A stretch of DNA of 64,000 nt from the NCBI GenBank assembly GCA_965261735.1, contig OZ253470.1:1408001-1472000 (forward strand). The letters run 5' to 3'. The first letter of the stretch is position 1. Each line of letters opens with the position of its first letter. The notes beneath the pieces were generated by a model that saw nothing but the letters and a program-made list of their open reading frames with translations, did no database searches and was not told the DNA's origin. Position numbers and translations under genes: made by a program. Source of the stretch: Alphaproteobacteria bacterium (lineage in GTDB: Bacteria; Pseudomonadota; Alphaproteobacteria; SHVV01). Shown one piece after another: positions 1 to 64,000 of the stretch.

Positions 1-519
1 ACAGGAGACGGGGACCTTGTGGTGAACACCACGGCCTTCCCCACGCGTTCGCCCGCCAACCCAGGTTTCGTCCACCTCAACATGGTTCTTGGGCTGTCCA
101 CCGATCCTGTCTTGGTTGGGCCGCACCATGCCCGAGCGGAGCTTGTGGAGAATTTGAAAGGCCGTCTCGTAGCGCGAAAGACCAAGTTGCCGCTGAAACT
201 GCACGGCGGACATGCCGGGCGTCTGACTGGCGACCAGATAAGCGGCCCAGAACCAGACGTTCAGCGGAGTGTGGCTACGCTCCATCACTGTTCCCACCGT
301 CAGCCCGGTGTTCTAGCGGCACTTGCGGCAGCGCAGGACGCCAGGGCGGTTTTCAAAGTGGAACGGCTCTCCCGCCGTGCCGCAGTGCGGGCAAGCAAAG
401 CCGTCTCCCCAGCGGGCTTTCTCCAGGTAGGCGGCGCAGGCCGCATCATCGGGGAAAAGTCGCTGGAACTCGGGTAGCGAATGCGGGAATGGGAGATCGG
501 CGCGGTCGAGAACATCCAT
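1..519 (-). pseudogene. IS1595 transposase with a premature stop
   Basis: Same N-terminus as 1597..2616 (MDVLDRADLP...CPHC...CRKCR), but the CAG codon of copy 2 is TAG here (313-315). Confidence 0.85.
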
Positions 520-591
520 GGCGCGCTCCCCTATATCCGGTTTGCGCCCATTCTAGCCCTAGTGGGTGTGGGTGTAAACCGGATAGGAAAG
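1..591 (-). mobile_element. IS1595-family element, copy 1 (partial, runs off the window start)
   Basis: Near-identical reverse complement of 1525..2115. Terminus reads CTTTCCTATCCGGTTTAC on the minus strand from 591. Confidence 0.9.
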
Positions 592-1524
592 CTTCGGAGT
601 TCGAGACGCTTTATTCCCACATGGGTCGCCCATCGATCCCGCCGGAGAAGCTTCTTCGAGCGTTACTGTTGCAAGCGTTTTATTCGATCCGCTCGGAGCG
701 TCAGCTGATGGAGCAGCTAAACTTCAACATGCTGTTTTGCTGGTTTGTGGGGCTTGGGCTGGACGATGGCGTGTGGGACGCCAGCGCGTTCTGCCACAAC
801 CGGGACCGTCTTCTGGAGGCGGAGGTTTCGGGGCAGCTGCTTGCGGGGGTTATCCAGCACCACAAGGTAGGGGGACTATTGAGCCGGGATCATTTTTTCG
901 GTAGACGGAACATTGATCGAGGCCTGGGCGTCGATGAAGAGCTTTCGTCCCAAAGGTGAGGACGATGGCGACGGGGGATCGGGGCGCAACGCCGCGCGGG
1001 ATTTTCATGGCGAGAAACGCTCGAACGCGACCCATGCAAGCACCACTGATCCGGACGCCCGGCTTTATCGCAAGGGTAATGGCCGGGAAAGCAAGCTGTG
1101 TTACATGGGCCATGCGCTGACGGAGAACCGCCATGGTCTGGCAGTCGGCGGCGGCGTGACCATTGCGTCGGGCACGGCGGAACGCGAAGCCGCCCTTGAT
1201 CTGATCGACAGGCATCGCCCGGTGGAGAGTAGAGGCGGGCGGCGTCGGATCACGGTGGGCGGGGACAAGGGTTTTGACGTCGCGGATTTTGTCGAGGAAC
1301 TGCGGCACCGCAAGGTGACCCCCCATATCGCCGTCCAGGACCACGTCACCAAGACCGGCAAGCGGCGCAAGACCAAGATAGACGGGCGCACGACGCGCCA
1401 TCCCGGTTACGGCGTCAGCCAACGTTGCCGCAAGCGCATCGAGGAGGTCTTCGGCTGGGTCAAGACGAGCGCGGGATTGAGCAAGACCAAATTCCGGGGC
1501 CGCCACCGGGTCGACGCTTCGTTC

Positions 1525-2629
1525 CTTACCTATCCGGTTTACACCCACACCCACTAGGGCTAGAATGGGCGCAACCCGGATATAGGGGAGCGCGCCATGG
1601 ATGTTCTCGACCGCGCCGATCTCCCATTCCCGCATTCGTTACCCGAGTTCCAGCGACTTTTCCCCGATGATGCGGCCTGCGCCGCCTACCTGGAGAAAGC
1701 CCGCTGGGGAGACGGCTTTGCCTGCCCGCACTGCGGCACGGCGGGAGAGCCGTTCCACTTTGAAAACCGCCCTGGCGTCCTGCGCTGCCGCAAGTGCCGC
1801 CAGAACACCGGGCTGACGGTGGGAACAGTGATGGAGCGTAGCCACACTCCGCTGAACGTCTGGTTCTGGGCCGCTTATCTGGTCGCCAGTCAGACGCCCG
1901 GCATGTCCGCCGTGCAGTTTCAGCGGCAACTTGGTCTTTCGCGCTACGAGACGGCCTTTCAAATTCTCCACAAGCTCCGCTCGGGCATGGTGCGGCCCAA
2001 CCAAGACAGGATCGGTGGACAGCCCAAGAACCATGTTGAGGTGGACGAAACCTGGGTTGGCGGGCGAACGCGTGGGGAAGGCCGTGGTGTTCACCACAAG
2101 GTTCCCGTCTCCTGTGCCATCGAGGTGCGTCATCGAAAGCCGGGCACCAAGCTCGACAACCGGAAAGACGGACGCTATGCCGGACGCGTTCGGCTCGCCG
2201 TCGTGCTCGACCGTAGCGCCGAGTCGCTCTGTGGGTTCGTCGAGAGCACCGTCGCGCCGCGATCGCTGATCGTTACTGACGATTGGAGCGGCTATGCTGG
2301 CCTCGGTAAGCGCGGCTATGAGCACTTCGCTGTTGCCGAGTGTGGTGATCCAGAGGTTGCCGAGCAATACCTGCCGATCATCCATCTGGTTTTCGCCAAC
2401 CTGAAGACGTGGCTGATCGGTATCCACCACGGCGTTAGCCACCAGCACCTACAAGCCTACCTCAACGAGTTCACCTTCCGCTTCAACAGGCGGTTCTACC
2501 CGTTCAACGCCTTCCGCTCATTGCTCGGCATCGCGGGCGACACCTCTGCTCCAACCTATGCCGAGCTTTACTCGGGAGAGTGGCGGCACCCTACATGTAG
2601 CGGTCATGGGCGTTAACCGGATAGGCAAG
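1525..2629 (+). mobile_element. IS1595-family element, copy 2 (complete, 1105 bp)
   Basis: Terminal inverted repeats CTTACCTATCCGGTTTAC and GTTAACCGGATAGGCAAG. Flanks CTTCGTTC (1517-1524) and GATCGTTC (2630-2637) form an imperfect 8-bp target duplication. Confidence 0.92.
1597..2616 (+). CDS. IS1595-family (ISXO2-like) DDE transposase
   Basis: Zn ribbon CPHC...CRKC; VEVDETWVGG; VTDDWSGY; YLNEFTFRFNRR. Confidence 0.93.
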   Translation: MDVLDRADLPFPHSLPEFQRLFPDDAACAAYLEKARWGDGFACPHCGTAGEPFHFENRPGVLRCRKCRQNTGLTVGTVMERSHTPLNVWFWAAYLVASQTPGMSAVQFQRQLGLSRYETAFQILHKLRSGMVRPNQDRIGGQPKNHVEVDETWVGGRTRGEGRGVHHKVPVSCAIEVRHRKPGTKLDNRKDGRYAGRVRLAVVLDRSAESLCGFVESTVAPRSLIVTDDWSGYAGLGKRGYEHFAVAECGDPEVAEQYLPIIHLVFANLKTWLIGIHHGVSHQHLQAYLNEFTFRFNRRFYPFNAFRSLLGIAGDTSAPTYAELYSGEWRHPTCSGHGR

Positions 2630-2699
2630 GATCGTTCACCCTGGCCTTCGCCGCCTACAACCTCGTCCGACTACCCAGACTGCTGGCGGAGGCGCCAAC

Positions 2700-2861
2700 A
2701 TGACGGGCGATGCCGGCACGCCGCTGACCGCAAAGTGGCAGATCATCGAACTGGACGAAGCCCAGGGCATCGGATCGGTCGAGATTGAAGACGGTTTCAC
2801 CCTAAGACACGAAATCTCATTTCATTTCGGCGATGAATCCGAGTTCAAGGCCCGGCAATGA
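2700..2861 (+). CDS. Small 53-aa passenger ORF inside the IS5 right arm, possibly an internally deleted remnant
   Basis: ATGA overlap with the transposase stop. Translation MTGDAGTPLTAKWQIIELDEAQGIGSVEIEDG...FHFGDESEFKARQ. Below the ORF-track cutoff. Confidence 0.45.
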   Translation: MTGDAGTPLTAKWQIIELDEAQGIGSVEIEDGFTLRHEISFHFGDESEFKARQ

Positions 2862-2880
2862 TGACTTTTTCAGCAGCCTG

Positions 2881-3312
2881 CTAGACTACATACTGGCGCT
2901 GCTCGGCCCCTGGGGGTGCCGCCAGATTGGCTACCCACTGTGGGCTAATCTGAATGGGGTGCCGTGGAGCCGCTACGACTTCGGATATCCAACGCCGCCG
3001 CGCTTCGTCAAAGTCGTGGAGAACCCGAACGGATTCGTCCTCCAAGATTGGATCGAAGAGGACAACACACACTATTTGGACGACGTTTTCGAGATCGTCG
3101 GGCGCGGCGACATCAACGACGATGGCCTCGACGACATCATCGTCAGGAGCACGACCGTCTTCTACGATACATTGAGCAGCGATTCCGAGCTTTACCTGGT
3201 CTCGCGCGCCCACGCCGACGATATCCTCCGCGTCGTCGAGGTCTTGAGCCCGCTCGCCAGCGACCGCAACAACTGCGTTCCGGGAACGCTACAGCTGTGG
3301 AAGCCGCGGTAG
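2881..3312 (+). pseudogene. 3' part of a paralogue of the secreted protein at 3535..4395, interrupted by IS5
   Basis: LDYILALLG...ANLNGVPWSRYDFGY...FEIVGRGDINDDGLDDIIV aligns with LDYMPAMLG...ANRDGVPWNRFDFGY...FEIIGRGDFNDDGLDDLLV. Begins exactly at the CTAG target. Confidence 0.85.
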
Positions 3313-3356
3313 GTTGCGGCGGCGCCAGGGCACGACAATCTGGGCGCGGCCCGCGC

Positions 3357-3533
3357 TCATAACAGGACCGGGCCCGCATCGACGGTGAGGGCGGGATTGG
3401 CCGCGCGACCCCACTGGATCACCGGTTTCAGTTCGACCCGCTTCTTGAAGTCGACCCAGCAGGGCTCTGCTTGGCGGCCTCGAGCAGCCGGACGCGCACT
3501 TTCTGGTTGCGTGGTTCGGCGCTAACATCCGGC
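3357..3533 (-). pseudogene. Orphan 3' fragment of a lysozyme-like gene paralogous to 4440..5420
   Basis: Minus strand reads PDVSAEPRNQKVRVRLLEAAKQ, then a 1-bp gap, then PCWVDFKKRVELKPVIQWGRAANPALTVDAGPVLL*. The intact gene reads ...AERNDKTREWLLEAAKQEPCWVDFKKRVQLKPVIQWGRAANPDLTIDPGPILL*. Confidence 0.85.
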
Positions 3534-3534
3534 C

Positions 3535-4395
3535 ATGGCGCGCACTCGAATCATAGCCGTTCTAGCCTGGGCGCTCTGCGTATGCGCCGGCGTCCTGTCC
3601 GCCTCGGCTGCCGCCCAGCGCTACCCGGTGTGGTGGGCGCCGGAGATCGGGATCGCGAGCCTCGACGAGATCGACGCGCTGCTCGCCAAGCCGTTTGCCG
3701 AAGAGCACCGCCACTGGCTCTACAAGTTTGAGTACAGGGGAAGGTGGGAGTCGCCCTTCGTCGACCAGCAGCCGATCGACGACTGCCTGTCGTTGTTCGA
3801 GCGGCTGGCGGCCGGCTACGAGTCAGGTGTCGAAGATCGGGACGAGCTGCTGGCCTACCGCCGCACCTATCCTCGGTGCTACGCCCTGCTTGCGCTCAAG
3901 CGGGCCAAGCCGGCGAGAGTGAGCTACGTGCGCGACTTCGTCATGGACGCGAACACCCTCGATTACATGCCGGCGATGCTCGGCTACTGGTGGTGCAGTC
4001 CCCGCTCGTACCCGCAGGTCGTACGAGCGAACCGCGACGGCGTTCCGTGGAACCGCTTCGATTTTGGCTACGAATCCGGGTGGGGCTACCGGGTGGGCGT
4101 GGTGAAGAACCGCAACGTCTTCGTTCTTCAGACGTGGGCCGAGGACCACGGTCGCCGCTACGATGAAATATTCGAGATCATTGGCCGCGGGGATTTCAAC
4201 GATGACGGTCTGGACGACCTCCTCGTACGCGTGACGGTCGCCGATCATCCTCCTGAGGACGTTATTTCGGAGCTGTTCCTGCTGTCGCGGGTCCATACCG
4301 ACAGCGTACTTCGCGTTGCCGCGATCCTGAGCCCCTTGGACAACGAACGCAACCGCTGCGCGCCGGGGCCCGACGAGCTGTGGAGACGGCGATAA
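3535..4395 (+). CDS. Exported hypothetical protein with an FG-GAP-like Ca-binding loop; candidate immunity protein
   Basis: Signal peptide MARTRIIAVLAWALCVCAGVLSASAAA; GDFNDDGLDDLLV motif; a paralogue lies upstream. Confidence 0.8.
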   Translation: MARTRIIAVLAWALCVCAGVLSASAAAQRYPVWWAPEIGIASLDEIDALLAKPFAEEHRHWLYKFEYRGRWESPFVDQQPIDDCLSLFERLAAGYESGVEDRDELLAYRRTYPRCYALLALKRAKPARVSYVRDFVMDANTLDYMPAMLGYWWCSPRSYPQVVRANRDGVPWNRFDFGYESGWGYRVGVVKNRNVFVLQTWAEDHGRRYDEIFEIIGRGDFNDDGLDDLLVRVTVADHPPEDVISELFLLSRVHTDSVLRVAAILSPLDNERNRCAPGPDELWRRR

Positions 4396-4439
4396 CTTGC
4401 ATCAACGCTAACGCAAGGCAAACTCGGCGCGGCCCACAC

Positions 4440-5420
4440 TCACAGCAGGATCGGGCCCGGGTCGATGGTGAGGTCGGGGTTCGCCGCCCTGCCCCACTGG
4501 ATCACCGGTTTCAATTGCACCCGCTTCTTGAAGTCGACCCAGCAGGGCTCCTGCTTGGCCGCCTCGAGCAGCCATTCGCGGGTCTTGTCGTTCCTCTCGG
4601 CTTGAGCCTGTGTGCGATGTGACAGCGCCGCCGCCCGCTTCCAATTCCTCGTATTGACCGCCTTGCCGAATTTCCCCTCTTGATGGTCTTCCGCACCCTT
4701 GGCGCCCAGCTGGTAGGCCATGTCGAGGACCGCGAGCTTGGCTTCGTGGGGGTACGTGTCGAAAGCGCTGAATTCCTTCCGTCTCCTGACCTCTTTGATC
4801 TTTATGTCGATATCTATTAGGGCGAGTTCTATGGCCCTGTTCTCTCTGATCTCGGCCTCGGTTTCGCTGTGGGCTAGCCACGGCTTGTTTACTTCGCCCT
4901 GGTGCGTGACTCTCGCGAAATCGTCGCTTAGGACCTTGTCCGAGGCCGGCGCGCCGCCCACCTTGAGCACGAAGTAGTCGCGTAGGCGATGCGCCTCCCC
5001 GACATCGGGGAGCCAATGGCCGAAGCCGACGGTCATCTCGCCGCCCCCGTCGAGGTGCATGAAGCCGATGTAGTTGCCGCGGTAGTTTTCCACCCCTTTT
5101 AGGTGTTCCAGGAGCTCGTTCACGTAGTCCTTGTGTTCGGGCGCGGTCATGTCGCGGCTGAAGGTCTCCTGGCTGAAGTCGATGAAGGGGTGGCAGGTGT
5201 CGGATTTGACGAGGATCTCCTTGTTGCCCGCGGGCGCCACCGCCCAGCGCGCCGCGCCGAGGCGGAGTAGCTCCTCGGCGAGCACGGCTCGCGGGGTCGC
5301 GCGCGCCTTGAGCAGCGCGACCTGCTCGATGCGCTCGCAGAACTGGCGCGCCCAGGCGGGTCCGCCGAGCTTCGCCGCCTTGCACTCGATGTCCGCGCGG
5401 GTGGGATCGCCTGCCGTCAT
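4440..5420 (-). CDS. Lysozyme-like (GH24/T4-type muramidase) domain protein with N- and C-terminal extensions
   Basis: E...FMHLDGGGEMTVGFGH resembles the E-x-D-x-T GH24 motif. FDTYP...AVLDMAYQLG...KF.KAV...NW..AA resembles the T4-lysozyme-like C-lobe. GGAG RBS upstream. Confidence 0.72.
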   Translation of the reverse strand: MTAGDPTRADIECKAAKLGGPAWARQFCERIEQVALLKARATPRAVLAEELLRLGAARWAVAPAGNKEILVKSDTCHPFIDFSQETFSRDMTAPEHKDYVNELLEHLKGVENYRGNYIGFMHLDGGGEMTVGFGHWLPDVGEAHRLRDYFVLKVGGAPASDKVLSDDFARVTHQGEVNKPWLAHSETEAEIRENRAIELALIDIDIKIKEVRRRKEFSAFDTYPHEAKLAVLDMAYQLGAKGAEDHQEGKFGKAVNTRNWKRAAALSHRTQAQAERNDKTREWLLEAAKQEPCWVDFKKRVQLKPVIQWGRAANPDLTIDPGPILL

Positions 5421-5452
5421 GGTTCTTCTCCGTCAATCTTGATGCGCCACCC

Positions 5453-6470
5453 TCAGCGGATGGCGCGGCCGATGGGGCCGTTGCGCAGGATGTCGTCGAG
5501 GATCGCGGCCTTGGTGCGGGCGATGATGCGGTCGCCCTCGGTACGTAGCACGGCGACCGCCGCCGGGCTCGCGCCGCGGAAGTCGAAGTTGAAGGTCTGG
5601 TGGAAGTTGACGACGGTGCGGGCGGTTGCCGCAGCGGCGCGCCCTGCGCCCGCGAGCCGGTTGTGGGGCACGATGGCGCCGGCGGCGGCGGGCACGAAAA
5701 GCTCGGGCCCCGCCTCGCCCACGAGATAGGGGATGCGGGGCAGCACCGGCCTGCCGTGCTGCTTGCCGAAGATACCGGTGAGGCCGCCCCTGAGCAGCTC
5801 CGAGATCGGCGCGACGACGCCGGTGCGGAGCATGTCGCTCGCGATGTCGTCGAGGATGCTCGAGGCGATGTCGCGCAGGCGCTTGAACTCGAACTCGTTC
5901 GACCGCACCATGTCGCCGGACCGCGCGGGTCACGCGGCCCATGCCGCGCTCCATGATGGTCGTGACGGCACCCACGGCCTCAGCGACGGGTCCCACCATC
6001 GCCGCATCGAGCTGGCCGAACGTCCCGTTGATGGCGTCGAGCGTCGCGGGCATGGATTTGTCGATATCCTCTTGGAGCTTGCGAAAGGCCACGCTCGCCG
6101 CCGTGGTGTCCACCTGTACGCCCTTCAGGGTCTCGCGCAGGGGCTCGTACACCGCCTCGGTGTCCCGCCGCAGGCCCTTCAGGGACTCGCGCAGGGACTC
6201 GCGCGCCGCCTCCAAACCCTCCGTCGGGATCCGAGGAACGTGCGCGTTGCCCGTAGCGCCACCGGGGGCGTCCGCCGTTTCCGCCTTGCGGCCCGGCAGC
6301 TTGAGGCCGGCGAGGCCCTGGCGCAGACCCGCCAGGCTTTCGCGCAGGGGCGCCAGCGGCGCCTTGATCTTCTCGACCGCCTGGGCGACCATCTTGTGCG
6401 CCCGGTCCAAGTCCGCGCCGAGGCGCGGCGTATCCACCACGAATTTTATTAGAAACTCATCGTTTGCCAT
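5453..6470 (-). pseudogene. Short phage tail tape-measure-like protein, split by a 1-bp frameshift (about 5918-5919)
   Basis: ATG at 6470 with AGGAG RBS (MANDEFLIKFVVDTPRLGADLDRA); helical Ala/Leu-rich body; second frame carries HGRPV...YLVGEAGPELFVP, typical of tape-measure C-termini. May be intact if the indel is a sequencing error. Confidence 0.68.
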
Positions 6471-6579
6471 CGTTGCTCCTGCTCGCGGCGCATCCGCGTG
6501 CGCCCGATCATTCCGTTCTCCCGGCGCTCTCGATGCCCTCGTTCTATCAACCCGAACAACCGCGGGCCTGATCACTCAT

Positions 6580-6648
6580 TGATACGTTCGGTGTCCTATC
6601 GTGATGCGCATGATACGTTGCGCATCGCATAATGTCTATATCTTGTGC
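6580..6648. promoter_or_regulatory. Putative operator region upstream of the tape-measure-like gene
   Basis: Inverted repeat GATGCGCA-N8-TGCGCATC (6603-6626); direct repeat TGATACGTT at 6580 and 6611; locally AT-rich. Confidence 0.4.
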
Positions 6649-6742
6649 TACGGAGCTGCTCTGCACCCAGGTCATGGGTCTCAGGGCTGCACCGTGGCGC
6701 CGCACCGGCGCCCGGCACGCCGACCCTTTGCGAAAACGCGCT

Positions 6743-7684
6743 CTAGTCCTCGAGGCCGGCGAGGGCGCGGGCGAAGGCGCGCGCCTCGAAGGGCTGCAGG
6801 TCGTCGATCCCCTCGCCGACGCCGATGGCGTGCACGGGCAGGCCGAAGCGGCTCGCCAGCGCGACCAGCACGCCGCCCTTGGCGGTGCCGTCGAGCTTGG
6901 TCATGACGAGGCCCGTGACCTCGCAGACGTCGCGGAAGGTCTCGACCTGGCTGTGCGCGTTCTGGCCGGTGGTGGCGTCGAGCACCAGAAGCGAGCTGTG
7001 CGGCGCGCTCGCGTCGAGCTTGCGCACCACGCGCACGATCTTGGCCAGCTCGTCCATCAGGTGCGCCTTGTTTTGCAACCGTCCGGCGGTGTCGATCAGC
7101 AGCACGTCGGCGCCCTCGACCCCCGCCCTCTGCAGGGCCTCGAAGGCGAGGCCGGCCGAGTCCGACCCTGGCGCCCGGGCGACCACCTCGGCACCAGCAC
7201 GCTCGCCCCAGATCTTGAGCTGGTCGATGGCGGCGGCGCGAAAGGTGTCCGCGGCCGCCAGCACGACGTGCAGGCCCTGGCCGCGGAAACGATGCGCGAG
7301 CTTGCCGATGGTCGTGGTCTTGCCGGTGCCGTTGACCCCGGCGACGAGGATGACGTGGGGCTTGTGGCCGGCATCGATGTTGAGCGGCCGCGCCACCGGC
7401 TCGAGGATCGCGGCCACTTCCTCCGCGAGCGCCGCGCGCACTTGGTCGGCGCCGTCGCTTTCGACGCGGGTGCGCGCGATTCGCTGCGTCACCGCGGCCG
7501 CGGCCGCGACGCCGAGGTCGGCGGCGATCAGGAGCTCCTCGATCTCCTCGAGCGCGCGTCCGTCGAGGCGTTGCCGGCTTAGAACGCCAGCGATGCCCTC
7601 GCCGAGGGTGCGGCTCGAACGCGCGAGGCCCGCACGCAGGCGGCCGAGCCAGCCGTGCGCGTCGCCCGCGCCGGGCTCGCTCAT
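6743..7684 (-). CDS. ftsY: Signal recognition particle receptor FtsY
   Basis: GVNGTGKTTTIGK, DTFRAAA, DTAGRLQ, TKLDGTAKGG. Confidence 0.97.
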   Translation of the reverse strand: MSEPGAGDAHGWLGRLRAGLARSSRTLGEGIAGVLSRQRLDGRALEEIEELLIAADLGVAAAAAVTQRIARTRVESDGADQVRAALAEEVAAILEPVARPLNIDAGHKPHVILVAGVNGTGKTTTIGKLAHRFRGQGLHVVLAAADTFRAAAIDQLKIWGERAGAEVVARAPGSDSAGLAFEALQRAGVEGADVLLIDTAGRLQNKAHLMDELAKIVRVVRKLDASAPHSSLLVLDATTGQNAHSQVETFRDVCEVTGLVMTKLDGTAKGGVLVALASRFGLPVHAIGVGEGIDDLQPFEARAFARALAGLED

Positions 7685-8946
7685 GCGGCGATGCGGCCGA
7701 CGAGCGCGCCCTCGGCAACGCCGGTGGCCATGGCGGTGACCACGGTACCGGGGGCCGGCGCGGGCCCCTCGGCATCGAGCACCAGCGGCGCGAAATGCTC
7801 CGTCCGCCCGAGGCGATCCTTCTCGATCAGCACCTCGGCGGATCGACCCACGCGCGTCGCCAGGAAGCCGGCGAGGGCCGCGGCGCCGGCCTCGCGCAGC
7901 CGCCCGCCGCGCTCCTTGCGCACGCCCACAGGAAGCTGCGGCATGCGCGCGGCGGCGGTGCCGGTGCGTACTGAGTAGGGGAACACGTGGAGGTAGGTGA
8001 GGCCGCAGGCCTCGACGACATCGAGGGTGCGGGCGAACATCGCCTCGGTCTCTGTCGGGAACCCGGCGATCAGGTCGGCGCCGAACACCATGTCAGGGCG
8101 CACCCGCCGTAGCCGCGCGCACAGCGCGATCGCATCGGCGCGCAGGTGGCGCCGCTTCATGCGCTTGAGGATGACGTCGTCGCCGGCCTGCAGGCTCAGA
8201 TGGAGGTGCGGCATCAGGCGCGGCTCGTGGGCGAAGAGCGCGACCAGCTCCTCATCGACCTCGATGGGATCGATCGAGGACAGCCGCAACCGCGCGAGCT
8301 CGGGGACCCGCCGGAGCACCTCGCCCACAAGGCCGCCGAGAGCCGGCCGGCCGGCTATCTCCTGGCCGTAGGCGCCGATGTCGACGCCGGTCAGCACGAT
8401 CTCGGCAAAGCCCTGCTCGACGAGGCCGCGCACCTGCTCGACCACCGCGCCGGGCGCGACGCTACGGCTCGGCCCGCGGGCGAAGGGGATGATGCAGAAG
8501 GTGCAGCGATGGTCGCAGCCGTTCTGTATCTGAACGAAGGCGCGGGAGCGGCCCGCGAACCCGGTGATGAGATGGCCCGCGGTCTCGCGCACGGCCATGA
8601 TGTCGCTGACGCGCCGCGGCGCGGCCCCCGCCGTATAGCTCGCTGGATCGAGCTTGTCGGCGTTGCCGAGCACGCGCGCAACGCCTGGCAGCGCGGCGAA
8701 GGCGTCGGGCTCGAGCTGGGCTGCGCATCCGGTGACGATGATCGGGGCGTCCGGCCGATCGCGGTGCGCGCGCCGGATCGCCTGGCGCGCCTGGCGCGCG
8801 GCCTCGCCCGTGACCGCGCAGGTGTTGACGATGACCGCGCCCGCGAGGCCCGCGCACGCTGCGTGGCCGCGTATGACCTCCGATTCGAACGCATTGAGCC
8901 GGCAGCCGAAGGTGATGATTTCGGGGCCGCGCGGCGCCTCGCTCAT
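7681..8946 (-). CDS. mtaB: tRNA t6A37 methylthiotransferase MtaB
   Basis: [24 protein letters not shown]; lies in the usual dapF-mtaB-ftsY order. Start placed at MSEAPRG. Confidence 0.93.
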
Positions 8947-9788
8947 GCGTGGGCCTCCTCGATGAGGGCCGCATCGAAGCTGCCTGAGAAACTCGTGGCC
9001 GCCGGACCAGTGAGGAGCACGTGCCCATCCTCGCGCCACGCGACCCCGAGCGTTCCGCCGTCGACGACGATCTCGGCGGCGCGCGCGAGCAGGCCGCGCT
9101 CGCTCGCCGCAACGAGCGCTGCGCAGGCCGCGGTGCCGCAGGCCCGTGTGATGCCGGCGCCGCGCTCCCACACCCTGAGGCGCAGCGAATCGGGCGCACG
9201 CACGGTGGCGACACTGACGTTGGCGCGCTCGGGGAACAGCGGGTCATGCTCGAGCGCCGGGCCGATCGCCGCGAGATCGACCGCGTCGGCATCGGCAACG
9301 AAGAACACCGCATGGGGATTGCCGACATTGACGCCGACCGCCTGGCCGAGCCCGGAGGCCGCGGCCGTCTCGAGGTCGAGATGCAGGGTGTCGCTCTCAC
9401 GGGCGAGCGGGATCTCGCGCCAGCCGAGCCGCGGCGGCCCCATGTCCACGGTGATCAAGCCGCCGCGGTCGCTCGCCTGGAGCAGCCCGGCGCGGGTCTC
9501 TATGGTGACCTCGTCGCGCCCGCTTTCCGCCATCAGGAGCTTTGCGACGCAGCGTGTACCGTTGCCGCACGCCGCGACCTCGCCGCCGTCGGCGTTGTGG
9601 ACGCGCATGAAGGCATCGGCCCGGGTCGAGACTTCGAGCGTGATCAGCTGGTCGCAGCCGATGCCGGCGCGGCGGTCGGCGATCGCCCGTGCGGCGCCGT
9701 TGCTCACGACGAAGGGTGTCGCGCGGGCGTCGACGACGACGAAGTCGTTGCCGAGCCCGTGCATCTTGACGAAGGGAACCGGGGCCAT
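8943..9788 (-). CDS. dapF: Diaminopimelate epimerase
   Basis: [35 protein letters not shown]. Confidence 0.97.
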
Positions 9789-9849
9789 GGCGCGGTTATA
9801 GGGTCGCGCTCACCGCCGCGTCCACCGCTTTGACGGTGCCCCACAGCGC

Positions 9850-11307
9850 CTACAGGAGGGGCGCCAGCAGGTATACGAGCACCGTGACGATGACGATGCC
9901 CGACAGGTTGAGGACGATGCCGGCGCGGACCATCTGCCCGATGCGGACCTTACCCGAGCCGAAGACGATGGCGTTGGGCGGCGTCGCCACCGGCAGCATG
10001 AAGGCGCAACTGGCGGCGATCGCCGCCGGCGCCGCGAGTGCGAGCACCGGGTGCCCGGCGGCGCCGGCGAGTGCTGCCACGACGGGCAGGAAGGCGGCGG
10101 TGGTCGCGGTGTTGCTCGTGAGCTCGGTGAGGAACAGGATGAGGGCGGCGACGGCGGCGATCAGGGCGACGAGCGGCCACGCCCCGAACCCGGCGAGGAA
10201 GGCGCCCAACCAGTCGGCGAGGCCGCTGCGCGTGATCTGCGCGGCCAGGCTGAGGCCGCCACCGAACAGCAGGAGCACCTCCCACGGCAAGGCCCGCGCG
10301 CCGGCCCAGTCCATGAGGCGGCCGCGGCCCCGACCGGCCGGCACGACGAAGGTCGCGAGGCCGCCAGCGAGGGCGATGCCGGTGTCGGACAGGCCACCGA
10401 GCCCGGGCAGGCCGGCGAGCCACGGCCGTCCCACCCACAGCGCCGCGACGGCCACGAAGATCGCCGCCACCCGCTTCTCGGCCGGCGACATCGGGCCCAT
10501 CGCTGCGCGCTCGGCCGCGATCGCGCCTTCCCCACCGACGCCGCCCGTTGCGTCAATCGGGTAGAGGCGAACGAGCACCACCCAGGCGAGCGGCAGAAAC
10601 ACGACGACGAGCGGTACACCCAACACCATCCACTCGGCAAAACCGATTTCGACGCCGTGGCTCGCCGCCATGTAGGCGGCGAGCAGCGCGTTGGGCGGCG
10701 TGCCGATCAGGGTGCCGAGACCGCCGATGTTGGCGGCGTAGGCAACACCCAACAGCAGCGCGACGACGAAGTTGCCGCCGCTACCGACGACGCCGGCCAC
10801 CGAAAGCGCGATCGGCAGCATCATCATGGTCGTCGCGGTGTTGCTGACCCACATGCTGAGGAAGGCGGTCGCCCCCATGAAACCGGCGATGGTGGCTTCG
10901 GGGCGCGTACCGACGCGCGCGATCAGCGCGAGCGCAAGCCGCCGGTGCAGGTTCGCGCGCTGCATTGCCAGCGCAATGAGAAAGCCGCCCAAGAACAGGA
11001 AGATGAGGGGGTTGACGTAGGGCACCGCCGCCTCGTCGATGGTGGACAGGCCGAGCGTCGGGAACAGGATCAGCGGCAGCAGGGCCGTGACCGCCACCGG
11101 CAGCGCCTCGCTCGCCCACCAGCTCGCCATCAGGACCGCGACGGCCGCGGTCGCCCAGGCCTGTGCGCTCATGTTCGCGGGCTCAGGCAGGGCGAGCATC
11201 ACCGCGCACGCCGCGATCCCCACGGCGAAGCCGATGCGACGCGCGCGCGCACGCGCCGCGGCGAGCGCGGGACCCTCGGCTTGCGGTGTCCTCGATGGTT
11301 GGGCCAT
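9850..11307 (-). CDS. DASS/SLC13 sodium:dicarboxylate or sulfate symporter
   Basis: Many TM segments; SMWVSNTAT, GTPPNA, SNTAT, ATPPNAI motifs. Confidence 0.92.
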   Translation of the reverse strand: MAQPSRTPQAEGPALAAARARARRIGFAVGIAACAVMLALPEPANMSAQAWATAAVAVLMASWWASEALPVAVTALLPLILFPTLGLSTIDEAAVPYVNPLIFLFLGGFLIALAMQRANLHRRLALALIARVGTRPEATIAGFMGATAFLSMWVSNTATTMMMLPIALSVAGVVGSGGNFVVALLLGVAYAANIGGLGTLIGTPPNALLAAYMAASHGVEIGFAEWMVLGVPLVVVFLPLAWVVLVRLYPIDATGGVGGEGAIAAERAAMGPMSPAEKRVAAIFVAVAALWVGRPWLAGLPGLGGLSDTGIALAGGLATFVVPAGRGRGRLMDWAGARALPWEVLLLFGGGLSLAAQITRSGLADWLGAFLAGFGAWPLVALIAAVAALILFLTELTSNTATTAAFLPVVAALAGAAGHPVLALAAPAAIAASCAFMLPVATPPNAIVFGSGKVRIGQMVRAGIVLNLSGIVIVTVLVYLLAPLL

Positions 11308-11360
11308 GGCGGAGGTCGCCAGCCTAGCCAATGTCGCTGCATGCCGCCAATCGTGGGCGC

Positions 11361-11390
11361 TTGACGGGGTTCGCGCCGCAGCGCTAGGGT
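11361..11390 (+). promoter_or_regulatory. Possible sigma70 promoter of ffh
   Basis: TTGACG-N18-TAGGGT about 120 bp upstream of ffh. Confidence 0.35.
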
Positions 11391-11508
11391 GCGCGCGCTC
11401 TCTGGCCCATTGAGGGTTCGCCGGCTCGCGCCGGTTACCCGTCAGTCCGCGAGGATTCGCGCACTGGCGCGCTAGTGCTTTGGTAAGAGGATGTGCAAAG
11501 GGACGTGA

Positions 11509-12864
11509 ATGTTCGATAGCCTGACCGATCGCCTGGGCGGCATCTTCGAGGGGCTCAAGCGCCGTGGGTCGCTGAGCGAGGGCGATGTCGATGCGGCCCT
11601 GCGCGAGGTCCGTATCGCGCTACTCGAGGCCGACGCGGCACTCCCGGTGGTTAAGGACTTCATCGCCGAGGTGCGCGAGCGTGCCGTCGGCCAGGAGGTG
11701 CTGCGTAGCGTCACGCCGGCGCAGATGGTGGTCAAGATCGTCCACGACCACCTCGCAGCACTACTTGGGTCGGACACCGCCGAGCTCAACCTCCAGGCGA
11801 CGCCGCCGGTGCCGATCCTGATGGTCGGGCTGCAGGGCTCGGGCAAGACCACGAGCGCGGCCAAGGTCGCGCTCCGGCTCAAGACCGACGACAAGAAGAA
11901 GGTGCTGCTCGCCTCGCTCGACGTCCACCGGCCGGCGGCCCAGGAGCAGCTCCGCGTCCTCGGCGAGCAGGCCGATATCGCCACCCTGCCGATCGTCGCC
12001 GGCCAGATGCCCGTCGACATCGCGCGCCGCGCCGTGCAGGCCGGGCGCCTGCAGGGGTTCGATGTCGTGGTGCTCGATACGGCCGGGCGGCTCCACATCG
12101 ACGAAGCGTCGATGGCCGAGGCGGCGGCGGTGCGCGATGCCGTCGGCCCGGCCGAGGTCCTGCTCGTCGCCGATGCGCTCACCGGCCAGGACGCGGTACG
12201 TATCGCCGAGCGCTTCGCCACCCGCCTCGGCGTCACCGGCGTCCTGCTCACGCGCGTCGATGGTGACGCGCGCGGCGGCGCGGCGCTGAGCATGCGGGCC
12301 GTCACCGGGTGCGCGATCAAGTTCGTCGGCACCGGCGAGAAGCTCGACGCCCTCGAGGTGTTTCACCCCGAGCGGGTGGCCCAACGCATTCTCGGCATGG
12401 GCGATGTGGTCTCGCTCGTCGAGAAGGCCGCCGAGACCATCGACCACGAGGACGCGGCCAAGCTCGAGGCCAAGTTGCGCAAGGGCGCGTTCGACCTCGA
12501 GGACCTGGCGGGCCAGCTCCGACAGATGCGCAGATTGGGCGGCGCCGAGGGCCTGATGGGCCTCCTCCCCGGTGCCGGTAAGATGAAGAAGCAGCTCGCC
12601 GAGGCGCAGATCGATCCGCGCATGCTGACGCGCCAGGAGGCGATCATCCAGTCCATGACCGGTGTCGAGCGGCGCAACGCGAAGCTCCTCGGAGCCTCGC
12701 GCAAACGCCGCATCGCCGCCGGCTCGGGCACCAGCGTCCAAGACGTCAACCGGCTCCTCAAGCAGCACAAGCAGATGGCTTCGGTCATGAAGAGGGTCGG
12801 CAAGCTCGGCCCCAAGGGGCTGAGCCGCCACGGCCTTTCCGGCATCCTGCCGGGCCTTCGCTGA
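11509..12864 (+). CDS. ffh: Signal recognition particle protein Ffh
   Basis: [27 protein letters not shown] domain [11 protein letters not shown]. Confidence 0.97.
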
Positions 12865-12890
12865 AATCCCTCATAAGTGCGGACCCACAC

Positions 12891-13457
12891 ATGCCCTTGA
12901 AAATTCGTCTCTCCCGCGGCGGCGCCAAGAAGCGCCCCTTCTACCGCATCGTCATCGCCGACGCGCGCGCCCCCCGCGACGGCCGCTATATCGAGCGCAT
13001 CGGCACCTACAATCCGCTGTTGCCGAAGGACCACCCGACCCGCGTGACGCTGAAGCCCGAGCGCGTGAAGTACTGGCTCGACAACGGGGCGACGCCGACG
13101 GATCGCGTCGCCCGCTTCCTCGGTCACGCCGAGATCATCCCGATGCCGGCGGCGCGCAACAACCCGAACAAGGCCAAGCCGCGGCCCAAGACGGTCGAGC
13201 GCGAGAAGGCGCGCGAGGAGGCGGCGAAGGCCGCGGCCGAGGCGCCGCCTCCCGAGCCAGAGGCGGTAGAGGAGCCCGCCGCGGAGGAAGCTCAAGCGGC
13301 GCCCGAGCCAGAGCCGGAGGCTGCGCCTGAGGCGGCCGAACCCGAACCGGAGTCCGAGGCGCCGGAGCCGGAGCCGGAACCGGGCGCGGCTTCGGAGGAA
13401 GCGCCAGTGGAGGAGGCGCCAGAGGCGCCGGCACCGGATGAAGAGGCCAAGTCTTAG
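12891..13457 (+). CDS. rpsP: 30S ribosomal protein S16 with a long Pro/Glu/Ala-rich tail
   Basis: [29 protein letters not shown]. Confidence 0.97.
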
Positions 13458-13473
13458 GAGCCGCGACGGCGGC

Positions 13474-14040
13474 GTGAGCGAGGCGCTGGGCGCCGGGCCG
13501 GCGCCGGGCAGGAAGGCCGCGCAGGATAGCCGGGTGTGCGTCGGCGTCATCACCGGCGCCCACGGCATCCGCGGTGACGTGAAGATCACGAGCTATACGG
13601 CGCGGCCCGAAGACGTCGCCGCCTATGGCCGCCCCGAGGACGAGGCCGGCTCCCGCCGCTTCGAACTCAGCGTCAAGACGGTCGGCAAGCGTGGCGTGCG
13701 CGCCTCCATCCTCGGCATCGGCGATCGCGACAGTGCCGTCGAGCTCGCCGGCACCCGGCTCTACGTCACCCGCGCCGCCCTTCCCGAGGCGGGCGAGAAC
13801 GAGTTCTACCACGGCGATCTTATCGGCCTGCGCGTCGAGCGCGACGATGGAAGCCCACTCGGCCGGGTGGCGGGCGTGAGCGACTTCGGCGGCGGCGACA
13901 TCCTGGACGTAGCGCTCGATGCCGGCGGCGCGGTCCTGCTGCCGTTCACCCGCGAGGTCGTGCCGGTGGTCGACACCGAAGCAGGCCGCATCGTCGTGCG
14001 CCCACCGGGCGGGCTCCTCGACGAAGTCCCGGAGGGCTAG
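13474..14040 (+). CDS. rimM: Ribosome maturation factor RimM
   Basis: [24 protein letters not shown]; sits between rpsP and trmD. Start uncertain. Confidence 0.93.
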
Positions 14041-14041
14041 C

Positions 14042-14800
14042 GTGTCGCGCCGGCAAGAGGCCGAGGCGGCCCCGTGGACGGTCTGGGTGCTGACCCTGTA
14101 CCCGTCGATGTTCCCCGGGCCGCTCGGCTATTCGCTGGCGGGAAAAGCGCTGGAACAGGGGCTGTGGCGGCTCGAAACAGTGGACATTCGCGACTACGCA
14201 CGCGATAAACACCGCACCGTGGACGAGGCGCCGTTCGGTGGCGGGCCAGGCATGGTAATGCGGGCCGATGTGCTCGCCGCGGCGGTCGAGGGGGCCCGTG
14301 CCGGAGCCGGCGGGAGCGCTCCCGTGCCGCTCGTGTATCTCGGGCCGCGCGGCCGGCCGCTCGATCAGGCGCGGGTGCGCGAGCTTGCCGCTGGGGCTGG
14401 TGTGATCCTCATCTGCGGGCGTTACGAGGGCGTCGACGAACGGGCGCTCGAAGAGTTGCGGGTCGAGGAAATCAGCCTCGGCGATTTCGTCCTGTCGAGC
14501 GGCGAGCCGGCCGCGCTGGCGTTGATCGATGCGGTGGTGCGGTGGCTGCCGGGCGTCATTGGCGATGCGAACGGACTGATCGACGAGAGTTTCGAGGACG
14601 GACTTCTCGAGTACCCACACTACACCCGGCCGCGGTCGTGGCACGGCCGGGAAGTACCGCCGGAGCTGCTGTCGGGACATCACGAGCGTATCCGGGAATG
14701 GCGGTTGGCGGCGGCGGAACGAATGACACAAGCGCGCAGGCCCGACCTGTGGGCACGCTACGCGGCGCGACGGAAGGCCAGGCAAGAAGGCGGGGAGTGA
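14042..14800 (+). CDS. trmD: tRNA (guanine37-N1)-methyltransferase
   Basis: [38 protein letters not shown]. Confidence 0.96.
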
Positions 14801-14803
14801 GCC

Positions 14804-15190
14804 ATGAACATGATCGAGGAACTCGAGCGCGAGCAGACCGCTAGGCTCACCGAGGCGCGGCCGGTGCCGGAGTTCGCCCCCGGCGATACGTTGCGGGTCA
14901 GCGTACGCGTGGTCGAGGGAGTGCGCGAACGGGTCCAGGTGTTCGAGGGCGTGTGTATCGCGCGCAAGAACCGCGGCCTGAACTCGGCGTTCACCGTACG
15001 CAAGATCTCCTACGGCGAGGGCGTGGAGCGCATCTTTCCGCTGCACTCGCCGCAGATCGCCAAGATCGAGGTGATGCGCCGCGGCGCCGTCCGCCGGGCC
15101 AAGCTCTACTACCTGCGGGGCCTCACCGGGAAGCGCGCGCGCATCGCCGAGAAGCAGGAGCGGCGCGTCGCCGGCGAGGGCCGCAAGTAG
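14804..15190 (+). CDS. rplS: 50S ribosomal protein L19
   Basis: [24 protein letters not shown]. Confidence 0.98.
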
Positions 15191-15221
15191 CGCGCCCGCG
15201 CGCGGCGATAGAGAGGGTGCC

Positions 15222-16628
15222 ATGGCCAAGCCACGCACGCTGTTCGACAAGATCTGGGACTCCCACCTGGTCGATACCCAAAAGGACGGGACCGCGCTGC
15301 TCTATATCGACCGTCACCTGGTACACGAGGTGACGAGCCCGCAGGCCTTCGAGGGACTGCGCGCCGCCGGGCGCGCCGTGCGCCGCCCCGATGCGACGCT
15401 CGCGGTCGCCGACCACAACGTGCCGACGACCGACCGCGCGCGCGGCATCGCCGATGCCGCGTCGCGGCTCCAGGTCGAAACGCTGACCGAGAACTGCACC
15501 GCCTTCGGCGTCGAGCTGTTCGCCATGGACGACGTGCGCCAAGGCATCGTCCACATCATCGGCCCCGAGCAGGGCTTCACCCTGCCCGGCACGACCATCG
15601 TCTGCGGCGACAGCCACACCGCCACCCACGGCGCCTTCGGCGCCTTCGCCATGGGCATCGGCACCTCGGAGGTCGAGCACGTGCTCGCGACCCAGACGCT
15701 GATCCTCAAGCGCCCCGCCAACATGCGCATCACGGTGGACGGCGCCCTGCCCTTCGGCGTCTCCGCCAAGGACGTGATCCTGGCCATCATCGGCGAGATC
15801 GGCATCGCCGGCGGCACCGGCCACACGATCGAGTACGCCGGCGAGGCTATCCGCGCGCTCGATATGGAGGCGCGGATGACGGTGTGCAACATGTCGATCG
15901 AAGCGGGCGCGCGGGCCGGGCTGGTGGCGCCCGACGAGAAGACCTACGCCTACCTCGAGGGGCGCCCCCGGGCGCCCCAAGGAGAGGCCTGGACTCAGGC
16001 CGTGGCGGCGTGGCGCACGCTGCCGTCGGACGAAGGTGCCGCCTACGACAAGGAGGTGCGCCTCGACGCCGCCGCGATCGCGCCACAGGTGACCTGGGGT
16101 ACGACGCCGGATGCCGTCTTGCCGATCACCGGGCGCGTGCCCGATCCGACCGAGGCCGCCGACCCGGCGCGGCGCGCGGCGCTCGAGCGCGCGCTCTCCT
16201 ACATGGGGCTGGCCGCAGGCACGCCGCTGCAGGAGATCGCGATCGACCGGGTCTTCATCGGCTCGTGCACCAACGGCCGGATCGAGGACCTGAGGGCGGC
16301 GGCCGCCGTCGTCCGCGGGCGCAAGGTGGCCGCGAGCGTCGGCGCCATGGTGGTGCCGGGATCGGGCCTGATCAAGCAGCAGGCCGAAGAGGAGGGCCTG
16401 GACCGGGTGTTCACCGAGGCCGGGTTCGAGTGGCGCGAGCCCGGATGCTCCATGTGCCTGGCCATGAATGCCGACAGGCTGGAGCCCGGCGAGCGCTGCG
16501 CCTCGACATCGAACCGCAACTTCGAGGGGCGCCAAGGCCAGGGCGGACGCACCCATCTGGTGAGCCCGACCATGGCTGCTGCCGCGGCTGTCAAGGGCCG
16601 CCTCGTCGACGTCCGCGAGCTCGGCTGA
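15222..16628 (+). CDS. leuC: 3-isopropylmalate dehydratase large subunit
   Basis: [48 protein letters not shown]. Confidence 0.98.
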
Positions 16629-16640
16629 GGAGAGCGCGAG

Positions 16641-17246
16641 ATGGAAAAGTTCACCGCCTTGTCGGGGATCGCCGCGCCGTTGCCGATCGTCAACCTCGAC
16701 ACCGACAAGATTATTCCCAAGCAATTCCTCAAGACGATCAAGCGCACCGGCCTCGGGCAGTTCCTGCTCCATGACCTGCGGCAAGACCCGGAAGGGCGCG
16801 AGCGCGCCGATTTCGTGCTCAACCGCGAGCCGTGGCGCGGCGCGCACCTGATGGTGGGGGGTGAGAATTTCGGCTGCGGGTCGAGCCGCGAGCATGCGCC
16901 ATGGGCGTTCCTCGACTTCGGCATCCGCTGCATCATCGCGCCGAGCTTTGCCGACATCTTCTACAACAACTGCTTCAAGAACGGCATCCTGCCGATCACG
17001 CTGGCGCAGGCCGAGGTCGACGCGCTGATGGCCGACGCCGAGCGCGGCGACGAACTCGCCGTCGATCTCGAGGCCCAGCGCATAACGCGCGCCGACGGCA
17101 GCACCATCGCGTTCGATGTCGAGCCCTTCCGCAAGCATTGCCTGCTCAACGGCCTCGACGACATCGCCCTCACGCTCGAGCGCGCCAGCGCCATCGATGC
17201 CTTCGAGGCCACCCAGAAGACGGCCCAGCCCTGGCTCTACGGCTAG
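16641..17246 (+). CDS. leuD: 3-isopropylmalate dehydratase small subunit
   Basis: [22 protein letters not shown]. Confidence 0.98.
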
Positions 17247-17348
17247 CGGCGCCGACCCTAGCGTTTGCGCGGGACGTGGCCCGCACCCATTACTCCGGCC
17301 AACACATGAGCCGAGGTGAACGCGCTCGGGGCGGGTAGGAAGACGGAA

Positions 17349-18302
17349 ATGACGCGGTCCGAGGAGTCGAGCGACCGGGCGATCGCCCTGATCGGGGCGC
17401 CGACCGACGTCGGCGCCGGGGCGCGAGGCGGGTCGATGGGGCCCGAAGCGATGCGCGTCGCAGGGATCGAAGTCGCGCTCGGTCGGCTCGGCCGCCGGGT
17501 GCTCGACCTCGGCAACCTTTCGGGCCCGTCGAACCCCAACGGCGAGGGCGTGATCGAGGGCTACCGCCATCTCGAGGAGGTCACCCAATGGTGTCGGTCG
17601 GTCCGCGGTGCCGTTCAGGGGGCCTTGCGCCAGGGGCGTTTCCCGATCCTGCTCGGCGGAGACCATTCGCTCGCGATCGGCTCGGTCGCCGGCATCGCCG
17701 CGTATTGCGCCGAGCGCGAGGTGCCGCTGTCGGTCCTGTGGCTCGATGCCCACGCCGATTTCAACACGCCCGCCACCACGCTGTCGGGCAACCTCCACGG
17801 CATGCCCGTTGCGGTCCTCACCGGCGCCGGGCCGGCGCCGCTGACCACGCTCGGCCCGGCGCAGCCGATCATCGAGGCTGCGCGGATCATTCAACTCGGC
17901 GTGCGCTCGGTCGACCATGCCGAGAAGGCCCTGGTGATCGAGAGCGGGCTCGAGGTCAACGACATGCGGCTGATCGACGAGCGCGGCATGCGCAAGATCA
18001 TGGATGGCGTCCTCGGCCGCCTGGCCGGAATGGGCGGCCACGTTCACGTCAGCTTCGATGTCGATTTTCTCGATCGCTCGATCGCGCTGGGCGTTGCGAC
18101 GACGGTGGCGGGCGGGCCGACCTACCGCGAGGCCCAACTCTGCATGGAGATGATTTACGATTCCGGCCTCATGGGATCGCTCGATATCATGGAGCTCAAC
18201 CCCGCCTACGACGACGACAACCGGACCGCGCGTCTCGTGGTCGAGCTCGTCGAGAGCCTGTTCGGCGAACAGATCCTGAGCCGCCATCGCTTCACCCTCT
18301 AG
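17349..18302 (+). CDS. rocF: Arginase
   Basis: GGDHS, DAHADFN, GNLHGMP, SFDVDFLD, ELNP. Confidence 0.92.
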   Translation: MTRSEESSDRAIALIGAPTDVGAGARGGSMGPEAMRVAGIEVALGRLGRRVLDLGNLSGPSNPNGEGVIEGYRHLEEVTQWCRSVRGAVQGALRQGRFPILLGGDHSLAIGSVAGIAAYCAEREVPLSVLWLDAHADFNTPATTLSGNLHGMPVAVLTGAGPAPLTTLGPAQPIIEAARIIQLGVRSVDHAEKALVIESGLEVNDMRLIDERGMRKIMDGVLGRLAGMGGHVHVSFDVDFLDRSIALGVATTVAGGPTYREAQLCMEMIYDSGLMGSLDIMELNPAYDDDNRTARLVVELVESLFGEQILSRHRFTL

Positions 18303-18317
18303 CGCGGGAAGCACGGA

Positions 18318-19193
18318 ATGACGCAGACGCAGCGCTCGGCCGACGAACTCATCGAGATCGAATCGCGGCTCGGCGCGCACAACTATCATCCCCTCGACGT
18401 GGTCCTGGTGCGCGGCGAGGGCGTCTGGGTATGGGACCTCGACGGCAATCGCTACATGGATTGCCTGTCCGCCTACTCGGCGGTCAATCAGGGACACGGA
18501 CACCCCAAGATCCGCGCCGCCCTGATCGAGCAGGCGAGCCGCCTGCCGCTGACCTCGCGCGCCTTTCGCAACGACCAGCTGCCGTTGTTCTATGAGGAGA
18601 TCTGCGCGCTCACCCGCTCGCACAAGGTGCTGCCCATGAACAGCGGCGCCGAGGCCGTGGAGACGGCCATCCAGACCGGCCTCGGGCGTACCGGCAAGCT
18701 GTTCGCCGAGGAGCACGACGGCATCGAGGCCGACGTCACCCTGGTCGGCAAGGCGCTGTCGGGCGGCTTCTACCCGATGTCCGCGGTCCTCTCCAATACC
18801 GAGGTCCTGGGCGTTCTCAAGCCGGGCGAGCACGGCAGCACGTTCGGCGGCAACCCGCTCGCCTGCGCTGTGGCGCGGGCGGCGCTGCGAGTGCTGGTCG
18901 AGGAGGGGCTGATCGACAACGCGGCGCAGCAGGGCGCCTATTTCCCGGCCGAGCTCGCCAAGCTCCGCACCAATCAGGTACGCGACGTGCGCGGCCGCGG
19001 GCTCATGATCGCGCTCGAGTTCCGTGCCGATGTCGGCGGCGCCCGGCGCGTGAGCGAGGCGTTCAGGAGCGCGGGCCTGCTGTGCAAGGAGACGCACGAG
19101 AACACGCTGCGCTTCGCGCCACCGCTGGTGATCGAGCGCGAACAGGTGGACTGGGCGTTCGAGGTCATCGATAGGGTGCTCAGAGCGGTATGA
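18318..19193 (+). pseudogene. rocD: Ornithine aminotransferase with a large in-frame internal deletion
   Basis: [29 protein letters not shown] are present. AEAVETAI is fused directly to QTGLGRTG, so the FHGR and EPIQGE segments and the Asp before EIQTG are missing. Only 291 aa. Confidence 0.85.
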
Positions 19194-19215
19194 GCACGGC
19201 CATGCGGGGTGAAGG

Positions 19216-20328
19216 ATGACGGCCAACAAGAAGCTGCTTTTGCTGCCGGGCGACGGCATCGGGCCCGAGGTGATGGGCGAGGTCAGGCGCGTCATCGACT
19301 GGCTCGCGGCGCGCCGCGCGCTCGACTTGGAGCTCGAGGAGGGCCTCGTCGGCGGTGCCTCCTACGATGCCCACGGGACGGCGCTTACCGAGGCGACACT
19401 AGCCACGGCGATGGCCGCGGACGCGGTGCTGTTCGGCGCCGTCGGCGGGCCGCGCTGGGAGCAGCTCGACTTCGACGACCAGCCCGAGCGCGGCCTGTTG
19501 CGGCTGCGCAAGGAGATGGGGCTGTTCGCCAACCTGCGCCCGGCCATCGTGTTCGAGGCGTTGGCCGAGGCCTCGACGCTCAAGAGCGAGATCGTCGCCG
19601 GGCTCGACCTCATGATCGTGCGCGAGCTCACCGGCGGCGTCTATTTCGGTGAGCCGCGCGGCATCGAGACTTTGCCCGACGGCACCCGACGCGGCGTCAA
19701 TACCCAGGTCTACACGACGCCCGAGATCGCGCGCGTCGCGCGCGTCGCCTTCGACCTCGCGGGCAAGCGGAGCGGCCGGCTGTGCTCGGTCGACAAGGCC
19801 AACGTCATGGAGAGCGGCCTGCTGTGGCGCCAGGAGGTCGAGCGCATCCACGGTCTCGACTATCCGGACATCGAGCTGTCGCACATGTACGCGGATAACT
19901 GCGCCATGCAGCTGGTGCGCGCGCCCAAGCAGTTCGACGTCATCGTCACCGACAATTTGTTCGGCGACATCCTGTCCGACTGCGCCTCCATGCTCACCGG
20001 CTCGCTCGGCATGCTGCCCTCGGCCTCGTTGGGTGCCGCGGACGCGACCGGGCGCCGCAAGGCGCTATACGAGCCGGTGCATGGCAGCGCCCCCGACATC
20101 GCCGGCCAGGGCATCGCCAACCCGCTCGCCTGCATCCTCAGTCTAGCGATGATGCTGCGCTACTCGTTCGACCTTGACGCCGAGGCGCGCCTGATCGAAA
20201 ACTCGGTCGCCGACGTCCTCGGCCAGGGCATCCGGACCGCCGACATCATACAGGATGGCAAGGAGCGGGCCTCGACCGAGGCCATGGGCGCCGCCCTCCT
20301 CTCGGCGCTGGATGCGCGGGCCGGATAA
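19216..20328 (+). CDS. leuB: 3-isopropylmalate dehydrogenase
   Basis: [40 protein letters not shown]. Confidence 0.97.
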
Positions 20329-20352
20329 TGATGCGGCCAGGCCAACTTCCCG

Positions 20353-20382
20353 TTGACGAAAGGGGTTTCAATCGCCTACTTT
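20353..20382 (+). promoter_or_regulatory. Possible sigma70 promoter upstream of the ATPase
   Basis: TTGACG-N18-TACTTT. Confidence 0.4.
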
Positions 20383-20410
20383 GACGATAGTTCGCCAAAG
20401 GAGACCGTAA

Positions 20411-21595
20411 GTGCTGCGAAAACTGGCGATGGAGAACTTCTACTCTATCGCCGACCGCCAGGAGCTGGATTTTTCGGTCGCCCGCAACGCGACCGACCCT
20501 GACGGCCGATTCGCCCAGCCGATACCGTCGTCCCCGGAGCGCTACCCGAAGGTCATTGCTCTCTTCGGCGCCAACGCGTCGGGCAAGACCAACGTGCTAC
20601 GGCCAATCAACTTTCTGGTTCGATTCGCACGCGAGTCCGCCTCTTGGGGTCCGGACCAACAGCTTCCCTACCTGCCGTTCCTTAGCCAAGAATGGAACCA
20701 CAAGCCGACCTTTCTGAGCGTCGAACTCGACGGTGCGCTACTCGATTGGCCACAACGGGCTGCCTTCTACTACGAGCTGCAGATAACGGATGGGAGGCGC
20801 ACGATTGCGCGGGAAGACCTGTCCTATCGCCCCGCCGGCGGACGGCGGCGTTATCTATTCCGCCGGCGCAAAGATAAGGTCGATGCGGCGCCCGACTTCC
20901 GGCTTCCCAAGCGAGACCCCGTCAGAGGAAAAATAAGAAGCACCGCGAGCGTCATATCCACGTTGGCCCAATTCAATCATGATTTTTCCATGAAACTGTT
21001 TAAGGGCCTTGAGGCCATCCAAACGAACGTCGGGCCTCTCGACAAATTGGAGCTGCCACCTGAGATCGCGACCAACTACTATTCTAAAGATTCTGACGCC
21101 CTGGAAGGATTAGCCCGCATTATCGCAAAGTTCGACTTGGGAATCGAGCGCGTAACCGTGGAACAGACTAGTCAAGGTCAGCAGCCACGCTTTCACCACC
21201 CGGGCCTGGACATGCCAATCATGCTCGAAACCGAATCGCAGGGGACGCAGCGTATTTACAGCGAGTTTCCGCGCCTCTACTACGTGCTCAAGGTTGGCGG
21301 CGTTGCCGTCCTCGATGAGCTCGACAACGACATTCATTCCAACCTACTTCCCGAAATTGTTGGCCTATTCCAAGATTCGAAAACAAACCCGCACGCCGCC
21401 CAACTCGTCATGGCTAGTCACAATGCGACATTGCTTGAGCACTTGGTGAAGGAGGAAGTTTATTTCGCCGAGAAAGATGAAGCGGGCAAGACCCATCTAT
21501 ACGGCTTGGCCGACGTGAAGGGTGTGCGGCGTGATGAGAACATTTACGCCAAATACCTCGCCGGCGCCTACGGCGCGGTACCTCGTCCCGCGTGA
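20411..21595 (+). CDS. AAA_21/ABC-type ATPase (RloA/AbiLi-like)
   Basis: Walker A GANASGKTN, signature ESQGT, Walker B VAVLDELD, ASH, C-terminal YLAGAYGAVP; lower GC than the flanks. Confidence 0.88.
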   Translation: MLRKLAMENFYSIADRQELDFSVARNATDPDGRFAQPIPSSPERYPKVIALFGANASGKTNVLRPINFLVRFARESASWGPDQQLPYLPFLSQEWNHKPTFLSVELDGALLDWPQRAAFYYELQITDGRRTIAREDLSYRPAGGRRRYLFRRRKDKVDAAPDFRLPKRDPVRGKIRSTASVISTLAQFNHDFSMKLFKGLEAIQTNVGPLDKLELPPEIATNYYSKDSDALEGLARIIAKFDLGIERVTVEQTSQGQQPRFHHPGLDMPIMLETESQGTQRIYSEFPRLYYVLKVGGVAVLDELDNDIHSNLLPEIVGLFQDSKTNPHAAQLVMASHNATLLEHLVKEEVYFAEKDEAGKTHLYGLADVKGVRRDENIYAKYLAGAYGAVPRPA

Positions 21596-21601
21596 TTTTC
21601 G

Positions 21602-22168
21602 GTGCCGCGACGCGCGCCCCACATACCAAGAAAACGGGTCGTGTTTCTTGGCTGTGAGGGTCTGAGTGAACATGGATACGGAAACTGGCTCAACCGGCTC
21701 GCGGGCCGCCGCGGCGTTGCGGTAGCGATAAGAGCGGAAAACCTGCGCGGCGGAGACCCTTTGGACGTTGTAGAGAGCGCCGTCGGAAAGCTCCGGCAGG
21801 CCAGGCGCTCCGGAAGGAAGTACGACCATCGCGCCATTCTGCTCGACAACGACCTTCTCGGAAGTAACCCGACACGGGACAGTAGCGCTCGGCAGCTTGC
21901 GGCGAGCAATAACGTCCGGCTCATCTTTCAGAGTCCAACCCACGAAGGTTTCCTGGTTCGGCATTTTCCGGGTCAGGAAACACGACAACCCCCTAACGTG
22001 GCTGCCGCGGAGATTCTGTTGCGCTCGGTATGGCCCAACTACGAAAAAGGAATTGACGCCATCGGCTACGAGAAGACGCTCACCCTGGAGCACCTCAGGA
22101 GAGCGCGTATCGTGGAGCCCGAGTTCGACGCGTTTCTCACCTCGATCGGGTGGCCACGAGGCGCTTGA
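21602..22168 (+). CDS. RloB-like (AbiLii-like) TOPRIM-fold protein
   Basis: FLGCEGLSEHGY, LLDND, SPTHEGFLVRHF; 6 bp downstream of the ATPase. Confidence 0.8.
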   Translation: MPRRAPHIPRKRVVFLGCEGLSEHGYGNWLNRLAGRRGVAVAIRAENLRGGDPLDVVESAVGKLRQARRSGRKYDHRAILLDNDLLGSNPTRDSSARQLAASNNVRLIFQSPTHEGFLVRHFPGQETRQPPNVAAAEILLRSVWPNYEKGIDAIGYEKTLTLEHLRRARIVEPEFDAFLTSIGWPRGA

Positions 22169-22240
22169 TCCCTACCCTCGCCAACGATATCTCTGAGCCA
22201 TCGTCGCTCGTTTGACGATATCACAGGAGTGGATGCGAAA

Positions 22241-23263
22241 ATGGGTTATAGGGTTGCGGTGGTGGGGGCCACGGGGGCCGTGGGGCGCGAGATAATCAAT
22301 ATCCTCGCCGAGCGCGAGTTTCCCGCCGACGAGGTGGTCGCGCTCGCGTCGAGCCGCTCGCTCGGCAAGGAGGTCGGCCTGGGCGAGAAGACGCTCAAGG
22401 TGCGCACCCTCGAGGGCTTCGATTTCGCCGGCATCGACATCGCGCTGTTCGCCGCCGGCGGCGCCGTCGCGAAGGCCCAAGGTCCGCGGGCCGCCAAGGC
22501 CGGCGCGGTCGTCATCGACAACAGCTCGACCTTTCGCATGGAGCCCGACGTGCCGCTGGTGGTGCCGGAGGTCAATGCGCCCGCGCTCGCCAAATACGCC
22601 AAGCGCCGCATCATCGCCAACCCCAACTGTTCGACCGCGCAGCTCGTCGTCGCGCTCAAGCCGCTGCACGATGCCGCCAAGATCAAGCGCGTCGTGCTCG
22701 CCACCTACCAGTCGGTGTCGGGCGCCGGCAACGCGGCGATGGACGAGCTGTTCAGCCAGACCAAGGCGATCTTCGTCAGCGATCCGATCGCGCCGGACAA
22801 GTTCACCAAGCAGATCGCCTTCAATGTCATCCCCCATATCGACGTGTTCGAGAAGGACGGCGCGACCCGCGAGGAATCGAAGATCGTCAGGGAGACGAAG
22901 AAGATTCTCGATCCCGATATCAAGCTCAGCGTGACGTGCGTGCGGGTGCCCGTGTTCGTGGGCCATTCCGAGGCGGTCAACATCGAGTTCGCCAAGCCGC
23001 TCCGCGCCGCCGCGGCCCGCGAAATCCTGCGCCAGGCGCCCGGCGTGATGGTCGTCGACAAGCGTGAGGACGGCGGCTATGTGACGCCCGTCGATTGCGT
23101 CGGCGAGTACGCGACCTATGTCAGCCGCATTCGCGAGGATTCGAGCGTCAAGAATGGCCTCAGCCTGTGGGTGGTGTCGGACAACCTGCGCAAGGGGGCG
23201 GCGCTCAACGCGGTGCAGATCGCCGAAGCGCTCATCAACCGTTACCTCGAGAAGGCGGCCTGA
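22241..23263 (+). CDS. asd: Aspartate-semialdehyde dehydrogenase
   Basis: GATGAVG, ANPNCST, CVRVPVFVGHS, DNLRKGAALNAVQI. Confidence 0.98.
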   Translation: MGYRVAVVGATGAVGREIINILAEREFPADEVVALASSRSLGKEVGLGEKTLKVRTLEGFDFAGIDIALFAAGGAVAKAQGPRAAKAGAVVIDNSSTFRMEPDVPLVVPEVNAPALAKYAKRRIIANPNCSTAQLVVALKPLHDAAKIKRVVLATYQSVSGAGNAAMDELFSQTKAIFVSDPIAPDKFTKQIAFNVIPHIDVFEKDGATREESKIVRETKKILDPDIKLSVTCVRVPVFVGHSEAVNIEFAKPLRAAAAREILRQAPGVMVVDKREDGGYVTPVDCVGEYATYVSRIREDSSVKNGLSLWVVSDNLRKGAALNAVQIAEALINRYLEKAA

Positions 23264-23391
23264 GGCGCGCCCGCAGCCACTGCGGCTCACGCGAGAGTGA
23301 ACGCCGTTGATTGGTGTTTGCGCCGACGCCGGCTGACAATGGCGCCGCGTCGGGCTCGCCAGGGGCGGGCTTGCAGCGGGAGTGAACGAGG

Positions 23392-23811
23392 ATGTTGAGA
23401 CTTCTCCTGGCCACCGTGCTAGCTGCGTCGCTGGCCACGGGCACCAGTGCCGCGCCCAAGCGCATCACGGTCACCGGCGAAATCATCGATACCTGGTGCT
23501 ACGTCACCGAGATCATGTTCGCGCTCGGCACGGCGCACCACCAATGCGCGGTGTGGTGCGCGGTCGGCGGTATCCCGGTCAGCATTCGTGACGCCGACGA
23601 CAATGTTTATCTCGTGCTCAAGGTCGAGGATGACGACACCAACGTCGCCAACCCGCGCATCATCAAGATCCAGACCCATCAGGTGAGCGTCGATGGCGAC
23701 CTCTACGAGCGCGACGGGGTGAAGTACCTGATCGTCACGAAGGTTGCCGACGACCAGGGCATCGTCAACCTCACCCACGAGGAATACGGCATTCAGCCGT
23801 TCGGAGACTGA
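23392..23811 (+). CDS. Exported Cys/His-motif hypothetical protein
   Basis: Signal peptide; GEIIDTWCY...GTAHHQCAVWCAVGGIP. Confidence 0.85.
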   Translation: MLRLLLATVLAASLATGTSAAPKRITVTGEIIDTWCYVTEIMFALGTAHHQCAVWCAVGGIPVSIRDADDNVYLVLKVEDDDTNVANPRIIKIQTHQVSVDGDLYERDGVKYLIVTKVADDQGIVNLTHEEYGIQPFGD

Positions 23812-23814
23812 GCC

Positions 23815-24336
23815 ATGCGCCTTATCGCAAGCCTGCTCGCCTTCGCACTCCTTTCCGGCCCGGCCCTCGCCGCCGACAGTTGGGACATCGAGCACGAATC
23901 CAAGGCGCGCTTCGAGGCCAAGGTCGTCGACATCCTGTGCGAGCTCACCGGCGACTGCCCGGCCGACTGCGGCGCCGGCAAGCGTCAGCTCGGGCTCTTG
24001 CGCGACGACGGCAAGCTGGTCGTTGCGGTCAAGAATTACGATCCCTTCGCCGGCGCCGTGAACGACTTAGTGAGCTTCTGCGGCAAGCGGGTCGTGGCCG
24101 ATGGACTGATGATCGACGACCCGCAGATGCCGGTGTTCGCCCTGCAGTTCAAACGCCTGGCGCCCGACGGCAAGTGGAGCCGCGCCAACTGGTTTGGCAA
24201 GGATTGGGCGCGCAACCACCACCTCGACGCCGGCGATGCGATGGCCGGCCAGTGGTTCCGCCATGACGAAACGGTCAAGACACTGATCGAGGCGGACGGG
24301 GTGTTCGGCATCCCCGGTCTCAAGGCCGAAGAGTAG
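23815..24336 (+). CDS. Exported Cys-motif hypothetical protein
   Basis: Signal peptide ending ALA; KVVDILCELTGDCPADCGAG. Confidence 0.85.
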   Translation: MRLIASLLAFALLSGPALAADSWDIEHESKARFEAKVVDILCELTGDCPADCGAGKRQLGLLRDDGKLVVAVKNYDPFAGAVNDLVSFCGKRVVADGLMIDDPQMPVFALQFKRLAPDGKWSRANWFGKDWARNHHLDAGDAMAGQWFRHDETVKTLIEADGVFGIPGLKAEE

Positions 24337-24357
24337 GTCCGCCTCCGGGCGGATTCG

Positions 24358-24963
24358 ATGCTCCGACCCCTCTTGCCGCTCGCCCTGGTAGCCGCGATGG
24401 TGGCCACCCTGACCGGCGGCGCCCCGGCCCACGCGGCAGCGCCGCCGCCGCCGCTACCCGCATCGCTCGGGCCGATCAGCTTCGGCGGCCCCTTCACGCT
24501 CGTCGATCATACCGGGGCGCCGCGGACCGACCGCGACTTCCACGGCCGATTCATGCTGGTGTTCTTCGGCTACACCAACTGCCCCGACATCTGCCCCACC
24601 GGGCTCACCACGATGGCCGCCGCGCTCGATGCGCTCGGCGCCCGTGCGGCTCAGGTTCAGCCGCTATTCATCACCGTCGATCCCGAGCGCGACACGGAAG
24701 TCCTGGCCGACTATGTCGCCCACTTCCACCCCCGGCTCGTCGGCCTCAGCGGAAGCCAAGCGCAAGTGGGCGCCGCCGTGCGCGCCTACCGGGTGCACCG
24801 CGGCAAGGTGGTGACCTCCGCGGACGCGGGCGCCGACGACTATCTCGTCACGCACTCCTCGCTCACCTTCCTGATGGACCCGGACGGCGCCTTCCTCACC
24901 CTATTCCCGCACGGCACGACGGCACCCGCCATGGCCACCGCCATCGGTAATTACTTGCACTGA
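24358..24963 (+). CDS. SCO1/SenC family copper chaperone
   Basis: GGPFTLVDH, FFGYTNCPDICP, TVDPERDT, YLVTHS. Confidence 0.95.
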   Translation: MLRPLLPLALVAAMVATLTGGAPAHAAAPPPPLPASLGPISFGGPFTLVDHTGAPRTDRDFHGRFMLVFFGYTNCPDICPTGLTTMAAALDALGARAAQVQPLFITVDPERDTEVLADYVAHFHPRLVGLSGSQAQVGAAVRAYRVHRGKVVTSADAGADDYLVTHSSLTFLMDPDGAFLTLFPHGTTAPAMATAIGNYLH

Positions 24964-24968
24964 CGCGC

Positions 24969-25820
24969 CTAGCCGACGCGCTCGGCCGTGAAGCGCCGGG
25001 TTAGCGCAACGATCTCCTCCTGGGCATCGACGATGGCGAGCTCCCTGCCACCGCCTGCGACGCTCGCAGCGAGCACGCCGTAGGTGCCCGAGACCGCGCG
25101 CGATAGCGCATCCGCGACCTCGTGGTGCACCAGGTAGTTGCCGAGAAACAGCGCGGCGAAGAGGTCGCCGGCGCCGTAGAGCTCGCCGTCGAGCCGGGGC
25201 GTCCTCACGCGCCAGGCGCCGCGTCCGCTCACGGCCAGCGTATCGAGGGCGCCGGGCGCGTGGTCCCCGGGCTCCAGCGAGGTGACGACGACGAGGCCGG
25301 GTCCGGCGGCGCGAACCGCCTGGCACGCGGCGAGTGCGTCCTCGAGGCCCTCGATGCGCCGGCCGCTGAGGTACTCGAGCTCGACCTGGTTGGGCGTCAC
25401 GATATCGGCTGCCGGCACCGCCTCGGCGCGCATGAATTCGGCGATCTCGCGGGCGACGAAAAAGCCCTGCCCCTCATGGGCCATGACCGGATCGCAGCAA
25501 TAGAGCGCGCTCACGCTCGAGCTGCGCACATGGGCGACCGCATCGAGGACGACGGCGCCCTGGCCGCCCGAGCCGAGATAGCCCGACAGCATCGCATCGC
25601 ACGCCGCCAGCGCGCCGCGCGCGGCGACGCCGGTAATGAGCGCCGCCAGCTCCGCGTCCTCGGCCACGCGGCCCTCGAAGCTCCCGTAGGCGGGGTGGTT
25701 CGAGTAGGCGACGGTGGCGACCGGCCATACCTCGTGGCCGAGCCGCCACAGCGGCAGCAGGCCGGCGCCGAGGCCGACATGGCCGTAGGCGACGTGGGAC
25801 TGGATGGCGAGGATGTTCAC
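24969..25820 (-). CDS. pdxY: Pyridoxal kinase PdxY
   Basis: ILAIQSHVAYGHVG, CCDPVM, TPNQVEL, GAGDLF. Confidence 0.92.
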   Translation of the reverse strand: MNILAIQSHVAYGHVGLGAGLLPLWRLGHEVWPVATVAYSNHPAYGSFEGRVAEDAELAALITGVAARGALAACDAMLSGYLGSGGQGAVVLDAVAHVRSSSVSALYCCDPVMAHEGQGFFVAREIAEFMRAEAVPAADIVTPNQVELEYLSGRRIEGLEDALAACQAVRAAGPGLVVVTSLEPGDHAPGALDTLAVSGRGAWRVRTPRLDGELYGAGDLFAALFLGNYLVHHEVADALSRAVSGTYGVLAASVAGGGRELAIVDAQEEIVALTRRFTAERVG

Positions 25821-27067
25821 GGTTGCCGGCCGGCGTCGCGGCCGAGGATCAGGCGCAGGAGCACCGGCGTCATCAGCGTGGTGAGGACGGCCATCAGCAC
25901 CAGCGCGGAGAACAGGTGCGCGACGATCGGATCGCCCTGGTCGGCGCGCGCGAACAGGCCGGCTTCATAGGCGATGCTGATGACCACCAGCTCGACCGCG
26001 CCGCGCGCGTTCATGCCGACCCCGACGCAGAGCGCGTCGCGCCCGCTGAGGCCGGCCCAGCGCGCGGGCAAACCGGCGCCCACCACCTTGCCGATAAACG
26101 CCACGCCGATCAGCGATGCTACGAAGACCGGTACCGCGATCACCGCATCGAGCTCGACCCTGAGCCCGATAGAGGCGAAGAACAGCGGCCCTAGGAAGCC
26201 GCCGGTGATGCCCGTGACGAGCAGCTTCATCTCGTTGTAGGCCAGAGCGCCGACCCGCGACGGCTCGAAATACAGGCCCGCCATGAAGGCTCCGATGATC
26301 CAGTGCATGCCGAGGAGCTCGGCCAGCAGCCCGTAGGCGAGCGCTACCGCCATCAGGGTGCTGAACTCGAGCGTCGCCACCTGCAGTGCCCGGATGCGGC
26401 GGCTGACATGCGGATAGACATGGACGCCGAGGGTAACGGTGATGGCGAAGAAGAGCGCCGCCTTGCCCAGCATCAGGGCCAGGCTCGCCGTGTCCGGCAC
26501 GCCGCCGGTCGCGATCACCGAGGTGAGCACCGCGAGCAGGAACAGGCCGAGGACGTCGTCGATGACGGCCGCCGCGACGACCGTTTCACCGACGGCCGTA
26601 TGTAGCAGGCTGAACTCGGTCAGTATCTTCACCGACTCGGGGATGGCGGAGATCGACAGGGTAACGCCGACGAGTAGGACCAGCACCAGCTTGGCCGGCG
26701 ACTCCGGAAGCACCAGCCACGCCAGCGCCGCGCCGGCGGCCAGCGGCACCGCCACGCCGCCGCAGGCGACGGCCAGTGTACGCCCGGACCGCTGGGCGAT
26801 TTCCGCGGGCTTCATTTCGACGCCGGCGAGGAGCACGAGGAAGAAGATGCCGGCGTCGGCGACGTGCTCGAGCCACGGGCTGGCGGCGATGCCGCCGAAC
26901 AACGGGCCGACGAACGGCGCGCTGGCGAGGCCGAGGCCGAGAAGGGCGGCAAGTGCGATGCCGGCGGTGATTTCACCGGCGGCGGCCGGCAGATGGAGTC
27001 GCGCGGCGATACTGCCGAGCGCTCGCGTCAGCACCAGGAGCAGCAGCAGTCCGGCTATGACCTCCAA
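25817..27067 (-). CDS. Cation:proton antiporter (CPA2/Kef-like)
   Basis: About 12 TM segments; AAVIDDVLGL, PLFFASIG, GMNARGAVEL. Confidence 0.9.
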   Translation of the reverse strand: MEVIAGLLLLLVLTRALGSIAARLHLPAAAGEITAGIALAALLGLGLASAPFVGPLFGGIAASPWLEHVADAGIFFLVLLAGVEMKPAEIAQRSGRTLAVACGGVAVPLAAGAALAWLVLPESPAKLVLVLLVGVTLSISAIPESVKILTEFSLLHTAVGETVVAAAVIDDVLGLFLLAVLTSVIATGGVPDTASLALMLGKAALFFAITVTLGVHVYPHVSRRIRALQVATLEFSTLMAVALAYGLLAELLGMHWIIGAFMAGLYFEPSRVGALAYNEMKLLVTGITGGFLGPLFFASIGLRVELDAVIAVPVFVASLIGVAFIGKVVGAGLPARWAGLSGRDALCVGVGMNARGAVELVVISIAYEAGLFARADQGDPIVAHLFSALVLMAVLTTLMTPVLLRLILGRDAGRQP

Positions 27068-27244
27068 ATCGCCTCCTCCCCTGGGTGCGCCCCGCGGGCC
27101 GGCGCTAGTCTAGCGCACGCACGGCGCGCGGTTGCGCGCGCATACAGGGGCGTGCGTTGACTTGCGCGGGTTCCCGGTCTTAAATCGGGACCACTTCGGG
27201 GGCGGGACCGGGATCGCGGTTGCCCCCTGATCACGAGGGGGGAC

Positions 27245-27640
27245 ATGACCGTGGTCAATCGGCCGCTGTCGCCACACCTGCAGGTCTATCGGCCGCAGCT
27301 CACGTCGATGCTGTCGATACTGCACCGGCTTACCGGACTCGCGCTCGGGGTCGGTACGCTGCTCCTGACCTGGTGGCTCGTCGCCGCCGCAGCCGGCCCG
27401 GAAGCCTTTGCCAGCGCGCAATCGTTCCTCGCCTCCTGGCTCGGGCGCCTCGTCCTTCTCGGCTTCAGCTACTCGCTCTTCTATCACCTGCTCAACGGCA
27501 TCCGGCACCTGATGTGGGACATGGGGCGCGGCTTCGAGCTCAAGGCCGTGCATGCCTCGGGCTGGGCCGTCGTCGGGCTGTCGCTGGTGCTCACGCTGCT
27601 CGCTTGGATCCTGGCCTATGCCGTACGAGGTGGAGCATGA
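27245..27640 (+). CDS. sdhC: Succinate dehydrogenase cytochrome b556 subunit
   Basis: RPLSPHLQVY, SILHRLTG, HLLNGIRHL. Confidence 0.97.
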   Translation: MTVVNRPLSPHLQVYRPQLTSMLSILHRLTGLALGVGTLLLTWWLVAAAAGPEAFASAQSFLASWLGRLVLLGFSYSLFYHLLNGIRHLMWDMGRGFELKAVHASGWAVVGLSLVLTLLAWILAYAVRGGA

Positions 27641-28017
27641 GCCTGCGCACCCCCTTGGGTCGCGTGCGCGGCCTCGGTTCGGCGAACGCCGGCACCGGAC
27701 ATTGGTGGCACCAGCGCCTCACCGCTCTGGCCCTGATTCCCCTGGCGCTGTGGTTCGTGGTCTCGCTCATCTGGATTACCGGCGCCGATCACGCGACCGC
27801 CGCAGCCTGGCTCGGCTCGCCGGTGGTCGCCGCCCTGACGATCCTGCTTGTCGGCGCCACGTTCTATCACCTCAAGCTCGGGGTTCAGGTGGTGATCGAG
27901 GACTACGTCCACGGCGAGGTCGCGAAAGTGGCTTCGATCATCATCATGACGGCGGCCTGCATCGTACTGGCGCTCGCCGCCATCCTCGCCGTGCTGCGGC
28001 TGTGGCTGGGAGTTTGA
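27637..28017 (+). CDS. sdhD: Succinate dehydrogenase membrane anchor
   Basis: [26 protein letters not shown]; ATGA overlap with sdhC. Confidence 0.96.
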
Positions 28018-28021
28018 CGGC

Positions 28022-29806
28022 ATGAGCGAGGCCTACCCGATCACCGATCACACGTATGACGTCGTCGTGGTCGGCGCCGGCGGCGCGGGCCTGCGTGCCT
28101 GCCTCGGCATCGCCGAGGCGGGCCTGAAGGTCGCGTGCATGAGCAAGGTGTTCCCGACGCGCAGCCACACGGTCGCGGCCCAGGGCGGCATCTCGGCCGC
28201 GCTCGGCAACATGGGCCCGGACGACTGGCGCTGGCACATGTACGACACGGTCAAGGGCTCGGACTGGCTCGGCGATCAGGACGCCATCGAGTACATGTGC
28301 CGCGAGGGTCCGGCGGCGGTGATCGAGCTCGAGCACTACGGCGTGCCCTTCTCGCGCACCGAGGAAGGCAAGATCTACCAGCGCGCCTTTGGCGGCATGA
28401 GCACCAATTACGGTGAAGGCACCGCGCAGCGCACCTGTGCCGCCGCCGACCGCACCGGCCACGCCATCCTGCACTCGCTCTACCAGCAGTCGCTCAAGCA
28501 CCAGACCGATTTTTTCATCGAGTATTTCGCGCTCGACCTGATCATGGAGGACGGCGCCTGCCGCGGCGTCATCGCGTGGTGCCTCGACGACGGCTCGATC
28601 CACCGCTTCCGCGCGCACACGGTGATCCTCGCCACCGGGGGCTACGGGCGCACCTACTTCTCCTGCACCTCGGCCCACACCTGCACCGGCGACGGCAACG
28701 CCATGGTCTTGCGCGCGGGGCTGCCGCTCCAGGACATGGAGTTCGTGCAGTTTCACCCGACCGGCGTCTACGGCGCCGGCGTGCTCATTTCCGAGGGTGT
28801 GCGCGGCGAGGGCGGCTATCTCGTCAACGGCGAGGGCGAACGCTTCATGGAGCGCTACGCGCCGAGCGCCAAAGACCTCGCCTCGCGCGACGTGGTCAGC
28901 CGCTCGATCACCATCGAGCTGCGCGAGGGGCGCGGCTGCGGCCCCGACAAGGACTATGTGCTGCTGCGCCTCGACCACCTCGATCCGGCGATCGTCGAGG
29001 AGCGCCTGCCGGGGATCTCCGAGAGCGCCAAGATCTTTGCCGGTGTCGATGTGGCCAAGGAGCCGATCCCGGTCGTGCCGACCGTGCACTACAACATGGG
29101 CGGCATCCCCACCAACTACCACGGCGAGGTGATCGCGCCGCGCGACGGCGACGCGGAAGCGGTGGTGCCGGGCCTCATGGCCCTCGGCGAGGCGGCCTGC
29201 GTCTCGGTCCACGGCGCCAACCGCCTGGGCTCGAACTCGCTCCTCGACCTCGTGGTCTTCGGGCGCGCGGCGGCGCATCGTACGGCCGAGGTCGTCGCGC
29301 CCAACCAGACCCACAGGCCGCTGCCGGCGGGCGCCGGCGAGGACGCGCTTGCCCGGCTCGATGCGTGCCGTCACGCCGACGGCGGCCGGCCAACGGCGCA
29401 GATCCGCCTCGACATGCAGCGCACGATGCAGACCCACTGCCCGGTGTTCCGAACGAGCGAGGCCCTGCAGGAGGGCGTCGCGCGCATGGCCGAGGTGTGG
29501 GAATCGCTGGGCGACGTCAAGGTGAACGACCGCTCCATGGTATGGAACTCCGATCTCGTCGAGACGCTCGAGCTCGACAACCTCCTGCGCCAGGCGGTGG
29601 TGACCATCCACGCCGCCAGCAACCGCGAGGAGAGCCGGGGCAGCCATGCGCGCGAGGACTTCCCCGACCGCGACGACGAGAACTGGATGAAGCACACCCT
29701 GGTGTGGCACGACGAGGGCGGTGTACGTCTCGATTACCGGCCGGTGCACGCCCACACCCTGACCGACCAGGTGCAGTATTTCCCGCCCAAGGCGCGCGTC
29801 TACTGA
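28022..29806 (+). CDS. sdhA: Succinate dehydrogenase flavoprotein
   Basis: [33 protein letters not shown]. Confidence 0.98.
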
Positions 29807-29845
29807 GCGCGACGCCCACGGCAAGCAGCATCGGAACCACGATCC

Positions 29846-30622
29846 ATGGCTGAATTCATGCTGCCGGCGAATTCGAAGATCGGCTCCGGCACGACCCACA
29901 AGGCGCCGGCCGGCGCGACCCGAACCCGCACCTTCAAGGTCTATCGCTGGAACCAGGACGACGGCCGCAAGCCGCAGGTCGACAATTTCGAGGTCGATCT
30001 CGACACCTGCGGGCCGATGGTGCTCGACGCGCTGATCAAGATCAAGAACGAGGTCGACTCCACGCTCACCTTCCGGCGCTCGTGCCGCGAGGGCGTGTGC
30101 GGGAGCTGCGCGATGAACGTCGACGGCACCAACACGCTCGCCTGCACCAAGGCGATCGACGACGTCAAAGGCGCGGTCAAGGTCTATCCCCTGCCGCATC
30201 TACCGGTGGTCAAGGATCTCGTGCCCGACATGACGACCTTCTACGCCCAGTACGAGGCGATCCAGCCGTGGATGCGCACGCAGACGCCGGCGCCGGCGGC
30301 GGAACGCCTGCAGTCGCGCGACGAACGGGCCGAGCTCGACGGCCTGTGGGAGTGCATTCTGTGCGCGTGCTGCTCGACGAGCTGCCCGAGCTACTGGTGG
30401 AACGGCGATCGCTACCTCGGCCCGGCGATCCTACTCCAGGCCCACCGTTGGCTCGTGGACAGCCGCGACGAAACCACTGGCGAACGGCTCGATGCGCTCG
30501 AGGACCCCTTCCGCCTCTATCGCTGCCACACCATCATGAACTGCACCGAGGCCTGCCCCAAGGGCCTCAATCCGGCCAAGGCCATCGCCGAAACCAAGAA
30601 GATGATGCTCGAGCGCCAGTAG
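29846..30622 (+). CDS. sdhB: Succinate dehydrogenase iron-sulfur subunit
   Basis: [34 protein letters not shown]. Confidence 0.98.
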
Positions 30623-30805
30623 GCGCGGCGGCGGGGCCACCGCTGGCGCCGCACTTCGGCCGCCCGCCTTTCCCTTCAGACTCTCCCCACGAGGTGGGCA
30701 ATCCGGCGCGTGGCTGTGCGGCGCGTACAGGAAGCGCTTTGCCGCCGCCTTGCCGTCGCGGAACGTGCGGCCTAGGCTCGCGGCAAGCGTCCACGGGATA
30801 GAGCC

Positions 30806-32299
<1,494 letters not shown>

Positions 32300-32309
32300 G
32301 GCCGCCGGT

Positions 32310-32692
32310 CTAGTTGTCGACAAAGGCGGGCCGTCCGGGCGGCAGGGTGGGAGCGCCGTAGGAGACGAGGCTCACCAGCCCCTTGAAGTCCGTGGCCGGC
32401 GAGCCCGGTATTTCGCAGAACTTGCGGTCGCTGCGCAGCGCACCCTGGATCAACCGGCAGTCGAGCCCGGTCACGCTGTCGAGCGCGTATTCGGTGAGCC
32501 CTTGCCTGACAAGAGGGCAGCCGAAACCGATGCGCCTGAGAAAATCTCGTTCAGGCCGAATCCCCCGAGCACCGGCAGAGCACAATCACCGGTAGCAAGC
32601 GAGAGGGTCAGCGCCGTAAGCACACCGCGCGTGGTGTGCCGAAAACTCCCGCGGCCGCGCTGCCCTCCCCATGGCTCGAGGGGAGGCCCCAT
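32310..32692 (-). pseudogene. Small putative lipoprotein or exported protein split by a 1-bp frameshift
   Basis: The frame VLTALTLSLATGDCALP...LLSGKG joins LTEYALDSVTGLDCRLIQGALRSDRKFCE if one base is added to the run at 32499-32501. Start uncertain. Confidence 0.55.
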
Positions 32693-32757
32693 TCAGCATT
32701 CATGCTAGGGGATCGGACGGCCCGCGCAAGCAAATCCTGTGGGGGCCCGGGACGCCG

Positions 32758-33648
32758 TCACCACGCCAGTGCCCGCAGCGCCGCCATGGGAGTGACGCCG
32801 GCGGCCGCGCACAGCCGGGCGAGGCGGCGCGGCTCGGGCACCTCGCCAGGGGCCACGCCGAGCTCGTCGGCGTGAATGCCGCCGGTGACCAATACGGCGT
32901 CGAGGCCTGCGGCGCCGGCGCCGGCCATGTCCGTATGCAGGCTGTCGCCGACGGCCAGAACGCGGCGGCGTTCGATGCCGGGGTAGCGGGCGAGGCAGGC
33001 CGCATAGGCCGCGGCGTGGGGTTTGCCATGATAGGCGGTGGGGCCACCCATGGCCTCGTAGGCCTCGGCCAGCGCGCCCGCGCAGGGCACGCGGCGCACA
33101 CCCCGCGTTACCGCGAGATCGGGATTGGCGCAGATCATCGGCAGTCGGCGCGCGAGCGCCGCCCGCAGCATCTCGCCGTAGTCGCCGACGTTCTCGTGAT
33201 CGTCGTCGAACAGTCCGGTATTGAGGATGAAGTCCGAGTCCTCGAGCGTGTCTACGGCGCGGTAGTCGAGGCCGCTGACGATCCCCCAATCGCGCGCCGG
33301 CCCGAGGTGGTAGTAGGCGCGCCCGAGGCCGCCGTGCCACGCATCCTCGCGCGCCGCCAAGGCGCGCCGCGTCAGATCGCCCGAGGTGACGATGGCATCG
33401 TAGGCGCCGCGGCGGATGCCGAGCGCCGAGATGCGATGAATGACACGCTTGGAGCGGCGCGGTGCGTTCGACAGCAGGACGAGCTTCATGCCGGACGCGC
33501 GCATGCGGGCCATGCAGTCGAGCGCGCCGGGATAGGGGGCCAGCCCGTCGTGGATGACCCCCCACAGGTCGAGGATGGCGAGGTCGTAGGGGCCGGCCAG
33601 GGCACGCATGCCGCCGAGCATCGTAATGGCGGCGAGGGTCCTCGCCAT
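32758..33648 (-). CDS. HAD-IIA family hydrolase (TIGR01459-like)
   Basis: DLWGVIHDG, LSNAPR, CANPD, GKPH, GDSLHTD. Confidence 0.92.
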   Translation of the reverse strand: MARTLAAITMLGGMRALAGPYDLAILDLWGVIHDGLAPYPGALDCMARMRASGMKLVLLSNAPRRSKRVIHRISALGIRRGAYDAIVTSGDLTRRALAAREDAWHGGLGRAYYHLGPARDWGIVSGLDYRAVDTLEDSDFILNTGLFDDDHENVGDYGEMLRAALARRLPMICANPDLAVTRGVRRVPCAGALAEAYEAMGGPTAYHGKPHAAAYAACLARYPGIERRRVLAVGDSLHTDMAGAGAAGLDAVLVTGGIHADELGVAPGEVPEPRRLARLCAAAGVTPMAALRALAW

Positions 33649-33723
33649 GGCGCCAAGCCCCTGCTGTGGTCCGCAACGCGCGCCGTTGTGCCACGTCGGC
33701 GCGACGATGGCAAAGCGCTGGCG

Positions 33724-34917
33724 CTAGTTGGCGGTCACCCGGCTCGGGCGCGGCGTGCCGAACAGGTAGCCCTGGCCGTAGCCGACGTCGCAATCGAGCA
33801 GATTGAGGAGCGTCTGCTCGCTCTCGATCTTGTCGGCGATCAGGTGCATATCGTTGCCTGCCATCGCCGCCTTGAGCTGGGCGACTTCGGCCACATCGAG
33901 TTCGAGTCCCGAAACCAGAGCTTCGGCCCCGATCTTGGCGAACTTGAAGCCGCGCTCGCTGAGGCGCGGAATATCGAGATCGAGGGAGGTGATGTGGTCG
34001 ACGGAGAAGGCGAAGCCGAGTCCGGTGAGGCGCGATAGGCAGGTGTCCAGTTCGGGCGCGAACGCCTCGGCGTAGGGAAACTCGAAGGTCAACGACCGGG
34101 CCAATTCCGCGTTGTGCTCGAGGAAGTCGGCGAGCTGCGGCAGGAAGGCCTCATCGCTCAAGCTCGCCGATGACAGGTTGCAGAAATAACCGACGTCGAG
34201 TTTGTCGCGCCTCATCCAGCGGATCAAGCGAACGCAGCGCAGGACCACGAGGTTGTCGAGCGACGAGGCGAGGCCCTGTTGACAGGCGAGCGGCAGGTAC
34301 TGGGACGGCATCACGAGCCCGCCCGACTCGTCCCGGATGCGGGTATAGGTCTCGTAAAACCGAACCTTGCGGCCGGGTAGGCTGACCACCGGCTGGACGT
34401 AGAGATCGAGGCGGTTCTCGCTGATGGCCCGCCCCATGATCTCGGCTATCTCGGTTTGCTCGCGCGCGGGCGACGACGGGGCCGGCACCAGCGAGGGTCC
34501 AGCCCGTATGACGGGCGCCTGTCGAGCGTTGGTAGGCTGTGCCGGCTGCCCGCCCAGCTTTTCGAGCATGCCGCCGAGGGCCCGCATTTCCATAATCATT
34601 TCGGCATTGCCGTTCGCCACCTCGCCCGTTTCAAGGGCGAGGTTGAGCTTGTTGATGCCGTGCTCGGCGAACGCGAGGCGGTGGCTCGTCTGGGAGCAAG
34701 CCTTGTTGACATTGTGAAGCGCCGCCATCAGCCGGTGTCGCTCGACCAAGCGCGCGAGCACCTCGTGGCTCAAGGCCGCCGCGAGAAAGATGATCGCGCC
34801 CGCGGCGTAGGCCAAATGGGGCGCGATCCCCGGGACCGCGCGCGGCAAGCTCGCGGCGATCGCCATGGCCGTTATCGCGTAAACAACCACACTCGCGCTG
34901 TGGCCCAACCGGAACAT
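33724..34917 (-). CDS. Membrane-anchored degenerate EAL-domain protein (TipF-like)
   Basis: Two N-terminal TM segments, coiled coil, LYVQPVVSLP. EAL motif reads ETY and the DDFG loop reads DHIT. Confidence 0.82.
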   Translation of the reverse strand: MFRLGHSASVVVYAITAMAIAASLPRAVPGIAPHLAYAAGAIIFLAAALSHEVLARLVERHRLMAALHNVNKACSQTSHRLAFAEHGINKLNLALETGEVANGNAEMIMEMRALGGMLEKLGGQPAQPTNARQAPVIRAGPSLVPAPSSPAREQTEIAEIMGRAISENRLDLYVQPVVSLPGRKVRFYETYTRIRDESGGLVMPSQYLPLACQQGLASSLDNLVVLRCVRLIRWMRRDKLDVGYFCNLSSASLSDEAFLPQLADFLEHNAELARSLTFEFPYAEAFAPELDTCLSRLTGLGFAFSVDHITSLDLDIPRLSERGFKFAKIGAEALVSGLELDVAEVAQLKAAMAGNDMHLIADKIESEQTLLNLLDCDVGYGQGYLFGTPRPSRVTAN

Positions 34918-34998
34918 GTGCGCGCTCCTTCCTGAAGCCGCCATTCGGTGGGCGCCACAGTGGCGCATAATCGTTGACGGATTGTTATCGCCGGCGGC

Positions 34999-36045
34999 CT
35001 AACGCAGGTCGGCGCCGACCGCGTCCGCGACGCGGGTGAAGCCGTCGGCCTTGAGGCGCGCGGCGAGGTCGGCCTTGATGCGGCCGATCAGCGCCGGGCC
35101 CTGAAAAACGAGGGCCGTGTAGAGCTGTACGAGCGAAGCACCGGCGCGGATCTTGGCGTAGGCGTCGCCCCCCGAGGCGATGCCGCCGGTGCCGACGAGG
35201 GTGATCCGCCCCCCGGCCAGCCGGTGGGCCTCGCGCAAGAGCGCGGTCGAGGGCTCCATCAGGGGCTTGCCGCTCAGTCCCCCGGCCTCGCCGCGATGGC
35301 GGCTCCGCAGGCCGTCGCGATAACCGGTACTGGTATTGCCGACGATGATCCCGTCGATGCCGCGCGCGATCGCGACCCCGACGATGTCCTCGAGCGCCGC
35401 GCCGTCGAGGTCAGGCGCGATCTTGACCAACAACGGTGCGTCCGGGGCTCGGGCGGCGCCGATGCGCGCGAGCAGGGCATCGAAGGCATCGCGCTCCTGG
35501 AGCGAGCGAAGGCCCGGGGTATTCGGCGAGGAAATGTTGACGACGAAATAGTCGGCGAGGCCACCCAGAGCGGTCAGCCCCGCCAGGTAGTCGCCGGGCA
35601 CGTCGGCGCTATCGGCATTGGCGCCGAGATTGACCCCGAGGAGGGCCGCACCGCGGTCGCGCCTGGCCAGCCGCGCGGCGACCGCCACCAGGCCCTCGTT
35701 GTTGAAGCCGAGGCGATTGATAATCGCTCGGTCTGCGCCGAGGCGAAACAGGCGCGGGCGCGGGTTGCCGGGCTGCGGCCGCGGCGTGACGCTGCCGACC
35801 TCGACGAAGCCGAAACCGAGCCCCGCCATCGCATCGGCGACCCTCGCGTCCTTGTCGAAGCCGGCGGCGAGTCCGACGGGGTTGCGAAAGTCACGCCCCC
35901 ACAGGCGGATCGCGAGCACCGAGTCGTCGACGCTGGTGCGGGCCGGCCGCGGCCCCCTCTCGAGTCCCCACACGGTGAGCCGATGCGCGGCCTCGGGATC
36001 GAGGAGCCGCAGGAGCGGCAGCGCTAGGCCGTAGAGTTGTTGCAC
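34999..36045 (-). CDS. pyrD: Quinone-dependent dihydroorotate dehydrogenase
   Basis: GLAAGFDKDA, QPGNPRPRLFRL, NISSPNTPGLR, GGLSGKP. Confidence 0.96.
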   Translation of the reverse strand: MQQLYGLALPLLRLLDPEAAHRLTVWGLERGPRPARTSVDDSVLAIRLWGRDFRNPVGLAAGFDKDARVADAMAGLGFGFVEVGSVTPRPQPGNPRPRLFRLGADRAIINRLGFNNEGLVAVAARLARRDRGAALLGVNLGANADSADVPGDYLAGLTALGGLADYFVVNISSPNTPGLRSLQERDAFDALLARIGAARAPDAPLLVKIAPDLDGAALEDIVGVAIARGIDGIIVGNTSTGYRDGLRSRHRGEAGGLSGKPLMEPSTALLREAHRLAGGRITLVGTGGIASGGDAYAKIRAGASLVQLYTALVFQGPALIGRIKADLAARLKADGFTRVADAVGADLR

Positions 36046-36129
36046 GCTTCCCGACACCCGCCGCTCGCGCGCGCCGCACGCCGCGTCCGCGCTCTCGACA
36101 ACATCGCCATCGCGGCCCATCCTTCCGTC

Positions 36130-37425
36130 ATGCGCCGTTGGCTGGCAACCCTGTTGTGCCTCGCGCTCCTCTGCGCGAGCGCCGAGGCACCGCTCGCGCG
36201 CCCTGCGGATGGGCCACCGCGCGCGGTGCTCGCGGCCGCGATCGACGTGGCGTGCGAGGAGCCGCCTGCCAGCCTGGAACGGATGGCGGCGCGGTTCGGC
36301 CCGGGTGCGCGCGCGATCGTCCATGAGGCCGTGCGCGCGGGTCGCGGCGACGAGGGCTGGCGCCGGAGCTTCACCCTGCCGGCCTACGGCCTCCTCGAAA
36401 TCACGCGCTACGCCCCGGGCGGCACGCTGCGCCATATCAGCATCGACTACGCGGCCCTGTCCGACGACGCCCTGCGGCCGACGATGATGGTGATCGCGGG
36501 CCCCGACTGCGCCATCGTCGAGGGCCGGCGCCTGCGCTACGATCGCGCAGGTTTAGCCGCCGCCGTCGAGATCCTCGATGCCAACCTCGAGCCGCGCGGC
36601 CGAACCGAGCCGCTCAACCCGCCGCTACCGCCGGTCACGGGGGGCGGGCCGCGAGCCGGCCCGGTCACGGTCGCGCTCGTCGATTCTGGCGTCAACTACC
36701 TGCTGCCCGGGATTGCCGCCGCTCTGGCGCGCGACGATCGCGGACGCGCCCTCGGCTATGACTACTGGGATCTCGATCCCCGGCCCTTTGACGGCGATAC
36801 GACTCGGTCGCCCTTCTTCCCCGAACGCCGCGGCACCCGGGTCGCCAGCCTGCTGCTGCGCGAGGCGCCCGAGATCCGCCTCATTCCCTATCGCTTTCCG
36901 CGCCCCGAGCCGCGCCGCATGGGCGATCTCCTGGCCGATGCGGCTGCCAATGGTGCCGACATTCTGTTGCTCACCTACGCCACCATGGACGCCGCGGCCT
37001 GGTTGCCGTTCGCGCGCGCAGCGGCGGCGCGGCCGGACCTCCTCGTGGTGGTGGCGGCCGGAAACGAGGGCCGCGACATCGATCGTGAGCCCGTTTACCC
37101 GGCCGCATTGGGGCTCGCCAATCTGGTCTCGGTGACGGCCACCGGCGGCGATGGCACTCCCCTGGCCGCCGCCAACTGGGGGCCGGCGAGTGTGCATCTG
37201 ATGGTGGCGGGCGAGAATGTGGCGGTGACCGATTTCACCGGTGAGCCAGCGCTCGCCTCGGGCACCGAGATTGCGGCGGCGCGGGTCGCCGCGCTGGCGG
37301 CGCGCCTGAAGTCGGCCCATCCGGGGTGGCAGGCGGCGGACCTTATGCGCGCGATGTTCGCGCGCGCGGAGCGCGCGCCCGCCCACGTGCGGCACGGGCT
37401 GATCGCCGACCCAACGGCCGATTGA
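36130..37425 (+). CDS. Exported S8 subtilase-fold protein with catalytic His and Ser replaced
   Basis: Signal peptide; VALVDSG, RRGTRVAS, AAGNEG, SGTEIAAARVA. Confidence 0.8.
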   Translation: MRRWLATLLCLALLCASAEAPLARPADGPPRAVLAAAIDVACEEPPASLERMAARFGPGARAIVHEAVRAGRGDEGWRRSFTLPAYGLLEITRYAPGGTLRHISIDYAALSDDALRPTMMVIAGPDCAIVEGRRLRYDRAGLAAAVEILDANLEPRGRTEPLNPPLPPVTGGGPRAGPVTVALVDSGVNYLLPGIAAALARDDRGRALGYDYWDLDPRPFDGDTTRSPFFPERRGTRVASLLLREAPEIRLIPYRFPRPEPRRMGDLLADAAANGADILLLTYATMDAAAWLPFARAAAARPDLLVVVAAGNEGRDIDREPVYPAALGLANLVSVTATGGDGTPLAAANWGPASVHLMVAGENVAVTDFTGEPALASGTEIAAARVAALAARLKSAHPGWQAADLMRAMFARAERAPAHVRHGLIADPTAD

Positions 37426-37481
37426 TCGACCACGCCCTACCCGAACGGTGCGCTCCACGTTTCGGCTAGAATGGATGCGTC

Positions 37482-40346
37482 ATGTCGAGCCAACCAACGA
37501 CCGCCGAGGCCGCCTCGCGCGATGATCCCGCGCTGCGGCTCCTCGACGTCGCCAGAGAACTTGCGGTCGAACTGCATCCGGATCGCGCGCCCGATCTGAT
37601 CGTCGGCCTCGACAGCCACCTCGACCGCGACCTCGGCCTCGATAGCCTAGGCCGCGCCGAGCTGATGCTGCGGCTCGAGCGCGCGTTCGCGATAGCGCTA
37701 CCCGAATCGCTGCTGTCCGATGCCGAGACTACGCGCGACCTGCTGACCGCCCTGCTCGAGACCGATCCGCGCGCGCGCCAGCGGCGCTGGAGCGAGACGC
37801 GTCCGCTCGCGCTCGGCCCCGCCACCGCCGCGCCCGCCGACGCGGCGACCCTCGTGGAAGTCCTGGACTGGCACATCGACCGCCATCCCGACCGTCCGCA
37901 TATCATTCTCGCCGAGGAGTCGGGTGCGGAGCTGACCATCAGCTACAACGAGCTCGGCGAGGGGGCGCGCGCACTAGCCAGAGGGTTGCGCCGGCATGGC
38001 GTCGAGCCGGGCGAGCGCGTCGCGATCATGCTGCCAACGGGCGCCGCCTTCTTCCGCACCTTCTTCGCCATCCTCTATGCCGGCGCCATCCCGGTACCCA
38101 TCTACCCGCCGATGAGCCTCGCGCGGATCGAGGACCACCTTCGGCGCCAGGCCGCGATCCTCAACAATGCCGGTGCCACGATCCTGATCACCGTGCCCGA
38201 GGGGCGCCGCCTCGCGGCACTCCTCAAGGCCCTGATCGGCAGCCTGCGCGCCGTCGAGACCGCCGACGACCTCGAGGCGCTCGCGCGCGTACCCGCGCCC
38301 GATGACGACTGGAGCGCCGCGCCCGGGGGACAGGATATCGCGCTCCTGCAGTACACCTCCGGCAGCACCGGCGATCCCAAGGGCGTCGTTCTCAGCCACG
38401 CCAACCTGCTCGCCAACATCCGTGCCATGGGCCGTGTGATGGACGTCGATTCGTCCGACGTCTTCATCAGCTGGTTGCCGCTCTATCACGACATGGGGTT
38501 GATCGGTGCCTGGCTCGGCAGCCTGTATTTCGCGGTACCGGTCGTGATTCTGTCGCCGCTCAGCTTTCTCGCGCGGCCGCACATCTGGTTGTGGGCAATC
38601 CACCGCCATCGCGGCACCCTCTCCGCCGCCCCCAACTTCGCCTTCGAGCTGTGCCTCAGCAAGATCGACGCGCACGACCTCGAAGGTCTCGACCTGGGCT
38701 CGCTCCGGCTGCTGGCCAACGGCGCCGAGCCGGTGAGCGTGGCCACCATCCGGCGCTTCTCCGAGCGCCTGGCCCCGTTCGGATTTCGTCCGCAGGCGAT
38801 GGCGCCGGTGTACGGTCTCGCCGAGTGCTCGGTCGGGCTCGCCTTTCCGCCCCCGGGGCGTGCCCCGCTCATCGATCGTATCGCGCGCGATGCCTTGAGC
38901 CGCGGCGGCGAGGCGGTCCCGGCGGCGGACAGCGAGGCCGCGATCGAGATCGTGGCCTGTGGCCGGCCGCTGCCCGGCCATCAGATCCGAATCGTCGACG
39001 CGACCGGGCGCGAGGTCGAGGAACGGCGCGAGGGACGCTTGCAGTTCCGCGGCCCCTCGACCACCGCCGGCTACTACCGTAGCGCCGAGAAGACCCGCGA
39101 GCTGTTCGACGGCGAGTGGCTGGAGAGCGGCGATCTCGCCTACGTCGCCGGCGGCGATATTTACCTCACCGGCCGCGTCAAGGACATCATCATCCGCGCC
39201 GGCCGCAACATCTACCCACACGAAGTGGAGCAGGCGGTGGGCGAGGTCGACGGGGTGCGCAAGGGGTCGGTCGCCGTCTTTGCCAGCCCCGAGCCGGGCT
39301 CGGCCGCGGAGCGCATCGTCGTCGTGGCGGAAACGCGCGAGATGGACGGTGACGCCCGCCGCGAGCTGCGCCAGCGGATCGACATCGTGGCGACCGACCT
39401 GCTGCAGGCGCCGGTGGACGAGATCGTGCTGGCGCCGCCGCGCTCGGTACCGAAGACCTCGAGCGGTAAGATTCGACGGACGGCCAGCCGCGACCTCTAT
39501 CGCGGCGGCCGTTTCGGCGCGGCGCCGCGGCCGTGGTGGTGGCAGCTAGCGCGGCTCGCGGGCGCCACCCTAGCCCCGTCCGGACGGCGCTGGCGGGGCA
39601 CGGCGGGCGCGGCCCTCTATGCCGCCTATTGGTGGGGCGTCGTCGGATTGGTCGGCGGCGTGACATGGCCCGTGGTCGTGGCGCTGCCGTCGCGCGCGGC
39701 CCGATGGTCGGTGGTGCGCGCCGTGGCCCGGATCGTGCTCCGGCTCACGGGCGCGCGCCTCAGTGTTTTCGGGCGCGACCACCTGGTGCCGGGCGGCGCG
39801 GTGCTCGTCGCCAATCACGCCAGCTACCTCGATGGCCTCGCCCTGATCGCGGTGCTGCCCGGCGAGACGGCGTTCGCCGTCAAGCACGAGCTCGCGGAGC
39901 GGTTCTTTGCCGGGCTATTCCTGCGCCGGCTCGGCGCTCTGTTCGTCGAGCGCTTCGACGTCGAGCGCGGCATCGCCGATACCGCGCACGCCTGTTCCGC
40001 GGCGGCGGCCGGCGCACGGCTGCTGTTCTTTCCCGAGGGCACGCTGACGCGCCGGCCCGGCCTCCTCGATTTTCGCCTCGGTGCCTTCCTGGTCGCGGCC
40101 GAGGCTGGCGTGCCGGTAGTGCCGGTAACGCTCCACGGAACGCGCTCGATCCTGCGCGGCAATCAATGGTTTCCGCGCCGCGGCACCGTCGCGGTCGAGG
40201 TTGCGCCGGCGGTCGCGCCCGAGGGGAACGACTTCGCCGCCGCGCTCCGATTACGCGACGCCGCCCGGGCGGCGATATTGTCGCGCTGCGGCGAGCCCGA
40301 TCTGGCCGGCGAGGGCGCGCCCGTCTTTGCGCCTCCGGCGGACTAA
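37482..40346 (+). CDS. ACP + fatty acyl-AMP ligase + PlsC-type acyltransferase fusion
   Basis: LGLDSL phosphopantetheine site; LQYTSGSTGDPKGV, WLPLYHDMGLIG, YGLAE, PKTSSGK; ANHASYLD, FFPEGT. Confidence 0.92.
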   Translation: MSSQPTTAEAASRDDPALRLLDVARELAVELHPDRAPDLIVGLDSHLDRDLGLDSLGRAELMLRLERAFAIALPESLLSDAETTRDLLTALLETDPRARQRRWSETRPLALGPATAAPADAATLVEVLDWHIDRHPDRPHIILAEESGAELTISYNELGEGARALARGLRRHGVEPGERVAIMLPTGAAFFRTFFAILYAGAIPVPIYPPMSLARIEDHLRRQAAILNNAGATILITVPEGRRLAALLKALIGSLRAVETADDLEALARVPAPDDDWSAAPGGQDIALLQYTSGSTGDPKGVVLSHANLLANIRAMGRVMDVDSSDVFISWLPLYHDMGLIGAWLGSLYFAVPVVILSPLSFLARPHIWLWAIHRHRGTLSAAPNFAFELCLSKIDAHDLEGLDLGSLRLLANGAEPVSVATIRRFSERLAPFGFRPQAMAPVYGLAECSVGLAFPPPGRAPLIDRIARDALSRGGEAVPAADSEAAIEIVACGRPLPGHQIRIVDATGREVEERREGRLQFRGPSTTAGYYRSAEKTRELFDGEWLESGDLAYVAGGDIYLTGRVKDIIIRAGRNIYPHEVEQAVGEVDGVRKGSVAVFASPEPGSAAERIVVVAETREMDGDARRELRQRIDIVATDLLQAPVDEIVLAPPRSVPKTSSGKIRRTASRDLYRGGRFGAAPRPWWWQLARLAGATLAPSGRRWRGTAGAALYAAYWWGVVGLVGGVTWPVVVALPSRAARWSVVRAVARIVLRLTGARLSVFGRDHLVPGGAVLVANHASYLDGLALIAVLPGETAFAVKHELAERFFAGLFLRRLGALFVERFDVERGIADTAHACSAAAAGARLLFFPEGTLTRRPGLLDFRLGAFLVAAEAGVPVVPVTLHGTRSILRGNQWFPRRGTVAVEVAPAVAPEGNDFAAALRLRDAARAAILSRCGEPDLAGEGAPVFAPPAD

Positions 40347-40366
40347 GTCCAGCGCTGTCGCGGGCC

Positions 40367-41989
40367 CTAAGGCGCGGTCTGGGTATCGAGCTGCGGCAGG
40401 GCTTCGCTGGCGGCGAGGTCCTCACCGGCAAGGACGCGTTGGATGAGGGCAACCGTTTCGCCGAGGCCGTAGAGCGCGATGAAAGAGCCCATGCGCGGGC
40501 CGGCGCTCTGCCCCAATAGCAGCTCGTAGAGCGCCCGGAACCAGTCGCGTAGCGCCGCAAAGCCGTGACGCTTGCCGACCTCGTAGACCTCGTACTGGAT
40601 CGCCTCGGCATCGGCACCCGCCGGTAGTGCCGACAGCATTGCCGCCAGATCTTCAAGCGCGGCGCGCTCATCGGGCGTTGGCGCTCGATAGCGCTTGGCC
40701 GGCTTCACGAAGTCGACGAAATAAGCGATCGCGTAGTGAACGAGGCTGTCGAGTATCGGATGGGTATCGGCCCTCGCCCCTGTCGCGTAGCGGCTGACAA
40801 ATCCCCACAGCACGCCCGGATCGTCGGTGTTGCATACGCTGGCGAGGTTGAGGAGGACGGCGAAGCTCAGGGGGACGCTCTCACCCGGCGGCGCCCCGCC
40901 GTGGACGTGCCACGCCGGGTTGTCGAGGCGCGCGGCCTCGTCCAGGCCGGGATAGGCGGCGAGCAGCCCGAGGTGCTCGTCGACGGCACGGGGAATGACG
41001 TCGAAGTAGAGCCGCTTGGCCTTGCGCGGCGCCTGATACATGAAAAGCGCGAGGCTCTCGGGTGAGGCGTAGCGCAGCCACTCGTCGACGGTGAGCCCGT
41101 TGCCGCGCGATTTCGAGATCTTCTCGCCCGCCTCGTCGAGGAAGAGCTCGTAGGTGAAGCCAGCCGGTGGCTTGCCGCCGAGGATGCGCGCGATGCGGCT
41201 CGACAGCCGGACCGAATCGATCAGGTCCTTGCCCGACATCTCATAGTCGACCTCGAGGGCGGTCCAGCGCATCGCCCAGTCGACCTTCCATTGCAGCTTA
41301 CAATGGCCGCCCGTGACCGGCACCTCGACCAGCTTGGCGTCCTCGTTGCGATAGGTGATGGTGGCGGCGTCCACGTCGCGCGCCACCACCGGTACCTGGA
41401 GGACGCGCCCGGTGCGCGGGCACAGCGGCAGGAACGGGCTGTAGGTCGCGCGCCGCTCGGGCCCGAGCGTCGGCCTCACCACGTCCATGATCGCGTCGTA
41501 GTGGTCGAGCACGGCGCAGAGCGTCGGATCGAACCGCCCCGACCGGTAACACTCGGTGGCGCTCAGGAACTCGTAGTCGAAGCCGAAGCGGTCGAGAAAG
41601 GCGCGCAGCCGCGCGTTCATGGTGTGGCCGTAGCTCTCGCTCTCGCCGAAGGGGTCGGGAATGGAGGTCAAGGGCTTACCGAGGTGCTGGGCCACGAGGT
41701 CGCGGTCGGGGATGTTGTCGGGCACGCCGCGCAGCCCATCCATGTCGTCGGAAAAGGCGAAGAGGCGGGTGGGCAGCGGCGATAGCACGGTGAAGGCGTG
41801 GCGCACCATGTTGGTGCGCACGACCTCGCCGAAGGTGCCGATGTGGGGCAGGCCCGAGGGGCCGTAGCCGGTTTCGAACAGCACGTAGCCCTTGGCCGGC
41901 GCGGCCTGGCCAATGCGCGACGCGAGCTCCCGGGCCTCGGCGAACGGCCACGCCTTGGCGCTGTGCGCGATCTCGTTTTCGCTCGGCAT
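40367..41989 (-). CDS. lysS: Class I lysine--tRNA ligase
   Basis: GPSGLPHIGT, KISKSRGN, GPRMGSF. Confidence 0.96.
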   Translation of the reverse strand: MPSENEIAHSAKAWPFAEARELASRIGQAAPAKGYVLFETGYGPSGLPHIGTFGEVVRTNMVRHAFTVLSPLPTRLFAFSDDMDGLRGVPDNIPDRDLVAQHLGKPLTSIPDPFGESESYGHTMNARLRAFLDRFGFDYEFLSATECYRSGRFDPTLCAVLDHYDAIMDVVRPTLGPERRATYSPFLPLCPRTGRVLQVPVVARDVDAATITYRNEDAKLVEVPVTGGHCKLQWKVDWAMRWTALEVDYEMSGKDLIDSVRLSSRIARILGGKPPAGFTYELFLDEAGEKISKSRGNGLTVDEWLRYASPESLALFMYQAPRKAKRLYFDVIPRAVDEHLGLLAAYPGLDEAARLDNPAWHVHGGAPPGESVPLSFAVLLNLASVCNTDDPGVLWGFVSRYATGARADTHPILDSLVHYAIAYFVDFVKPAKRYRAPTPDERAALEDLAAMLSALPAGADAEAIQYEVYEVGKRHGFAALRDWFRALYELLLGQSAGPRMGSFIALYGLGETVALIQRVLAGEDLAASEALPQLDTQTAP

Positions 41990-42088
41990 CCGGGGGCCTC
42001 ACCTGGTCGAGCGGCAAGGTGGCGTAAGCCCGCCGCAGCGTCAATGCTTCTCGGCCGCGGCCCTTGGGCGATCCCCTATACTGGACGC

Positions 42089-44812
42089 ATGGAGGCGGAA
42101 GCGCGCGCTCGCGTACGCTTGCGTGCGCCGGCACTCGTGGTCGGCGCGAGCGAGGCGACCTGGCTCGACCGCGACGGCGTGATCGAGGACGTCTCGCTCG
42201 CCGAGGCGGCGCGGCGGGCGCAAAACGAAGCGCCGCTCGTGTGCTACGCGCCGCTACCAACACGCCGCCTCGGCATCGGGCGGTTCCCGGCGTATGACGT
42301 CCTCGAGCTGTTCGCATTCGCCCGCCCGGCGCGATTCTGCGTGCCGACACCGGCGGGCCTTGCCGCCGCGCTCGGTCTCGCGCCGCCCGCCGACCGTGGC
42401 GCCGAGGCGGCGACCCTGATCGCGGCGGTACGGGCCCTGCTCGCGGGCCTCGCCGAAAACGGCGCCGGCGCAGGTCCCATCGCGGCCGCCATGGGCCGCG
42501 GCGGTTGGCCGTGGAGCGAGGCGGTGCTGGCAGCTCTCGGCGAGACGGAGGCCCGCGCCGGCGGCCTCGATGCTTGGAATCGCCTCCCCGGCTGGTCCGA
42601 GGCGGCGCCGCGGGGAGCCCCTGGCGACGATCCGGTGAGCCCGGCGGAGGCGCGCGACCGCCTCGCCGAGCTGCTCGGCGACGGCGCCGAGCTACGACTG
42701 CCGCAGGGCGACTACGCCGAGGCCGCGGCCGCCGCTTTTGCGCCGCGTGCCGGCGCCGGCGCGCCCAACCTCGTGCTCGCCGAGGGCGGCACCGGGGTCG
42801 GCAAGACGCTGGGCTACGTCGCCCCAGCCAGCGTCTGGGCGGCGAAGAACGGCGGCGCCGTGTGGCTGTCGACCTTCACCCGCAACCTCCAGCGCCAGAT
42901 CGACCAGGAGCTCGACAGGCTCTACCCCGATCCGCGCCTCAAATCGAAAAAGGTGGTCGTGCGCAAGGGGCGCGATAACTATCTGTGCCTGCTCAACCTC
43001 GAGGAGGCGGTGACGCGCGGGGCGGCAGGCGAGGGGTTGGTGGCCCTCGGCTTGATCGCGCGTTGGGCCGCCGCGACCCGCGACGGAGATCTCCTGGGCG
43101 GCGACTTCCCGACCTGGCTCGCCGGGCTATTCGGCTACGGCCGCACCCTCGGGCTCGCGCACCGGCGCGGCGAGTGCCTCTATTCGGCGTGCCCGCACTA
43201 CGGCAAGTGCTACATCGAGCGCGCCATCCGCAAGGCACGCGGGGCCGACATCGTCATCGCCAACCACGCCCTCGTAATGGCCCAGGCCGGCACCGCCGAG
43301 GCTGGCGCCGGCCTGCCGACCCGCTATGTGTTCGACGAGGGCCACCATCTCTTCGATGCCGCCGACGGCGCCTATGGCGCGCACCTCTCGGGCACCGAAG
43401 CGGCCGAGCTGCGGCGCTGGCTGCGCGGCGGCGAGGGCCGGCGCCGGGGCCGCGTGCGCGGGCTCGAACGGCGCATCGGCGACCTCGTCGCCCACGACGA
43501 GGCGGCACAGAAGGCGCTCGATGACGCGCTGCGGCGCGCCGCCGCCCTGCCCGGCGAGGGCTGGCTCGGGCGCGTCGCCGAGGGGACGCCGCGCGGCGTG
43601 GCCGAGACGTTCCTGCGCCGCGTGTGGGAGCAGGTCGAGGCGCGGGCGGCGGCGCCGAACTCCGAGTATGGGCTCGAGGCGACGGTGGAGCCCCGCAACC
43701 CCGAGCTCGGCGAGGCCGCCCACGCCTTGGCCAGCGCGCTCGCCGACCTGGCGACGCCGCTACGCACCCTCACCACGTTCCTGTCGACCCGCCTCGATGA
43801 GGAGGCGAGCGACCTCGACACGGCGACCCGGATCCGCATCGAGGCCGCCTGCCGCAGCCTCGCCCATCGCCTGAACGATCGAATCGGCGCCTGGCGCGAC
43901 ATGTTGGCGGGCCTGGCAGCACCGGAGCCCGAACCCGGCGCCGACCACCCGTTCATCGACTGGCTGGCGATCCACCGCATCGAGGGCCGCAATACCGGCG
44001 TCGGCATGCACCGCCACTGGATCGACCCGACGATCCCCTTTGCCGCCACGGTGCTGAGCCCGGCGCACGGCGTCGTGATCACGTCGGCGACGCTACGCGA
44101 CCGGGCCGCGGGCGAGGACGACTGGACGGCCGCCGAGGTACGCACCGGAGCGCTTCACTTGGCGTTGCCGGCCAAGCGCGCGAGCGTGCCCTCGCCGTTC
44201 GATTACACGCAGAACACGCGCTTGTTCGTGATCACCGACGTCCGGCGCGACGATCCGGCGCAGGTCGCGGCCGCGTACCGCGAGCTGTTTGGCGCCGCCG
44301 GTGGCGGCGCGCTCGGCCTGTTTACCGCGATTGCACGCCTGCGCGAGGTCCACCGGCGCATCGCTGAGCCGCTAGAGGCCGCCGGCATTCCGCTGCTCGG
44401 CCAGCACGTCGACCCCATCGATACCTCGACGCTCGTCGACATCTTCCGGGCCGAGCCGACGACCTGCCTGCTCGGCACCGACGCGTTGCGCGACGGCATC
44501 GACGTGCCTGGGCCGTCGCTGCGGCTGATCGTGTTCGATCGCGTGCCCTGGCCGCGCCCCAACATCCTCCATCGCGCCCGCCGCGCCGCCTTCGGCCGCG
44601 ACTATGACGACGTGCTGGCGCGCCTCAAGCTCAAGCAGGCATTCGGCCGCCTGCTGCGGCGCGCCGAGGACCGCGGCGTCTTCGTGCTGCTCGATCGGCG
44701 CCTACCCTCGCGCCTGGCGACCGCGTTCCCCGAGGGAGTCGCGGTGGCGCGCGTCGGCCTCGCCGAGGCCGTCGCCGAGATGCGCCGCTTCCTGGACGCA
44801 GGCGGAGCTTGA
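42089..44812 (+). CDS. DinG/YoaA-family ATP-dependent helicase
   Basis: EGGTGVGKT, KGRDNYLC, ANHAL, DEGHH, TSATL, QAFGRLLR; Cys residues compatible with an Fe-S cluster. Confidence 0.93.
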   Translation: MEAEARARVRLRAPALVVGASEATWLDRDGVIEDVSLAEAARRAQNEAPLVCYAPLPTRRLGIGRFPAYDVLELFAFARPARFCVPTPAGLAAALGLAPPADRGAEAATLIAAVRALLAGLAENGAGAGPIAAAMGRGGWPWSEAVLAALGETEARAGGLDAWNRLPGWSEAAPRGAPGDDPVSPAEARDRLAELLGDGAELRLPQGDYAEAAAAAFAPRAGAGAPNLVLAEGGTGVGKTLGYVAPASVWAAKNGGAVWLSTFTRNLQRQIDQELDRLYPDPRLKSKKVVVRKGRDNYLCLLNLEEAVTRGAAGEGLVALGLIARWAAATRDGDLLGGDFPTWLAGLFGYGRTLGLAHRRGECLYSACPHYGKCYIERAIRKARGADIVIANHALVMAQAGTAEAGAGLPTRYVFDEGHHLFDAADGAYGAHLSGTEAAELRRWLRGGEGRRRGRVRGLERRIGDLVAHDEAAQKALDDALRRAAALPGEGWLGRVAEGTPRGVAETFLRRVWEQVEARAAAPNSEYGLEATVEPRNPELGEAAHALASALADLATPLRTLTTFLSTRLDEEASDLDTATRIRIEAACRSLAHRLNDRIGAWRDMLAGLAAPEPEPGADHPFIDWLAIHRIEGRNTGVGMHRHWIDPTIPFAATVLSPAHGVVITSATLRDRAAGEDDWTAAEVRTGALHLALPAKRASVPSPFDYTQNTRLFVITDVRRDDPAQVAAAYRELFGAAGGGALGLFTAIARLREVHRRIAEPLEAAGIPLLGQHVDPIDTSTLVDIFRAEPTTCLLGTDALRDGIDVPGPSLRLIVFDRVPWPRPNILHRARRAAFGRDYDDVLARLKLKQAFGRLLRRAEDRGVFVLLDRRLPSRLATAFPEGVAVARVGLAEAVAEMRRFLDAGGA

Positions 44813-44859
44813 CGATAAGCTCTGCGGCGGTCGGTTGCGCCGGCCCGGTTGGCGAGGCG

Positions 44860-45270
44860 ATGGACAAAGGCATGCAGCACACGGCGCTCATCTACACGAT
44901 GGTTCTGGTGTCGGCCTCGGACAGCAACATGACCGATCTCGAGCTCCACACCATCGGCGGCATCGCGCAGACGCTGCCCGCGTTCAAGGGTTTCGATACC
45001 GAGGAGCTGCCGCAGATCTCGTCCAATTGCGCGGACATGCTGGCCGGGGAAGGCGGGTTGGACAAGGTGCTCGATCTCATCGCCGAGTCCCTGTCAGGAC
45101 GGCTGCGCGAAACCGCCTACGCGCTGGCGTGCGAGATCGCAGCGGTCGACCAGCATCTGTCGCAGGAGGAGATTCGCCTGCTCGAGCTGCTGCGCCACCG
45201 CCTGCAGATTGGCCGCCTGGTCGCGGCCGCGATCGAGCGCGGCGTGCGCGCCCGTTACTCCGTCGGATGA
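44860..45270 (+). CDS. TerB-family protein
   Basis: MVLVSASD...EL; ETAYALACEIAAVD...EE. Confidence 0.82.
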   Translation: MDKGMQHTALIYTMVLVSASDSNMTDLELHTIGGIAQTLPAFKGFDTEELPQISSNCADMLAGEGGLDKVLDLIAESLSGRLRETAYALACEIAAVDQHLSQEEIRLLELLRHRLQIGRLVAAAIERGVRARYSVG

Positions 45271-45314
45271 GCGTGCCTGCGTAAGCGCCCAAACGTGCGC
45301 CGGTGGGAGGAGAC

Positions 45315-46460
45315 ATGACGGCGAACAACGACAATCCGGAGCCGGGCGTGGTCCAGGCCTTGAGCGCCGATCCCGAGCAGTCGGCGACACTACCGGCGCA
45401 CTACTACTACGACCCCGACATCTTCGACCGCGAGAAGCACGAGATCTTTTTCAAAAGCTGGCAGTTCGCCGGCTATATGGAGGACCTCGCCGAGCCCGGC
45501 AGCTACATCACCTGCCAGATCTTCGACCAAAACCTCGTCGTGGTGCGCGGCCGCGACGGGCGCTTGCGCGCCTTCCACAACGTGTGCCAGCACCGCGGCC
45601 ACGAGGTCATGACCGGCAAGGGGCGCGCCCGGATGCTGATGTGCCCCTACCACGCCTGGACCTACGACCTCGAGGGCAAGCTCAAGACCGTCGGCAACGC
45701 CGAGAACGTGGCCGGGTTCGAGCTCGGCGACTACTGCCTGACCGAGATCGCCGTCGAGGCCTTCGGCATCTTCGCCTTCGTTCATCTCGACCGCGATGCC
45801 GAGCCGCTCGCGAGCATCGCCGGCGACCTCCTCGAGGAGTTCCGCACCGTCGTTCCCGGGTTCGACGACCTCAAGCACTTCCGGCGCCTGCCCTTCGAGG
45901 TGCGCGCGAACTGGAAGATCACAGTCGACAACTACGTCGAGTGCTACCACTGCCCCGTGGTGCACCGCGGCATGGCCTCGAGCGATTCATCGACGCAGCC
46001 GAGCTTCGAGATCGAGGATCGCCCGGCCTGGTCGCGCCACATCATCCGCTCCGACAGCGACATCCGCTTCGGCTACGAAATCGGCAAGGACGATCCGATC
46101 CGCGACGTCTATTTGTGGGCGCTGTGGCCCAACACCATGTACATGGTGCGCCCAGGCGCCAGCAACATGGGGGTCTTTCAGATCATCCCGACGGGGCCGG
46201 AGGCCTGCGTCGAGATCCTCGACGATCTCGCGCCAACGATCCCGCCGCGCGAGACCGAACTGCGTATGTTCGACAACTTCCGCAACATCACCAACCCGCA
46301 GGACATCGGTGTCTGCGAGGGCGTGCAGCGGGGCATGAAGTCGCGCGCGTTCACGCGCGGGCGCCTGATGGTCGATCGCGACCGCTCGTGGCGCAGCGAG
46401 CACTCGGTGCACCATTTCGAGAGGGCGGTGTGGACCGCCCTCAACGGCCCCGCGGCCTAA
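45315..46460 (+). CDS. Rieske non-heme iron oxygenase alpha subunit (CntA/choline-monooxygenase-like group)
   Basis: CQH...CPYH Rieske motif; NWK...DNYVECYHCPVVH; C-terminal QD...CEGVQRG. Confidence 0.92.
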   Translation: MTANNDNPEPGVVQALSADPEQSATLPAHYYYDPDIFDREKHEIFFKSWQFAGYMEDLAEPGSYITCQIFDQNLVVVRGRDGRLRAFHNVCQHRGHEVMTGKGRARMLMCPYHAWTYDLEGKLKTVGNAENVAGFELGDYCLTEIAVEAFGIFAFVHLDRDAEPLASIAGDLLEEFRTVVPGFDDLKHFRRLPFEVRANWKITVDNYVECYHCPVVHRGMASSDSSTQPSFEIEDRPAWSRHIIRSDSDIRFGYEIGKDDPIRDVYLWALWPNTMYMVRPGASNMGVFQIIPTGPEACVEILDDLAPTIPPRETELRMFDNFRNITNPQDIGVCEGVQRGMKSRAFTRGRLMVDRDRSWRSEHSVHHFERAVWTALNGPAA

Positions 46461-46490
46461 GACTTGGTTGCGAGAATTGGGTGGCCCGCT

Positions 46491-46576
46491 GGTCGCCCCT
46501 CCCCCTCTCACGATTCGACCTCCCGCGCTCTTTCAGTTCGCCCCCTCCCGCTCTTTTCGGTTCGCCCCCTCCCCCT
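46491..46576. repeat. Degenerate 23-24 bp pyrimidine-rich tandem repeat, about 3.5 units
   Basis: Units GGTCGCCCCTCCCCCTCTCACGA / TTCGACCTCCCGCGCTCTTTCAG / TTCGCCCCCTCCCGCTCTTTTCGG / TTCGCCCCCTCCCC. Confidence 0.6.
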
Positions 46577-46672
46577 ACCCCCCTCCCACCAGGGGAGGGG
46601 GAATGTTTGGCTTGATATCAGTTACTTAGCCCTCCTCCTCGATGGGGGAGGGTTAGGAGGGGGTGACGCGCG
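46565..46672. repeat. Palindromic intergenic repeat with a central IHF consensus site, copy 1
   Basis: C-rich/G-rich hairpin arms around TATCAGTTACTTA (46616-46628), which matches WATCARNNNNTTR. Right arm shared with 54332-54374. Confidence 0.7.
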
Positions 46673-46707
46673 GCCCTGGGGGGCGCGCGGCCAGTGCGGG
46701 CGTGGCG

Positions 46708-47337
46708 TCAGTCCTTGAGGCTGATGACGAAGTCGGCGAGCGTGGACGCGGCTTCCGCCCAGGTGTCGGCTTCGCTGCGGCCTGAGCTCTTGAGCGGCTT
46801 GAAGCTGTGGTCGCCGCCCTCGATCCAGTGGAGGCGTACGCTCGCGGCGAGGTCGTAGCCGGCGACCTGGGCCGCCGAGCCCAACGAATCGCGCGTGCCC
46901 TGGATGATCAGGGTCGGCGTTCGGCTCTGCGCGAAATGGGCGATGCGCAGGACGTCGGGCTTGCCCGCCGGGTGGAAGGGATAGCCCAGGCACACGAGCC
47001 CCCTGGCCCCGACCTCATCGGCGATCAGGCTGGCGATGCGCCCGCCCATCGACTTGCCGCCGATGACCAGCCCGGCGCCGCCGCCGAGCCCGCGCACGAC
47101 GGCCCGCCAGGCCTCCTTCAACGCCTCGGGCCGGTCGGGCGCACGCTTGGTGCCCTGCGTCCGCCGCGCCTCCATGTAGGGGAACTCGAAGCGGGCGACG
47201 CGCAAGCCCCGCTCGGCGAGGCCGGCGGCGATCGCGTCCATGAACGGACTATCCATCGGCTGCCCGGCGCCGTGCGCGAGCACGATGTCGCACGGCTGAT
47301 CGAAGGTGCCGTCGAACTTGAGCGCGGGTACCGCCAT
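46708..47337 (-). CDS. Alpha/beta-fold hydrolase
   Basis: LAHGAG, GGKSMGGR, GYPFHP, QGTRD, GGDHS. Confidence 0.9.
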   Translation of the reverse strand: MAVPALKFDGTFDQPCDIVLAHGAGQPMDSPFMDAIAAGLAERGLRVARFEFPYMEARRTQGTKRAPDRPEALKEAWRAVVRGLGGGAGLVIGGKSMGGRIASLIADEVGARGLVCLGYPFHPAGKPDVLRIAHFAQSRTPTLIIQGTRDSLGSAAQVAGYDLAASVRLHWIEGGDHSFKPLKSSGRSEADTWAEAASTLADFVISLKD

Positions 47338-47544
47338 GCTCCCCCCCGAATGGGACCGGCCGCGAAGGCGCGTTTATAACGCGGGGCGCGGGGCAAGAGA
47401 AGCGCGCGGGCGGCGTGTTGTGCGCCACGTAAGAGACGGTGCATGCCTTCGGCTTGGCGCGCGCGGCCGCCAAGCGCCATATATGGGGACGACGCGCCGC
47501 GTGCCGGTTGGAAGGGCGGCGTGCCCGGGAGCGAAGGCCACCCG

Positions 47545-48033
47545 ATGACTGATCACGGCCATCCCCAGGACGAAAACCTTCGCATGGTCCTGTCGTCGCA
47601 GGGCCACGAGGAATGGCTGCGCGACCAGATCGGCGAAACCAGGCGGCTCATCCTGCGCCTTGCCGCCGGCCTCGTCCTCGGCATCGTGCTGTTGGTCGCG
47701 GTCTCGGCCTACGTATTCGTCTGGCGGGCCGCGGCGCCGGCGTGCGCCACCCTGTCCGAGGGCGTCTCGCTGGAACAGCTCATTGCCGAGGGCACCCTTC
47801 CCGTAGGCACCGAGCCATGCGCCGACGCAAATAGCGAGGCGGTGCCCGCCGGCGCGGGCGAGAGCTGGCAGTCGATTGCCGTCTAGGTCGGCACCGGCGC
47901 CGTCGCGGTCATCGCGCTCCTGCTCACACTAGGCTGCGGCGTCGAGCTGCTGCGCAGCTTCCTCAAGCTCCGGGAATACCGGGTCTTCGCGACGGATCAC
48001 CAGGAGTTCCTGAAGAAATACAACCGGTCGTGA
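47545..48033 (+). pseudogene. Two-TM hypothetical protein with an in-frame TAG at 47884-47886
   Basis: The frame continues with host-like codons after the TAG (VGTGAVAVIALLLTLGCGVELLRSFLKLREYRVF...) to TGA at 48033. Confidence 0.6.
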
Positions 48034-48059
48034 CCACGTTTCGCCGCGGCGGAGGCGGC

Positions 48060-48133
48060 TGGAGCGGGTGAGGGGAATCGAACCCCCGTCGTAAGCTTGG
48101 GAAGCTTCTGCTCTGCCATTGAGCTACACCCGC
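48060..48133 (-). tRNA. tRNA-Gly (CCC)
   Basis: GCGGGTGTAGCTCAATGGCAGAGC...TTCCCAA...GGTTCGATTCC...CACCCGCTCCA; 74 nt, CCA encoded. Confidence 0.96.
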
Positions 48134-48225
48134 GCGCTTCGCGGCACGTTGGGCCCGAGCCCGTCGCTTAGCATATTTCGCGCTGGCGGAAAACGCGCGC
48201 AGGCCGCTGACGGTTCGGCCGGCGG

Positions 48226-48960
48226 TCAGGTTCGCGCGGCGGGCGCGGTGCGCAGGCGGCGCCACGCCTCGGTGGTGGTCGCGCCGAGGCCGAGCACCAG
48301 GGCCGCGAGCAGGACGAGCGGGCCGATCCACGGCAGCGCGCTGAGCAGCGCCACGGCGACGACGCCGATCGCCGTCCACAGCGTGCGCTCCAAACCCTCG
48401 TGTCGCTCGGACGCCCAAATGATGCGGCGGCGCATGCGGGCTCCCATCCAGCGGCCCGCCGCGACCAGGGCGAGCGCTGCGCCGACCACGAACAGCGCCG
48501 CCCCTACGAGCGCGAGCGGGATGCCGATCACGCTCACGAACAGCAGGCCCACGGCCACCGGCGTCGCCACGAGCACGGCGGCGCCGAGGCCCGCGCACCG
48601 CCACGGCTCGTAGTCGATAGCGTTCGCCGCGGCGGCGATGAGACCGGGGTGCGCGAGCTGAAACGCGAAGCCGACCAGCGCGAGCCCGAGGACGATGGCG
48701 ACCAGGCCGGCGAAGCCCACGACCGGAACCCACGTGACCTCCTTGGGTGCGCGCCACACGCCGAGGCGGGGCCAGGCGAGGGATGCGCCCTCGGCGCCCG
48801 AGACGAGCGCGACGACGCGGCCGACGATCTCGCGGGGGAGCGCGCCGACGCCTTCCACGGCGGTGGCCCCGTTGTTCGCGTCGGCCTCGTCGGCCGTCGC
48901 ATGCCCGGCAGGCATCGACGGGGCGAGCAGCACGAGACCGGCGCGCGCGATCGCTCCCAT
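48226..48960 (-). CDS. Hypothetical multi-pass membrane protein
   Basis: Several hydrophobic segments (SVIGIPLAL, LPWIGPLV...LGLGA). Start uncertain. Confidence 0.7.
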   Translation of the reverse strand: MGAIARAGLVLLAPSMPAGHATADEADANNGATAVEGVGALPREIVGRVVALVSGAEGASLAWPRLGVWRAPKEVTWVPVVGFAGLVAIVLGLALVGFAFQLAHPGLIAAAANAIDYEPWRCAGLGAAVLVATPVAVGLLFVSVIGIPLALVGAALFVVGAALALVAAGRWMGARMRRRIIWASERHEGLERTLWTAIGVVAVALLSALPWIGPLVLLAALVLGLGATTTEAWRRLRTAPAART

Positions 48961-49134
48961 CCGCCGCCCGAGACCTCCGCAAAGGGCGCGCCTCGCCCCC
49001 ATCATCGTCACGCGCACCCCGTCCCTCAAGACATCGTGAACCAAGTTAACCCTTACCCACACGCAGCCATGCCATTATGGTGCGCTCCGGAAAGCCGGCG
49101 CACGACGCCACCGCCGCGCTTGGAGCCTAAGCCG

Positions 49135-50094
49135 ATGACCACCGCGCCCGTCGAGGCGATACCGCTCGATCCGGCAAAGTTCCGCGATCCCGAGATCACC
49201 GCCGCCGGCGAGCGCCGCGTCCACGTCGCGCTCGAGGCCCTCGACACACTGTGGTTCAACACCGGCACGCTGTGCAACCTCACCTGCACCAACTGCTACA
49301 TCGAATCGAGCCCGACCAACGACAGCCTCGCCTACATCACCCTGGCCGAGGTCGGCACCCACCTCGATGAGATTGCGGCCCACGGCTGGCCAACCCGCGA
49401 GATCGGCCTCACCGGCGGCGAGCCGTTCATGAACCCCGACATCATCGCCATCCTGGAACGCAGCCTCACGCAGGGCTTCGAGGTGCTGGTGCTGACCAAC
49501 GCCATGCGGCCGATGATGAAACTCAAGGAGGCTCTGCTCGATCTCAAGGGGCGCTTCGGCCGCCGCCTCACGCTGCGCGTCTCGCTCGACCACTACACCC
49601 AAGCCCTGCACGAGACCGAGCGCGGGCCGCGCAGCTGGGGCCCGACTCTCGACGGACTGGAATGGCTGATCGCGAACGGCTTCCAAATCACGATCGCGGG
49701 CCGCACCTGCTGGCGCGAGGCCGAGGCGAGCCTGCGCGCCGGCTACGCCCGACTGTTCGCGGAGCGCGGCATTGCGCTCGACGCCCAGGATCCCGGAAAC
49801 CTCGTTCTCTTCCCCGAGATGGACGAGCGTGTCGACGTCGCCGAGATCACCGAATCGTGCTGGGACATTCTCGGTGTTGACCCGCGCGCCATGATGTGCG
49901 CGACCTCGCGCATGGTGGTGAAACGCAAAGCGGCGGCGGCGCCCGTCGTCCTGCCGTGCACCCTGCTGCCCTACGACGCGCAGTTCGAGCTCGGCGCGAC
50001 CTTGGCCGAAGCGAGCACACGGGTGAACCTCAATCACCCCCACTGCGCGCGGTTCTGCGTCCTCGGCGGCGGCTCCTGCAGCGCCCCCGCCTGA
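49135..50094 (+). CDS. Radical SAM protein of unknown function
   Basis: CNLTCTNC, TGGEP, LTNA; extra C-terminal Cys (MMCATSRM, LPC, HPHCARFC...SC). Confidence 0.92.
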   Translation: MTTAPVEAIPLDPAKFRDPEITAAGERRVHVALEALDTLWFNTGTLCNLTCTNCYIESSPTNDSLAYITLAEVGTHLDEIAAHGWPTREIGLTGGEPFMNPDIIAILERSLTQGFEVLVLTNAMRPMMKLKEALLDLKGRFGRRLTLRVSLDHYTQALHETERGPRSWGPTLDGLEWLIANGFQITIAGRTCWREAEASLRAGYARLFAERGIALDAQDPGNLVLFPEMDERVDVAEITESCWDILGVDPRAMMCATSRMVVKRKAAAAPVVLPCTLLPYDAQFELGATLAEASTRVNLNHPHCARFCVLGGGSCSAPA

Positions 50095-50119
50095 TCCCAA
50101 GTCCACGTCCGATTGGCAC

Positions 50120-50149
50120 TTGACCACGACGAGCACGCGCGCGCATAGT
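50120..50149 (+). promoter_or_regulatory. Possible sigma70 promoter of the metZ leader
   Basis: TTGACC-N18-CATAGT just upstream of the riboswitch. Confidence 0.45.
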
Positions 50150-50154
50150 CGCGC

Positions 50155-50212
50155 ATTCGTGGTGATTTGAGCCGACCGGCTTGCGACCACGCTAAACAAA
50201 CGCTAAAAGGTC
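50155..50212 (+). ncRNA. SAM-alpha (SAM-II type) riboswitch
   Basis: CGTGGTGATTTGAGCCGACCGGCTTGCGACCACGCTAAACAAACGCTAAA fits the alphaproteobacterial SAM-II pattern; lies upstream of a methionine biosynthesis gene. Confidence 0.88.
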
Positions 50213-50218
50213 GGAGGG

Positions 50219-50250
50219 CAAAAACCCCGGCCGCGCGGCCGGGGTTTTTG
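50219..50250 (+). terminator. Intrinsic terminator-like hairpin in the metZ leader
   Basis: Perfect 32-bp palindrome CAAAAACCCCGGCCGCGCGGCCGGGGTTTTTG ending in a T run. Confidence 0.75.
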
Positions 50251-50258
50251 ATTGAAGG

Positions 50259-51476
50259 ATGAACCAGATGGCACGGGGAACCAAGGACTCGATCGAGGAG
50301 GCGCGGGCCTGGGGGCGTAGCACGCGGCTCGTGCGCGGCGGCACCAAGCGCTCGGCCTTCGGCGAGACCAGCGAGGCGATGTATCTCACCTCGGGCTACG
50401 CCTACGCCGACGCCGAGCTCGCGGAGGCGCGCTTCAAGGGAACGGCCGAGGGCTTCATCTATTCGCGCTTCGGCAATCCCACCGTCGCCATGTTCGAGGA
50501 CCGCATGGTGCTGCTCGAGGGTGCCGAGGCGGGGCGCGCCACGGCGACCGGCATGGCCGCCGTCAATGCGTCGCTGATGTGCCAGCTCAAGGCCGGCGAT
50601 CACGTGGTCGCCTCGCGCGCGCTGTTCGGCTCGTGCCGCTACATCATCGACGAGATCCTGCCGCGCTTCGGCGTCCCTACAACGCTCGTCGACGGCACCG
50701 ACCTCGCCCAGTGGCAGGCCGCGGTCCGACCGGGCACGGTCTGCGCCTTTCTCGAGACGCCCTCCAATCCGGGGCTCGAGATCATCGACGTGCGCGCGGT
50801 CGCCGACATCGTGCATGGCGTGGGCGCCCGGCTCATCGTCGACAACGTCTTCGCCACGCCCCTGCAGCAGCAGCCGCTGGCGCTCGGCGCCGACATCGTC
50901 ATCTACTCGGCGACCAAGCACCTCGATGGCCAGGGCCGCACCCTCGGCGGCATCGTCCTCGCCGACCAGGCGTTCTGCGAGGAGCTGCTGACGCCCTTCA
51001 TCCGCCATACCGGACCGAGCCTCAGCCCGTTTAACGCCTGGGTGCTGCTCAAGGGCCTGGAGACGCTCGAGCTCCGGCTCGACCGACACACCGCGAACGC
51101 GGCCGAGATTGCCGCCTTCCTCGATGACCAACCGGGCATCGAGAGTGTTCTCTATCCGGGCCTCGCCAGCCACCCGCAATACGAGCTCGCACGGGCGCAG
51201 ATGTCGGGCACCGGGTCCGTCGTCGCCTTCGACCTCCCGGGCGGCAAAGCGCGCGCATTTCGCTTCCTCAACGCGCTCCAACTCGTCGACATCTCGAACA
51301 ATCTGGGCGATGCGAAGAGCCTGGCGACACACCCGGCGACGACGACCCACCAGCGCCTGACGCCGGAGGAGCGTGCCCATGTCGGCATCACAGACAACAT
51401 GGTGCGCCTGTCGGTCGGCCTCGAGGACGTGGACGACCTCAAGGCCGATATTGCGCAAGCCCTGGCGGCCGAATAG
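50259..51476 (+). CDS. metZ: O-succinylhomoserine sulfhydrylase
   Basis: YSRFGNPT, ETPSNP, DNVF, YSATKHLDGQGR, NLGDAKSL. Start 50259 or 50268. Confidence 0.93.
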   Translation: MNQMARGTKDSIEEARAWGRSTRLVRGGTKRSAFGETSEAMYLTSGYAYADAELAEARFKGTAEGFIYSRFGNPTVAMFEDRMVLLEGAEAGRATATGMAAVNASLMCQLKAGDHVVASRALFGSCRYIIDEILPRFGVPTTLVDGTDLAQWQAAVRPGTVCAFLETPSNPGLEIIDVRAVADIVHGVGARLIVDNVFATPLQQQPLALGADIVIYSATKHLDGQGRTLGGIVLADQAFCEELLTPFIRHTGPSLSPFNAWVLLKGLETLELRLDRHTANAAEIAAFLDDQPGIESVLYPGLASHPQYELARAQMSGTGSVVAFDLPGGKARAFRFLNALQLVDISNNLGDAKSLATHPATTTHQRLTPEERAHVGITDNMVRLSVGLEDVDDLKADIAQALAAE

Positions 51477-51577
51477 GGGTGCTGGCGGCGGCGCCCGCGG
51501 CCCTGGACAAACGCCCGCGCGGGCACGATATTGGGCGAAAGTGCAGGGTGCCCAGCTGGCCCGGCGCAGGATGCGGG

Positions 51578-51970
51578 ATGTATCAGGAAACGACCAATTC
51601 CGTCCAAGTGACGGTCAAGACGTATTACCTGGACGATCAGTCCTCGCCCGGCGAGGATCACTATGTCTGGGCCTACTGGATCCGGATCGAGAATCAGGGC
51701 GCCGACACCCTGCAGCTGCGCCACCGCTATTGGCGCATCACCGATTCGCAGGGCCACGTGCAGGAAGTCAGAGGCGCCGGGGTCGTCGGCGAGCAGCCCG
51801 TCCTCAAGCCGGGCGAGGCGTTTGAATACACGAGCGGCACGCCCCTGTCGACGCCGTCCGGAATCATGGTCGGCTCCTATCAGATGCAGCGCCCGAACGG
51901 CGAGAAGTTCGAGGTCGCCGTCCCCGCCTTCTCGCTCGACAGCCCGCACGAGGCGGCACGCCACAACTGA
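51578..51970 (+). CDS. apaG: ApaG protein
   Basis: [22 protein letters not shown]. Confidence 0.95.
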
Positions 51971-52050
51971 GTCCGCGGGGGGCGAGCCTTTCGCACGGCT
52001 TGGGGCGCACCGCGTCGCCGCGCGTCAGATCTAAGTTGAAGGAGGGTCAC

Positions 52051-52692
52051 GTGGGTACAGGTACGGTCAAGAAACTCGCCGACGATGCGCCCCGCGCGAG
52101 GGCCGAGCGGCCGACGCGCGAGGAGGCCCGCGAGGCGGTGCGCACGCTGTTGCGCTGGGCCGGCGACGATCCCGCGCGCGAGGGGCTCAAGGACACGCCC
52201 GAGCGCGTGGTCGGCGCCTATGAGGAGTACTTCACCGGCTACAACGAGGATCCCGTCGAGATTCTCGCGCGCACCTTCGAGGAGACCAGCGGTTACGATG
52301 AGATGATCGTCCTGCGCGACATCCGCCTCGAATCCTTCTGCGAGCACCACATCGCGCCGATCATCGGCCGCACCCACGTCGCCTATCTGCCCAACCAGCG
52401 CATCGTCGGCATCAGCAAGCTCGCTCGCCTGGTCGAGGTCTTCGGCCGGCGCCTGCAGGTGCAGGAGAAGTTCACCGCCCAGGTTGCGGGCACGGTCGAT
52501 CAGGTCCTGCAGCCGCGCGGCGTCGCCGTCGTCGTCGAGGCGACGCACCACTGCATGACCACGCGTGGCGTCCACAAGTCGGGCACGACGCTGGTGACGA
52601 GCCACATGCTCGGCGCCTTCCGCACCGACCCCAAGACGCGGCGCGAGTTCCTCTCGATCATCGGCAACCCTTCGAGCAGCATGATGGCGTAG
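52051..52692 (+). CDS. folE: GTP cyclohydrolase I
   Basis: [28 protein letters not shown]; AAGGAGG RBS. Confidence 0.96.
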
Positions 52693-52797
52693 CCCACCCG
52701 GGCACACCCGATGGCTTGCCAGAGCGCTTAGCCCGCCGCCGCTCATGAGCGTCGTAGAGACCAGCGATCGAACCAGCCCGGGGGAGACCGGCGGCTC

Positions 52798-54246
52798 GTG
52801 ATCGACCTTCGCCCGGTCCTGTTCGTCATCGGCATCCTGCTCGTCACGCTGGCCGTGGCGATGCTGTTGCCCGCGCTGTTCGATGCCGCCGCCGCCAACC
52901 CCGACTGGCGCGGCTTCGTTGGTGCGGCGGCCATCGGCCTGTTTATCGGCGGCTCCCTGATCCTGTCCAACCGCGTCGAGTCGCGCGATTTCACGGTGCG
53001 CGAGGCGTTCCTTTTTACCGGTCTCGCCTGGGTCGTGATGGCCGCTTTCTCGGCGCTGCCCTTTGCCTTCTCGAACCTCGGCCTGAGCTACACGGACGCC
53101 TTCTTCGAATCGATGTCGGGCATCACCACGACCGGATCGACCGTGATCGCGGGGCTCGATACGGCGCCGCCCGGCATCCTGCTGTGGCGTGCCCTGCTAC
53201 AGTGGCTCGGCGGCATCGGCATCATCGTGATGGCGGTGGCGATCTTCCCGCGCCTGCAGGTCGCCGGCATGCAGCTGTTCCAGGCCGAAACGTCGGACCC
53301 GTCGGAGAAGGTGCTGCCGCGCACGGCCCAGCTCGCGGTCGCGATCGGGCTCGTCTACCTCGCCCTCTCGCTGTTGTGCGCGGGCGCGCTGTGGGGTGCG
53401 GGCATGACCCCGTTCGAGGCGGTGGTTCACGCCATGACCACCATCGCCACGGGCGGGTTCTCGACATCTGACGCCTCGATCGGGCATTTCGGTAGCGCCG
53501 CGGTCGATGGCATCGTTACACTCTTCATGATCGTCGGCAGCCTTCCCTTCGTGCTCCTCGTCGGGGCCACCCGCCGAAACGCGGCCGCGCTGTGGCGCGA
53601 CAGCCAGGTCCGGTTCTTCCTCACCGTCCTCGCCGGCCTGGTCGCGGCGATAGCGTTGTGGCTCGCGGCCACCGGCCAGTTCGGCCCGGCCGAGGCGGTG
53701 CGCTATGCGGCCTTCAACGTGGTCTCCATCGTCACCGGCACCGGATACGCGACCGCGGATTACGGCCTGTGGGGGAGCTTCCCCGTGATCTGCTTCCTGT
53801 TTTTCATGTTCGTCGGCGGCTGCGCCGGCTCGACCAGCTGCGGCATCAAGATCTTCCGCTACCAGGTGCTGTTCGCGACCGCCGGCGTGCAGCTGAGGAG
53901 CCTGTGGCACCCGCACGGCGTGTTCGTCGCCCACTACAACCGCAAACCCATCCCCGACTCGGTATCTGACGCGGTCGTCTCCTTTTTCTTTCTGTTCGCC
54001 TTTTCCTACGCGCTGCTCGCGCTCGCGCTGACCGCGCTCGGCCTCGATTTCATGACCAGCGTCTCGGCGGCGGCCACGGCCATCACCAATGTCGGCCCGG
54101 CGCTCGGCGACATCGTCGGCCCGTCCGGCAACTTCGCGCCATTGCCCGACGCGGCGAAATGGCTGCTCGCCGCCGGCATGCTGCTCGGGCGGCTCGAGAT
54201 CATCACCATCCTGGTGCTGTTCACGCGACGCTTCTGGCAGGGTTAG
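52798..54246 (+). CDS. trkH: TrkH potassium uptake membrane protein
   Basis: FESMSGITTTGST, QWLGGIG, ATGGFS, GGCAGST, LLGRLE. Confidence 0.95.
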   Translation: MIDLRPVLFVIGILLVTLAVAMLLPALFDAAAANPDWRGFVGAAAIGLFIGGSLILSNRVESRDFTVREAFLFTGLAWVVMAAFSALPFAFSNLGLSYTDAFFESMSGITTTGSTVIAGLDTAPPGILLWRALLQWLGGIGIIVMAVAIFPRLQVAGMQLFQAETSDPSEKVLPRTAQLAVAIGLVYLALSLLCAGALWGAGMTPFEAVVHAMTTIATGGFSTSDASIGHFGSAAVDGIVTLFMIVGSLPFVLLVGATRRNAAALWRDSQVRFFLTVLAGLVAAIALWLAATGQFGPAEAVRYAAFNVVSIVTGTGYATADYGLWGSFPVICFLFFMFVGGCAGSTSCGIKIFRYQVLFATAGVQLRSLWHPHGVFVAHYNRKPIPDSVSDAVVSFFFLFAFSYALLALALTALGLDFMTSVSAAATAITNVGPALGDIVGPSGNFAPLPDAAKWLLAAGMLLGRLEIITILVLFTRRFWQG

Positions 54247-54282
54247 CCACTTGGGTGCACGGGAAAGTGACTCATTGTTCAT

Positions 54283-54374
54283 CCCCCTCCCGCCGGGAGA
54301 GGGAGAATAATGGCTCTATGTCAAATTCTTACCCCTCCCCCTTGATGGGGGAGGGTGGGGAGGGGGTGACGCGC
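54283..54374. repeat. Palindromic intergenic repeat with an IHF-like site, copy 2
   Basis: Arms CCCTCCCGCCGGGAGAGGG and CCCTCCCCCTTGATGGGGGAGGG..GGAGGGGGTGACGCG around TGTCAAATTCTTA (54319-54331, one mismatch to the IHF consensus). Confidence 0.7.
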
Positions 54375-54458
54375 GGTCTTACGCAAGCAAGGACTAAGCC
54401 CGCGCGCACCACCACCATCAAGGTTGATCGCCGCCCCAAGATTGGCGACCCTGCGCGC

Positions 54459-55622
54459 ATGGCCGGGCCCACCTACTCTCCCGTCGAGATGATCGAGCGG
54501 CTGGTGTCCTTCGATACCACCAGCCGCAACCCCAACCTGGAGCTCATCGACTTCGTCGCTGACTACCTCGCCAAGCACGGCGTCGACTCCGAGATCATCC
54601 GCGACGAAACCGGCACTAAAGCCAACCTCTACGCGACCCTCGGCGGGCCGGGCGAGGGCGGGGTCGTGCTCTCCGGCCATACCGACGTCGTCCCGGTGGA
54701 CGGCCAGTCCTGGGCGAGCGAGCCATTCGTCGTCAGCGAGCGCGACGGACGCCTCTTCGGCCGCGGCACCGCCGACATGAAGAGCTTCCTCGCCACCGCG
54801 CTGGCGCTGGTGCCCGAGTTTCTCGCCCGCGAGCTGACGCGCCCGATCCACCTCGCGCTTTCCTACGACGAGGAGGTCGGCTGCCTCGGCGTGCATGGCA
54901 TTGTCCGCCACCTCGATTCGAGCCTGCCGCGCCCGGCCATCGTTATTATCGGCGAGCCGACCGAGATGAGGGTGGTCAACGCGCACAAGGGCATCCGCGC
55001 CTACCGCACCGTGGTCACCGGCGTCGAGGCCCACTCGAGCGCCACCCACGTCGGCGTCAACGCGGTCATGTTTGCTGCCGAGTTGATCGGCTTCCTGGGC
55101 CGGTTGGCCGAGGAGATGAAGGCCCGGGCCGGCCCGGAGAGCCGCTTCGAACCGCCCTATGGAACGGTGCATGTGGGCACGGTCGCCGGCGGCACGGCGC
55201 TGAACATCATCCCGCGACAGTGCAGCTTCATGTGGGAATACCGGGCGCTGCCGGGCGCCGACGAGGACGAGCCGCTGGCGCGTTTCGAGGCACACGTGCG
55301 CGATGAGGTGTTGCCACGCATGCGTGCGGTCTCGGCCCTCGCCGACGTCGTCACCGAGGCCCACGCGCGGGTGCCACCGCTGCGGCCGATGGACGCATCG
55401 CCAGCGGAGGCGTTGGTCATGGCCCTGGCCCCGAGCAACCAGACCTTTGCGGTTTCCTACGGCACCGAGGGCGGCATCTTTCAGGAGGCCGGCATCCCGA
55501 CCGTGATCTGCGGCCCTGGCAATATCGCGCAGGCCCACAAGCCCGACGAGTTCATCACCCGCGAACAGGTCGAGGCGTGCGCCGCGTTCCTGCGCCGGCT
55601 CTTGGACCATGTCTCGCGTTGA
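54459..55622 (+). CDS. argE: Acetylornithine deacetylase (M20 family)
   Basis: SGHTDVVP, GRGTADMK, DEEVG, GEPT, AHKPDE. Confidence 0.92.
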   Translation: MAGPTYSPVEMIERLVSFDTTSRNPNLELIDFVADYLAKHGVDSEIIRDETGTKANLYATLGGPGEGGVVLSGHTDVVPVDGQSWASEPFVVSERDGRLFGRGTADMKSFLATALALVPEFLARELTRPIHLALSYDEEVGCLGVHGIVRHLDSSLPRPAIVIIGEPTEMRVVNAHKGIRAYRTVVTGVEAHSSATHVGVNAVMFAAELIGFLGRLAEEMKARAGPESRFEPPYGTVHVGTVAGGTALNIIPRQCSFMWEYRALPGADEDEPLARFEAHVRDEVLPRMRAVSALADVVTEAHARVPPLRPMDASPAEALVMALAPSNQTFAVSYGTEGGIFQEAGIPTVICGPGNIAQAHKPDEFITREQVEACAAFLRRLLDHVSR

Positions 55623-56088
55623 GCGCGCGCCGCGCCCCGGCGCGGTCTTCACCATCGGCTACGAGGGCGCCGCCGTGCCCGCCTTTCTCGCCACGCTCGG
55701 CGAGGCCAGCGTGAGCACGCTCATCGATGTGCGCGCGCTCGCCTGGTCGCGGCGCCGGGACTTTTCGCGCTCGGCGCTCGCCGCCTCCCTCACGGAGGCC
55801 GGGATCGCCTACCACCATCTCCCGGCGCTCGGCAACCCTAAGCCCGGCCGCGATGCAGCCCGCGCCGGCGACCACGCGGGTTTCCTGCGCGTCTTCTCCG
55901 CCCAGCTCGACGGCGAAGCAGGCCGCGCCGGTCTCGCGCAGGCCACCGCGATCGCGGCTCGCGAGCCGACCTGCCTGCTTTGCCTCGAGCGCGACCCCGG
56001 GCGCTGCCACCGAACCATCGTCGCCCGCGAAATCGCTGCCGCGGCGGCGCTCGAGGTGCACCCCCTTGTGGTACCGCCGCCCGCCTGA
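55609..56088 (+). CDS. DUF488-family protein
   Basis: FTIGYEG, LIDVR, LLCLERDP.RCHR. Confidence 0.88.
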   Translation: MSRVERAPRPGAVFTIGYEGAAVPAFLATLGEASVSTLIDVRALAWSRRRDFSRSALAASLTEAGIAYHHLPALGNPKPGRDAARAGDHAGFLRVFSAQLDGEAGRAGLAQATAIAAREPTCLLCLERDPGRCHRTIVAREIAAAAALEVHPLVVPPPA

Positions 56089-56097
56089 GACACGCCG

Positions 56098-56916
56098 ATG
56101 CGGCGCCTGCCTGTCCTCGAAATCATCATTGCGGCCAACGTCTTCGTGTGGCGCGAACGGCGCGATTTTTTCTCGCTCGCCTTCCCGGCCATCGCGGTGC
56201 TCGCTTTCTGGGTCACGCTCGGCGGGTGGTTCGCCGGGGGCACCGACGCCGAGGCGCTCGCGCGAGCGCCGGCGGGCGCCGTGGCGGCGGCCCTGTTCGT
56301 TGCGATCGCCTTTTTCTGGGTCGTGTTTGCGGTCGCCTGGCATCGACGATACCTGCTGCCGGCCGAGTCGACGACGGTGCGCGAGGCGTTGCGCTGGGGG
56401 CGACGACAGACGCGGTTTCTCCTTCGCGCCATCGCCGTCTACGCGCTGCTCCTGCTTGCCTGGTTGGCGCTGGTCCTGGTCGGGTCGGTCGGCGGTGCCG
56501 CGGCGGGCGCCGCGGGCGCGGGCGCGGTGCTGCCGTTGATCGTCGTGTCGCTGGTGGCGGGCCTGTATGGATTCGCCCGGCTGGCGCTACTGTTCCCCGC
56601 CACGGCGCTGGACGAGCTACTCACATTCGTCGACTGCTGGGCATTGACCCGGGGCAACGGCTGGCGGCTCGTCGCCATTATCCTCCTGGTCGCGGTTCCG
56701 GTGACGCTCGTCGGCGCCGTGATCGGTTATCTCGTCATGGCCGTGGCTTCGGCCGCGGCCGGGCCGGGAAACCTGACGGTGAGTTTCGTCCGGGCCCTCG
56801 TCGACCAGACTTTGGGCTTCATCGGCATCGCCGTCGGCGTGTCGGCCCTCTCGATCGCTTACGAGAAGCTCAGGTTCCGGGCCCGTCCCGGTGGCCCCGC
56901 CGTGGATGATGGCTAG
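56098..56916 (+). CDS. Hypothetical multi-pass membrane protein
   Basis: About six TM segments; VAWHR, LTRGNGWRL. Confidence 0.8.
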   Translation: MRRLPVLEIIIAANVFVWRERRDFFSLAFPAIAVLAFWVTLGGWFAGGTDAEALARAPAGAVAAALFVAIAFFWVVFAVAWHRRYLLPAESTTVREALRWGRRQTRFLLRAIAVYALLLLAWLALVLVGSVGGAAAGAAGAGAVLPLIVVSLVAGLYGFARLALLFPATALDELLTFVDCWALTRGNGWRLVAIILLVAVPVTLVGAVIGYLVMAVASAAAGPGNLTVSFVRALVDQTLGFIGIAVGVSALSIAYEKLRFRARPGGPAVDDG

Positions 56917-57509
56917 AGCAGGTAGGGCGCCAAGTGCTGGCGAATGTTCTTTTCGAGCTCCACATCGAGGCTCCGCATCAGGGCCTCGGTGATCTCATAG
57001 TAGATCCGCAAGCGGTCGTTGACCGTGATGTCTTCGGGGACGGTGCGGCTGTAAGTCGCCCGCGCGGTGGCAAAGGCATTGCGGAAGCCGCGCGCCGAGC
57101 GCACCTGGACCGTCACCTCGAGCACGCCGTCGAATCGGTATTCCTGATCGATGTAGAACGCGCCGACGACGCCGCGCCGTTTTTCGAGTGTGGTCGCGCG
57201 CACGCCCGCCTCGGTGATAATCACGCGCGCCTTGCCCTCGGCGCCGCCTGCGGCGATCCGGTCCGAGCCCCAGCGCGCGGCGGCGCCCGCTGGCGTCACC
57301 GGGAACTCGTGTTCGACGTGGGGGCTCACCAGCGGCGGCACATAGTCGTCGATGACTTCGACCGAGCCGACGTCGAGCCGCAGCGTACCGAGATGGGTGT
57401 AGCTGAGCTCCGGAAATACCGGCGCCGGCGCCGGCACCTGGCATGCCGCGACGAGCAACGCCGCGGCCATGGCGAGGGCGCGCAGCGCGTACCCGTGGGC
57501 GGTCCTCAT
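56913..57509 (-). CDS. Hypothetical lipoprotein
   Basis: Lipobox LVAAC; translationally coupled to hslO. Confidence 0.8.
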   Translation of the reverse strand: MRTAHGYALRALAMAAALLVAACQVPAPAPVFPELSYTHLGTLRLDVGSVEVIDDYVPPLVSPHVEHEFPVTPAGAAARWGSDRIAAGGAEGKARVIITEAGVRATTLEKRRGVVGAFYIDQEYRFDGVLEVTVQVRSARGFRNAFATARATYSRTVPEDITVNDRLRIYYEITEALMRSLDVELEKNIRQHLAPYLL

Positions 57510-58459
57510 GTGGCCTCCTTTCCGGGTTGGGCGGCAGCGGCCACCTCCTCCGGCGCAAAGACGTAAGTCCGATTGCAGAATTGACAGGTGACGACGATAC
57601 GCCCCTCCTCGACCATGGCTTCGACCTCGCGGCGCGGAAACATCGACAGCACCTCGCGCACGCGCCCCTGGCTGCACCGGCAGCCCGCCTTCAGCGGGAG
57701 GGCGCGAAACACGCGCGGGCCGTGTCGCTGGAACAGGCGGTAGAGCAGCCGATCAGGGGTGATGCCGGGATCGACCAGCTCGTCCGGGCGCACCGTCCCG
57801 AGCAGAGCCAGCGCGGCATGCCAGTCGTCGTCCTCGGGCAGGTCCGAGGCGTCGGCCCCGCCCGCGGGAGGCATGCGCTGGATCATGATGCCGCCGGTAC
57901 GCCAGGTTTCGCCCGCGCCCTCCGCTGCGACTCGTCCGACCGCCAGGTGGATGCCCGTGTTGAGCTGCTCGGACTGACTGAAATAGGTGTTGGCGCAGCC
58001 GGCGAGGGTCGTGCCCTCGATGGCGACGATGCCCTGGTAGGTCTCGGTGTCGGGGCCCTGGTCGACCGTGATCGCCAGGTGGCCGGCGCCGAGGACGGCG
58101 GCGACCGAAGGGGCGCGCCCGACAACGCCGCTGACTTCGCCGAGCGCGTCAGGATCGAAGCGCGCGTAACCGCGCAGGGACCCCGGCACCTCGAAATCGG
58201 CCACCATCATGCTGACCGGCCCGTCGCTCTTGGTCTGCAGACTGAGCACACCGTCGAACTTCAGCGCCCCGGCAAGCACGCTCGCTAGCGTAAGCAACTC
58301 GCCCAGCATGACCGACACCGGAGCCGGGTAGTGGTGGCGCTCGAGCACCTCGTCGACCGCCGCCCCGAGGCGCACGAGACGGCCGCGCACCCCCAGTCCA
58401 TCGACCTGAAAGGGTTGCAGCAGATCGTCCGCGAGCTGAGGTGCGACCTGGGTCAGCAT
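57506..58459 (-). CDS. hslO: Redox-regulated chaperone Hsp33
   Basis: [25 protein letters not shown]...CQFC. Confidence 0.95.
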
Positions 58460-59358
58460 ACGGCCAGGCACCAGGCGAGAATGCCTCGTTGCGCGTGAAG
58501 CCGGTTTTCGGCCTCGTCCCACACGACCGAGCGCGGCCCGTCGATCACATCGGCGGTGACCTCCTGGCCGCGGTGCGCCGGTAGGCAGTGCATGAAGATG
58601 GCGTCGGGCGCGGCGAGTCCCATGAGGCGCTCGTCGACCTGATAGGGCCGGAGCAGATTGTGGCGGCTCTCGCTCGGCTCGTCGCGCATCGACACCCAGG
58701 TGTCGGTAACGACGCAATCGGCGCCGGCCACGGCCGCCTCGGGCTCCTCGGTCACGACCACGCGCCCGCCCTCGGCCTCGGCCCACGCCAGTACGTCGGG
58801 GGGCGGACGCCGGGCCTCCGGGCAAGCCACACGCAGCTCGAAGTCGAAGCGCACCGCGGCGTGGATCCAGGACACCGCGACATTGTTGCCGTCGCCCGAC
58901 CAGGCGACGACGCGTCCCGCGATGGGGCCGCGGTGGCGCTCGAATGTCATCACATCGGCCATGAGCTGGCACGGGTGGGTGGCGTCCGTCAGGCCGTTGA
59001 TGACCGGCACCTCGGCGCTGGCAGCAAGCTCCAGCAGCATAGCGTGGCGGGGAGCGCGAATGACGATGCCGTCGACGTAGCGTGACAGGGCGCGCGCCGT
59101 GTCGGCGACGCTTTCGCCGCGGCCGACCTGCATGTCGTGGCCGTGCAGCACGATGGTGCTGCCGCCGAGCTTGCGCATGGCCACGTCGAAGGAGACGCGC
59201 GTGCGAGTCGAGGGCTCCTCGAAGATCATCGCCAGCACCTTGCCCTCGAGCAGGCGCCGCGCGCCGTCCTCGCGGAGGTCGGCAGCGAGGTCGAGGATGC
59301 TCCGCAGCGTCCCCGAGTCGAGCGCATCGAGGTCGAGGAAATGGCGCGGCGCGCTCAT
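58453..59358 (-). CDS. argF: Ornithine carbamoyltransferase
   Basis: [33 protein letters not shown]. Confidence 0.96.
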
Positions 59359-60527
59359 GAGGCGAGCTCGGCGCAGGCCGCGTTGAGCCGCGCGAGCGCC
59401 GCGTCGACATGGCTTTCGTCGATGATCAGCGGCGGCAGTAGTCGGACCACGTTGTCGGCCGCGGCGACGCTCAGCATGCCGTGGCGGTACAGGGCCTCGA
59501 CGAGATCGGTATTGGGGCACAAGCACTTCAGCCCCATCAGCAGGCCGACGCCGCGCACGTCCTCAATGACGCCCTGGTAGCGCCGCACGAGCTCCGCGAG
59601 GCGTGCCTCGAGCACGACGGCGATGCGCTCCACGTGCGCGAGGAATCCATCGGCCAGCATCACGTCGAGCACGGCGTTGGCGGCGGCTGCGGCGAGCGGG
59701 TTGCCGCCGAAGGTCGAGCCGTGGGTGCCGGCGGTCATGCCGACGGCGGCGGCTTGAGTGGCGAGGCAGGCGCCGATCGGGAAGCCGCCACCGAGCGCCT
59801 TGGCCACCGCCATGACATCGGGCGTCACACCCTCGCGCTCGTACGCGAACAGGCGGCCCGAACGGCCGATGCCGGTCTGTACCTCGTCGAGGAAGAGGAG
59901 CAACCCGTGGGCATCGGCGAGGCCGCGCAGCTCGGTGAGGAAGCCCGGCGGCGGCACCCGGATGCCGCCCTCGCCCTGCACAGGCTCGACGAGAATAGCC
60001 GCGGTCTCGCCGCCGATCGCCCGAGCGACCGCGCTCGCATCGCCCCATGGCACCTGATCGAAGCCGTCCACCAGCGGCGCGAAACCGGCGACGTGCTTCT
60101 CCTGGCGCCCGGCGCTGATCGTCGCCAGCGAGCGCCCGTGGAAGGCGCCCTCGAAGGTGATCACGCGGTAGCGCTCGGCATGGCCGGTCTCGTCGTGGTA
60201 CTTGCGCACCAGCTTGAGGCCGCACTCCACCGCCTCAACGCCCGAATTGGTGAAAAAGACGGTGTCGGCGAAGCTGTGGGCGACGAGCCTGTCTGCCAGC
60301 CGCTCCTGACCGGCGATGCGGAACAGGTTAGAGGTGTGCCACAGCTTGCCGGCCTGCTCGCGCACCGCCGCGACGAGCTCGGGGTGGGCGTGGCCGAGGC
60401 CGGTCACCGCGATGCCCGAGGCGAAGTCGAGGAACTCACGCCCGTCGGCGGTATAGAGGAAGGCGCCCTCGCCGCGCTCGAACGCCAAGTCGGCGCGGCC
60501 GTAGGTCGGCATGACGGCAGTGATCAC
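59355..60527 (-). CDS. argD: Acetylornithine aminotransferase
   Basis: [35 protein letters not shown]; directly upstream of argF. Confidence 0.94.
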
Positions 60528-60635
60528 GAATGCTCTCCCGATCACGAAACCGCAGGGTGTGCGCGCGGCCCGGTTTTGCTGGGAAAGCGAACGAGTATGG
60601 TCACCGAGCCGAGCTCTGTCAACGCGCCGGCAGCC

Positions 60636-61445
60636 TCATGCCTTGAGTTTCCAGCCGCGCGTGAACAGGACGTAGCAGGTGACCCACAGCACCACGTCGA
60701 TGGCGCCGAGCACGATGGCGCCCGTCAGGATCGAGCCGTCCGACTGGCCGATGAAGCCGTAGCGGAACCCGTCGATCATGTAGAAGAACGGATCGATCCG
60801 GCTCAGGCTGAGCCAGGGATCGGGCAGGCGCTCGACCGAGTAGAAGGTGCCCGAGAGAAACGCCAACGGGGTGATGAAGAAGTTGGTGATGAAGGCGATG
60901 TTGTCGAACTTGTCGCCCCAGATGCCGACCAGGACGCCGGCCAGCGACAGCGCGAGCGCGGCGGCTGCGGCGAAAAAGATCACGGCGGCCACGCTGTGTA
61001 CCGAGAGCGGCACGAACAGCCATATCGCGGCCACGGTCACGACCGCCACCATCAGGCCGCGCGTCACGCCACCCATCGCGAAGGCGAAGGTGAGTTCGCC
61101 GGGGCTCAAGGGGGGCATCAGGATGTCGACGATGTTGCCCTGGATCTTCGAGACCACCAGCGTCGACGAGGCGTTGGCGAAGGCGTTCTGGATGATCGCC
61201 ATCATCGCCAACCCGGGCGCGAGAAACTGCAGGTAGGGCACGCCGCCGATGGTCTCGACCGCACGCCCGAGCGCCAGGGAGAACACAGCGAGAAACAGGA
61301 GCGCCGTGATCGCCGGCGCCAGCACCGTCTGGCCGCCTATTTTGAGGAAGCGCTGCACCTCGCGCATGTACAGCGTGCGCACGCCGATCCAGTTGACGGT
61401 GCCGATGGGCCGCGGCGCCGCCGTGCCGCCCGTGATGCCGGTCAT
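60636..61445 (-). CDS. ABC-2 type transporter permease (YadH-like)
   Basis: REVQRFLK, FLAPGL, PLAFLSGTFY, PFFYMIDGFRYG. Confidence 0.92.
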   Translation of the reverse strand: MTGITGGTAAPRPIGTVNWIGVRTLYMREVQRFLKIGGQTVLAPAITALLFLAVFSLALGRAVETIGGVPYLQFLAPGLAMMAIIQNAFANASSTLVVSKIQGNIVDILMPPLSPGELTFAFAMGGVTRGLMVAVVTVAAIWLFVPLSVHSVAAVIFFAAAAALALSLAGVLVGIWGDKFDNIAFITNFFITPLAFLSGTFYSVERLPDPWLSLSRIDPFFYMIDGFRYGFIGQSDGSILTGAIVLGAIDVVLWVTCYVLFTRGWKLKA

Positions 61446-62554
61446 TCTGCGCTCTCCGTTGAGGGGGCCGCCGAGCGGCGGTCCGACCTTCTACGTGGCG
61501 CGCTGCGCTGCTCGATGGCCCCGCCGTGGAGGAAGATCGTCCGCGTGGGGAAGGCGAACTCGACACCCTCGGCCTCGAAGCGCTGATAGAGCGCCAGGTT
61601 GATCGCCTGCTGAATGTCCATATAGACGTTGTAGTCGGGATCGGTGACGTAGTAGACGGTCTCGAAGTCGAGCGAGGAGTCGCCGTAGCTCTTGAAATGA
61701 GCGCGGTCGAAGCGGGTTTTCGGGTTGGCCTCGACGGCCTCGCGGATGATGCGCGGGATGCGCTCGAGCTGGTCGGGCGTGGTGCCGTAGACGACTCCGA
61801 GGGTGAACAGCACGCGGCGCTCGGCCATGCGCTTGTAGTTGCGGATGCGGGTGGAGAGCAGGTCGGAGTTCGAGCACACGATCTGCTCGCCGCTGAGGCT
61901 GCGCAGGCGCGTGGTCTTGAGGCCGATGCGCTCGACGGTGCCCATGTAGTCGTCGAAGATCACGAAGTCGCCGACTTCGAAGGGGCGGTCGATGACGATG
62001 GACAGCGAAGAGAACAGGTCGCTGAGGATGTTCTGTGCCGCCAGCGCGACCGCGATGCCGCTGATGCCGAGCCCGGCCACGAGCGCGGTCACGTTGATGC
62101 CGAGATTGTCGAGCATCAGTAGGACGGCAACGGCCCACACCGCAGTGCGGGCGATGATGTTGAGGACGTTGAGCGCCGAGGCCCCGGCCGGGTCCTTGCT
62201 CAAGGCATACGAAATGAGGTTCTTTACGACATGGCTGCCCCAGATCGCGCCTTGCACCGCCAGGGCGAGCACGATGACCAGCGAGGTGACGCGGCGCAGC
62301 GCCTCGGGGAGCACGAGGAAGTACGACCCGGCGAACAGTGCGGCGACGAGGATGATGGGAAGCCAGGTGCGCTCGAACAGGCCGAGCCCGACGGTGGCGA
62401 ACGCCGACTGCGCGCGGGCCGCCGAGCGTACGCGCCGGGCGATGGCGGCACGCATCGCGTAGAGGCCGACGAATACGACTACGGCCACGCCCAAGGCGAG
62501 CGCCCACACCACAACGTCGTTGCCGTAGAGGGACAGGTCTAGGGACATGCTCAT
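61442..62554 (-). CDS. MscS-family mechanosensitive channel
   Basis: AGLGISGIAVALAAQ, PFEVGDF, GTVERIGLKTT, FAFPTRT. Confidence 0.94.
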   Translation of the reverse strand: MSMSLDLSLYGNDVVVWALALGVAVVVFVGLYAMRAAIARRVRSAARAQSAFATVGLGLFERTWLPIILVAALFAGSYFLVLPEALRRVTSLVIVLALAVQGAIWGSHVVKNLISYALSKDPAGASALNVLNIIARTAVWAVAVLLMLDNLGINVTALVAGLGISGIAVALAAQNILSDLFSSLSIVIDRPFEVGDFVIFDDYMGTVERIGLKTTRLRSLSGEQIVCSNSDLLSTRIRNYKRMAERRVLFTLGVVYGTTPDQLERIPRIIREAVEANPKTRFDRAHFKSYGDSSLDFETVYYVTDPDYNVYMDIQQAINLALYQRFEAEGVEFAFPTRTIFLHGGAIEQRSAPRRRSDRRSAAPSTESAE

Positions 62555-62682
62555 AGCGCGACCCTCCCGTCTCGCTCGCCGCCGCCGGCCGCGGCGGAAT
62601 GTGGCATGGCGGCGTCGCGCTTGTCCATGGGCCTACAGCCCGTGGCCGGGCCGCCTCTTGCACGAATAGCGCAGGCGCGCCC

Positions 62683-64000
62683 GTGGACACGGCCGATCGC
62701 CGCTTCGAGGAGGCGCTGGCGCACCACAAGGAGGGGCGCGCGTCCGAGGCGTTCGGGCTCTACGCGCAGGCCATCGACGCCAATCCCGACCACTACGGCG
62801 CCCTCTTCAACATGGCCGCGCTATTGGCATCGGTCGGCCGGCACGACGACGCGGCCTCACTCTATGCGCGCGTCCTCGAAATGCGTCCGGGCGACGCCGA
62901 CGTCCATTGCAACCTCGGCAACCTGCGCCTCGCCCAGGGTGACCGCGCGGCGGCCGCGGCGAGTTACGCGCGCGCCCTGGACGCCGACCCGAGCCATGCC
63001 GCCGCCCATGTCAACCTCGGCAAGCTGCGGCTCGACGAGGGCCGCACCGAAGAGGCGCTGGCGAGCTTCCGTGCCGCCCTCGCGGTCAGCCCGGCGCTGC
63101 TCGAGGCCTACACCAATGCCGGCATCGCGCTGATTAGGCTCGATCGCCTCGAGGAGGCGCTCTCCGTGTTCGAGGCCGTGCGCGCACTCGATCCCGACGA
63201 CGCTCAGACCCTACGCAACACGGCCGCCATCCTGGAGCGGCTCGGCCGTTTCGAGGACGCCATCGCGCTCTTCGAGTCCCACCACGCGACGCACGCCGCC
63301 GACGCCGAGAGCGAGTTCCAGATCGGCAATCTCCGGCACGCGATGGGCGCGCCCGAGGCGGCGATCGCGCACTATCGCGGCGCCCTCGACCTCGACCCCA
63401 CCGTGCCCGAAATCCACAACAATCTCGCCACCGTGCTCGTCGAGACCGGGCGCGATGACGAGGCGCTCGAATGTCTTGGGGAAGCGTTGCGGCTGCGACC
63501 CGACTTCCCGGCCGCCCCCTCAATACGATGGGCAACGCGCACGCCGGCAAGGACGAGCTCGAGGCCGCGGCCGCGTGTTATGCGCGCGCCTTCGCGGGCG
63601 ATCCAAGCCTCGCGGTCGCCGCGGTCAATGGCGCCAACGTCCTGCGCGACCTGGGCCGGCTCGACGAGGCCCTGGCGGGCCTCGATTCGCTGCTCGCGAG
63701 CCACCCCGAGCTCGCCACTGCCCACAACGCGCGCGGCCTCGTGCTCCAGGACTATGGGCGCCAGGACGCGGCGCTCGCCGCCTTCGAGCGCGCGCTGGGG
63801 GTACAGCCGACCTACCACGAGTCGCTCAACAACCGCGCCATATCGCTGCAGGCGCTGGGCCGGCACGACGAGGCGCGGTCGGCCTACCGTGACGCGCTGA
63901 CCGCGAAGCCCGAGCTCGCCGAGGCACATTTCAACATCGGCCATGTCCTGCAGACGCTCGGGCGCAACGACGAGGCGGTGACCGCGTTCCAGCAGGCGCT
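62683..64000 (+). CDS. TPR-repeat protein (partial; frameshift in the C run at 63515-63519)
   Basis: Repeated TPR units (NLGN...A...Y.RAL..DP). TPR units continue in another frame after 63519 (NTMGNAHAGKDELEAAAACYARA...) to the window end. Confidence 0.88.

Follow-up and report, generated by a model that had tools for sequence, protein, structure and literature searches.

In an alphaproteobacterial genome, the genes lys (4440..5420, minus strand) and exp (3535..4395, plus strand) meet tail to tail and probably constitute an antibacterial weapon comprising a GH24 muramidase, a periplasmic immunity protein and spare immunity cassettes. This reading has an observed basis in the fold and catalytic positions of the muramidase, the export signal of its partner, their linkage, their arrays and a recombination junction. 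Among the explanations considered, a toxin-and-antidote module with spare antidotes is the most likely, since the two genes are also found paired in distant bacteria. An effector-immunity array had been anticipated by the original prediction, made from the sequence of the window (the whole analysed stretch of 64,000 nucleotides); the fold, the export signal, the linkage and the orphan modules bear it out, whereas the tape-measure-like partner does not stand and the convergent orientation has precedents.

The convergent gene pair

The open reading frames are arranged as predicted, with the minus-strand lysozyme-like gene converging on the gene of the exported protein. The lys product (326 aa) was characterized by open reading frame mapping, an AF2 model, Foldseek, VIA-align and a search of the family profile against PDB sequences, and consists of an N-terminal domain of ~95 aa, a T4-lysozyme (GH24) fold at residues 95-290 and a C-terminal tail. 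The muramidase fold that had been proposed is recovered from the model (pLDDT 90.4) by Foldseek, where the 50 top entries all consist of T4 lysozyme or of chimeras, for the most part fusions with it, and E values start at 6.7e-5; among these 50, the best entry for T4 lysozyme by itself has 1.9e-4. In VIA-align, the model matches T4 lysozyme with Z 13.4 (rmsd 2.7, 148 aligned residues; range for T4 lysozyme Z 13-14), phage baseplate lysozyme chain 9f4a_BB with Z 12.3, P22 lysozyme with Z 11.5, pesticin with Z 10.6 over 173 residues, the alphaproteobacterial SpmX muramidase domain (6h9d_A) with Z 10.6 and the SagA muramidase (7dnp_A) with Z 7.1. The family profile retrieves T4 lysozyme from the PDB sequences (E 1.2e-10) with E11, D20 and T26 aligned, and the lys catalytic positions E111, D124 and T130 do not vary among the long-form members (13 of 13), so that lys is predicted to have the T4-lysozyme fold with conserved catalytic Glu, Asp and Thr. 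At E <= 0.1, the window lys itself matches no Pfam, PHROG or NCBIfam entry, Pfam Pesticin included; the Pfam Phage_lysozyme cut-off is passed by 18 of its 34 profile relatives, and the endolysin family phrog_7 is matched by 7 of the 13 long-form members. The conserved Glu and Asp stand 13 residues apart (E111 to D124), compared to 9 residues for T4 lysozyme and for paralogue F of this genome; with these four additional residues, over which the model drops to pLDDT 69, activity is not assured. The protein has neither a signal peptide nor a membrane anchor, its predicted helices belonging to a compact soluble model; the N-terminal domain is likewise compact, well predicted and conserved across phyla, and inspection revealed no TonB-box-like start.

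The exp product (286 aa; ~260 aa when mature) was analysed by family alignment and AF2 (pLDDT 79.8, with residues 1-32 below 50). Its predicted export agrees with a signal-peptide-like N terminus (basic-hydrophobic-AxA) and with three conserved cysteines (Cys84/115/154), invariant or near-invariant, and the family alignment also contains the motif GRGDFNxDGLDDLL; distant members carry lipoprotein-like signals. No Pfam family matches exp above threshold (FG-GAP motif, 14.7 bits vs a cut-off of 22.1), no relative was found in NCBIfam or, by fold or by sequence, in the PDB, no solved immunity protein or lysozyme inhibitor resembles the family, and no MliC/PliC chain is among the matches listed. 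We propose that exp represents a new family of periplasmic immunity proteins or inhibitors, predicted to be Sec-exported. The 44 bp that separate the convergent stop codons of the two genes (4396..4439) contain no hairpin beyond shuffled controls.

Orphan cassettes and the recombination junction

The block comprising the exported gene, the spacer and the lysozyme 3' end was originally described as recurring with an exact 1083-bp period. The repeat is real and far beyond chance at the protein level (tblastn E 7e-38 for the exp copies, 3e-15 for the lysozyme tails), but the exact period spans only ~285 nt, 3183-3467 and 4266-4550 being 75% identical without gaps, with stops at 3310-3312 / 4393-4395 (+) and 3357-3359 / 4440-4442 (-); the spacing is 1084 on the right side (3467-3496 vs 4551-4580) and 1077 on the left (2881 vs 3958), and homology is lost at ~3490 / 4573. 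The copies are indeed diverged: the orphan C-terminal half of exp (2881..3312, plus strand; residues ~139-286), identified by tblastn and the open reading frame map, is 49.7% identical in protein (window 2872-3309) to residues 139-286 of the live copy. It is overlapped by a 159-aa open reading frame (2833-3312, plus strand), whose first ~17 residues recur at many genome sites with up to 100% identity and therefore represent IS end sequence.

The region suggested for finding further cassettes, left of the window, yielded the orphan's own N-terminal half: residues 1-142 are encoded at genome positions 1406626-1407051, ~950 bp beyond the window start, and are 78% identical to the live copy (tblastn E 4e-64). 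The orphan exp is thus a whole paralogue split by an insertion-sequence nest rather than a 3' fragment by origin, and the orphan cassette of the original prediction holds as a lysozyme tail remnant with an exp gene, the latter having once been complete. The nest (1..2880 within the window), delineated by Pfam matches (DDE_Tnp_IS1595, 1.4e-36; DDE_Tnp_1, 3e-14; DUF772, 1.1e-23) and inverted repeats (I1 and I2), includes an inverted partial IS1595 copy (1-591), IS5-family pieces (~489-1557 and 2635-2880) and one complete IS1595 with inverted repeats at 1520-1556 / 2598-2634 and a transposase at 1597-2616. One IS5-family element and two IS1595 copies separate the exp halves. The lysozyme remnant (3357..3490, minus strand), which corresponds to the last ~45 codons, is 88% identical to 4473-4562 at the nucleotide level (tblastn, 86% over 36 aa), carries a 1-nt indel relative to the live lys and matches the lys profile with E 6.7e-18 and one in-frame stop.

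The right end of the repeat falls at 4571..4573, around lys codon 283, where identity breaks show a recurrent recombination junction: a tract that shares 100% identity with the paralogue at genome 2916484-2917464 begins, on its left side, at the same point, and loci A and C of this genome are 100% identical from 4571 to ~5410 and only 63-87% identical leftward. The genome contains ~9 loci of this kind, with 4 intact lysozyme genes among ~12 copies and fragments; of 12 lysozyme 3' ends, 11 face an exp gene or a piece of one in tail-to-tail orientation, two of them across an intervening IS element, and the adjacency persists at 30-35% protein identity. Orphan modules consisting of a lysozyme tail and a partner occur at five loci of this genome and at one locus elsewhere (L040). 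In CDI and Rhs systems, orphan modules are arrays of immunity genes, each with a toxin 3' fragment, and recombination occurs at a fixed point inside the toxin gene. The exp arrays are similar in having lysozyme 3' fragments and a fixed junction inside lys, but these fragments comprise the non-catalytic tail only (last 30-60 codons), and therefore could not serve to swap toxins in the way of CDI/Rhs modules. IS insertions and frameshifts indicate that the system is decaying in this genome. Locus C combines an IS-truncated partner with a lysozyme gene that is intact and 98% identical at the protein level, and identical lysozyme bodies have partners only 59% identical; from these cases, either specificity is loose or the producer takes no harm from the enzyme.

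Linkage in other genomes and alternative explanations

The co-occurrence of both families elsewhere is borne out by the neighborhood survey, in which 13 of 16 loci found in other genomes with exp also have a lysozyme-family match, 9 in convergent and 4 in co-directional orientation; among five metagenome loci found with the lysozyme, three have convergent exp genes 46-60 bp away, and one metagenome locus (L050) has an array. In a gammaproteobacterial MAG (L042), genes for Hcp (7.5e-29), a 205-aa lysozyme and exp follow one another co-directionally, in the textbook order of a T6SS effector-immunity locus. Another locus (L043) encodes a Pesticin-domain lysozyme (2.7e-45) and then two lipoproteins, one an exp-family match and the other with the Asp-rich motif only.

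The original prediction placed lys in a two-gene unit with a tape-measure-like gene (5453..6470, minus strand). The adjacency is real, with a distance of 32 nt upstream of lys both in the window and at locus C, and so is the profile match: the intact copy matches Pfam Tape_meas_lam_C with 23.9 bits (cut-off 23), phrog_30701 with 3.4e-13 and tape-measure PHROGs from 6.2e-6. However, no homologue was found in 23 other loci, and the tape-measure link is confined to this lineage, with the gene lying outside the conserved unit. The gene has three copies in this genome; in the window, its frame is broken, as shown by alignment to the intact 334-aa paralogue (genome 3943492-3944496), by an extra base at ~5918-5919, so that a 152-aa open reading frame (5453-5911, minus strand) continues in another frame to an ATG at 6470. 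Direct repeats of 48-54 nt (D2, D3) lie within it at 6078-6364, and a sigma-70-like promoter upstream (6610..6638, minus strand; TAGACA-17-TATCAT, 10/12) is a consensus match only.

This gene invites an explanation in which lys is a late virion- or tail-associated wall-piercing lysin of a phage or GTA particle, exp is a moron-like gene for superinfection exclusion whose periplasmic product inhibits the lysin and so protects lysogens or kin against particles arriving from outside, and the loci of this genome are element leftovers with the tape-measure-like gene as a tail-module relic. Such an origin would fit the resemblance to the baseplate lysozyme and the phage- or GTA-like head-tail genes, encoded on the same strand as the lysozyme, among which four of the nine convergent loci lie (L031, capsid, 3.9e-86, with a gp6-like connector; L035, portal, 3.1e-71, its stop abutting the lysozyme start; L036, an HK97 gp10-like gene; L037, tail tube, 2.7e-34, DUF6950 and Phage-tail_3). 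It also has a precedent in the T4 tail lysozyme gp5, described as blocked by periplasmic Spackle encoded in the same element (PMC7677548), likewise a GH24 lysozyme with a periplasmic inhibitor, although lys has no spike or hub part joined to it. We nevertheless consider it unlikely, since 2.9 million viral contigs yielded no exp relative and only one weak lysozyme match, most loci (this genome, L033, L034, L038, L040, L050 and L051) are two-gene islets between housekeeping genes, the tape-measure-like gene has no homologue at 23 other loci, phage head genes in this genome amount to degenerate remains of capsid and protease genes and to weak portal matches, and the Hcp-linked and Pesticin-domain versions better suit antagonism.

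A house-keeping autolysin that opens the cell's own wall locally, for instance for an envelope-spanning machine, with exp as its restraint, seems improbable. The host is an alphaproteobacterium, as its SAM-alpha riboswitch indicates, the lys model matches both SagA and the SpmX domain, and in Brucella the GH24-like muramidase SagA, described with a transmembrane region, has a proposed periplasmic inhibitor, PhiA, of the MliC/PliC beta-barrel fold, for which the authors report having seen no direct binding or inhibition (PMC8334348). By contrast, lys has no signal peptide or anchor, exp is larger than PhiA, and both families are rare and patchy, exp not being found in 400 other genomes sampled across the phylum and lys being found in only one of seven others from the taxonomic family; moreover, multi-copy, IS-ridden, partly pseudogenised arrays with orphan fragments are the signature of accessory conflict genes and not of house-keeping ones. 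It is likewise improbable that the genes merely co-travel in mobile-element debris, with the repeat a plain segmental duplication and exp an adhesin-like Ca-binding protein or a receptor, as the wealth of IS elements and the FG-GAP-like Asp-rich loop, the sole exp motif, might suggest, because adjacency across MAGs that are labelled Alphaproteobacteria, Gammaproteobacteria or Acidobacteria, with two different orientations, and at 30-35% protein identity here, is hard to obtain without selection for linkage.

Comparison with known systems and proposed mechanism

Pesticin of Yersinia pestis is described as a T4-lysozyme-like bacteriocin and muramidase without a signal peptide or lysis gene, with an additional N-terminal part, and neutralised by periplasmic Pim (PMC3390615). 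The lys system shares the fold, the missing signal peptide and the N-terminal extra part, and one distant locus pairs a true Pesticin-domain protein with an exp relative. It differs in the N-terminal part, compact and conserved and, by inspection, lacking TonB-box translocation and receptor-binding domains, as well as in the failure of lys to match Pfam Pesticin and of exp to resemble a solved structure; this domain is also unlike the corresponding regions of colicin-type bacteriocins, where receptor binding lies in variable parts and translocation in disordered ones. The convergent orientation has precedents in colicins B and M, whose immunity genes cbi and cmi are reported to be encoded on the other strand, downstream of the toxin gene, and to have their own promoters, colicin M having a cell-wall target, periplasmic action and no lysis gene (PMC8469651). 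Their activities, pore formation and lipid II cleavage, are different, and the plasmid location, SOS control and TonB-dependent import domains of colicins were not seen for lys. The T6SS pairs Tse3-Tsi3 (PMC3792639) and TssI2-TsiI2 (PMC9620997) also consist of a lysozyme-like effector and a periplasmic immunity protein encoded next to it, and the Hcp-linked locus resembles a cargo effector of this type; TssI2 is, however, a VgrG-fused pesticin-domain effector, TsiI2, expressed as residues 19-127, is about half the size of exp, and the long form has an additional N-terminal domain and a convergent partner. This genome yielded no match to a T6SS sheath or Hcp, to VirB4 (T4SS) or to a GTA-type tail tube.

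We counted against the weapon reading the absence of Pfam, PHROG and NCBIfam matches for the window lys and of a delivery machine, the Glu-Asp insertion, the compact N-terminal domain, the truncated partner at locus C and the lack of a solved likeness for exp. In the proposed mechanism, the conserved unit would consist of two genes, a GH24 muramidase without a signal peptide and a tail-to-tail Sec-exported periplasmic protein. The muramidase would attack the wall of cells that have no matching inhibitor, with the long form's conserved N-terminal domain (~95 aa) as a candidate delivery or targeting part, and exp would be its dedicated inhibitor, acting by binding. Spare immunity cassettes, arranged in arrays as extra exp genes each followed by a short lysozyme 3' remnant, may be reshuffled through recombination at the fixed point near lysozyme codon 283; as the two genes are convergent, such recombination would swap the immunity gene and not the toxic domain.

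Organization of the locus

The locus occupies the left edge of the window, in a 5.03-Mb source genome assembled as a single contig, where the G+C content is 59-72% (positions 1-6500) compared with 67-77% farther right. From left to right, an insertion-sequence (IS) nest (1-2880) is followed by the C-terminal half of a paralogue of the exported protein (2881-3312, plus strand; tblastn and ORF map), a remnant of a lysozyme gene 3' end (3357 to ~3490, minus strand), the whole gene of the exported protein (3535-4395, plus strand) and, across a 44-bp spacer, the convergent gene of the lysozyme-like protein (4440-5420, minus strand). The tape-measure-like gene, read in two frames, lies 32 nt beyond the latter (5453-6470, minus strand), and ftsY and further house-keeping genes lie to its right. 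The arrangement described in the original prediction is confirmed.

The exact 1083-bp period claimed for the duplicated block holds over an ungapped alignment of 3183-3467 with 4266-4550 (75% identity), but the spacing becomes 1084 just right of this block and 1077 farther left. Identity is 60-67% in the exported-protein gene, 72% in the window covering the stops and the spacer and 88% in the lysozyme tail, where the orphan copy carries a 1-nt indel; the homology ends at ~3490 and ~4573. The regions around the two spacers (3292-3382 and 4375-4465) folded on both strands like their shuffles (z -0.7 to +0.5), giving no indication of a hairpin or bidirectional terminator, and a terminator scan found none within the spacers.

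The left exported gene, the orphan, did not arise as a fragment. Residues 1-142 of the orphan (78% identical to the exported protein) are encoded left of the window, at genome positions 1406626-1407051, and residues 139-286 (50% identical) at 2872-3309 of the window, with an IS5-family element, itself struck by two IS1595 copies, between them. The orphan is thus a whole paralogue that has been split. Farther left, where a look for more cassettes had been suggested, the ORF map shows none beyond the N-terminal half. The nest also covers genome positions 1407052-1410880, and its IS5-family element entered the paralogue at codon ~142; the two IS1595 copies are inverted relative to each other, with arms at 1-591 and 1525-2115 that are 99% complementary. 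Several other lysozyme/exported-protein loci of this genome are cut by the same IS1595, IS5, IS630-like and IS256-like elements. Elsewhere in the window, an alphaproteobacterial-type SAM riboswitch (50149-50226, 62.5 bits) and a tRNA-Gly(CCC) gene (48060-48133) are ordinary features; the riboswitch places the organism among the alphaproteobacteria.

Three metatranscriptome runs of one study (X1-X3) yielded contigs matching 4440-4671 (X1) and 3867-4024 (X2) without error and 5495-5661 (X3) with one mismatch; the contigs are small and give neither level nor strand, and RNA libraries may contain DNA, so that they do not prove transcription. Uncovered parts are uninformative.

The lysozyme-like protein

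The 326-aa product of 4440-5420 has no match in Pfam, PHROGs, NCBIfam or the PDB sequences; in Pfam, nothing was found at E <= 0.1, which places it below the gathering cut-off of PF00959 (Phage_lysozyme). Among seven close family members, three match this domain (best E 0.0046). A word-index search of 5.8 billion proteins retrieved six relatives, and a seven-member profile, run against 1.84 billion representatives, identified 3114 proteins at E <= 0.001. The Pfam scan took in 34 of the best 150 of these matches: 22 of the 34 matched Phage_lysozyme at E <= 0.01, 18 passed the cut-off, and one each was fused to an eCIS core domain and to LysM/M23. Since the window protein misses the cut-off that these 18 relatives pass, we regard it as a divergent branch of the GH24 superfamily rather than a Pfam-recognised member.

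Structure comparison agrees with the lysozyme-like fold originally proposed. Foldseek with the AlphaFold2 model (62 sequences; pLDDT 90.4, pTM 0.86) returned 175 matches at E <= 0.001. The best 50 all belong to T4 lysozyme or to chimeras, which are for the most part fusions with T4 lysozyme; among the unfused T4 lysozyme entries, the best reaches E 1.9e-4 and a TM score of 0.64 on the target. VIA-align placed T4 lysozyme on model residues 101-288 (Z 13.4, rmsd 2.7, 148 aligned) and, over residues 95-290, a phage baseplate chain (Z 12.3), DLP12 endolysin (Z 12.0), P22 lysozyme (Z 11.5), the SpmX muramidase domain and pesticin (both Z 10.6) and SagA (Z 7.1). The predicted structure thus has the T4-lysozyme fold. 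The Pfam Pesticin domain (PF16754) gives no match for the window protein.

A 13-member profile of the long form, that is, of relatives sharing the N-terminal domain of ~95 aa, matches T4 lysozyme sequences at E 1.2e-10, with its invariant Glu, Asp and Thr aligned on E11, D20 and T26. The catalytic triad of GH24 thus appears to be present: the corresponding E111, D124 and T130 of the window protein are invariant in 13 of 13 long-form sequences. Paralogue F, like most relatives, keeps the canonical E-x8-D-x5-T spacing; in the window protein and paralogue B the Glu is followed by a four-residue insertion, one alignment puts a Gly of these two proteins at the canonical Glu column, and the model is less certain beside the catalytic Glu (pLDDT 69 at residues 111-120).

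The protein lacks a signal peptide. Its residues 1-95 are modelled as a compact helix/strand domain (pLDDT 90-98 after residue 10), conserved throughout the long-form family across phyla. An ESM Atlas search with residues 1-100 gave no usable match, and inspection of the N-terminal 95 residues revealed neither a TonB/Tol box nor a receptor-binding domain.

The exported protein

The N terminus of the 286-aa protein is basic, then hydrophobic, then Ala-rich, and signal-peptide-like N termini recur across its family, being lipoprotein-like in distant members (by inspection); the protein would therefore be sent to the periplasm, where the toxin would act. The family alignment contains invariant W33, W34, C84 and C115, an invariant RGDxxxDxxxDL loop (R218-L229) and a nearly invariant C154. 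A word-index search produced 12 relatives. The sole match of the family in Pfam is a sub-threshold FG-GAP motif, the family profile finds only the Asp-rich motif of integrins among PDB sequences (E ~0.6), and the ESM Atlas neighbours are all annotated as "hypothetical protein", one cluster having FG-GAP in 23% of its members. For the structure model (14 sequences; pLDDT 79.8), Foldseek gave nothing at E <= 0.001, and VIA-align over 48,161 chains reached a Z of 5.0 at best; in these searches, with a model of that quality, no likeness to MliC/PliC/PhiA, Ivy, Tsi3 or Spackle was seen by fold or sequence. Complex prediction for lysozyme residues 1-316 with the mature exported protein (28-286) scored 0.11 against a mark of 0.32, a result that weighs on neither side of the question of binding.

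Paralogous loci and the recombination junction

Searches with tblastn and profiles, together with ORF maps, revealed about nine such loci in the source genome. Intact lysozyme genes are found in the window (locus A) and at genome positions 977647-978627 (locus B), 2916484-2917464 (locus C) and 3315629-3316522 (locus F), their products being 53%, 98% and 35% identical, respectively, to the window protein. An exported-protein gene or fragment lies tail-to-tail with 11 of the 12 lysozyme 3' ends, whole or fragmentary, with an IS between them in two cases; many copies are IS-cut or frameshifted. Loci A, B, E, F and H carry orphan modules, made up of a lysozyme tail and an exported-protein gene. 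The four-part layout of the window is repeated at locus B, where the orphan is nearest to the window orphan (74%) and the main exported protein to the main one of the window (69%); as orphans pair with orphans and mains with mains, the layout is older than the split between A and B.

Between 4571 and ~5410, corresponding to lysozyme codons 1 to ~283, locus C matches locus A with 100% identity in all 60-nt windows, whereas immediately to the left the identity drops, first to 87%, next to 77% and then to 62-85% over the tail, the spacer and the exported-protein gene. The break coincides with the end of the 1083-bp repeat, so that the lysozyme body and the block formed by the exported-protein gene, the spacer and the lysozyme tail have had separate histories. 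Identical lysozyme bodies accordingly face partners that are only 59% identical, and between A and B the lysozymes (53%) are more diverged than the exported proteins (69%). At locus C an IS256-like transposase cuts the partner gene short, and the adjoining tape-measure-like gene is degraded. In run X4, assembly contigs end at 4543-4548 and 5421, as a two-copy repeat predicts.

The suggestion that the orphan fragments serve as toxin-swapping modules can be rejected, because the catalytic domain is missing from the lysozyme tails. The arrays look like stockpiled immunity genes. The short tails would either be scars left by unequal crossing-over, with conversion keeping them similar, or have a working role in the cassette.

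Conservation in other genomes

The lysozyme family was found in one of seven other genomes of the taxonomic family, and the exported-protein family in none of 400 other genomes sampled from the phylum (E <= 1e-5). A pattern scan based on the exported-protein alignment, applied to 185,579 species genomes, identified 16 loci in metagenome-assembled genomes (MAGs) whose labels include Alpha- and Gammaproteobacteria, Acidobacteria and one Saccharibacteria. Of the 16, 13 contain a lysozyme-family match in six-frame HMM searches. In L031-L038 and L040 the two genes converge (with another gene or an IS intervening in L036 and L040), whereas they are co-directional, lysozyme first, in L039, L041 and L042 and likewise co-directional in L043, where a Pesticin-domain gene comes first; L044-L046 gave no lysozyme match in this search. 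Starting from the lysozyme side (alignment A1), a metagenome scan found five loci, three of them with convergent exported-protein genes 46-60 bp away and one, L050, holding an array; the two loci without such a gene match through the lysozyme domain alone. Co-occurrence of the two genes, on which the original prediction depended, is therefore seen from both sides, and the adjacency expected of a toxin and its immunity protein is conserved.

Pfam annotation of 135 flanking ORFs shows that the contexts vary. Hcp lies beside the pair in only one of the 16 foreign loci (L042, in the order Hcp, 205-aa lysozyme, exported protein). L031, L035, L036 and L037 contain capsid, connector, portal, gp10-like, tail tube and tail proteins on the strand of the lysozyme. 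Outside these five loci, L043 and L045, the loci lie between house-keeping genes. In L035, from a Rhodospirillales MAG chromosome (6009-9514), the long-form lysozyme starts at the stop of an 850-aa ORF with a phage portal domain at residues 103-435 only, which leaves ~400 residues unassigned. In L043, from a Cellvibrionaceae MAG (382-2520), the Pesticin domain (2.7e-45) makes up the whole of a 188-aa protein, and two lipoprotein genes follow, one matching the exported-protein family and the other sharing only the Asp-rich motif. In L045 (171-5956), the genes of the conjugative coupling protein TrwB and the relaxase TrwC are immediately preceded by that of a distant relative of the exported protein; the 5.9 kb covered contain no lysozyme, and this contig begins 170 bp ahead of the relative.

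The tape-measure-like gene and delivery

A tape-measure signature is apparent in the intact 334-aa paralogue (genome 3943492-3944496), which matches Tape_meas_lam_C with 23.9 bits against a cut-off of 23, as well as phrog_30701 and several tape-measure PHROGs (from E 6.2e-6). Typical tape measures are far longer than 334 aa. In the window copy the match is weak and confined to the C-terminal part, and one extra base at ~5918-5919 shifts the frame; database proteins of 338 aa equal the summed length of its two frames, which suggests that the gene is whole elsewhere. Of the three copies in the genome, that at locus D is intact, that in the window frameshifted and that at locus C degraded. Within the gene, direct repeats of 48-54 nt (6078-6364; three copies, 73-100% identity) translate into a recurring helical motif of the form "...L(R/K)ESL(K/A)GL...". 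No homologue was seen at 23 loci examined in other genomes, so that the gene is ruled out as an obligate partner and the two-gene unit originally envisaged was not met with beyond this genome.

Searches of the source genome for the T6SS sheath, Hcp and VirB4 (PF05943, PF05638, PF03135) and for a GTA-type tail tube gave no match, and two weak portal matches were found. A degenerate HK97-type capsid fragment (25.8 bits), the sole capsid match in the genome, lies with a prohead protease fragment at genome positions 2230096-2231453 (L054:14096-15453), between IS256-type and IS1595 transposases.

Discussion

The fold, the active-site positions, the export signal and the linkage in two orientations across phyla point to a muramidase and its periplasmic inhibitor, as do the versions linked to Hcp or bearing a Pesticin domain. 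The toxin/immunity interpretation is thus supported in part; the tape-measure partner and the toxin-swapping orphans have to be dropped from it. A simple toxin is argued against by the conserved compact N-terminal domain, the insertion beside the catalytic Glu, the occurrence of an intact lysozyme beside a truncated exported protein and the lack of a match to a delivery machine in the genome.

The main rival explanation shares the idea of an inhibitor and differs in its purpose: the lysozyme would be a phage or GTA lysin and the exported protein a Spackle-like exclusion protein. The four phage-like contexts and the tape-measure relic speak for it; against it, many loci stand alone, and viral contigs yielded no relative of the exported protein in a short-pattern search that may miss relatives; the same kind of search gave one weak lysozyme match there (L048).

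Lysozyme-type toxins with periplasmic immunity are already known from pesticin and from T6SS effectors. As described in PMC3390615, pesticin is a signal-less T4-lysozyme-like toxin and Pim its periplasmic immunity protein, a combination like that proposed for our pair. The lysozyme without a signal peptide, followed downstream by the exported-protein gene on the opposite strand, also has the layout of colicins B and M, for which PMC8469651 gives the rule that the immunity gene lies on the opposite strand with its own promoter. A limited keyword search of the literature found no description of the exported-protein family or of such a layout for GH24 enzymes.

Returning to the muramidase and its inhibitor, a more ambitious combination of the observations is conceivable, which we consider doubtful as a whole. 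The long-form lysozymes would be a new class of wall toxins that reach their targets independently of T6SS and T4SS, either on phage- or GTA-like particles or through bacteriocin-like release and import; the exported proteins would constitute a new family of periplasmic immunity proteins against GH24 enzymes, spread across phyla; and the immunity gene, spacer and lysozyme tail would form a true recombination cassette, exchanged at codon ~283, with which a cell shuffles or stockpiles immunity and not the toxin. In that case the conserved DNA of the tails might act as a recombination arm, or as a 3' UTR or promoter of the cassette.

The pair itself would be a lysozyme toxin with periplasmic immunity, each functional step being inferred; its partner family is uncharacterised, its N-terminal domain unexplained and its cassette structure unusual. 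Three features are not described in the literature searched. First, a partner family without an assigned fold tracks GH24 lysozymes across phyla and in varied contexts: after Hcp, with a Pesticin domain, in phage-like modules and alone. Second, the long form, with its conserved N-terminal domain in genomes without the usual injection machines, points to an undescribed delivery route. Third, the arrays with their fixed junction provide a testable model for the building of immunity repertoires. The exported protein, if confirmed as the partner, would in addition add a natural inhibitor to those so far described for lysozymes of the T4 type.
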